Positions 1 through 32,000 of a DNA stretch of 32,000 nt are shown here, in pieces. This DNA is from Staphylothermus hellenicus DSM 12710 (GTDB lineage: Archaea > Thermoproteota > Thermoprotei_A > Sulfolobales > Desulfurococcaceae), in contig NC_014205.1 of NCBI RefSeq assembly GCF_000092465.1, forward strand, positions 1,020,001-1,052,000, written 5' to 3'. A model generated the notes under the pieces. The model was not told the DNA's origin. It made no database searches and worked only from the letters and a program-made list of their open reading frames with translations. A program made the translations under genes and the position numbers. Numbering within the stretch: position 1 is the first letter of the stretch; each line of letters starts with the position of its first letter.

Positions 1-1931
1 TGTGGAGCCACATAGTACTTAACAGTGGATCTGAATTCTTCTCCAGGCTTCAGCTCAATATTCTTCACAAACATGATCGCTATCCCCTGGAATATTTCCT
101 GCATCCCCTTATCCGTCCTAGCTAGACTATTTAATGGCGCCACCCATACTTGATCGGTATTTTTAGATTCAAGTATGATATCCGGGTACACGGAACTTTT
201 AATTACAACTTTATCATATTCTCCAACCCAGTACTCATTCGAGCGGTGGAAACCATCTTTTACTTCATAACCAATTGGTTTCCCCTTACCTGTCCTATCA
301 ATCTTTGGAGCTACATGGTATTCCAACCCTATTATTGTATTTACAACTCTATTACCATGATTAACTATTCTATAATCAGTTAGTAAACCCTTATCTAAGA
401 TCCTGATCTTCTTTTCAGCAAGGATCTTGGCTGGTTCCATACCGTAAACATAGTGTCCTCCAAGAGCTCTCATTACTAGTACGTCATCTTTTGTCAGAGA
501 TGCACTATGCTTTTTCAGGGCAAGATCGCTTTGATCCTTAAAAGGCGTATTATTAATCCAGTCCCAAATAGAAGTATCGGGAGCCCAGAGATGTATTCGT
601 AGACTAACCCTCCTATACCAGTCAGGGTTAAACTTTACCCCTTCAAGATATGGTTCCCGATACCGTGTCATGGTATCTTGAATATTATGTTCTAGATCCT
701 TAGCTTTCACATCAAATTCAAAAAGCGTACCACCATCATCTGGCTTGAAATAAAGATTAAGCTTTTTAGTCTCAAACAAGTACTCGTTTCTACCATCATA
801 GTCGAAATCAATATAATATATGTGTAGAGGCTCCTCATCATAATAGCCCATAGCTTCCTCAGCTAGCCTTTCTGCTTTCAAATAGTACTCGTATATTGCT
901 TGTCTTAGATGGGACAAATATATTCCACCAAATAATCCATGCCAGTAAGCATCATTGCATTGTGCTAAGTGATAATATCTCCACGCCTCATCAGCTACTT
1001 CTGGCGCGTTCTTGAGTTTTCTCCTTACCCACAACATTTTTTTATGCATATTATTGCTTTCTCTATACTTAATCAAGAAGTTCCGGAAGAAACCATTGCT
1101 CCATTCCAGCATTTTATCATAGCTTCCAGTAGGTAAATACATTAATCCTCTAGCACCATATTCTCTTAGATACTCAATTGGATGAACCATGTTTATTTCG
1201 TGTCTTCTACTCCTAATTTTAGATAGGAAGTCGTTCAACCACCACCTAGCCCATCCCGGATCTTTCCATTCACCGAACTTCTCAGCATCACTACCCCACA
1301 CGATTACTCTATTTCCCTCCTCATCTCCTTTCGAAAGCATATAGTTGAATACTTCTTCACTAGTTCTCCAAGGAAGAACATATCTCAGAGCTGTATCGAT
1401 AAAGAATAATTTAACAATGTTTCCTCCCTCCTCAGTAATCCATGCATAGTATGCATTATCACTGCTTCGCCCAGCTCTATACAGTGTTGAATCATCTATG
1501 AACACGTATTCAACCCCGTTCTTAGCTAATGGTTCTGGAAGACTAGGCTCCCATACTCTCTCCGGGAGCCATAACCCTTTAGGTTTATACCCGAATATTT
1601 TTTCGAAGAACCTAAGATATTCTCTTACCTGATAATATCTATCCTCCGAGGGAAGCAGTGGTAGAATAGCTTCACCCATACTTCCAGCTAAAAACTCGAC
1701 AGTACCGTAGTCTCCGAGCCTAGCCATTTCATTTATCCATTCAGGATAATTATCCAGTAACCATAAGAGTAAGGGGCCGCTTATATGTACTGTAAATTTT
1801 AAGTCGGCATAACTCTTCATAATATCGAGTAACAACCTATAGCTATTCTCAAATATTCTCCTATTAACCCATTCAAGCTGGCCTGTTGGTTGATGAAAGT
1901 GAATTGTGAATATAAAGTTTATCCTAGCCAA
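1..1931 (-). CDS. GH57 family 4-alpha-glucanotransferase / alpha-amylase (C-terminus runs off the left edge, ~643 codons in window)
   Basis: Absent from the ORF track because no stop lies in the window. My own minus-strand translation from TTG at 1931 gives (M)ARINFIFTIHFHQPTGQLEW..., ...KGLWLPERVWEP... and ...VWGSDAEKFGEW.... I checked the frame codon by codon and it is open over 3-840 and across the N-terminal half. GGTGGAG lies 7 nt upstream of the TTG. HQP, the LPERVWE nucleophile-Glu region and the D-x-EKFGEW acid/base region are the GH57 signature regions, as in Thermococcus litoralis 4-alpha-glucanotransferase (recalled). Confidence 0.85.
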   Translation of the reverse strand, partial: MARINFIFTIHFHQPTGQLEWVNRRIFENSYRLLLDIMKSYADLKFTVHISGPLLLWLLDNYPEWINEMARLGDYGTVEFLAGSMGEAILPLLPSEDRYYQVREYLRFFEKIFGYKPKGLWLPERVWEPSLPEPLAKNGVEYVFIDDSTLYRAGRSSDNAYYAWITEEGGNIVKLFFIDTALRYVLPWRTSEEVFNYMLSKGDEEGNRVIVWGSDAEKFGEWKDPGWARWWLNDFLSKIRSRRHEINMVHPIEYLREYGARGLMYLPTGSYDKMLEWSNGFFRNFLIKYRESNNMHKKMLWVRRKLKNAPEVADEAWRYYHLAQCNDAYWHGLFGGIYLSHLRQAIYEYYLKAERLAEEAMGYYDEEPLHIYYIDFDYDGRNEYLFETKKLNLYFKPDDGGTLFEFDVKAKDLEHNIQDTMTRYREPYLEGVKFNPDWYRRVSLRIHLWAPDTSIWDWINNTPFKDQSDLALKKHSASLTKDDVLVMRALGGHYVYGMEPAKILAEKKIRILDKGLLTDYRIVNHGNRVVNTIIGLEYHVAPKIDRTGKGKPIGYEVKDGFHRSNEYWVGEYDKVVIKSSVYPDIILESKNTDQVWVAPLNSLARTDKGMQEIFQGIAIMFVKNIELKPGEEFRSTVKYYVAP

Positions 1932-2194
1932 GATCTTCTCCACCACAATTAGATATCAACATTTCTTAATTATATTTAGCTCCCTAATTTTATAATAGTT
2001 CCCCACAGGTATCCATGATAAATAAAAATTATCTCTACCGATCGGCCTTGTAATTGCACAACTAAGAACAATATTATTTAAAACAATGATTAGCTCATCG
2101 CATTTAAGCATAAGTATTGTTTAAACAGGTAAAACATAATTTTTTATAAGTCGAATCATTTAAGATTGATTCAGAAAGTTATAGAGGAGGCATC

Positions 2195-3460
2195 TTGATA
2201 AGATTTCCTGATTATTTCCTCTTTGGAACGGCTACATCATCACACCAGATCGAGGGCAATAATATATTTAATGATTGGTGGGAGTGGGAGACTAAAGGCA
2301 AGCTAAAGGTGAGATCAGGTAGGGCATGTAATCATTGGGAACTCTATAAAGAAGACATACAGCTTATGGCTGAGCTGGGATATAGTGCTTATAGATTCTC
2401 TATAGAGTGGAGTAGAATATTTCCAAGAAAAGATCATATAGATTATGATTCACTTAACAAGTATAAGGAAATAGTTAATCTACTTAGAAAGTACGGAATA
2501 GAACCCGTAATCACACTTCATCATTTTACAAATCCACAATGGTTTATGAAAATTGGTGGATGGACTAGGGAAGAGAACATAAAGTATTTCATAGAATACG
2601 TTGAGCTTATAGCTTCTGAGATAAAAGATGCGAAAATATGGATCACTATTAATGAGCCAATAATATATGTTTTACAAGGATATATTTCTGGTGAGTGGCC
2701 GCCTGGAATTAAAAATTTGAAAATAGCTGATCAAGTAACTAAGAATCTTTTAAAAGCACATAATGAAGCCTATAATATACTTCATAAGCACGGCGTTGTA
2801 GGTATAGCCAAGAACATGATAGCTTTTAAACCAGGCTCTAATAAGCGAAAAGATATTGATATGTATAATAAAGTCGATAAAGCATTCAATTGGGGATTTC
2901 TCGACGGAATATTAATGGGTGAACTAGAGACTCTCCATGGAAAATACCGCGTTGAACCCGGAAATATTGATTTCATAGGTATAAACTATTATTCCTCATA
3001 CCTTGTAAAATATACTTGGAATCCCTTCAAACTACATATAAAAGTCGAACCATTAGATACGGGTCTATGGACAACTATGGGTTACTGCATATATCCTAGG
3101 GGAATATATGAAGTTGTTATGAAAACACATGAAAGGTACGGCAAAGAAATAATCATTACAGAGAACGGTGTTGCCGTAGAAAACGATGAATTAAGGATTT
3201 TATCCATTATTAGGCACTTACAATACCTATATAAAGCCATGAATGAAGGAGCAAATGTGAAAGGGTATTTCTACTGGAGCCTCATGGATAATTTTGAATG
3301 GGATAAAGGATTTGACCAGAGATTTGGACTAGTAGAAGTTGATTATAAGACTTTCGAGAGAAAACCTAGAAAAAGCGCGTATGTATATAGTCAAATCGCT
3401 CGATCCAAGACTATAAGTGATGAATACCTAGAAAAATATGGGTTAAAGAACCCTGAATAA
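2195..3460 (+). CDS. GH1 beta-glycosidase (beta-glucosidase/beta-galactosidase type)
   Basis: 421 aa. N-terminal FLFGTATSSHQIEGN, acid/base motif TINEP and nucleophile motif ITENG, plus C-terminal YFYWSLMDNFEW, are classic GH1 signatures. TTG start is preceded by GAGGAGG 5 nt upstream. Confidence 0.9.
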   Translation: MIRFPDYFLFGTATSSHQIEGNNIFNDWWEWETKGKLKVRSGRACNHWELYKEDIQLMAELGYSAYRFSIEWSRIFPRKDHIDYDSLNKYKEIVNLLRKYGIEPVITLHHFTNPQWFMKIGGWTREENIKYFIEYVELIASEIKDAKIWITINEPIIYVLQGYISGEWPPGIKNLKIADQVTKNLLKAHNEAYNILHKHGVVGIAKNMIAFKPGSNKRKDIDMYNKVDKAFNWGFLDGILMGELETLHGKYRVEPGNIDFIGINYYSSYLVKYTWNPFKLHIKVEPLDTGLWTTMGYCIYPRGIYEVVMKTHERYGKEIIITENGVAVENDELRILSIIRHLQYLYKAMNEGANVKGYFYWSLMDNFEWDKGFDQRFGLVEVDYKTFERKPRKSAYVYSQIARSKTISDEYLEKYGLKNPE

Positions 3461-3465
3461 CATTT

Positions 3466-4830
3466 TTATCTCGCTTTACTTAAAACCTTAACTCTTTCCT
3501 CAAGGATTCTAATTATTTCATCTCTATCCTCTGGATACTTCTTATAGATAAATATCCAAATCAATGAACAGGGAATCCAGAATAATGCAGAAACTATTAG
3601 CGCCCATAGATATGCATCTGGATTAGAATAGCCAATCGACCTAAAATACTCAATTAATGCTCCTCCGAAAACAGGGCCTATGGCGCGTCCAACATTGTCG
3701 AGAATATTGAATATGCCGAAAACAGTTCCACGATCCTCTGGAAGGTTTACTTGTGATATTATGGCTCTAACATTAGGGCCTGCATAGCTAATTAATTGTA
3801 TTAATCCAATACTATAGAGTCCTAGAAATACCCAATCCAGAAATGTAGGATTACTTGGTAATGGATATATTAGCAAATATATTGTTACAAGCATTCCCGC
3901 AAAAATAGCTAGCCCGGTAAGTATTGCTCTCCCACCCCTCTTCTTTCTCTCCGCAAAATCACCTAGAAAACCGCCCATTAAACCGCCTATAACAGTAGCT
4001 ATTCCCAACAATAGAAGAACCATCGTAGCGGTTTCCTTTGACATACCCCTAGCTACCATGAGGAAAGACACAATCCAGTAAACTAAGACTCCCCAGGGAA
4101 TTGTTCCAATAATACCTTGTATAAATATTAAAATGTTTGTAACGGTTTCAAAGCTCTTCTTAACTGCAGCTAATGAAATCTTATAAGTATATTCAACACC
4201 TTTCTCATATGCTTCTCTAAGAACCTTTTCACCGGAACCCTTCTTAGGCTCTTCAAATACTATATAGAACAATGGTGCAAGTATCCAGTTAGGAACAGAT
4301 ACATATATGAAGGGAGGCCTCCAATTTGAAATTATCCCCGCTAATATCATTCCAACAAGTGTTCCCGCACCAAACGAGGTTTCTATATAACCGTATCCAC
4401 GCCCTCTCCTCGCTTCTTCATACATATCTGCTATTAATGTATATGCTATAGGTATGATTGATCCTATACCTATCCCTGTTAGGAGTCTTAAAAACAATAA
4501 CTGCCAATAACTAGTTACGAACGCTGTGAGAAAACAAGGAATCTCCCCCAAATACACTCCTATAAGCAATAATTTCTTCCTCGAAGCAATATCGGCCAAG
4601 AAACCCCACAATATAGTGATGACTGCACTAGTAGCAACAAATATTGATGAAACAAGCCCCATTTGAACCTCAGATATACCGAATTCCCTCATAATATATT
4701 GGTAATTAGGAGGTAAAAGATTTTGATCAGCCATGAAGAACACAGCTATAAGAACCAGCAATATGACTGATAGGGATTTACGGAGATACATCGGCTTCAT
4801 CCCCAATACATGATCTAAGATAAAAATCAT
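3466..4830 (-). CDS. MFS transporter
   Basis: 454 aa, about 12 hydrophobic segments, and an MFS-like loop motif (ADIASRKKLLL). It is the last gene of the minus-strand regulator-kinase-GH57 unit. The real start may be the internal ATG at 4800 (MKPMYLRK...). Confidence 0.8.
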   Translation of the reverse strand: MIFILDHVLGMKPMYLRKSLSVILLVLIAVFFMADQNLLPPNYQYIMREFGISEVQMGLVSSIFVATSAVITILWGFLADIASRKKLLLIGVYLGEIPCFLTAFVTSYWQLLFLRLLTGIGIGSIIPIAYTLIADMYEEARRGRGYGYIETSFGAGTLVGMILAGIISNWRPPFIYVSVPNWILAPLFYIVFEEPKKGSGEKVLREAYEKGVEYTYKISLAAVKKSFETVTNILIFIQGIIGTIPWGVLVYWIVSFLMVARGMSKETATMVLLLLGIATVIGGLMGGFLGDFAERKKRGGRAILTGLAIFAGMLVTIYLLIYPLPSNPTFLDWVFLGLYSIGLIQLISYAGPNVRAIISQVNLPEDRGTVFGIFNILDNVGRAIGPVFGGALIEYFRSIGYSNPDAYLWALIVSALFWIPCSLIWIFIYKKYPEDRDEIIRILEERVKVLSKAR

Positions 4831-4938
4831 CGAAAATAAAACTGTTTTTCTAAGATAGCCATATTAGACTCTAAATACAAAGTTTCAAAAAACAATTGTT
4901 AATGACGCAATAGATCATAGATATAATAGTGCTATATT

Positions 4939-6507
4939 CTATGTGCTACCCAAGAATTTTCTTATTATATCTGAAACAGTTTTCCGAGCTTCCTCCGCTG
5001 ATAATGATTGAGAAGATATCTTATCTAGTTCGTCGGCTATTTCGTCTAAACCGAAAACGCTTCTAAACCATGCTTGGAAATCTCTTCTTTTTAAATGATA
5101 TAATATTGATTCTGCTGGGGCTTTACTAATTATTTCTAGGAATTCCTTTATACTGCTTGCACTATATCCTGTATATTCCCCTGTTGGTTTATAGAAGTAG
5201 AATGACTTATTCATTGGAAGTACTAGTTTTCTTGCTACATCATATTTTTTCTGTTCTATTTTCTCCGCTATTAATCCTGCTAAGAGACTTAGAGCTTGAA
5301 CATATATTGCATAAGCATCTGGCGCGTTTTTATATGGTGAGAAATAACTATGTACTTGTTCTATGCTTCCAAACTTTGTGGCAATATAGTATAGGTGATC
5401 ACTTATTGTTAAAAGCTTCCAAATACGGGTAATCTCGGGCTCGTCTAATGCTTTCACATAAGGTCTCAGATCAACAAGGATCCTGAACGCATTCCTCTGC
5501 ATATGGTTTCCCAGCCAAGCACTCAGATCTCTTTCATCAGCCCAGCTAATCGTATTCCATGGTGGAACATCTATGACGTCTCTAGCAGGATACTTGTCTA
5601 CTACATCGCTTGGAGTCGAAGTATAGAGATGATTATACTTTAATATCTCTCCCGGCAACCATCTTAAGAACTCATGTATCCCGGTTTCCGGCCAGTGATG
5701 CTCCCCGAAAGTCTCATAATCTATTGCGAGAAATACTACGTCTCCAGGGGTTGCAGCTAGCCATGAAGCATATTTATCCGCTGTTAATGGATATTGATCC
5801 CAGTTTTTATCGCTGAACCTATAACCTATATCATCGCTTAACCTATAATTTCTCGTTAAAACCTTGATATCGCTACCATATGCTCTATAAACATAATTGG
5901 GCGATCTCCATCCGAGAACCCAGTCAACACCCTCAGTTAATACAGCTTTGTATCCCATCGTGGAAAACAACCATGCTATATCATTATTGTATGAGAACTC
6001 AGTATTCTCTATACTCTTAGGTTCATAGTCGAATAATTCCTTCATAACTCTGCGGTGCTCGAGTATTTGTTCTCTCAGCTCAGCCCAATCATTTAAAGGC
6101 ATGAAAGCGGCCATGCTGTGATAATATGTTTGCTCAACAAATTCCACCATACCTGTTTCACGTAGCTCCATAAATAAATCTATCACTTCAGGTTTCCATG
6201 TCTTAACTTGCTCTATGAAAACACCACTAATTGAATAAGCGACCTTGAATGGTTTATTGCTATTAGCATATCTCTTTATGTTTTCCAATATTATCTTAGT
6301 TGCTGGAATATAGCATTTAGTAGAAGCCCTCTCTATCACTAATTTGTTCAAGCCATTATCGAAAATAATATCTTCAAGATCATGTGGCTCAAGTCTTCCG
6401 CGCAGAGCTTTTTCGAGCAGTTTATTATATGCGTTTCTATCCAGCCTATATGGTTGATGTACTTCGAACATGAACACAATATCGGCCAAAACTTTTTCAC
6501 CAATCAA
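4939..6507 (-). CDS. GH57 family alpha-amylase-like enzyme (AmyC type) with ~90-aa C-terminal accessory domain
   Basis: 522 aa. GH57 regions: FEVHQPYRL, GMVEFVEQTYYHS, SIENTEF (nucleophile Glu region) and AIDYETFGEHHW (acid/base Asp region). Length and motifs resemble Thermotoga AmyC-type GH57 enzymes (recalled). TTG start with GAGGA upstream. Confidence 0.8.
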   Translation of the reverse strand: MIGEKVLADIVFMFEVHQPYRLDRNAYNKLLEKALRGRLEPHDLEDIIFDNGLNKLVIERASTKCYIPATKIILENIKRYANSNKPFKVAYSISGVFIEQVKTWKPEVIDLFMELRETGMVEFVEQTYYHSMAAFMPLNDWAELREQILEHRRVMKELFDYEPKSIENTEFSYNNDIAWLFSTMGYKAVLTEGVDWVLGWRSPNYVYRAYGSDIKVLTRNYRLSDDIGYRFSDKNWDQYPLTADKYASWLAATPGDVVFLAIDYETFGEHHWPETGIHEFLRWLPGEILKYNHLYTSTPSDVVDKYPARDVIDVPPWNTISWADERDLSAWLGNHMQRNAFRILVDLRPYVKALDEPEITRIWKLLTISDHLYYIATKFGSIEQVHSYFSPYKNAPDAYAIYVQALSLLAGLIAEKIEQKKYDVARKLVLPMNKSFYFYKPTGEYTGYSASSIKEFLEIISKAPAESILYHLKRRDFQAWFRSVFGLDEIADELDKISSQSLSAEEARKTVSDIIRKFLGST

Positions 6508-6547
6508 TATCCTCTAATGAAATATATTATTTTTCAAGGTAATTATG

Positions 6548-7990
6548 TTATTTGAGCGGCAACGTTGGTATTGCGGGATTTAATAATCCGATCAAGGGGA
6601 CAGGTATCCATTCAGGCCTGTACATTGCTTCATACATGATCTCATATAGTGCTCTTTCAACAAGCCAAGGCATAAGTAGTTGATTGTATTGTTCTATTAA
6701 TAACTGTGTATTAATACCGTGAATATTGGGTTTCTGAGTGGATGCTAAATATGATAACAACATGCTAAGACTATGCCTCATACGCCATTCCCATGTAACA
6801 TCGTTCCTTAATAGTTTCTTAGCTACTTGCTCTATACTTTTACCCTTAACTTCTAAATAAGCCATGAAGGCGAGATATTGAAAACTACGGATCATAGTGG
6901 CGATATCTCTGAGAAAAGGTTCTTTTTCAACCCGTTCATCATCGCTGCGTCCAGGTTCTCCTTCAAAATCCGTAATTATAAAGTCTTCATCTTTCCCTGA
7001 GTATATCATCTGTGCTAGGTGGAGATCTTGGTGGATTCTCCCCTTATTCCCATCCCTGAAAAGCTCCATACGCGTTTTAGCATCTTCAATGATCGAACTA
7101 GCTTTTTCCTCGAGAACTTCTCTCCAGAAACTATATCTTCTAATATCACGTTTCTTATCAGCCTTACTCTCTAAATCACTCATTATCTTTAATATTTCCC
7201 TGTATCTTGAATCTATTCTTTTAATCCATCTTTCAATGTCTTTATCACTTATCTTTTCTAAACCGAAAAAGTCGGTGCTGAATTCATCGTTTAGCTTCTT
7301 ATGCATATCCGCTATAATTAATCCAAGCTTGCTTGCTAAGCCAAGCCTATATCCTAGCGGTCCTTTTGTTTTACCTGATTCTAAAAGTTTCTTGTACGCT
7401 ATATAGAATGGATAGCCTCCATCTCCAATACCTTCAACATGTTCTACCACTAGAGATACCACGGTATCCTTTAATATGAAGACTTGGTAAAGCTTTGGAA
7501 TGTTCTTGAATCTTTTCTCAGCCAGTTTCATTAGAATTAAAGGTTCCATATTGATTCTAGGGATAAGCCTATAACTCTTTACAACTACTTTATCTCCATA
7601 TTCTAGTTCATGAACTGCAACTATGTTGGTTGTATCTAGTGTGAGCGGGTAAGCTTTTATTACTTTACCTATTAGTTTCTCGTATTCCTTAATACTAATA
7701 TCTTCTATTTTCTCCAAGTTCTCAATATAGTCTTTCGAGAACTCAGCTTCATATAGATACTTGTTATTTATTGAAAAATATCTATTAGCTGGAAGATCAG
7801 GTTTTGTATTGGTAATTTTTAATGGTAAGTAGAATAAGTGTTCATTAGCTCTTATAATGGATAAGATCATGTTATCGTATTCTTTATAGTAATTGAAAAA
7901 TATTTTTTTAGAAACGCCTTTCCAAGGCCACCATCTAATGTTGGGTAAAAATTTTCCTAGTTTACCTGCCAAGATTGATGCGTTTATCAT
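6548..7990 (-). CDS. mak: Maltokinase-like sugar kinase (Mak/Pep2 family, aminoglycoside-phosphotransferase fold)
   Basis: 480 aa. N-terminal cap motif LGKFLPNIRWWPWKG (compare the L..QRWY..K cap of maltokinases), ATP-lysine strand VVVKSYRLI, catalytic loop HQDLHLAQ (compare HGDLHLGQ), and IITDFEGEP (the DFEGEP metal-binding motif). Confidence 0.65.
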   Translation of the reverse strand: MINASILAGKLGKFLPNIRWWPWKGVSKKIFFNYYKEYDNMILSIIRANEHLFYLPLKITNTKPDLPANRYFSINNKYLYEAEFSKDYIENLEKIEDISIKEYEKLIGKVIKAYPLTLDTTNIVAVHELEYGDKVVVKSYRLIPRINMEPLILMKLAEKRFKNIPKLYQVFILKDTVVSLVVEHVEGIGDGGYPFYIAYKKLLESGKTKGPLGYRLGLASKLGLIIADMHKKLNDEFSTDFFGLEKISDKDIERWIKRIDSRYREILKIMSDLESKADKKRDIRRYSFWREVLEEKASSIIEDAKTRMELFRDGNKGRIHQDLHLAQMIYSGKDEDFIITDFEGEPGRSDDERVEKEPFLRDIATMIRSFQYLAFMAYLEVKGKSIEQVAKKLLRNDVTWEWRMRHSLSMLLSYLASTQKPNIHGINTQLLIEQYNQLLMPWLVERALYEIMYEAMYRPEWIPVPLIGLLNPAIPTLPLK

Positions 7991-8013
7991 TTTTTCACAT
8001 CAACAATATGATT

Positions 8014-8514
8014 CTATTTCGTTAGTAAACCTATTATTTCTTTTAAATAGTTTTTCAGATCATCTATTGTTGTTATCTGTCCTTCCTCAATTAGTTCGGC
8101 CAAGAAGTCATCGTTGAAAACATTTTTTATCCATTCAATAAAATATCCTCTCTTCAAGTGTTCTTCTAAGATATTCCTTGGAGCTAATCCATATTCTATT
8201 ACAGCGTATAATTGTTTATAGTCTCTAACAATTAGTTGTAAGGGTTCACCTGTTGATGGATTAGTTATTATGTATGGTTCTGGTGTTTTTGTTTCACTGA
8301 GTCTTTCGATACTCTTCTTGAGTTTTAACCCCTTACTTGTTAACTGGTATTTTTTATCATTTATTCTTTCAACTAAACCTTCTTTCTCAAGAGTTTTCAA
8401 GTATTTCCTTATAGTGTTTAGTTGAAGCCCTAGTTGTCGAGCTATTTTTGCTGGTTCAAGCTCTCCATTCTCCTTACTATAAAATATTATTCTATAGAAT
8501 GCTCTCTTACCCAA
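8014..8514 (-). CDS. Winged-HTH transcriptional regulator with C-terminal domain shared with the downstream GH57 enzyme
   Basis: 166 aa. The N-terminal segment LEPAKIARQLGLQLNTIRKYLKTLEKEGLVERI is an ArsR/MarR/TrmB-style wHTH. The C-terminal 90 aa align to the C-terminal 90 aa of the 4939..6507 protein (TGE, AP..IL..HLKR..F..W...VF..D..A.EL, EII..L). TTG start with GGTGA 8 nt upstream. Confidence 0.7.
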   Translation of the reverse strand: MGKRAFYRIIFYSKENGELEPAKIARQLGLQLNTIRKYLKTLEKEGLVERINDKKYQLTSKGLKLKKSIERLSETKTPEPYIITNPSTGEPLQLIVRDYKQLYAVIEYGLAPRNILEEHLKRGYFIEWIKNVFNDDFLAELIEEGQITTIDDLKNYLKEIIGLLTK

Positions 8515-8530
8515 TATAGAGTCACCTTTT

Positions 8531-8564
8531 AAAATTTATACTTTGAGTTTTAAGTATAAATTTT
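8531..8564. promoter_or_regulatory. Perfect 13-bp inverted repeat (AAAATTTATACTT-N8-AAGTATAAATTTT) in the regulator promoter; candidate operator overlapping TATA-like sequence
   Basis: Arms at 8531-8543 and 8552-8564 are exact reverse complements. The repeat lies 17-50 bp upstream of the TTG start (8514) of the wHTH regulator, and each arm contains a TATA-like TTTATA. Confidence 0.45.
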
Positions 8565-8646
8565 TATCCCAGAATAGATACATGGAATTATTTATTCTTA
8601 TGTGAGGATATGATCAGTCAAGGGGTTCATCATCTTCCTATTTATC

Positions 8647-9909
8647 CTAGGATTGAGCGATTAATAGTTTTTCCGTATTGATCGTTTTTGTAGCTAATAC
8701 TAGTAATCCTATGCTAACAATCGCTAATACGCTAATATGAAGTATTGATCTCAAAACATATCCGAGCATATAGGATTGTATAACCAGTATGCTGTGAACA
8801 TATGGAACTATATATAGTGGGTAAAGTATTTCTGGGGGAAGCCTTATATAGTCTACTAAGAAGCCTGTAAAGAAGAATACTATTCCAATAGTTGTCACTA
8901 TTCCAGCAATATTTGATGCGCTCCTTATACCTTTAGTTCTAGTTATAAATGGTAATGCTATAGTTATAGTTGCTAATATCGTGAAGAAAGCGGTTATGGA
9001 ATGTATAAGTAGAAGCATCGGATCAACTATTACGCCGAGACCTATACCTGAAGCAATACTTAATAAGAACATATAAGCCACCAACCCCAACGCATCAGCA
9101 ACAGCTGTTATCAATCCTAGAATTGTAGCAGCAATCATTTTAGAATAAATAATAGAATTAAGAGAGGCAGGGCTTGAAATAAGTAGTTCCATAGTTTTTC
9201 TCTCCCTCTCACCCACTATACCATCTATAACATATGATGCAGCCGGAGTCACCACAAAGCTAAGAGCTAAAACAAGTATTCTAGCAAAAGCAGCCTTTAA
9301 TTCGAACCCTGGCTGTGCTGGAACACCAGTTATTGTAACCACTTCAGTCCTACTCTGTATAGGTTTTCTAAGAGCTTGCGGGATAATTGTAATATTTAGT
9401 ATCTTTGATAACGAATTAATCTTTTCATCAGATAACTTCATGGATAAATAATATAGTACGCTGTTAACAGTAGCTTCAGCTCTCTCAGCTGCTTGAACAC
9501 CTGCTTTCCTATAAATAATTACTCTAGCAGTAGTATTTAGTAATGTAGAGTTTTTAGCGAACCCCTTAGGTATAACAACTGCTAAGTCTATCTTCGGATT
9601 CTTAACTATGCTTTCATTACTGGAAATAGTATAGTTGTATCCGTAACGGGATAATACATGGGTTAAATTGTGGACAACCCATGAAGAATTATATGTTATA
9701 TTTAAGTAATCATTATGATAGCTCGTATTATCAAGATCAATGATTGCGATTAGAACAGGCTGTTGTGTGACAAGTGCTACACCCAGTAATCCGATTAAGG
9801 GAAGCATTATTAATGGTAGAAGTATGCTTGTAAACAATGTCTTCTTATCTCTAATTAGATCTGTGAGTTCTTTCCACATAAGTACCCTTATAAAATAAGT
9901 TGTCCTCAT
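8647..9909 (-). CDS. ABC-2 type transporter permease (NatB-like)
   Basis: 420 aa. N-terminal TM helix, a large extracytoplasmic loop, then about 5 C-terminal TM helices. The start ATG overlaps the stop of the upstream ATPase gene (ATGA at 9906-9909). Confidence 0.75.
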   Translation of the reverse strand: MRTTYFIRVLMWKELTDLIRDKKTLFTSILLPLIMLPLIGLLGVALVTQQPVLIAIIDLDNTSYHNDYLNITYNSSWVVHNLTHVLSRYGYNYTISSNESIVKNPKIDLAVVIPKGFAKNSTLLNTTARVIIYRKAGVQAAERAEATVNSVLYYLSMKLSDEKINSLSKILNITIIPQALRKPIQSRTEVVTITGVPAQPGFELKAAFARILVLALSFVVTPAASYVIDGIVGERERKTMELLISSPASLNSIIYSKMIAATILGLITAVADALGLVAYMFLLSIASGIGLGVIVDPMLLLIHSITAFFTILATITIALPFITRTKGIRSASNIAGIVTTIGIVFFFTGFLVDYIRLPPEILYPLYIVPYVHSILVIQSYMLGYVLRSILHISVLAIVSIGLLVLATKTINTEKLLIAQS

Positions 9910-10643
9910 CCCCGGGTTTCCTCCACCGCTTTTACAAATGCTTCTTCTAAGTTATCAGCACCATAAAGATCCTTTATCTCCTCAGGTGTTCCTTCAACAA
10001 ATATTTTGCCTTGATGAATAAATGCAACCCTATCACATAAGTATTCGACTTCTAACATGTTATGACTGCTAAGTAGCACAGAGGAATTTGTTTCTTTAAC
10101 GTATTTCTTAATCATATGCCTAACTCTTACAGATGCATAAACATCTAATCCACTAGTTGGCTCATCCAGTATAGCTAAGGCAGGCTTTCTCATCAATACT
10201 AGGGCAAGCAGTAGCCGACGCTTCATACCTTTACTATATGTTTCCGCTCTTTTCCTTAATTTATCGCCTAAACCACTAAGTTCCGCGCCATACTTGATCA
10301 TTTTCTCTACATCTCCTACTTCATAAAGCATAGCATACAGTTTTAAGTGTTCATAACCGGTTAACCTAGAATAAACCCCTGCTTCTTCAGGTAAGTAGCC
10401 TATGTTTTTCTTAGCTATGCCTATGTTTTCAACCAGGTTTGCTCCTTCAAATAATACTTTTCCCCTTGTAGGTTTTAATAAACCAGCTATTATTCTAAGT
10501 GTTGTCGTCTTTCCCGCTCCATTAGGCCCTATTAACCCGAATATTTCGCCTGGTTTTATATTGAAACTTATTCCCCTAACAGCATATGTTTTATTATTAT
10601 AGATCTTATGTAGATCGATTACTTGAAGCCTATAATCACTCAA
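9906..10643 (-). CDS. ABC transporter ATP-binding protein (ABC-2/NatA-like)
   Basis: 245 aa. Walker A GPNGAGKTT, signature YSKGMKRRL, Walker B LAILDEPTSGLD, H-loop SSHNM. Confidence 0.9.
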   Translation of the reverse strand: MSDYRLQVIDLHKIYNNKTYAVRGISFNIKPGEIFGLIGPNGAGKTTTLRIIAGLLKPTRGKVLFEGANLVENIGIAKKNIGYLPEEAGVYSRLTGYEHLKLYAMLYEVGDVEKMIKYGAELSGLGDKLRKRAETYSKGMKRRLLLALVLMRKPALAILDEPTSGLDVYASVRVRHMIKKYVKETNSSVLLSSHNMLEVEYLCDRVAFIHQGKIFVEGTPEEIKDLYGADNLEEAFVKAVEETRG

Positions 10644-10743
10644 CGCGTACAGCCCAGTATTACTTAGTTAGTTAAAACACATATTATTACTTAACATATC
10701 ATATAACCGGAGAATTAATATATTCCTATCCATACTAGAAGAA

Positions 10744-11427
10744 ATGGTGGGTTTCCTAGATATGAGTGACCTTGTCAAGCTGAGAACGCTAGAGTTTCTA
10801 AGCAATTATGGAGATAAGGGATACATAGTTCTGAGAACAGCTCTCGATATAGCTCTCGATCCAGGAATTGATCATAGGCTAGGCGATTTTAGCTTTAAAC
10901 ACCTAGTTTTCAGACTTAGAAGGCAAGGAATAAACTATAACCCAGCAAATCTTATTAGGATTCTTGAGAAAGAATATGGCCTCATAGAGAAAACCTATAG
11001 TAGTAAATCTCAGAAATGGTGGAGCTTTATCGATCTAGAACCTATTAGAAAAGCCCTTCTAGAATATAGTGGTGTAGAGGAAGCAGAAGAACCCCGTTTA
11101 AGACTATTACTGATAAAATATAAAAGCATGGAGCCATCCCGGCTCCTAAATGTTCTGAGAAGACTATCTATGAAAGATACACTTAACGCTATTGATAAAA
11201 AAGTCTTCCGCGAAATAGTCTTCGAAGACCTAGACAAGATCACCAGTATACTGGAAGAAATGATGGCCTACGAAGACGTCTTTAGCAAAGAAATAATGAC
11301 GTTACAGGAAATCATGTCTCTAGCTGAACGAATAGCTTCTAAAGTAGAAGAAGGAGCTTCTAGAACTATTAAGAGGAAGATTGAAAAACCACTTATGTCT
11401 AATGAAAAAGAATATGGAGAAGCATAA
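10744..11427 (+). CDS. Hypothetical protein
   Basis: 227 aa with protein-like composition (K/E/L/I rich) and no motif I recognise. It ends 17 nt before the next co-directional gene. Confidence 0.5.
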   Translation: MVGFLDMSDLVKLRTLEFLSNYGDKGYIVLRTALDIALDPGIDHRLGDFSFKHLVFRLRRQGINYNPANLIRILEKEYGLIEKTYSSKSQKWWSFIDLEPIRKALLEYSGVEEAEEPRLRLLLIKYKSMEPSRLLNVLRRLSMKDTLNAIDKKVFREIVFEDLDKITSILEEMMAYEDVFSKEIMTLQEIMSLAERIASKVEEGASRTIKRKIEKPLMSNEKEYGEA

Positions 11428-11444
11428 GTAATAGTTGAAGGATC

Positions 11445-12314
11445 TTGTTACTGCAAGAAATAGCGGCTAGAATAATAATACCTCCACTGAAAGGATTACT
11501 AATTCATTCTCTCTCAAAAGAAGGGTTTAGCCAGAGAAGAATAGCTAAACTACTAGGCATAACTCAGCCGCAAGTACATAAGTATCTAAGTAAACCAGAG
11601 GAATACTATTATAATCTTCTATTATCTCATGGATTCGACATCGATAAAATAAGTAGTTATTTAAACATAATATTATATACTGCTTTAAAAGAGGAACAGT
11701 TAAAACTGGTTCTATTGATGAGCAGTATTGTAAACGATTTATCCATGGAGTATTTATGCAGGATAAAACATGGTGCGAGAGATTATTGTCGTGGCACAAT
11801 GATTGTTGACCCATTCATAGAGCATTATAAATCATTTATTTCAACACTGTTATCAAAATACAACCTGTCTAAGCTAATACCAGAAGTCGGCTCCAACATA
11901 GTTTTTTCTCCACATAAACCAAAAGATATAAGTGATATAATCGGATTATCCGGCAGAATACTAAGAGTAGGCGGAGGCATTAAAGCTGTTGGTGAACCTA
12001 TATATGGTGGTAGCAGGCATTTATCAAGAATACTGCTCATTGCTACAAAATATAATGAAAAATATAGAGCTGCAATGAACATTGTATATGATAAATATAT
12101 ACTGGACAAACTCGCCGATAAAAACTATAAGGTAATGGAGTCCGGACCCCATAAAACACTAGAAGAATTCTGGTTAAACATTGAGAAAACCCTTAAAGAA
12201 AAACCCCAGATTATAGGGGATAAGGGCGGATACGGTTTAGAACCCGTCATATATATTTTCGCGGAGAACCTTTCCAAACTAGAAGAAATAATACGAATTA
12301 TCCTATACGACTAA
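11445..12314 (+). CDS. ThiR-like regulator: N-terminal HTH fused to ThiN-like (thiamine-phosphate-synthase-like) domain
   Basis: 289 aa. HTH segment GFSQRRIAKLLGITQPQVHKYLS. The C-terminal IPEVGSNIVFSP...IGLSGRILRVGGGIKAVGEPIYGGSRHLSRILL matches the ThiN domain pattern. This architecture corresponds to archaeal ThiR-type regulators (established family; assignment by recall). Confidence 0.6.
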   Translation: MLLQEIAARIIIPPLKGLLIHSLSKEGFSQRRIAKLLGITQPQVHKYLSKPEEYYYNLLLSHGFDIDKISSYLNIILYTALKEEQLKLVLLMSSIVNDLSMEYLCRIKHGARDYCRGTMIVDPFIEHYKSFISTLLSKYNLSKLIPEVGSNIVFSPHKPKDISDIIGLSGRILRVGGGIKAVGEPIYGGSRHLSRILLIATKYNEKYRAAMNIVYDKYILDKLADKNYKVMESGPHKTLEEFWLNIEKTLKEKPQIIGDKGGYGLEPVIYIFAENLSKLEEIIRIILYD

Positions 12315-12375
12315 ATAATTTGTCTTGTCTAGAGCTTATTAAAAAATGAAATAATCACTATTTGATCAGGAACAG

Positions 12376-13308
12376 GTGGATACATTGCAGTATTATGATT
12401 TATGCATTGTTGGTGGAGGAAGTATAGGGGGGATAATAGCCTATTATTCTTTTAGGGGAGGAATAACTAGTATACCAGTCTATTATCGAAGCATTGAAAG
12501 CATTGAAGCAATAATGAAGAATGGAGGCTTAACGATAAAATATGGTGATAAAGAATATCTTTTACCCATAATTCCCGTTCATCATAGTAAACCAATTGGT
12601 AAATGCAGATTCGTAATAAATACTGTGAAAGCATACCATGTTAAAGATACAATTAACTTAATGCATAAGATAACCGATGAAGACTCATTAATCTTAATGC
12701 TACAAAATGGTTTTGGCAGCCTAGAACTAGTCGAGGAAAAAATGCTTAACCGATACGTTGCTGGAGGAGTAGTATTCATTGGCGCTGAACGAATAAATAG
12801 ATATTATATACTACACCATGGAGGTAGAACCATTATCGCAGGGAGAAGAAAAGGGTTTACAGCCAAGTTATTGGAGTTAATGAATATTCTTAACAGGGGA
12901 GGATGCGATTTCCGAGTAACATCAAATATAGATCTATACAGATGGATAAAGCTAGGAGTAAATGCTGTTATTAACCCATTAACTGCAATAACACGTTCTA
13001 AGAACAAAATAGTCCTAACACAATATGGTAGAATTCTAGCAGAAAAAATAATTGACGAACTAATCATTGCCGCGGAGAAATATGGTTTCAAACTTGATAA
13101 GAAAAAACTCCTAACAACTATTTTTAGAGGAGCCAAGAATACCTCGGAAAACTATTCTAGTATGGCTCAGGATATAATGAATAATAAGCCTACCGAGATA
13201 GATTACATTAATGGATTCATAGCTAAACACGTAGGGGAAAAATCGGTTAATGAAGTTATAACACTTATTGTTCACTTAATAGAAGAATCCTACATGAAGA
13301 ATCATTAA
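12376..13308 (+). CDS. panE: 2-dehydropantoate 2-reductase (ketopantoate reductase)
   Basis: 310 aa. Rossmann IVGGGSIGG, LQNG motif, K..VN..INPLTA, and SSMAQDI...PTEIDYINGFI, which is typical of the ApbA/PanE C-terminal domain. GTG start. Confidence 0.8.
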   Translation: MDTLQYYDLCIVGGGSIGGIIAYYSFRGGITSIPVYYRSIESIEAIMKNGGLTIKYGDKEYLLPIIPVHHSKPIGKCRFVINTVKAYHVKDTINLMHKITDEDSLILMLQNGFGSLELVEEKMLNRYVAGGVVFIGAERINRYYILHHGGRTIIAGRRKGFTAKLLELMNILNRGGCDFRVTSNIDLYRWIKLGVNAVINPLTAITRSKNKIVLTQYGRILAEKIIDELIIAAEKYGFKLDKKKLLTTIFRGAKNTSENYSSMAQDIMNNKPTEIDYINGFIAKHVGEKSVNEVITLIVHLIEESYMKNH

Positions 13309-13375
13309 TCTCTATATTTCACTATAATAAATCATAATAATCTAGCTAATCAATTATTCTACTAGGTGTTAATCA

Positions 13376-14191
13376 TTGAAGAAGATAACAGTTAAAGATA
13401 TATTGAAAATGAAGGGGAAGAAGAAAATCGTTATGATAACCGCTTATGATTATCCATTCGCCAAACTCGTCGATGAAGCAGGGGTAGACATTATTCTCGT
13501 AGGGGATAGTGCTGGAATGGTTGTTCACGGACTACCATCAACTATTCCTGTAACAATGGATATGATGCTAACACATGTTGCAAGTGTTGCTAGAGCTAAG
13601 CCTAGAGCATTAATTGTGGGTGATATGCCTTTTCTAAGCTATGAAGCAAGTATTGAGGAAGCTGTTAGGAATGCTGGCTTAATGTTAAAATCAGGAGCTG
13701 AAGCCGTTAAGATCGAGGGTGGAAGCGAGATGGTTGATGTAGTAAAAGCACTTGTAAGAGCAGGTATTCCTGTAATGGGCCATATAGGTTTAACTCCTCA
13801 AAGATACCTCTTACTAGGTGGTTATAGGCGGAGAGGCGTGAAAGAATATGAAGCTGAAAAAATAATTGAGGATGCAAAGGAGCTTGAAAAAGCAGGAGCA
13901 TTCTCGATCGTAATAGAATTTACAGCTGCTGATATAGCTGAGGAAATAACCAGAGAAGTATCTGTTCCCACAATATGTATTGGTAGCGGGCCATACTGTG
14001 ATGGACAAGTACTTGTTCTCCATGATTTACTTGGAATATATGAGGAAATCCCTCCATTCGCGAAGAAATACGCTGACCTCAGAAGAATAGTGATTGACTC
14101 GGTTAAGAAGTATGCTGAAGAAGTTCGAAACGGAGTATTTCCTGAAAGAAAACATTATTTCTTCAGTAAACGCCGTGGGGCTGAAAAATAA
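13376..14191 (+). CDS. panB: 3-methyl-2-oxobutanoate hydroxymethyltransferase (ketopantoate hydroxymethyltransferase)
   Basis: 271 aa. MITAYDY, VGDSAGMVVHG, AVKIEGG and GHIGLTPQ are PanB signatures. TTG start with GGTG 8 nt upstream. Confidence 0.9.
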   Translation: MKKITVKDILKMKGKKKIVMITAYDYPFAKLVDEAGVDIILVGDSAGMVVHGLPSTIPVTMDMMLTHVASVARAKPRALIVGDMPFLSYEASIEEAVRNAGLMLKSGAEAVKIEGGSEMVDVVKALVRAGIPVMGHIGLTPQRYLLLGGYRRRGVKEYEAEKIIEDAKELEKAGAFSIVIEFTAADIAEEITREVSVPTICIGSGPYCDGQVLVLHDLLGIYEEIPPFAKKYADLRRIVIDSVKKYAEEVRNGVFPERKHYFFSKRRGAEK

Positions 14192-15034
14192 TTGCTTATC
14201 AAAATCCCCCTACATATTAGTGGGTTATGGTATCCTATAATAACAAATAATCCCTTAACAACTGGAAGTATTGGGGCAGGAATAAATATAGCATTATACT
14301 TGACAGCTAAGCTGAGAAACACTGAGAAATGCGGTATCATACTGAACAATGAGGAAGTATTAAAGGATCATTCCCAAACCATATGTGGAAAACTAGGAGC
14401 AAACCTATATGTCGATGAGAAATCACCTATCAGCCTTGGATACGGGTTTGGAGTATCTGCTGCATGCTTACTTGGTTTAAGTCTTTCATCTCTTTTGATC
14501 AAAAATAATACTATTGAAAAAGCTACGTGGCCCGCTCATATAGCTGAGGTAATCTATAATACTGGTTACGGGGATGTAATAGCTGAATTTTACGGGGGCG
14601 TAGAGATTAGAGTAAAACCTGGACCACCAGGTATAGGGGTTGTTGAACATATTTATCCAGGTAGAAAAATTGATCTCATAGTTTCTATTCTTCCAGGCAG
14701 AGAAGATACCCCAAAAATGCTTAAACGAATAAGTAGGGAAACATATGATCTCGCTAAAAAACTTGTTGAGGAGCTCCTGGAAAAGCCTAGTGTTGAGGAG
14801 TTTTTTGAGAAAGCACGTATTTTCACTTCTAAAATATTCAGCTATGATAGTATAGATGAGCTATTATCTCCTTATAGAAGTAAAATCATTGGTTATTTCC
14901 GTAAAAAACAAGCATTAACATTATGGGTTGAGAAAGAGTGGTTAGACGAGATATATTCTTATTTAAACAAGTATTTTCTAACGTTTAAAACATGGATAGA
15001 CATGTATGGTGTGAGATTTGAGAATCCCCCCTAA
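14192..15034 (+). CDS. Pantoate kinase (archaeal PoK, GHMP kinase superfamily)
   Basis: 280 aa. N-terminal [13 protein letters not shown] and the GHMP motif-II-like [17 protein letters not shown]. It sits between panB and phosphopantothenate synthetase, as in the archaeal CoA route characterised in Thermococcus kodakarensis. The TTG start directly abuts the panB stop. Confidence 0.7.
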
Positions 15035-15797
15035 TCATCCTAGGAGAGAAAGCTTATTGTTAAGAGAAAAAATAGTTGAGGGATACAAGAGGGGAATAGT
15101 TGCTTTAGAGGGGTTAATAGCTCATGGGCGAGGCGAGTGTTTCGATTACCTGCTTGGAGAAAAAACACATGATTTCGCATATGAAGCTATAAAGGCTGCT
15201 GCGGCTGCTTTATTACTTGCTGAATACCCTGTTTTATCAGTAAACGGTAACACAGCTATGCTTGTACCCTCCGAAATAGTGGAGCTAGCCAGAATAGTGA
15301 ATGCAAGGATCGAGGTTAACCTGTTTTATAGGACAAAGGAGAGGGAGAAAGCTATTGCTGGTTGGCTAAGAAAACATGGTGCTACAGAGATCCTTGGTGT
15401 TGAAGAAGATGCTTCAGCAACTATTCCCGAATTATTTAGTGAGAGGCGAAGAGTTAGTCCGCGGGGAATACTGCGAGCTGACGTTGTTTTTGTTCCATTA
15501 GAAGATGGTGATCGAACAGAGGCTTTGCGGAGAATAGGTAAAACAGTTATTGCTGTTGATTTAAATCCATTATCAAGAACTGCTCGTGCAGCAAATATTA
15601 CTATTATTGACAATATTGTTAGAGCAGCCCCCCTACTTGTAGAAGAAGCCAATAAGTTGAAAAAGAAGGATCGTTCCATGCTACGTAGAATTCTTGATGA
15701 ATACGATAACAACCGTGTATTGAGTAGAGCATTGATTGAGATAAGGAATAGATTAGAAAGACTTGCTAATACTAGAATAGTTCTTGATATATCTTAG
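15018..15797 (+). CDS. Phosphopantothenate synthetase (archaeal PPS)
   Basis: 259 aa. [20 protein letters not shown]...[19 protein letters not shown] closely resembles the N-terminus of the T. kodakarensis enzyme as I recall it. It overlaps the PoK 3' end by 17 nt. Confidence 0.8.
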
Positions 15798-17038
15798 ATG
15801 TTTTGTTTTATTAGATCAATAATCTTTCTCATCAATACTTCTTTTCTTATAACACCCATGCATTCATAACTATCCCGAGAGACAATGCATGCATCAATAT
15901 AGCTTGATGAGAAACCTATACCGCTAATGCTGACATTATTAGCTATGGCTAGATCAGCATTATAATCTACTAGTTTATTTCTAGCTTTCTCCACTAATTC
16001 TAAATGATTATCAATTGTTTCAGCTGAAAATATAATCATGAGCTTTGGCCTATTATTTCGAGACACAAATTTTACTGTTTTAGGGGTTTGCTTCAATCTT
16101 ATAACTAAGCTACCGAGTTCACGAGTTGATATCTTTTTACGGCTTCTAGACAATACGGTGTAGTCTGCTGGTGCAGCAGCAAATATTGCTGCATCATATT
16201 GTTTCTCATTTGTAAGCTTTGAAATAGTCTTAGCCATTTGAGCAGTTGTGGTAACAGGATATTTATTAACATTGTATGGTGGATCTATTCTTAGTGGGCC
16301 ATGTACTAAGTCTACTGTTGCTCCTCTACAAACCGCTTCCCTTGCAAGTAATACTCCCATTAATCCTGAACTATTATTCGTTATTATTCTTACAGGATCA
16401 ATGTATTCTATTGTGGGGCCAGCGGTTACGAGTATGTGTTTACCTTCAAGATCACGTCCCCTATTAACTAATGCGTCAATACAGTGAGCAACATCGTCTA
16501 ATGGTGGAAACTTTGCTTTACCCTCATCTATTAATGGATTAATAATAGAGACATTACTGTAACTAGCTAGTTTATTAAGTGCTTCACGGTACTGTGGGCT
16601 ATTATATAGTTTCATATTCATAGTTGGCAGTATTGCTAGTTTTTTACCAGCCCCCATCATTGTTATAGCGGTTAAATGAAGTAATTGATCACCTATTCCA
16701 TAAGCTATTTTTGCAATAGTGTTTAGAGTAGCGGGGACTATAATGAATGCTTCAGCCCAATTAGTTAATTCTATATGTTCAGCTCTACCCGTGAATTCGA
16801 TTAATGGTTTAGGCCCAGTAGCCCACTCAACCAGATCAGGGGTAATTAGGCTAAGGGATTCCCTGGTCATGACCACTTTTATTTTCGCGCCCATTCTGAT
16901 GAGTTTTCTTATTAGATCAATTGATCTATAAATTGAGGAACTAGCAGTTAAACCAATAAGTAGTCTTCTATTTTTAAGTGGAGAATATTCTTCCCTTCGA
17001 GGAAGCTCTGACAAGATTCTCACCATAAAGTTTTCCAT
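15794..17038 (-). CDS. coaBC: Bifunctional phosphopantothenoylcysteine decarboxylase / phosphopantothenate-cysteine ligase
   Basis: 414 aa. N-terminal flavoprotein domain ([20 protein letters not shown]) and C-terminal DFP domain with [24 protein letters not shown]. Its stop codon overlaps the PPS stop (TTAG at 15794-15797). Confidence 0.9.
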
Positions 17039-17177
17039 CTAAGTTTTACATGGTTTCTCGTAGTTATTGGGGGATTATATCAATGTTTTACAACATATAA
17101 TTACCATTTTCGAATTTATTAAAAAATCCATATAAGTAAATCCTTGCTGGAAGGATTTGTTTTATATACTTATTTCT

Positions 17178-17215
17178 TATGATTAATTATGTGCAATATA
17201 AGTATGATTAATTAT
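17178..17215. repeat. Exact 13-bp direct repeat TATGATTAATTAT x2 (17178-17190 and 17203-17215) just upstream of ard1
   Basis: Both copies were read directly from the sequence, with 25 bp start-to-start spacing. They lie in the 199-bp divergent intergenic region between coaBC and ard1. Confidence 0.6.
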
Positions 17216-17237
17216 TACTGGCTAGGGGAACGATGAA

Positions 17238-17813
17238 TTGATCTTTTGGAGAAAAAATAAGGAGGTTAATGAAAAAGATATACCAAGCATTTATGAAATA
17301 TTCGAAAACGCTGAGAAGAAGTTGCAGGAGAAAGCTCAAGGATATAGGATAAGAAATGCTGAGGAAAAAGATCTTGATGATGTAAGACAAATAAATATGA
17401 TCACATTGCCGGAAAACTATCCATCCTACTTCTTCAGGGAACTATGGATAAAATATGGTAAATCATTCTATGTAGCAGAAGCTCCTGGAGGAAAAATAGT
17501 GGGCTATATAATGTGCCGGGTAGAAACAAAACCCGGATACTTCAAACATTTCCTAGTAAAGAGCGGGCATATAGTTAGTATAGCTGTTCTAGAAAAACAT
17601 CGTAGAAAAGGGCTTGGACACGCTCTTATGGCATATGCTTTGAAGAGTTTATATGAAGAATATCGTTGTAGCGAATCATATCTCGAGGTTAGAGTTACGA
17701 ATAAACCCGCGATAAACCTTTATGAAAAACTGGGATTCAAAACTATAAAGATACTCCACCACTACTACCTAGACGGAGAAGATGCTTTCCTCATGGCTAG
17801 ACCGCTACCATAG
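17238..17813 (+). CDS. ard1: N-alpha-acetyltransferase (Ard1/RimI GNAT family)
   Basis: 191 aa. LPENYP, VGYIM, GHIVSIAVLEKHRRKGLGHALM (the Q/RxxGxG/A acetyl-CoA motif), YLEVRVTNKPAINLYEKLGF and YYLDGEDAFLMARPL are near-collinear with Sulfolobus Ard1 as I recall it. The annotated TTG start is probably too far upstream; an in-frame TTG about 28 codons downstream is an alternative. Confidence 0.85.
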   Translation: MIFWRKNKEVNEKDIPSIYEIFENAEKKLQEKAQGYRIRNAEEKDLDDVRQINMITLPENYPSYFFRELWIKYGKSFYVAEAPGGKIVGYIMCRVETKPGYFKHFLVKSGHIVSIAVLEKHRRKGLGHALMAYALKSLYEEYRCSESYLEVRVTNKPAINLYEKLGFKTIKILHHYYLDGEDAFLMARPLP

Positions 17814-17966
17814 AAACGATCATTCTATTCAGCTTACAGGGTTTCATCTAGTATATAAACCTGATGGTTTGAAACTTGATAATAAATAAACACTTTTATG
17901 TAAAATTAGGTTTACCAATAATTAAAAACTAATAATAGAATAATCTCTGATAAATAAACCAAGTAT

Positions 17967-19289
17967 ATGGTGAAAAATATGAATGAAAATATAGGGTGGC
18001 ACCATATCGAGGATGTTTTGTCGAATAGTTTTGTTGGTAGAAAAGTTTGTGTGAGGGGCTGGATTTATCGTAGAAGCGTTGTTGGCGGAAAAGCTTTTGT
18101 TAGGGTGAGGGATTCAACCGGGGTTATACAAGTTGTAGTTGATAAGAAGAAGTGCGGGGAGGATATTGTTAGAACTCTTAAGGATATAGGTTTAGAAGCC
18201 AGTGTTAAGACGTGTGGCGAGCTTGTTAAACAACCCCGTGCTCCAGGCGGATACGAGATACAAGCTGATTGGTTCAAAGTTGTAGGTTATAGTAGGGACT
18301 TCCCCATCAAGGGAGGTGAAGGAATAGATTACTTATTAGATAATAGGCATCTATGGATTAGAAGCCGGAAATTAACAGAGACCATGAAGATCAAGCACAG
18401 CGTTCTCAGGGCTGGAAGAGAATACTTCATAGAGAATGGTTGGTGGGAAGTAACACCCCCAATACTAACAGCATCAGCAGTGGAGGGGGGAGCTACACTA
18501 TTCCCCGTTAAATACTTTGATAAAACAGCTTATCTGAGCCAAAGCGCTCAACTATACCTTGAAGCCCTAATATATAGCCTTGAAAAAGTATGGAGCCTAA
18601 CAACAAGCTTTAGAGCTGAAAAATCACGTACACGTAGACACCTAGCTGAGTATTGGCACCTAGAAGCAGAAGCTGCATGGTATAATATGGAGGATATGAT
18701 GAGGGTGGCTGAAGAACTGGTAGCACATATTGTTCAATATGTTCTAGAACATAATAGGAGACAATTGGAGATCCTAGGCAGAAACCTTGAAATATTGAAG
18801 AACTATGTTGAACCCCCATATCCTAGGATACGATACGATGAAGCAATAGAGATTCTGCAGAAGAAAGGCGTAAATATTGAGTGGGGAGATGATCTGGGTG
18901 CAGACGAGGAGAGAGTTCTTACAATGGAATTCGATAAACCATTCTTCATCACTCATTTCCCCAAGGAGATTAAGAGCTTCTACATGAAACTTGACCCTGA
19001 AAACGAAAAACTAGCTTTAGGATTCGATCTCTTAGCGCCGGAGGGATACGGTGAAATCATAGGTGGAAGTGAACGTGAAGACGACTATAATAAATTGCTT
19101 AATAGAATAATTGAGCAGGGATATAATCCTGAAGACTATAAATGGTATCTTGATCTCAGAAAATACGGATCAGTGCCTCACAGCGGTTTTGGCTTAGGAA
19201 TCGAGAGACTAGTTATGTGGATAGCTGGACTAGACCATATTAGAGACGCTATACCATTCCCAAGATTTAGAGGTAGAATTTATCCATGA
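17967..19289 (+). CDS. asnS: Asparaginyl-tRNA synthetase (class IIb)
   Basis: 440 aa. N-terminal OB fold, YLSQSAQLY (AspRS has QSPQ), motif 2 FRAEKSRTRRHLAEYWHLEAE and motif 3 GFGLGIERLVMWI. ATGGTGAaaaatATG suggests the real start is the second ATG at 17979, with GGTGA acting as the SD. Confidence 0.8.
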   Translation: MVKNMNENIGWHHIEDVLSNSFVGRKVCVRGWIYRRSVVGGKAFVRVRDSTGVIQVVVDKKKCGEDIVRTLKDIGLEASVKTCGELVKQPRAPGGYEIQADWFKVVGYSRDFPIKGGEGIDYLLDNRHLWIRSRKLTETMKIKHSVLRAGREYFIENGWWEVTPPILTASAVEGGATLFPVKYFDKTAYLSQSAQLYLEALIYSLEKVWSLTTSFRAEKSRTRRHLAEYWHLEAEAAWYNMEDMMRVAEELVAHIVQYVLEHNRRQLEILGRNLEILKNYVEPPYPRIRYDEAIEILQKKGVNIEWGDDLGADEERVLTMEFDKPFFITHFPKEIKSFYMKLDPENEKLALGFDLLAPEGYGEIIGGSEREDDYNKLLNRIIEQGYNPEDYKWYLDLRKYGSVPHSGFGLGIERLVMWIAGLDHIRDAIPFPRFRGRIYP

Positions 19290-19293
19290 AAAG

Positions 19294-20007
19294 GTGTTCT
19301 TATTGACACAGAGTATTGGAGAAGAAATAATAAATATTCTCCGTAAACATTACAAGTTGAACCTGAAAGAATTCATTGCTCCAAATATCCGTGACAAATC
19401 ATTGTTCGAATACATTATAGGTGTTATGCTTAGCCAAAATACAAGCGATAAAAATGCTATTCGAGCCTATTTCAATCTTAAAAAGATATATGGAGAAATA
19501 ACACCTGATAAAATCCTCTCTACACCCATAGATAAATTAATTGAGGCATTAAAACCTGCCGGAATGTATAATCAAAGAGCCCAACGCATCATTGAACTAG
19601 CCAAGATATTTACCGAGAAGAACGTAGAGGAAGAACTTGGAAAACTAATAGAGGAGGGAAAACTTAGAGAGGCTAGAAAATACCTAGTCAGTTTACCAGG
19701 TGTTGGATTAAAAACAGCCGATGTAGTCTTATTAATGTATTATGGGCAGCCAGTATTCCCAGTTGATACCCATATTCGTAGAGTGACTAAGAGATTAGGA
19801 TATATTGGCAAAGACGATTACGAAGCCATATCTAGTTGGTGGATGAAACAATTAAAACCAAACGATTACTTAGAGACGCATCTCCTTCTAATAACGCATG
19901 GTAGAAAAACATGTAAAGCGAGAAAACCATTATGTAATATATGCCCTATAAGGAAATACTGTAAATACTATTATGAAACAAAACAACTAATTTCTAGAGG
20001 GAATTAA
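19294..20007 (+). CDS. nth: Endonuclease III (HhH-GPD DNA glycosylase/AP lyase with 4Fe-4S cluster)
   Basis: 237 aa. HhH motif LVSLPGVGLKTADVVLL (catalytic Lys), VDTHIRRV (Asp), and C-x6-C-x2-C-x5-C (CKARKPLCNICPIRKYC). The start may be the TTG at 19303, 6 nt after GGTG. Confidence 0.9.
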   Translation: MFLLTQSIGEEIINILRKHYKLNLKEFIAPNIRDKSLFEYIIGVMLSQNTSDKNAIRAYFNLKKIYGEITPDKILSTPIDKLIEALKPAGMYNQRAQRIIELAKIFTEKNVEEELGKLIEEGKLREARKYLVSLPGVGLKTADVVLLMYYGQPVFPVDTHIRRVTKRLGYIGKDDYEAISSWWMKQLKPNDYLETHLLLITHGRKTCKARKPLCNICPIRKYCKYYYETKQLISRGN

Positions 20008-20027
20008 TCCTTCCTATTGTATCCTAA

Positions 20028-20999
20028 TTAGATTTGCTTAAATCTCTCATTTAAGTATATATTGCCTCTCCAATGGTATCCTAGTGCTTCCCAGTAGCCA
20101 TCAACGTATTTATCTGTGAAAATTATTTTTCCCACCCATTTCGCGCTTTTCCATCCATAAAGATGTGGAATAATTATTCTTGCTGGAAAACCTTGTTCAA
20201 GCGGTAATGATTCGTTATTCATTTTGAGAGCTAGAATTGATTTATCGGATACAAAGTCTTCATATGGAACAATGGTTGTATATCCGTCAAGCGATACTAT
20301 GTAAACCCATCTCACTCCAGGCTTAACCCTGGCTTCTTCGGCAAACCTTTTTAGCTGAACCCCTGTCCATTCAACATCTTTCACACTCCACCCAGTTACA
20401 CAGTGGAAATCTGTTTTGATAGTAATGTGCTCCATTTCAAGAAGGTCTTTATATGTATATTCGAGTTGTTTCTCTACTTCCCCAGTTATCTTCAGAGACC
20501 ACTCATTTATTCTCACATATGGTTGGCCTAGGATACGGTATATTATGAAGCCAGGTATGAATCTTTGGCCAGGAGGTGTTGCCTCATATTCTTTAACTGG
20601 TTTTTCCCTAACTAGTTGTTTAGTAAACAAAGCACTTAGCTTCTCGATTCCTAGAAGATTTGTCTTAGTTATTTCCTCATATTTTTTCCCAATAGTGAAA
20701 ACTATCATTACCAATTTGTTTTTTCTCGTTACAGCCCTTATACCAATATATCCCTTTCTATCTGAGCAGTTCAAATGATATCTATAAATAATATATTCAT
20801 CATTTACTGGCTCATTGTCCACGAATTCTAAACTACATTTATCATTATCTAATATGAAGACATGAGCTAAATACTCCCATATTAGTGGTTTTAGAATAGA
20901 ATAATCAATACTTCTATATTTCTTATTGATAAAGCATTGAATCACTTTTACAATACCCTTCTTAAATAAGCCTGGAGAGCCTGTGGCTACACAATTCAA
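20028..20999 (-). CDS. Sulfite-oxidase-family molybdopterin-binding oxidoreductase domain protein with ~135-aa N-terminal extension
   Basis: 323 aa. The C-terminal ~185 aa carry FHCVTGWSVKDVEWTGVQL, GFPARIIIPHLYGWKSAKWV and GYWE, which match the Oxidored_molyb (YedY/SUOX-like) pattern. I do not recognise the N-terminal part. TTG start is uncertain. Confidence 0.7.
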   Translation of the reverse strand: MNCVATGSPGLFKKGIVKVIQCFINKKYRSIDYSILKPLIWEYLAHVFILDNDKCSLEFVDNEPVNDEYIIYRYHLNCSDRKGYIGIRAVTRKNKLVMIVFTIGKKYEEITKTNLLGIEKLSALFTKQLVREKPVKEYEATPPGQRFIPGFIIYRILGQPYVRINEWSLKITGEVEKQLEYTYKDLLEMEHITIKTDFHCVTGWSVKDVEWTGVQLKRFAEEARVKPGVRWVYIVSLDGYTTIVPYEDFVSDKSILALKMNNESLPLEQGFPARIIIPHLYGWKSAKWVGKIIFTDKYVDGYWEALGYHWRGNIYLNERFKQI

Positions 21000-21112
21000 A
21001 ATAGTTCACCTAAACAAATACTATTGGGAATATTAAAGTAATTAGGATATTTTTAGTGTTTATATTTGAAAATATGTTATTGCAGAGGATTATTTATCCG
21101 GGTGAATAAAAG

Positions 21113-22303
21113 ATGATGATGAAGAGTTTAAGAGAATTGGGTAATGAGAAGAAAATAACTCTGATTTCCCTATATATCTATACATTTATCCGCGGTGCTG
21201 GAAGAGCTAGTTATATGTTCTTGTATCCCTTATTCCTAATAAGTATAGGATACTCAACAAAAGATCTAGGCTTAATAGCAACTATTGCGTCTGCCCTAAT
21301 CATAGTAATACTTCCAATTATAGGTCATCTTGTCGATCTTGGATGGGCGATCGAGGTATTGTTTTTATCTGGTTTATCCCTGTCATTAGCATTAATAATT
21401 CCAGTAATTTATCCAAGTTTTTACTCATTAATAATATCTTATGCATTAAATATGCTTAGCTTATATCTATGGTCTCCTTCGAGAAATAAGATAATAGGCG
21501 CAATTATTCCCCAGATATTATTAGGTAGAGTTTACAGTTTATTTGTGATCTTATTTAACTCGTCTAGAACCATAACTCCTTTCATATTGGGCAGATTAAC
21601 TGAGACATTCGGTTATGAATACTTGATGATTTGGATGGGGATTTTTAGTTTTGCAGGAACATTTATAGTTTATCTGATCCTTGTTCTTAGACAAAACATG
21701 TTTTCACGTGCACCCATTGGAAAAGCTGATGTTATTAATAGTTATAAGGCTATGTTAGCGTTTGATAAAAGCGTTATAGCTATTATTATATTTGCTTTAA
21801 TTGATAGTTTTGCGTGGAGGCTTTGGTTCCCACTATTAAATGCTTATCTAAAAGAATATAGGAGATTTACTGATCCTATTATTGGCGATTATAATACTGT
21901 TATCGGGTTATCGATGCTGGTGACTTCGTATTTTGCAGGCGTTATTACAGATAGGATCAAACCTATAAAATCCCTCATAGTATATGAGCTTATAGGAGCT
22001 GTTGGTATTCTCTTAATAAATCTTCCTCATCCATATATTCATTTATCAGCATTGCTTATAGGATTCAGTATTGCTTTCTGGGTGTCCGCATATAATACAC
22101 TGATTACGGTCATGTATGGAGTAGAGAAGATCGGTAGATTAAGAGTATTAACCGATTCTGTGAGAAATATTTCATCTATACCGGCACCACAAATAGGAGG
22201 CTATTTAATGTCCATTAATCCATTAATAACATTTACTATAAGCGCCCTCCTCATGTCAATTGCTATTATTCCTCTGAGAAAGATAAGGGTAAAAACTAGT
22301 TAG
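21113..22303 (+). CDS. MFS transporter
   Basis: 396 aa with about 12 predicted TM helices and a central loop. Substrate is not assignable. Confidence 0.7.
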   Translation: MMMKSLRELGNEKKITLISLYIYTFIRGAGRASYMFLYPLFLISIGYSTKDLGLIATIASALIIVILPIIGHLVDLGWAIEVLFLSGLSLSLALIIPVIYPSFYSLIISYALNMLSLYLWSPSRNKIIGAIIPQILLGRVYSLFVILFNSSRTITPFILGRLTETFGYEYLMIWMGIFSFAGTFIVYLILVLRQNMFSRAPIGKADVINSYKAMLAFDKSVIAIIIFALIDSFAWRLWFPLLNAYLKEYRRFTDPIIGDYNTVIGLSMLVTSYFAGVITDRIKPIKSLIVYELIGAVGILLINLPHPYIHLSALLIGFSIAFWVSAYNTLITVMYGVEKIGRLRVLTDSVRNISSIPAPQIGGYLMSINPLITFTISALLMSIAIIPLRKIRVKTS

Positions 22304-22321
22304 TAATAGTGGTGCTACTAG

Positions 22322-23182
22322 TTGACAAGAGGCAAGCTTCTCAAAAAACTAGCAGTAAAGGTGCTGGGCGAGGAGAAGGCGAGGAAAATATGGGGTAGAA
22401 TAGAGTTTATTGGAGATATAGCTGTTATCCGTGTACCATTCGATATTGACCCATATGAGCTGAAACCATTAGCTGAAGCTATAGTTGAGGAGCTCAAATA
22501 TGTTAGGAGTGTCTGGGCAGGATTACCAGGTGTTAAAGGACCTTACAGGCTTAGACCATTTATCCACTTAGCTGGTGAGAATAGAAGTGAGACTATATAT
22601 AAGGAGCATGGATGCTTATTCAAAATAGACATAACCAAGGTATATGTATCACCTACTCTAAACTATGAACATAAAAGAATAGCACAACTAGTTAAGCCTG
22701 GAGAAACAATTACAAACATGTTTGCTGGCGCAGGTTTTTTCAGCATAATTATTGCACGCCATTCTAAGCCGAAAAAAGTCTATAGTATAGATATAAACCC
22801 ATATGCTTACCGTTACATGGCTGAAAACATAAGGCTTAACAAAGTTGAAGACATAGTCATACCTATTATGGGAGATGCTGCTAAGGTGATCGAAGAAAAA
22901 CTAGTTAACACAAGCGATAGGGTATTAATGCCATATCCCGAATTAGCTCTTGACTACTTGGTTTATGCATTGAAAGCTCTGAGGAATAAGGAGGGTTGGA
23001 TACATGTCTATCTACATATTGTAGCAGAAAAAGATTCTTCGCCGCTAGGTATTGCTGAAAACATTTTAAGCAGCGAACTATATGATTTAGGTATTCAAAA
23101 ATTCGAAGTTGTAAATAGGAGAATTGTTAGAACAATTGGTCCGAGAAAATACCAAGTAGTCTTAGATGTTCATATATATTAG
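22322..23182 (+). CDS. Class I SAM-dependent tRNA methyltransferase/aminocarboxypropyltransferase of the Trm5/Taw2 (Met-10+) family
   Basis: 286 aa. SAM motif I ITNMFAGAGFFSI, SIDINPYAYRYMAENIRLNKV, and a MPYP post-motif. TTG start with GGTG 7 nt upstream. I cannot separate Trm5 from Taw2 by eye. Confidence 0.7.
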   Translation: MTRGKLLKKLAVKVLGEEKARKIWGRIEFIGDIAVIRVPFDIDPYELKPLAEAIVEELKYVRSVWAGLPGVKGPYRLRPFIHLAGENRSETIYKEHGCLFKIDITKVYVSPTLNYEHKRIAQLVKPGETITNMFAGAGFFSIIIARHSKPKKVYSIDINPYAYRYMAENIRLNKVEDIVIPIMGDAAKVIEEKLVNTSDRVLMPYPELALDYLVYALKALRNKEGWIHVYLHIVAEKDSSPLGIAENILSSELYDLGIQKFEVVNRRIVRTIGPRKYQVVLDVHIY

Positions 23183-23207
23183 CATCATTTATTTTCTTAG
23201 TACTTTA

Positions 23208-24359
23208 TTATTTTCTCCGTTTACCGCCGATCTCCTTTGCTTTCACACCGACACCCAGTAGTTTCCTCATTACTGCGTCTAGGAATTTTACATGGAATCC
23301 TTTCTGACCAACAAATGCTCCGAATCCATCGGTCTCTACTTTTACAGCTAGATCAGGTCCTGCAAAGTCGACATCCGCTATAAACCTGTATACCCAGCTT
23401 ACTGGATGTATAGCTCTTATTAACGGTTTAAAGTCAAGTGTTAATTCTACAGCTCTAAGTTTTAATCCAGTATCTGCCTCTATAGCTTCTATCCTCTCTC
23501 CTCCCCTACCAATTATTCTGCCTAAATGGCCTTCTTTAACAATTATCAATGCATCTGGAACATTTTCTGATAGTATATTATAGGTTTTCTTTTCATCAAT
23601 AAATTCTACAACTGTAACTATATCTGCGTCTGGAGCGTGAAGTCTTGCTGAATCGATTATTTGTTTTTCAGCCTCATTAAGTGTTCTACGCCTCATTCTT
23701 ATTTCTAGTAGGAGTCTGATTCCTCTCCTAGCACCTGGTCTAACAATGTCTTTTAATCCGAGATCTATTACTTTAGCAGTTTCTTCTCCTAGAAGAATTT
23801 CTCTCAATAGTGATGTCCCATCGCTCTGCATCATAGGTTTCTGAAATACAGGGTCTCCTGCTACAATGAATCTACTGTTCCGCCCAATCCTCATCATGAT
23901 CTCGACAGCGCTATCAGGGGATATACTTTGGGCATCATCTAGAAATATTATTGAATCATCAAATGTTCTACCTCTCAGATAATGTGTGTCTGCTACAACT
24001 ATTTTTCCTGAATCAAGCAGGTTCTTAACAATTCCCCATTCAACGAACCCTGATAATATGTCTTTTAAATAACTCGTTGCTAATTCATAGTATTGTTGTC
24101 CAATATCTGCGGTTGTCAATTCTTTACCCGTTACTACATCAACTATTGGTCTAGACAATATGAATCTCGAATACTCATCACTTAATACAGCATCGATACT
24201 ATACACTACACTAAACAAGCTTTTACCCGACCCTGTGGGTCCAAATAATCCTATGATTTCATAGTTTTTATTCATGAATGCTTTCTTCATTTCCTCCTGT
24301 CCCGGCGATAACGGCTTCAATTTCTCAAATAATCTCTCATTAGCTGCCATTTGAATCAA
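23208..24359 (-). CDS. PhoH-like ATPase with C-terminal KH domain
   Basis: 383 aa. Walker A GPTGSGKS, Walker B IIFLDDAQ, and a KH GxxG motif in GRIIGRGGERIEAIE. AGGAGG followed by ttgattcaaATG suggests the true start is the ATG at 24350 (MAANERLF...). Confidence 0.8.
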   Translation of the reverse strand: MIQMAANERLFEKLKPLSPGQEEMKKAFMNKNYEIIGLFGPTGSGKSLFSVVYSIDAVLSDEYSRFILSRPIVDVVTGKELTTADIGQQYYELATSYLKDILSGFVEWGIVKNLLDSGKIVVADTHYLRGRTFDDSIIFLDDAQSISPDSAVEIMMRIGRNSRFIVAGDPVFQKPMMQSDGTSLLREILLGEETAKVIDLGLKDIVRPGARRGIRLLLEIRMRRRTLNEAEKQIIDSARLHAPDADIVTVVEFIDEKKTYNILSENVPDALIIVKEGHLGRIIGRGGERIEAIEADTGLKLRAVELTLDFKPLIRAIHPVSWVYRFIADVDFAGPDLAVKVETDGFGAFVGQKGFHVKFLDAVMRKLLGVGVKAKEIGGKRRK

Positions 24360-24447
24360 CCTCCTACTCTCTACAATTATTATTTTACAATTATAATATA
24401 TCTCATATTAGAACCATAAGACATAGTGTATTATTTAGTTTTATTCT

Positions 24448-25053
24448 TCAGACATGCTTATCATTTAGTTCAGGGAATAACTCTATTAAAGATTTTATCT
24501 TTAGAATATACTTCATTATATTATCTGGTTCTATACCTATATTTTTCAGTAACTTCTTGACAATGTCCAGATCTATTATTTCTTTGTGAGTGATTATTAG
24601 AGTAAAAGCATATATGTTGTATGGATAAGCATTATATGATAATAGCTTGCATACTAGATGTTCTAGTCGTGGAACATTTATTTGTATTTTTTCATAGGCG
24701 AATTTTATCCTATTAGCTAGTAATTCAATATCTAGAGGGGTTTGAGCAATCTCCAAAATAGTCAACGGTAAAAATACTGGGTTAACTACGGCTTTACCAA
24801 GTGTTTTAAGAGAATTATATATGTCTTTTTGATAAATACTCATACCCAGTTCTCTAGCTATAACATAAGCTACAGAATCGAGTTCTTTATTCTCAACAAG
24901 TATTCTGATCTCATCGATTGGTTTTATTAATCCATACAGTGATATAGCTAGATCATTTAATACAGCTGATTTTATATTTCGTATTTCTAATTCATCTATA
25001 ATTCTCGATACTTTTTCCATTATATACTCTGAATAACTAATTCTTTTCTTCAT
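24448..25053 (-). CDS. Hypothetical protein (possibly degenerate nucleotidyltransferase-like fold)
   Basis: 201 aa with protein-like composition. YGLIKPIDEIRILV faintly resembles a G-x...D-x-D NTase strand, but the second Asp is missing. Confidence 0.4.
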   Translation of the reverse strand: MKKRISYSEYIMEKVSRIIDELEIRNIKSAVLNDLAISLYGLIKPIDEIRILVENKELDSVAYVIARELGMSIYQKDIYNSLKTLGKAVVNPVFLPLTILEIAQTPLDIELLANRIKFAYEKIQINVPRLEHLVCKLLSYNAYPYNIYAFTLIITHKEIIDLDIVKKLLKNIGIEPDNIMKYILKIKSLIELFPELNDKHV

Positions 25054-25219
25054 CTATTCATCCCTATCAAAGAGAAAATTACTTCTTTATAGTGATGTTA
25101 TTCGTAGATATAATGTATTATAGTTATTTCTGAATTATCCTATATATTTCGAAAGCAGGAAATCAAAATATATTTTGGCTGCTCCATGGCAGGTTTGAAT
25201 GAGCTTTTATTTAATCTTT

Positions 25220-25957
25220 CTAGACTGCTGCTGGTGCTAGCAGGTATTTAACCCTGCCCTCGCTAAGACTGAATTCTAGTTCGAGAGGCATATTAGAAGA
25301 GAACCTTAGAATTGCTAATTCAGCTATTTTTGTCAAGTTCACTATGTGTTTGAGATATTCTAGTTGATAAGCTGATTTGCCCGGCTCTTTTACTTCTAAG
25401 TTTAATAATGCCGGCATTCCAACTACGAGTTTTGTTTCCGTCATAGATACTCCTCTTCCACGTAGATAGAGAGTTTCTTGATCAGAAGCTTCTATCTCTA
25501 ATAGATCACCAACTGTTTCTGCGTCTTTAATTGCATGCTTTACTACATCGACTAATACTTGGGCTTCCACATTAAACTCTAGCTTAGCCTCTGGTATTTC
25601 GGGAACGGGTACTTCGAGGTTTCTAAACCTATATATTCTTCTTATAGTTGACTCTATCGTTATAGTTATTTGTTCCTCTGTTACATCCATAACGAACTTG
25701 TCTCCTTTTTTCACTTTCTTTAATAATTTGGAGAGATTAGCAGAGGATAAACCAGCAACTACCTCCTCGGACACATCATATTCGAGGAAAGCGGTTTGCG
25801 GCAAATAAATATCTATTAAAGCAACTCTAGCCGGGTCAATTGCTTTAACAATTAAAGCTTCAGGAGTAATCTTGAAAGCTACTTCATCAACGAGTTTGCC
25901 GAGAGCAGTTATCATTTCTCTAATATATTTTGCTTCTGGATAAACTATTCTAGCCAT
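25220..25957 (-). CDS. pcn: DNA polymerase sliding clamp (PCNA)
   Basis: 245 aa, two-domain PCNA pattern: AFKITPEALIVKAIDPARVALIDIYLP, LSKLLKKVKKGD and C-terminal VKYLLAPA. Crenarchaea typically carry several PCNA paralogues, so this is one of them. Confidence 0.9.
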   Translation of the reverse strand: MARIVYPEAKYIREMITALGKLVDEVAFKITPEALIVKAIDPARVALIDIYLPQTAFLEYDVSEEVVAGLSSANLSKLLKKVKKGDKFVMDVTEEQITITIESTIRRIYRFRNLEVPVPEIPEAKLEFNVEAQVLVDVVKHAIKDAETVGDLLEIEASDQETLYLRGRGVSMTETKLVVGMPALLNLEVKEPGKSAYQLEYLKHIVNLTKIAELAILRFSSNMPLELEFSLSEGRVKYLLAPAAV

Positions 25958-26031
25958 TATCTACACCTAAGTGTTTACTATCTGTTCTACTAAATATATT
26001 AATTTGTTTAAAGAAAAATAAGCATATAGCT

Positions 26032-26775
26032 ATGATTCATACTCTTAGGATACTTGTATTTTCAATATTGGAAAAACATTTTACGATTAACAAAGAATTA
26101 TATGTGATGATGGAGATGAAGCAATTATATTTTGCTTTATTAAAGCACCGTGAAATATCCATAAAGGATCTATCCGAGCTTCTCGGATTAAATGAGAGAA
26201 CACTATATAGTAGGATCAAAGAGTTGAGAAAGTATATTACCATAGTTGATGACAAGATCATATTAGGTGATCCATTATCATTCGCGATCCAGCTGCTTAA
26301 ACAAGGCTATTCATTTAAAGATGTCACTAAGTATCTTGATTGGCATGATTTTGAGAGGTTCTCGGCCGAAATACTTGGGGCGCACAAGTATTTTGTGAAA
26401 ACCAATTTCCGGCTGACGAAGCCTGTTAGGCTAGAAATAGATGTTATTGGTGTAGATATGGGTAGTGGTAGAGGAATTTTTATTGATTGCAAGCACTGGA
26501 TCCATGGAATTGGTAGGAAAACACTTATGGGGATCGCTGAGAAGCATTTTGAGCGGGTTAAGAAGTTTATTAAACACTATAGTTGGGCTAAGCCTAAATG
26601 GACGTATTTTAGATATCTTCGAAAAATTGTTCCTTTAATAGTAACTTTAACAACACCTTCTATTCGAATGTATGAAAACGTATTAATTGTTTCTATTCAG
26701 GAACTAAATTCTACACTTCTCGACCTAGATATGGTTCTGGATTTGTTCGGGATAGAGCCTATTCCCGTATCTTAA
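26032..26775 (+). CDS. HTH domain + PD-(D/E)xK nuclease-like (restriction-endonuclease-fold) protein
   Basis: 247 aa. N-terminal wHTH (ISIKDLSELLGLNERTLYSRIKELRKY) and a central EIDVIGVDMGSGRGIFIDCKHW, which fits an E/D...D-x-K nuclease core. A more likely start is the ATG at 26107 (MMEMKQLYF...). Confidence 0.5.
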   Translation: MIHTLRILVFSILEKHFTINKELYVMMEMKQLYFALLKHREISIKDLSELLGLNERTLYSRIKELRKYITIVDDKIILGDPLSFAIQLLKQGYSFKDVTKYLDWHDFERFSAEILGAHKYFVKTNFRLTKPVRLEIDVIGVDMGSGRGIFIDCKHWIHGIGRKTLMGIAEKHFERVKKFIKHYSWAKPKWTYFRYLRKIVPLIVTLTTPSIRMYENVLIVSIQELNSTLLDLDMVLDLFGIEPIPVS

Positions 26776-26804
26776 TAAATGGTAGCATAGTAATTAGCTT
26801 AATA

Positions 26805-27833
26805 GTGGATATACTTATCTATACTGGTATGGGTGATTATATGGATGTTCGCGATATACCTGTATTAAAAGATGCTCGTTCAGAGTTGTTGAAGGAAGTT
26901 GTTAAGGATTATTTTGTTAAGGAAGATATGAGTGTTTGTGATCTAATTAATGCGTTGAGAGATGCTCATGGATTTATGGCTGGACATATTAGTAGAGCCG
27001 CAGAGATCCTCTATGAGATGTGGAGCGATAAAGAAGCAACGAGGATATTGTCTTTTACAGGAAACCTTGTATCAACAGGTTTGAGAGGCTTACTTGCCCA
27101 ACTAATTCTCGAGGGGTTCGCCGACATAGTTATCACTACATGTGGAACAATTGATCACGACATAGCAAGGGGTACTGGGCATCCATACTATAAGGGGGAT
27201 TGGAGACTAGATGATTCAATGCTAAAGGTTATCGAGGTTCATAGATTAGGCAATGTTTTGATACCAGTAGAAAATTATGGATTAGCTGTTGAGAAGTTTA
27301 CGCGTAACCTACTCGATGAACTTGTTAAGAAGAAGAAGGAGTGGCCGCCCAGCGAATTATTATATGAAGCAGGCAAAAAGATCAATGATCCATATAGTAT
27401 ATTGAGAGCAGCTACCCAGAGAAATGTTCCAATATTCGTCCCAGGAATATTTGATGGAGCATTCGGTACACAACTAGTTTTCCACAGCCCCTTCTCCGGT
27501 TTAAAAACTGATCTTATCAGTGACGAGAAAAAACTCATGGATAAAATCTTTGAATCACACAAGCTTGGAGCATTAATTATTGGTGGAGGTATAAGTAAGC
27601 ATCACACTATTTGGTGGGCACAATTCAAAGACGGGCTTGACTATGCAGTATACATTACTACAGCGGTAGAATATGATGGTAGTTTGAGCGGGGCACAACC
27701 ACGTGAAGCTATAAGTTGGAACAAGATTAAGCCGTCGGGTAAAAGTATTGTAGTATATAGTGATGCAACAATTGCATTACCATTAATTATAGCTGGTGCT
27801 AAGTGTTTAATGAAAAAATCTACGGAGAAGTAA
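26805..27833 (+). CDS. dys: Deoxyhypusine synthase
   Basis: 342 aa. TTCGTIDHD, IIGGGISKHH and the active-site Lys context REAISWNKI. GGGTGAttatATG suggests the start is the ATG at 26841. Confidence 0.85.
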   Translation: MDILIYTGMGDYMDVRDIPVLKDARSELLKEVVKDYFVKEDMSVCDLINALRDAHGFMAGHISRAAEILYEMWSDKEATRILSFTGNLVSTGLRGLLAQLILEGFADIVITTCGTIDHDIARGTGHPYYKGDWRLDDSMLKVIEVHRLGNVLIPVENYGLAVEKFTRNLLDELVKKKKEWPPSELLYEAGKKINDPYSILRAATQRNVPIFVPGIFDGAFGTQLVFHSPFSGLKTDLISDEKKLMDKIFESHKLGALIIGGGISKHHTIWWAQFKDGLDYAVYITTAVEYDGSLSGAQPREAISWNKIKPSGKSIVVYSDATIALPLIIAGAKCLMKKSTEK

Positions 27834-27836
27834 GTA

Positions 27837-29216
27837 TTGGAAGAAACAATAGTACATATGGGATTCGACGACATAGATACACCGTTCGGTGGCTGCACAA
27901 CACATTTCGCAGCTTCCATACTAGTTAAATGGATTAAGGATAAAAGAATCAAACTAGTCGACTATCCAAACCTTATAAGATTAAATCCTGGAGTACCATG
28001 GAAAACAAGAGGTAATGGAGCTGTTGTTCTTAGGTTCAAGGTTAAAGATCATGAAGAAGCCATGAAACTCCTTGAAGAAGCATATGATGAAGCATTACAA
28101 TATCTTAGAAAATATCATCATCCCCAACACCATCCAGTCATAGGCATATATGTGGGTGAGCTAAGTGAGAGAATTAAGTGGATTGGGTGGAAAGCTGTCC
28201 ATGATCTCATCCCGCTAGATTTAATGTATAGAGTTCTTAGGAAAGAAAAGGATAAAATTGAGTATAGATTGCTGAGGAAAGATAAGAAGCGTGGATTAAT
28301 CGGTGTTTTCTCGGCAATAGGATATAGGATGACAAATACAGATTATACATATGAACTAATAGCTTATAGATCCGAGGAATTCCTGGATAAGCCTAGACAA
28401 GTCGATGCTGAGAGCGTAAAATATATGGATAAACTATTTCATAGTGAAACTATTCTTAACTATGACTATGAAATAAATAGGCCATTAATAACACCGCATG
28501 GAGGAGACCCTGTTCTACTAGGAATACGGGGAGAAAACCCTGAAGTATTGATCAAAGCATACAATATAATAAAGATAAACGAGCCAGTCCCTATACGGTT
28601 AATTTATCGAACCAATCAACACACAGATGCTCATCTAAGGAGAATTAATGATTTAGGAGAAGCCTTCATTTATCGTGGAGTAAGAGTTAGAGTATGGGTA
28701 GCAAGTATTCCTAAAAGGATCATTGGTGGACACGTGATTTTCAAAGTCACCGATGGAAAAAGGTTTATTGATGTAGCAGCATATGAGCCTACTGGAAAAC
28801 TTAGAAGGATCGTGGAAAAACTCCGTCCCGGGGACGAAGTAGAGGTCATGGGTATAGTCAGGCCTCAAAGCTCTAAGCATGGACCAACAATTAATCTTGA
28901 GAAGATACATATCATAATGGTTAAACCATTGATAAAGCTTGAAAACCCCATATGTCCTAGATGTGGGGCTAGAATGAAGAGTGCTGGTAGAGGGAAAGGT
29001 TATAAGTGCCCTAAATGTGGCTATAGAGATCCCAATGCTAAAAAGATTATTCGGGTAATAAAGAGGGATCTCGAGCCCGGATGGTATGAACCCCCTCCTA
29101 GAGCATTTAAGCATTTAATGAAGCCGCTAAAAAGATTTGGGAAGGAGAAAAACTATTTCCCAGAAGAAATTGAACCAAGCAATTTTATATGGTATAATAA
29201 TAGGGTTTTAAAATAA
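27837..29216 (+). CDS. tiaS: tRNA(Ile2) 2-agmatinylcytidine synthetase
   Basis: 459 aa. N-terminal MGFDDIDTPFGGCTTH (compare the GIDDTDS..GMCTTY kinase-like domain), a central OB fold, and a C-terminal zinc ribbon CPRCGARMKSAGRGKGYKCPKCG. It starts 3 nt after the dys stop; an alternative start is the ATG at 27858. Confidence 0.85.
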   Translation: MEETIVHMGFDDIDTPFGGCTTHFAASILVKWIKDKRIKLVDYPNLIRLNPGVPWKTRGNGAVVLRFKVKDHEEAMKLLEEAYDEALQYLRKYHHPQHHPVIGIYVGELSERIKWIGWKAVHDLIPLDLMYRVLRKEKDKIEYRLLRKDKKRGLIGVFSAIGYRMTNTDYTYELIAYRSEEFLDKPRQVDAESVKYMDKLFHSETILNYDYEINRPLITPHGGDPVLLGIRGENPEVLIKAYNIIKINEPVPIRLIYRTNQHTDAHLRRINDLGEAFIYRGVRVRVWVASIPKRIIGGHVIFKVTDGKRFIDVAAYEPTGKLRRIVEKLRPGDEVEVMGIVRPQSSKHGPTINLEKIHIIMVKPLIKLENPICPRCGARMKSAGRGKGYKCPKCGYRDPNAKKIIRVIKRDLEPGWYEPPPRAFKHLMKPLKRFGKEKNYFPEEIEPSNFIWYNNRVLK

Positions 29217-29237
29217 AACAAATATGACATATATGAT

Positions 29238-29560
29238 GGGATGAGGAAATACCGTTTGTCCCCCACCGCATTATGTGTGTTTGTATATTTATTTTTGTCT
29301 GCGGTAGGGACTTCCACCTCTCCCACAACCCCCAAGAGGGGTTGTGGGGTCATGAGTGGCTGTCGAGGCCAACGGCACAGGCCTCCCATCTACAGTAAAC
29401 CCTCATGGGTCTCGGAGCATAGCTCCCATCAACCCACAGGAACACAGATCAATATTGAAAAATATAATCTGGAATACTTAAAGCTTCCCATCCCGGGAAC
29501 GAACTGATACGTGAAGAAGTGGTCCTCTGCTGACCGCTAGAGAAACCTGTGAGTTGGAGT
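29238..29560. ncRNA. Unassigned GC-rich structured RNA candidate (element R1); strand unresolved
   Basis: I counted 61% G+C over 29301-29440, against an AT-rich background.
Perfect or near-perfect helices:
- 29258-29270 with 29300-29311: 5+6 bp enclosing a 29-nt AU-rich loop.
- 29322-29332 with 29338-29348: 11 bp.
- 29365-29370 with 29380-29385: 6 bp.
- 29351-29359 with 29400-29407: 8 bp plus a bulge, enclosing the previous hairpin.
- 29414-29418 with 29422-29426: 5 bp.
- Termini GGGATG (29238-29243) with CATCCC (29489-29494).
The ORFs predicted here have a non-native Pro/Arg/Gly/Ser-rich composition. Confidence 0.55.
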
Positions 29561-29564
29561 TGTT

Positions 29565-30080
29565 ATGTATAGGATAACACATGTTATAATTGGTTTTGGA
29601 TTTGGATTACTTTTAAGCAGAGATCTTAGTCTTTCTCTTTTATATGGATTTATGGGTGGTCTCGGCGGCTATATACCAGATTTTGATCTAGCTTTTAAGC
29701 ATAGGAAGACGCTTCATAACATTATTGTGCCGCTAATTATATTCTTACTCTCCTATGTTGCGCTTCTCTATCTCCATGTAAGGTTTTATTCATGGATACA
29801 ATTTGGTATTATCAAGAATATTGTTATAGCTTTTCTTGGTGGATGGATTCTGCATATTTTGGTTGATTCATTTACTAAGCGTGGAGTATATATATTGTAT
29901 CCTTTAAGCAATTATCGTTTGAGAATACCTATATTTAGAAGCTCTGGTTTAGTTGGCAATATCCTATTTATTATGTTGGCTTTCATAATGTATTATTTCT
30001 GGCTTAAAAATACCGGTTTAGAAAATGTAATAGATTATTTATATGAGTATTTTAGAATGTTTTTAATCAGCTCTTCTTAG
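29565..30080 (+). CDS. Membrane-bound metal-dependent hydrolase-like protein (YdjM/DUF457-like)
   Basis: 171 aa with 4-5 TM segments and conserved-looking His/Asp positions (THVIIGFG, IPDFDL, KHRKTLHN, HILVDSFT). The 3' end overlaps the convergent gene by 14 nt. Confidence 0.6.
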   Translation: MYRITHVIIGFGFGLLLSRDLSLSLLYGFMGGLGGYIPDFDLAFKHRKTLHNIIVPLIIFLLSYVALLYLHVRFYSWIQFGIIKNIVIAFLGGWILHILVDSFTKRGVYILYPLSNYRLRIPIFRSSGLVGNILFIMLAFIMYYFWLKNTGLENVIDYLYEYFRMFLISSS

Positions 30081-31791
30081 TGATCCCTCTTGTTGCAATA
30101 ATGTATAACAATACAACTATTACTAGAACACCTATACTTCCTATGGTTGCGTATAGCAGTGCTTGTTGTTCTCTCTGCTTATACTCGTTGATCTTAGCTT
30201 CATAGCTACTGATTTGATCTGTTAGATTTATATTTTCTGCTTTGCATTTTCCTAGAGATTGATTAACATTGAATAATGTCTGGTTTAGCGAGTTCAACTG
30301 TTTCTCTAGATTATTTATTTCATTATTTAAGCTCTGTATCTTTAGGTTGATAAAGGAGATCTCATTTATAGCATTAGATAATCCAACACTATATCCTCTA
30401 ACTAGTGATGCAATAAATGAAGCTACATTAGCTGGTTGTAATGTAAATGTTGATAGTATTTTCCTCAATTCTTTACCATACACTATTAATTCTCCTTTGC
30501 CCACACCATAATATTCTGGGTTATTAATTAATACCAGTTTTTTACCGCCGAAGGATATTGTTGTGAAAGATATGTTTCTACTAATTAGTTCTGATAAAAC
30601 ACTGGTTTCATCTCTTTCGACAAAATAGAGTCCTGGCTCCACATATTTAAGTCCTTGAATCGATAGATCCTCTCCATGATCATTAAGTGTGAAAGGAGAA
30701 TATATTATTGTAGTAATGTTTTCGTTAATCATATTTTTCGTGATATTTATTATTTCGGATAAACCATTATATGCTAGTTTCTCTAGTTTACTTAGTTGCT
30801 CCCTATTAATATAGCCATGCATATATCCTGTCCATAAGTCATATATTAGAGGATACTCTACAAAATTTATTCTGGCCGATCTATATTTGTATGCTGTTGT
30901 CAGCATTGACTCATAAAAGCTAATTGTTTCGTTGATAAGCCATTCTAGATCATCTTCTTCCATATACCTAATATATTTAAACGATATCCTCGGAACAACA
31001 GGTCTATTAAACTTCTCAAAGTATTCGGAGAACCATTGATCAGCTCTTCTTGTTCCAGGAGTGAAGAGTATAATATGTGTATTATTTATTTTTAGAACTC
31101 TAAACCTGAGATAATATATTCCAGGCTCAACCGATAATTTTTCATTGGTTATATTAAACTTTAATATTGGAGTAACATTTGTTTCTTTACTGAACTTTAT
31201 GCTATCCACATAGTTTTCAATAGATAAAACAAAGTACTGGGTTGATACTGATAATTTTATGGTTGTATTTAGTTGATCCCATTTAGTTGTCCCATTAATA
31301 GGTATGATGAATAGTGCTGGCTTTATTATTTTATTTGTCCCGTTAAAGTATGGATTCATTGTTCTATTATGAACTTGTGGATTTATCGAGGATAAGCCTA
31401 GAAACATTGTATCAAGTGTTCCCCATAAATTGGTTAATAATTGTTTAGGTACTAGCTTATATAGCTGAGTATAGGTGTTGTTTGGGAGTAGTGCTGTATT
31501 ATTATCTAGCACGATGGCTTTTGATAGATCCCATGAATTGTTCACTAGAACTATTTCATTATAGGACAACGTGTACGGTGGCATCGGGTTTATATATGCT
31601 TTAAAGGTGATATTCTCTAGGTACTTCAGCGGCGAAGTATTAACAGCTTTTTCAAGGGAGAATCCAGGCACGTATAGGAATAGAAATCTTAGATATGCTG
31701 GTTGCTGTGAATAAGTAACTGTTGTTATAGGTGTTACTAATTGAAGCAACAACATGGTTATTATTGCTAGTAGCATGTATTTCTTATTCAT
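30067..31791 (-). CDS. Secreted, heavily N-glycosylation-sequon-rich protein with C-terminal coiled coil and TM anchor (SlaB-like architecture)
   Basis: 574 aa. N-terminal signal peptide MNKKYMLLAIITMLLLQLV and about 19 N-x-S/T sequons by my count. A heptad-like Asn/Leu/Gln-rich segment (INLKIQSLNNEINNLEKQLNSLNQTL...YEAKINEYKQREQQ) is followed by a single TM helix (LLYATIGSIGVLVIVVLLYIIA) and a basic tail. Confidence 0.75.
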   Translation of the reverse strand: MNKKYMLLAIITMLLLQLVTPITTVTYSQQPAYLRFLFLYVPGFSLEKAVNTSPLKYLENITFKAYINPMPPYTLSYNEIVLVNNSWDLSKAIVLDNNTALLPNNTYTQLYKLVPKQLLTNLWGTLDTMFLGLSSINPQVHNRTMNPYFNGTNKIIKPALFIIPINGTTKWDQLNTTIKLSVSTQYFVLSIENYVDSIKFSKETNVTPILKFNITNEKLSVEPGIYYLRFRVLKINNTHIILFTPGTRRADQWFSEYFEKFNRPVVPRISFKYIRYMEEDDLEWLINETISFYESMLTTAYKYRSARINFVEYPLIYDLWTGYMHGYINREQLSKLEKLAYNGLSEIINITKNMINENITTIIYSPFTLNDHGEDLSIQGLKYVEPGLYFVERDETSVLSELISRNISFTTISFGGKKLVLINNPEYYGVGKGELIVYGKELRKILSTFTLQPANVASFIASLVRGYSVGLSNAINEISFINLKIQSLNNEINNLEKQLNSLNQTLFNVNQSLGKCKAENINLTDQISSYEAKINEYKQREQQALLYATIGSIGVLVIVVLLYIIATRGITKKS

Positions 31792-31825
31792 AGTCTACAC
31801 CACATATTCATCCTTGATTACTCAT

Positions 31826-32000
31826 AGACAGTGAACTGCTCCCCGCTTATGTGGGGGAGCTTCTCCCGTTCCACCCGCCTTCACGGCTTAGGGTTTCATC
31901 TGGGAGTTCAGGGGGGTTCACAGCTCCCCCATCCCACGCCTCACATTAAGGCATGGGCTATATTGATTGCCGAGTTCAAATCTCTATACGGGAACATCCC
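31826..32000. ncRNA. Unassigned GC-rich structured element (R2), truncated by window end; related to R1
   Basis: I counted 63% G+C over 31831-31940.
Helices:
- GCTCCCC (31838-31844) with GGGGAGC (31854-31860).
- Alternative 9-bp pairing GGGGGAGCT (31853-31861) with AGCTCCCCC (31922-31930).
- CTCCC (31863-31867) with GGGAG (31902-31906), enclosing ACCC-GCC-ttcac-GGC-tta-GGGT.
- GTGAAC (31831-31836) with GTTCAC (31916-31921).
No plausible CDS is present. Confidence 0.45.

Follow-up and report, generated by a model that had tools for sequence, protein, structure and literature searches.

Several described systems of Archaea resemble one part or another of the locus analyzed here. Archaeal C/D-box sRNAs are short RNAs of about 59 nt with ordered boxes, a 12-nt D guide and a 3-nt D'-C' loop, in which the 11-12 nt next to box D' normally guide methylation. 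Bulge-helix-bulge introns occur in crenarchaeal stable RNA genes (tRNA and rRNA) and in the cbf5 mRNA, where they are G+C-rich, structured and joined to the exons by clean junctions. IS200/IS605 palindrome-associated elements have neither terminal inverted repeats nor a target duplication and carry subterminal hairpins, and in TnpB/IscB omega RNA regions a structured RNA is read out across one conserved end into the flank. Archaeal MITEs, such as the Sulfolobus SM elements and the ~260-nt element for which 14 copies were reported in Staphylothermus marinus (PMC2678158), are non-coding, lie in intergenic or promoter DNA, disrupt genes and may be present in one species and missing from a close relative.

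The window is the whole 32,000-nt stretch of the Staphylothermus hellenicus genome that was analyzed. The original prediction described its interval 29238-29560 as a single G+C-rich, multi-helix non-coding element. In our analysis this interval is a composite of the two halves of a small-RNA gene and a 239-nt insert, designated R1, that separates them (Table 1).

In nine related lineages, S. marinus among them, the spacer between tiaS and ydjM contains an uninterrupted C/D-box sRNA of 59-60 nt, with box C GGGAUGA, box D' CUGA, box C' RUGAAGA and box D CUGA. Conservation in the nine-lineage alignment begins exactly at GGGATGA, ends after box D and is interrupted by a variable D'-C' loop. The boxes C, D', C' and D occur in order, with guides of about 12 nt, and conservation does not extend beyond boxes and guides. 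For the intact S. marinus copy, Rfam gave full-length plus-strand matches to 14 families, all of them C/D-box families, although all 14 matches were weak and below the gathering score (best match sR17, E = 0.004). A metagenome scan with a 21-mer of the sRNA recovered five further uninterrupted loci. The gene order tiaS-sRNA-ydjM is kept in the relatives, the tiaS product of the window is 91% identical to S. marinus TiaS, and an A/T-rich tract precedes the sRNA in every relative. In the window this tract, at 29206-29218, can be read as TATA-like or as an oligo-T run, as had been predicted, and it is the putative promoter of the sRNA. On these features the conserved small RNA is evidently real and of C/D-box type. 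It differs from typical archaeal C/D-box sRNAs in a C-D' spacer of 20 nt rather than 12 nt and in a G instead of U at position 2 of box C. The C/D-box sRNA went unrecognized in the original prediction.

Comparison of the window with an S. marinus locus (L171) by blastn defined the insert. Positions 26795-29253 of the window correspond to 8962-11420 of that locus and positions 29492-31830 to 11420-13760, so that R1 occupies exactly 239 nt, the placement of a single C at the junction being ambiguous. The join is clean and shows no more than 1 base of microhomology. The two sRNA halves together are 59/60 identical to S. marinus (44/45 bases in the 3' part, which also gave a partial match to sR1), while the adjoining spacer is heavily diverged. 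R1 is missing from the orthologous spacer of S. marinus and of the eight other related lineages, and the site is intact there; this is the presence/absence polymorphism expected of MITEs. Both junctions were recovered in assemblies of independent read sets of the same strain (left junction in L164 and L165, right junction in L162 and L163), thus R1 is not an assembly artefact. By these alignments, R1 is a 239-bp DNA that evidently entered this Staphylothermus lineage after its split from S. marinus and landed inside the conserved 59-60-nt sRNA gene, downstream of box C and upstream of the D' guide.

Table 1. Coordinates of the features in and around the interrupted sRNA gene (positions of the window; a point marks features without a strand).
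Feature	Position	Strand	Description
tiaS (tRNA-Ile2 agmatidine synthase), upstream neighbor	27837..29216	+	Pfam TiaS_FLD, TiaS_TCKD, Zn_ribbon_TiaS
A/T tract TTTTAAAATAAAA	29206..29218	+	TATA-like for the sRNA; oligo-T run on the minus strand
sRNA 5' part	29238..29253	+	Box C GGGAUGA (29238-29244) and spacer GGAAAUACC; identical to S. marinus L002 4405-4420
R1 proper	29254..29492	.	Lineage-specific insertion; blastn and alignment against S. marinus; absent at nine related loci
Subterminal hairpin 1	29258..29311	.	5+6 bp (29258-29270/29300-29311) closing a 29-nt U/G/A-rich loop
Hairpin 2	29322..29348	.	11-bp perfect stem 29322-29332/29338-29348, 5-nt loop, 100% complementary
Compound hairpin 3	29351..29407	.	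CAUGAG/CUCAUG, CUGU/ACAG, GAGGCC/GGCCUC; motif copy CTCCCATC at 29383-29390
Hairpin 4	29407..29435	.	GGGU/ACCC around GGAGC-AUA-GCUCC; motif copy CTCCCATC at 29423-29430
A/T-rich imperfect palindrome	29445..29471	.	TATA-like runs on both strands; folds as a 5+5-bp hairpin; candidate internal promoter
Third motif copy TTCCCATC	29485..29492	+	Right end of the insert; complementary to the sRNA box-C region
sRNA 3' part	29493..29535	+	D' guide CCGGGAACGAA, D' CUGA 29504-29507, loop UAC, C' GUGAAGA 29511-29517
sRNA 3' part, continued	29518-29529, 29530-29533	+	12-nt D guide, then D CUGA; invariant block in nine lineages
ydjM-family membrane protein gene, downstream neighbor	29565..30080	+	Pfam YdjM
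R2	31830..32000	.	Second window-specific GC-rich insertion, 2.3 kb from R1; extends past the window end

The G+C content is 0.60 at 29300-29399 against 0.36 over the whole window, which agrees with the predicted island of about 60% G+C. The parts of R1 follow each other as four G+C-rich hairpins, then a palindrome rich in A/T, and lastly a short tail with complementarity to box C. The predicted helices are all present at the stated places. The 11-bp hairpin is present and perfect, as is the 5-bp GGAGC/GCUCC helix (29414-29418/29422-29426). The 5+6-bp helix of hairpin 1 is present, but its 29-nt loop UUAUGUGUGUUUGUAUAUUUAUUUUUGUC contains seven G and one C and is not AU-only. The nested stem-loop of hairpin 3 is also present, but its stem is 6+4+6 bp and not 8+6 bp. 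The predicted terminal helix, GGGAUG.GGAA (29238-29248) with UUCCCAUCCC (29485-29494), does pair with one bulged A; however, it joins the box-C region of the host sRNA to the 3' end of the insert. The motif YTCCCATC occurs three times in R1, each copy complementary to the 5' box-C region, as stated in the prediction. Only four copies exist in the whole window (expectation 2.1), these three included. Hairpin 1 includes the sequence CCGCATTATGTG (29266-29277), which is common to R2, as well as a plus-strand T5 run, and it is retained in the 85 °C fold of both strands.

The folding of this region exceeds that of dinucleotide shuffles. For the whole spacer at 37 °C, z was -3.4 on the plus strand and -4.4 on the minus strand, and for the insert alone at 85 °C the values were -5.8 and -4.3, respectively. 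The helices of R1 are almost all pure Watson-Crick and therefore give no strand preference; both strands fold equally well, as the DNA palindromes of mobile elements typically do. The original prediction took the G+C-rich helices as the hallmark of a structural RNA. R1 is indeed strongly structured and non-coding, but it is not a conserved RNA gene, since it is absent in S. marinus and eight other lineages. Conservation in relatives, whose lack the prediction had named beforehand as counting against it, was not found at the orthologous locus.

Searches for coding potential and for known RNA classes gave no relevant match. The translations of the two long ORFs in R1, used as bait in a protein collection, had no relatives, and an exhaustive HMMER search with the 88-aa ORF returned three matches, all to low-complexity sequence only. 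These results support the reading of the R1 region as non-coding. Nothing relevant was found in Rfam with the whole window at the gathering score, or with 29100-29700 on both strands at E <= 10 with permissive filters, where no RNase P, SRP, tRNA or intron model appeared. A tRNA or split tRNA was found neither by ARAGORN nor by the Rfam tRNA models. In this respect the earlier statement that the element fits no recognizable RNA class was borne out. Among the introns, an exhaustive scan found no bulge-helix-bulge motif that would cut after 29252/53 and 29491/92, and none that was convincing elsewhere in the region on either strand. For a group I intron the exon should end in U and the insert in G; here they end in ...ACC and ...CAUC. 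A group II intron would have GUGYG...AY ends, which are missing, and 239 nt is far too short; neither intron type had an Rfam match. Lastly, the minus-strand GAUGGGAG modules were inspected by hand as kink-turn, H/ACA or C/D elements. The bulge was too short or misplaced in these readings, and no ACA or D boxes were seen.

R1 is not the only insertion in the window relative to S. marinus. R2 lies near the window end, the two being within 2.6 kb, and has replaced the TATA region of a 574-aa gene. The window has just two copies of the motif CCGC(A)TTATGTG (0.03 expected), one in R1 and one in R2 (CCGCTTATGTG, 31843-31853). Both copies of this 11-nt motif are at offset 13 from the left junction, in the same orientation and within a subterminal GC hairpin. 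However, the ends of R1 and R2 gave no significant global alignment (p = 0.14-0.7), and the 11-nt motif is the sole sequence that they share, so that placing R1 and R2 in the same family rests on this short motif and on their architecture.

No second copy of R1 was found in the 32-kb window, in the fetched loci or in 21 kb of S. marinus. The 11-bp hairpin pattern gave 15 chance bacterial matches in the GTDB representative genomes, with no archaeon among them and the source genome itself unmatched. One 27-mer of R1 had no match in JGI metagenomes, six patterns gave chance matches only in IMG/VR, and blastn against phage and plasmid collections returned no match to R1. In short-read assemblies of the strain, breaks over about 50 kb occurred solely inside R1 and R2; for example, the Logan contigs restart at 29450, inside the A/T-rich palindrome. 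Such breaks would fit either repeated sequence or poor coverage of GC-rich hairpins.

Classical transposon features were also sought. The ends of R1, GTTTGTCC... and ...TTCCCATC, are non-complementary and form no terminal inverted repeat. Only one inverted repeat (29238-48 with 29485-94) encloses the entire insert, and its left arm belongs to the host sRNA. No target-site duplication occurs at the homology-defined junctions, which show only the one ambiguous C, and no transposase is encoded in the window. Thus R1 resembles the archaeal MITEs in its size class (about 240-260 bp), in its non-coding nature, in its position in intergenic or promoter DNA, in the disruption of a gene and in its presence in one species but not in its close relative; it differs from them in the lack of terminal inverted repeats and target-site duplication and in a G+C content far above that of the host genome. 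The S. marinus segment L171 19636-19902 has a 14-nt perfect terminal inverted repeat and is probably one of the published MITEs of that species. It shows no similarity to R1 or R2. R1 shares with the IS200/IS605 palindrome-associated elements the absence of duplication and of terminal inverted repeats and the subterminal hairpins. Unlike in those elements, its end hairpins are dissimilar, one A/T-rich and the other G+C-rich, and no tnpA or tnpB is nearby. Read by eye, the sequence does not fit the IS608-type pairing of a hairpin foot with a cleavage site, and the number of C residues at the junctions disagrees with a 2-bp crossover of the IS607 serine-recombinase type.

We prefer, tentatively and at a little under even confidence, to read R1 as a non-autonomous, hairpin-rich insertion element whose small family is undescribed. 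A clean insertion, empty sites in the relatives and a second insert, built alike and carrying the 11-nt motif too, argue for it, as do the assembly breaks inside R1 and R2, the equal folding of both strands and the precedent of the S. marinus MITE. It is weakened by the lack of a second copy in the sequence searched, of classical ends and of a transposase in the window, by the slight likeness of R1 and R2 and by their lack of similarity to the probable S. marinus MITE. The hairpins of such an element would be the parts that are recognized or that its mobility, or an RNA encoded by it, requires, and the need to stay folded at about 85-90 °C would account for their high G+C content. The A/T-rich segment may supply promoter activity, which would explain how two insertions into promoter regions are tolerated. 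The plus-strand T5 run in the loop of hairpin 1 would stop most transcripts from the sRNA promoter, so the full sRNA is probably disabled or cut to its 3' half.

Other readings of R1 were weighed against this one. It is unlikely, but conceivable, that R1 serves as the gene cassette of a structured ncRNA, new and lineage-specific, with a length of about 200-220 nt. Such an RNA would be read from the minus strand, from a promoter TTATATTT (29467-29460) with a start near 29437 to an end at the oligo-T run 29218-29206, and it would span four hairpins and an antisense copy of the sRNA box C. This would account for the strong structure, which survives 85 °C, and for a minus strand free of T-runs from 29437 to 29219, in contrast to the plus strand with its T5 in hairpin 1. 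One helix also has a G·U pair on the minus strand against an A·C mismatch on the plus strand, but with symmetric helices the evidence for a strand is this single pair. R2 has the same orientation, and it needs transcription from the minus strand if the 574-aa gene, whose TATA region it replaced, is still expressed. However, both promoter and terminator were identified solely by eye, the cassette is missing at the locus in all relatives, and no homologue was found in the collections searched. This reading overlaps with that of a mobile element, as the cassette may itself be mobile; its RNA would then read over the conserved end, as the guide RNAs of transposons do. Rather improbably, foreign or ectopic DNA may have been taken up at a break in a single event; R1 would then have neither mobility nor a function of its own, and the sRNA gene would be a recent pseudogene. 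The clean junction, the missing transposon ends and the absence of a second copy or homologue in the sequence searched are what such a capture would leave. Yet two GC-rich, hairpin-rich inserts within 2.6 kb, with an 11-nt motif at equal offset, are unlikely for random captures. In addition, R1 folds far beyond its composition (z = -5.8 at 85 °C), one 8-mer in three copies suggests an internal organization, and R1 is no fragment of any known coding sequence.

The interruption might instead be harmless to the sRNA, R1 being an intervening sequence (an unusual intron or expansion domain) that is removed from the pre-sRNA or tolerated in it, so that the C/D sRNA is functional. We regard this as quite improbable. 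R1 leaves the D' guide (11 nt adjoining D') and the complete C'/D half intact and falls immediately beyond the 11-12 nt adjoining D', and the sRNA halves match S. marinus at 59 of 60 positions in spite of the diverged spacer beside them. The three UCCCAUC motifs are complementary to the 5' end and box-C region of the sRNA, but this pairing would compete with formation of the C/D kink-turn. R1 is like archaeal bulge-helix-bulge introns in lying, with a clean junction, within a crenarchaeal stable-RNA gene and in being G+C-rich and structured; it differs from them in having no such motif at its junctions or plausibly elsewhere. The end rules of group I and group II introns and the Rfam intron models speak against it as well, and 40 nt into R1 the plus strand has a terminator-like T5 run. 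In the literature searched, no C/D sRNA gene was reported as host of a bulge-helix-bulge intron, and no interrupted one was described from an archaeon. That R1 is a known housekeeping RNA, such as RNase P RNA or SRP RNA, in a divergent or rearranged copy is effectively refuted. The resemblances to RNase P noted in the original prediction did not hold up. Only short look-alike strings (GAGGAAAT, GGAAGUCCC and GUAAACCC...GGAGCA) favor such a copy; they are on opposite strands, and GAGGAAAT at 29244 is box C and spacer of the C/D sRNA. Archaeal RNase P RNA (RNaseP_arch, type T) gave no covariance-model match on either strand, and archaeal SRP RNA no Rfam match, at the gathering score or at E <= 10. 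Neither RNA shows the conservation of such a gene at this place, R1 being absent from the orthologous spacer in all nine lineages, and an essential RNA is not expected as a lineage-specific insertion within another gene.

For annotation of A/T-rich hyperthermophiles, the lesson is that a "GC-island" ncRNA candidate need not be a conserved RNA gene. The locus tiaS-sRNA-ydjM is a clean and apparently unannotated C/D sRNA locus across the sampled Staphylothermus-related (Desulfurococcaceae) lineages. The split sRNA is a natural experiment on how far the gene of a C/D RNP tolerates interruption, and it bears on the methylations predicted in this strain. If the preferred reading as a mobile element is true, Staphylothermus has insertion elements with G+C-rich hairpins and without the usual transposon ends, of which no report was found in the literature, and such elements are able to land in guide-RNA genes and promoter regions. 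A bolder and doubtful proposal is a so far undescribed class of insertion cassettes in hyperthermophilic Crenarchaeota, made of G+C-rich hairpin chains, of which R1 and R2 would be the first two; each would have its own promoter and a structured, guide-like RNA of about 200 nt that reads over a conserved end into the flank. In a rarer variant, R1 would be an intervening sequence without a bulge-helix-bulge. Were that variant true, this would be the first interrupted archaeal C/D-box sRNA gene. If R1 is spliced out, or if it encodes a guide-like RNA, it would represent a new kind of archaeal RNA element.

The G+C-rich, hairpin-rich sequence R1 between tiaS and ydjM is an insertion specific to this lineage. 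It interrupts a conserved C/D-box sRNA gene and has a sister insertion, R2, close by. The spacer that holds it (29217-29564) is flanked upstream by tiaS and downstream by a YdjM-family membrane protein gene. The TiaS protein shares 91% identity with its Staphylothermus marinus counterpart, which places the source of the window close to S. marinus. The orthologous spacer is just 111-125 nt long in S. marinus and three other lineages, and in all of these it contains the conserved block GGGATGAGGAAATACCCCGGGAACGAACTGATATGTGAAGAAGTGGTCCTCTGCTGACC. A more distant MAG (L004) has a 17-nt spacer without the block. In the window, the block is cut in two; its 3' part lies in a blastn match (29492-29536) with 44 of 45 identical bases. 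When a 21-kb stretch of S. marinus (L171) was searched with blastn, window 26795-29253 aligned with L171 8962-11420 and window 29492-31830 with L171 11420-13760. R1 is the clean insertion of 239 nt between these two matches, ambiguous by a single C. Scanning metagenomes for the block's invariant 21-mer identified five additional loci. Four of these extend far enough upstream and have tiaS ahead of an unsplit block, and the fifth contig (L169) begins within the block. Independent assemblies of the same strain also show both R1 junctions.

Features of R1, R2 and their surroundings (window coordinates unless noted)
Feature	Coordinates	Strand	Remarks
R1	29254-29492		239 nt
C/D-box sRNA	29238-29253 + 29493-29535		conserved block, first 16 nt and remainder; split by R1
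C/D-box sRNA, S. marinus	L002 4405-4463		unsplit
ORF, 88 codons	29241-29507	+	passes through R1
ORF, 78 codons	29153-29389	-	passes through R1
Helix, 5+6 bp	29258-29311		closes 29-nt loop
Hairpin, 11 bp	29322-29348		perfect
Nested stem-loop	29351-29407		6+4+6 bp
GGAGC/GCUCC hairpin	29414-29426
Pairing	29238-29248 with 29485-29494
574-aa gene	30067-31791	-	intact; R2 directly upstream
R2	31830-32000, off window end		inserted relative to S. marinus; rich in G+C and in hairpins
267-nt element, S. marinus	L171 19636-19902		perfect 14-nt terminal inverted repeats GCAGTCCACCGCCC / GGGCGGTGGACTGC; internal perfect 16-bp hairpin

The gene interrupted by R1 is a C/D-box sRNA. Ten lineages carry it (the window and nine relatives: L002, L003, L005, L006 and L166-L170), always with tiaS on one side and ydjM on the other. 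In the nine-lineage comparison, conservation runs from exactly GGGAUGA (box C) to CUGACC (box D), while the flanks are unconserved. Box D' reads CUGA and is followed by a 3-nt loop that is different in nearly every lineage; box C' reads RUGAAGA, and the D guide has 12 nt. The unsplit S. marinus copy matched no Rfam family at threshold. Its 14 sub-threshold matches were all to C/D-box families on the plus strand, nearly all at full model length, with sR17 the best (E = 0.004). At 20 nt, the C–D' spacer of this sRNA is unusually long (about 12 nt is usual), and R1 occupies the position of the extra spacer bases (auacccc) in the Rfam model alignments. The 11 nt adjoining D' and the entire C'/D half are left intact. 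The sRNA halves are identical to S. marinus at 59 of 60 positions while the adjoining spacer has diverged, which indicates either a recent insertion or a split gene that is still functional.

The structural description in the original prediction largely held. The island reaches 60% G+C, compared with 36% window-wide, the helices are all present where they had been placed, and a count confirmed YTCCCATC in triplicate (three copies inside 110 nt of the spacer, four in the entire window). The nested stem-loop was found without its claimed 8+6 bp pairing, and the 29-nt loop is not AU-only as had been described. Both strands of the spacer outperform dinucleotide shuffles in folding at 37 °C (z = -3.4 for the plus strand and -4.4 for the minus strand), as do those of R1 alone at 85 °C (z = -5.8 and -4.3). 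Nearly all R1 pairs are Watson-Crick; therefore, the helices are uninformative on strand.

R2 coincides with the sole other G+C island in the window (31805-31986). The flank common to the window and S. marinus stops at ...ACTCATAGAC (31821-31830), and beyond it R2 consists of successive G+C-rich hairpins (folding z = -2.8 and -4.6) and then an A/T-richer stretch. R2 had no Rfam match and no overall alignment with R1. Both contain CCGC(A)TTATGTG (CCGCTTATGTG), present in two copies in the window versus 0.03 expected. In each element the copy begins at base 13, counted from the left junction; the two share an orientation and straddle the stem-to-loop boundary of the first hairpin. Short-read assemblies of the strain (L162-L165, several read sets) are continuous over about 46 kb on the left side, break in R1 in every sample (left contig end 29325, right contig start 29450) and break in R2 at about 31882. 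These breaks fit repeated sequence; poor coverage of G+C-rich hairpins could also cause them.

The likeliest identity of R1 is a non-autonomous insertion element that is related to R2 and belongs to an undescribed family. No terminal inverted repeat or target duplication was found at the R1 junctions, and the sole end-to-end inverted repeat has host sRNA sequence as one arm. A MITE of ~260 nt that ends in inverted repeats is reported to occur in 14 copies in S. marinus (PMC2678158). The 267-nt element in L171 is probably one of these and is unrelated to R1 and R2.

Other S. marinus features were also observed. L171 17115-17220 holds a G+C-rich intergenic hairpin of ~85 nt (CCCCCCAAGU...ACUUGGGGGG) with an inner CCCCC/GGGGG stem, a two-sided internal loop and no Rfam match; this may represent a small RNA missing from the annotation, perhaps of H/ACA type. 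At a synteny breakpoint (L171 2140-2680 versus window 19981-23198), the window has three genes (molybdopterin oxidoreductase domain, MFS transporter and TYW2/Trm5 methyltransferase), and S. marinus instead has a G+C-rich island (L171 2472-2569). The S. marinus phosphodiesterase gene (L171 4786-7020) is without a window counterpart.

Several other explanations were considered for R1. The whole window had no Rfam 15 match at gathering score, neither RNase P, SRP, tRNA nor intron models identified R1, and ARAGORN found no tRNA. At E <= 10, 29100-29700 gave only noise besides a partial C/D-box match at 29497-29535. A known housekeeping RNA is thus extremely improbable, and the predicted novel conserved or RNase P-like structural RNA was unsupported. 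A new ncRNA gene of this lineage, an idea that overlaps with a mobile cassette, is unlikely, if the least so of these alternatives. Neither long ORF has relatives, and an exhaustive search with the 88-aa ORF gave low-complexity matches only; both are most likely by-products of G+C-rich sequence.

We consider it very unlikely that R1 is an intervening sequence of a non-canonical kind, or an expansion domain, within the sRNA. No bulge-helix-bulge motif cuts at the R1 junctions and none elsewhere is convincing on either strand; the R1 ends are unsuitable for group I or group II introns, and a group II intron would also need to be longer. Capture of foreign DNA as a single event is slightly less probable than the new ncRNA gene. 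Searches for R1 homologues found none in phage or plasmid collections, in GTDB representative genomes with the hairpin pattern as query (a set that did not return the source genome itself), or in IMG/VR or JGI metagenomes.

As an insertion element, R1 would have arrived as DNA once this lineage and S. marinus had diverged. The hairpins would be its functional parts, acting as DNA or within an RNA that the element encodes, and would be G+C-rich because stability is needed near 90 °C. An A/T-rich palindrome (29445-29471) has TATA-like runs in both directions. In the rightward direction, about 26 nt would separate it from the downstream start of the sRNA 3' half and of ydjM; in the leftward direction, a structured RNA of ~200 nt would be initiated, ending at the oligo-T at 29218-29206. 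Judged from sequence, R2 has taken the place of an apparent TATA region of the 574-aa gene; since that gene is intact, it would now have to be transcribed from or through R2. A T5 run on the plus strand (about 29292-29296) should halt most transcripts from the sRNA promoter, so that the full-length sRNA is probably no longer made. With modest probability, R1 is an expressed RNA cassette of a new kind, or the locus is an interrupted sRNA gene.
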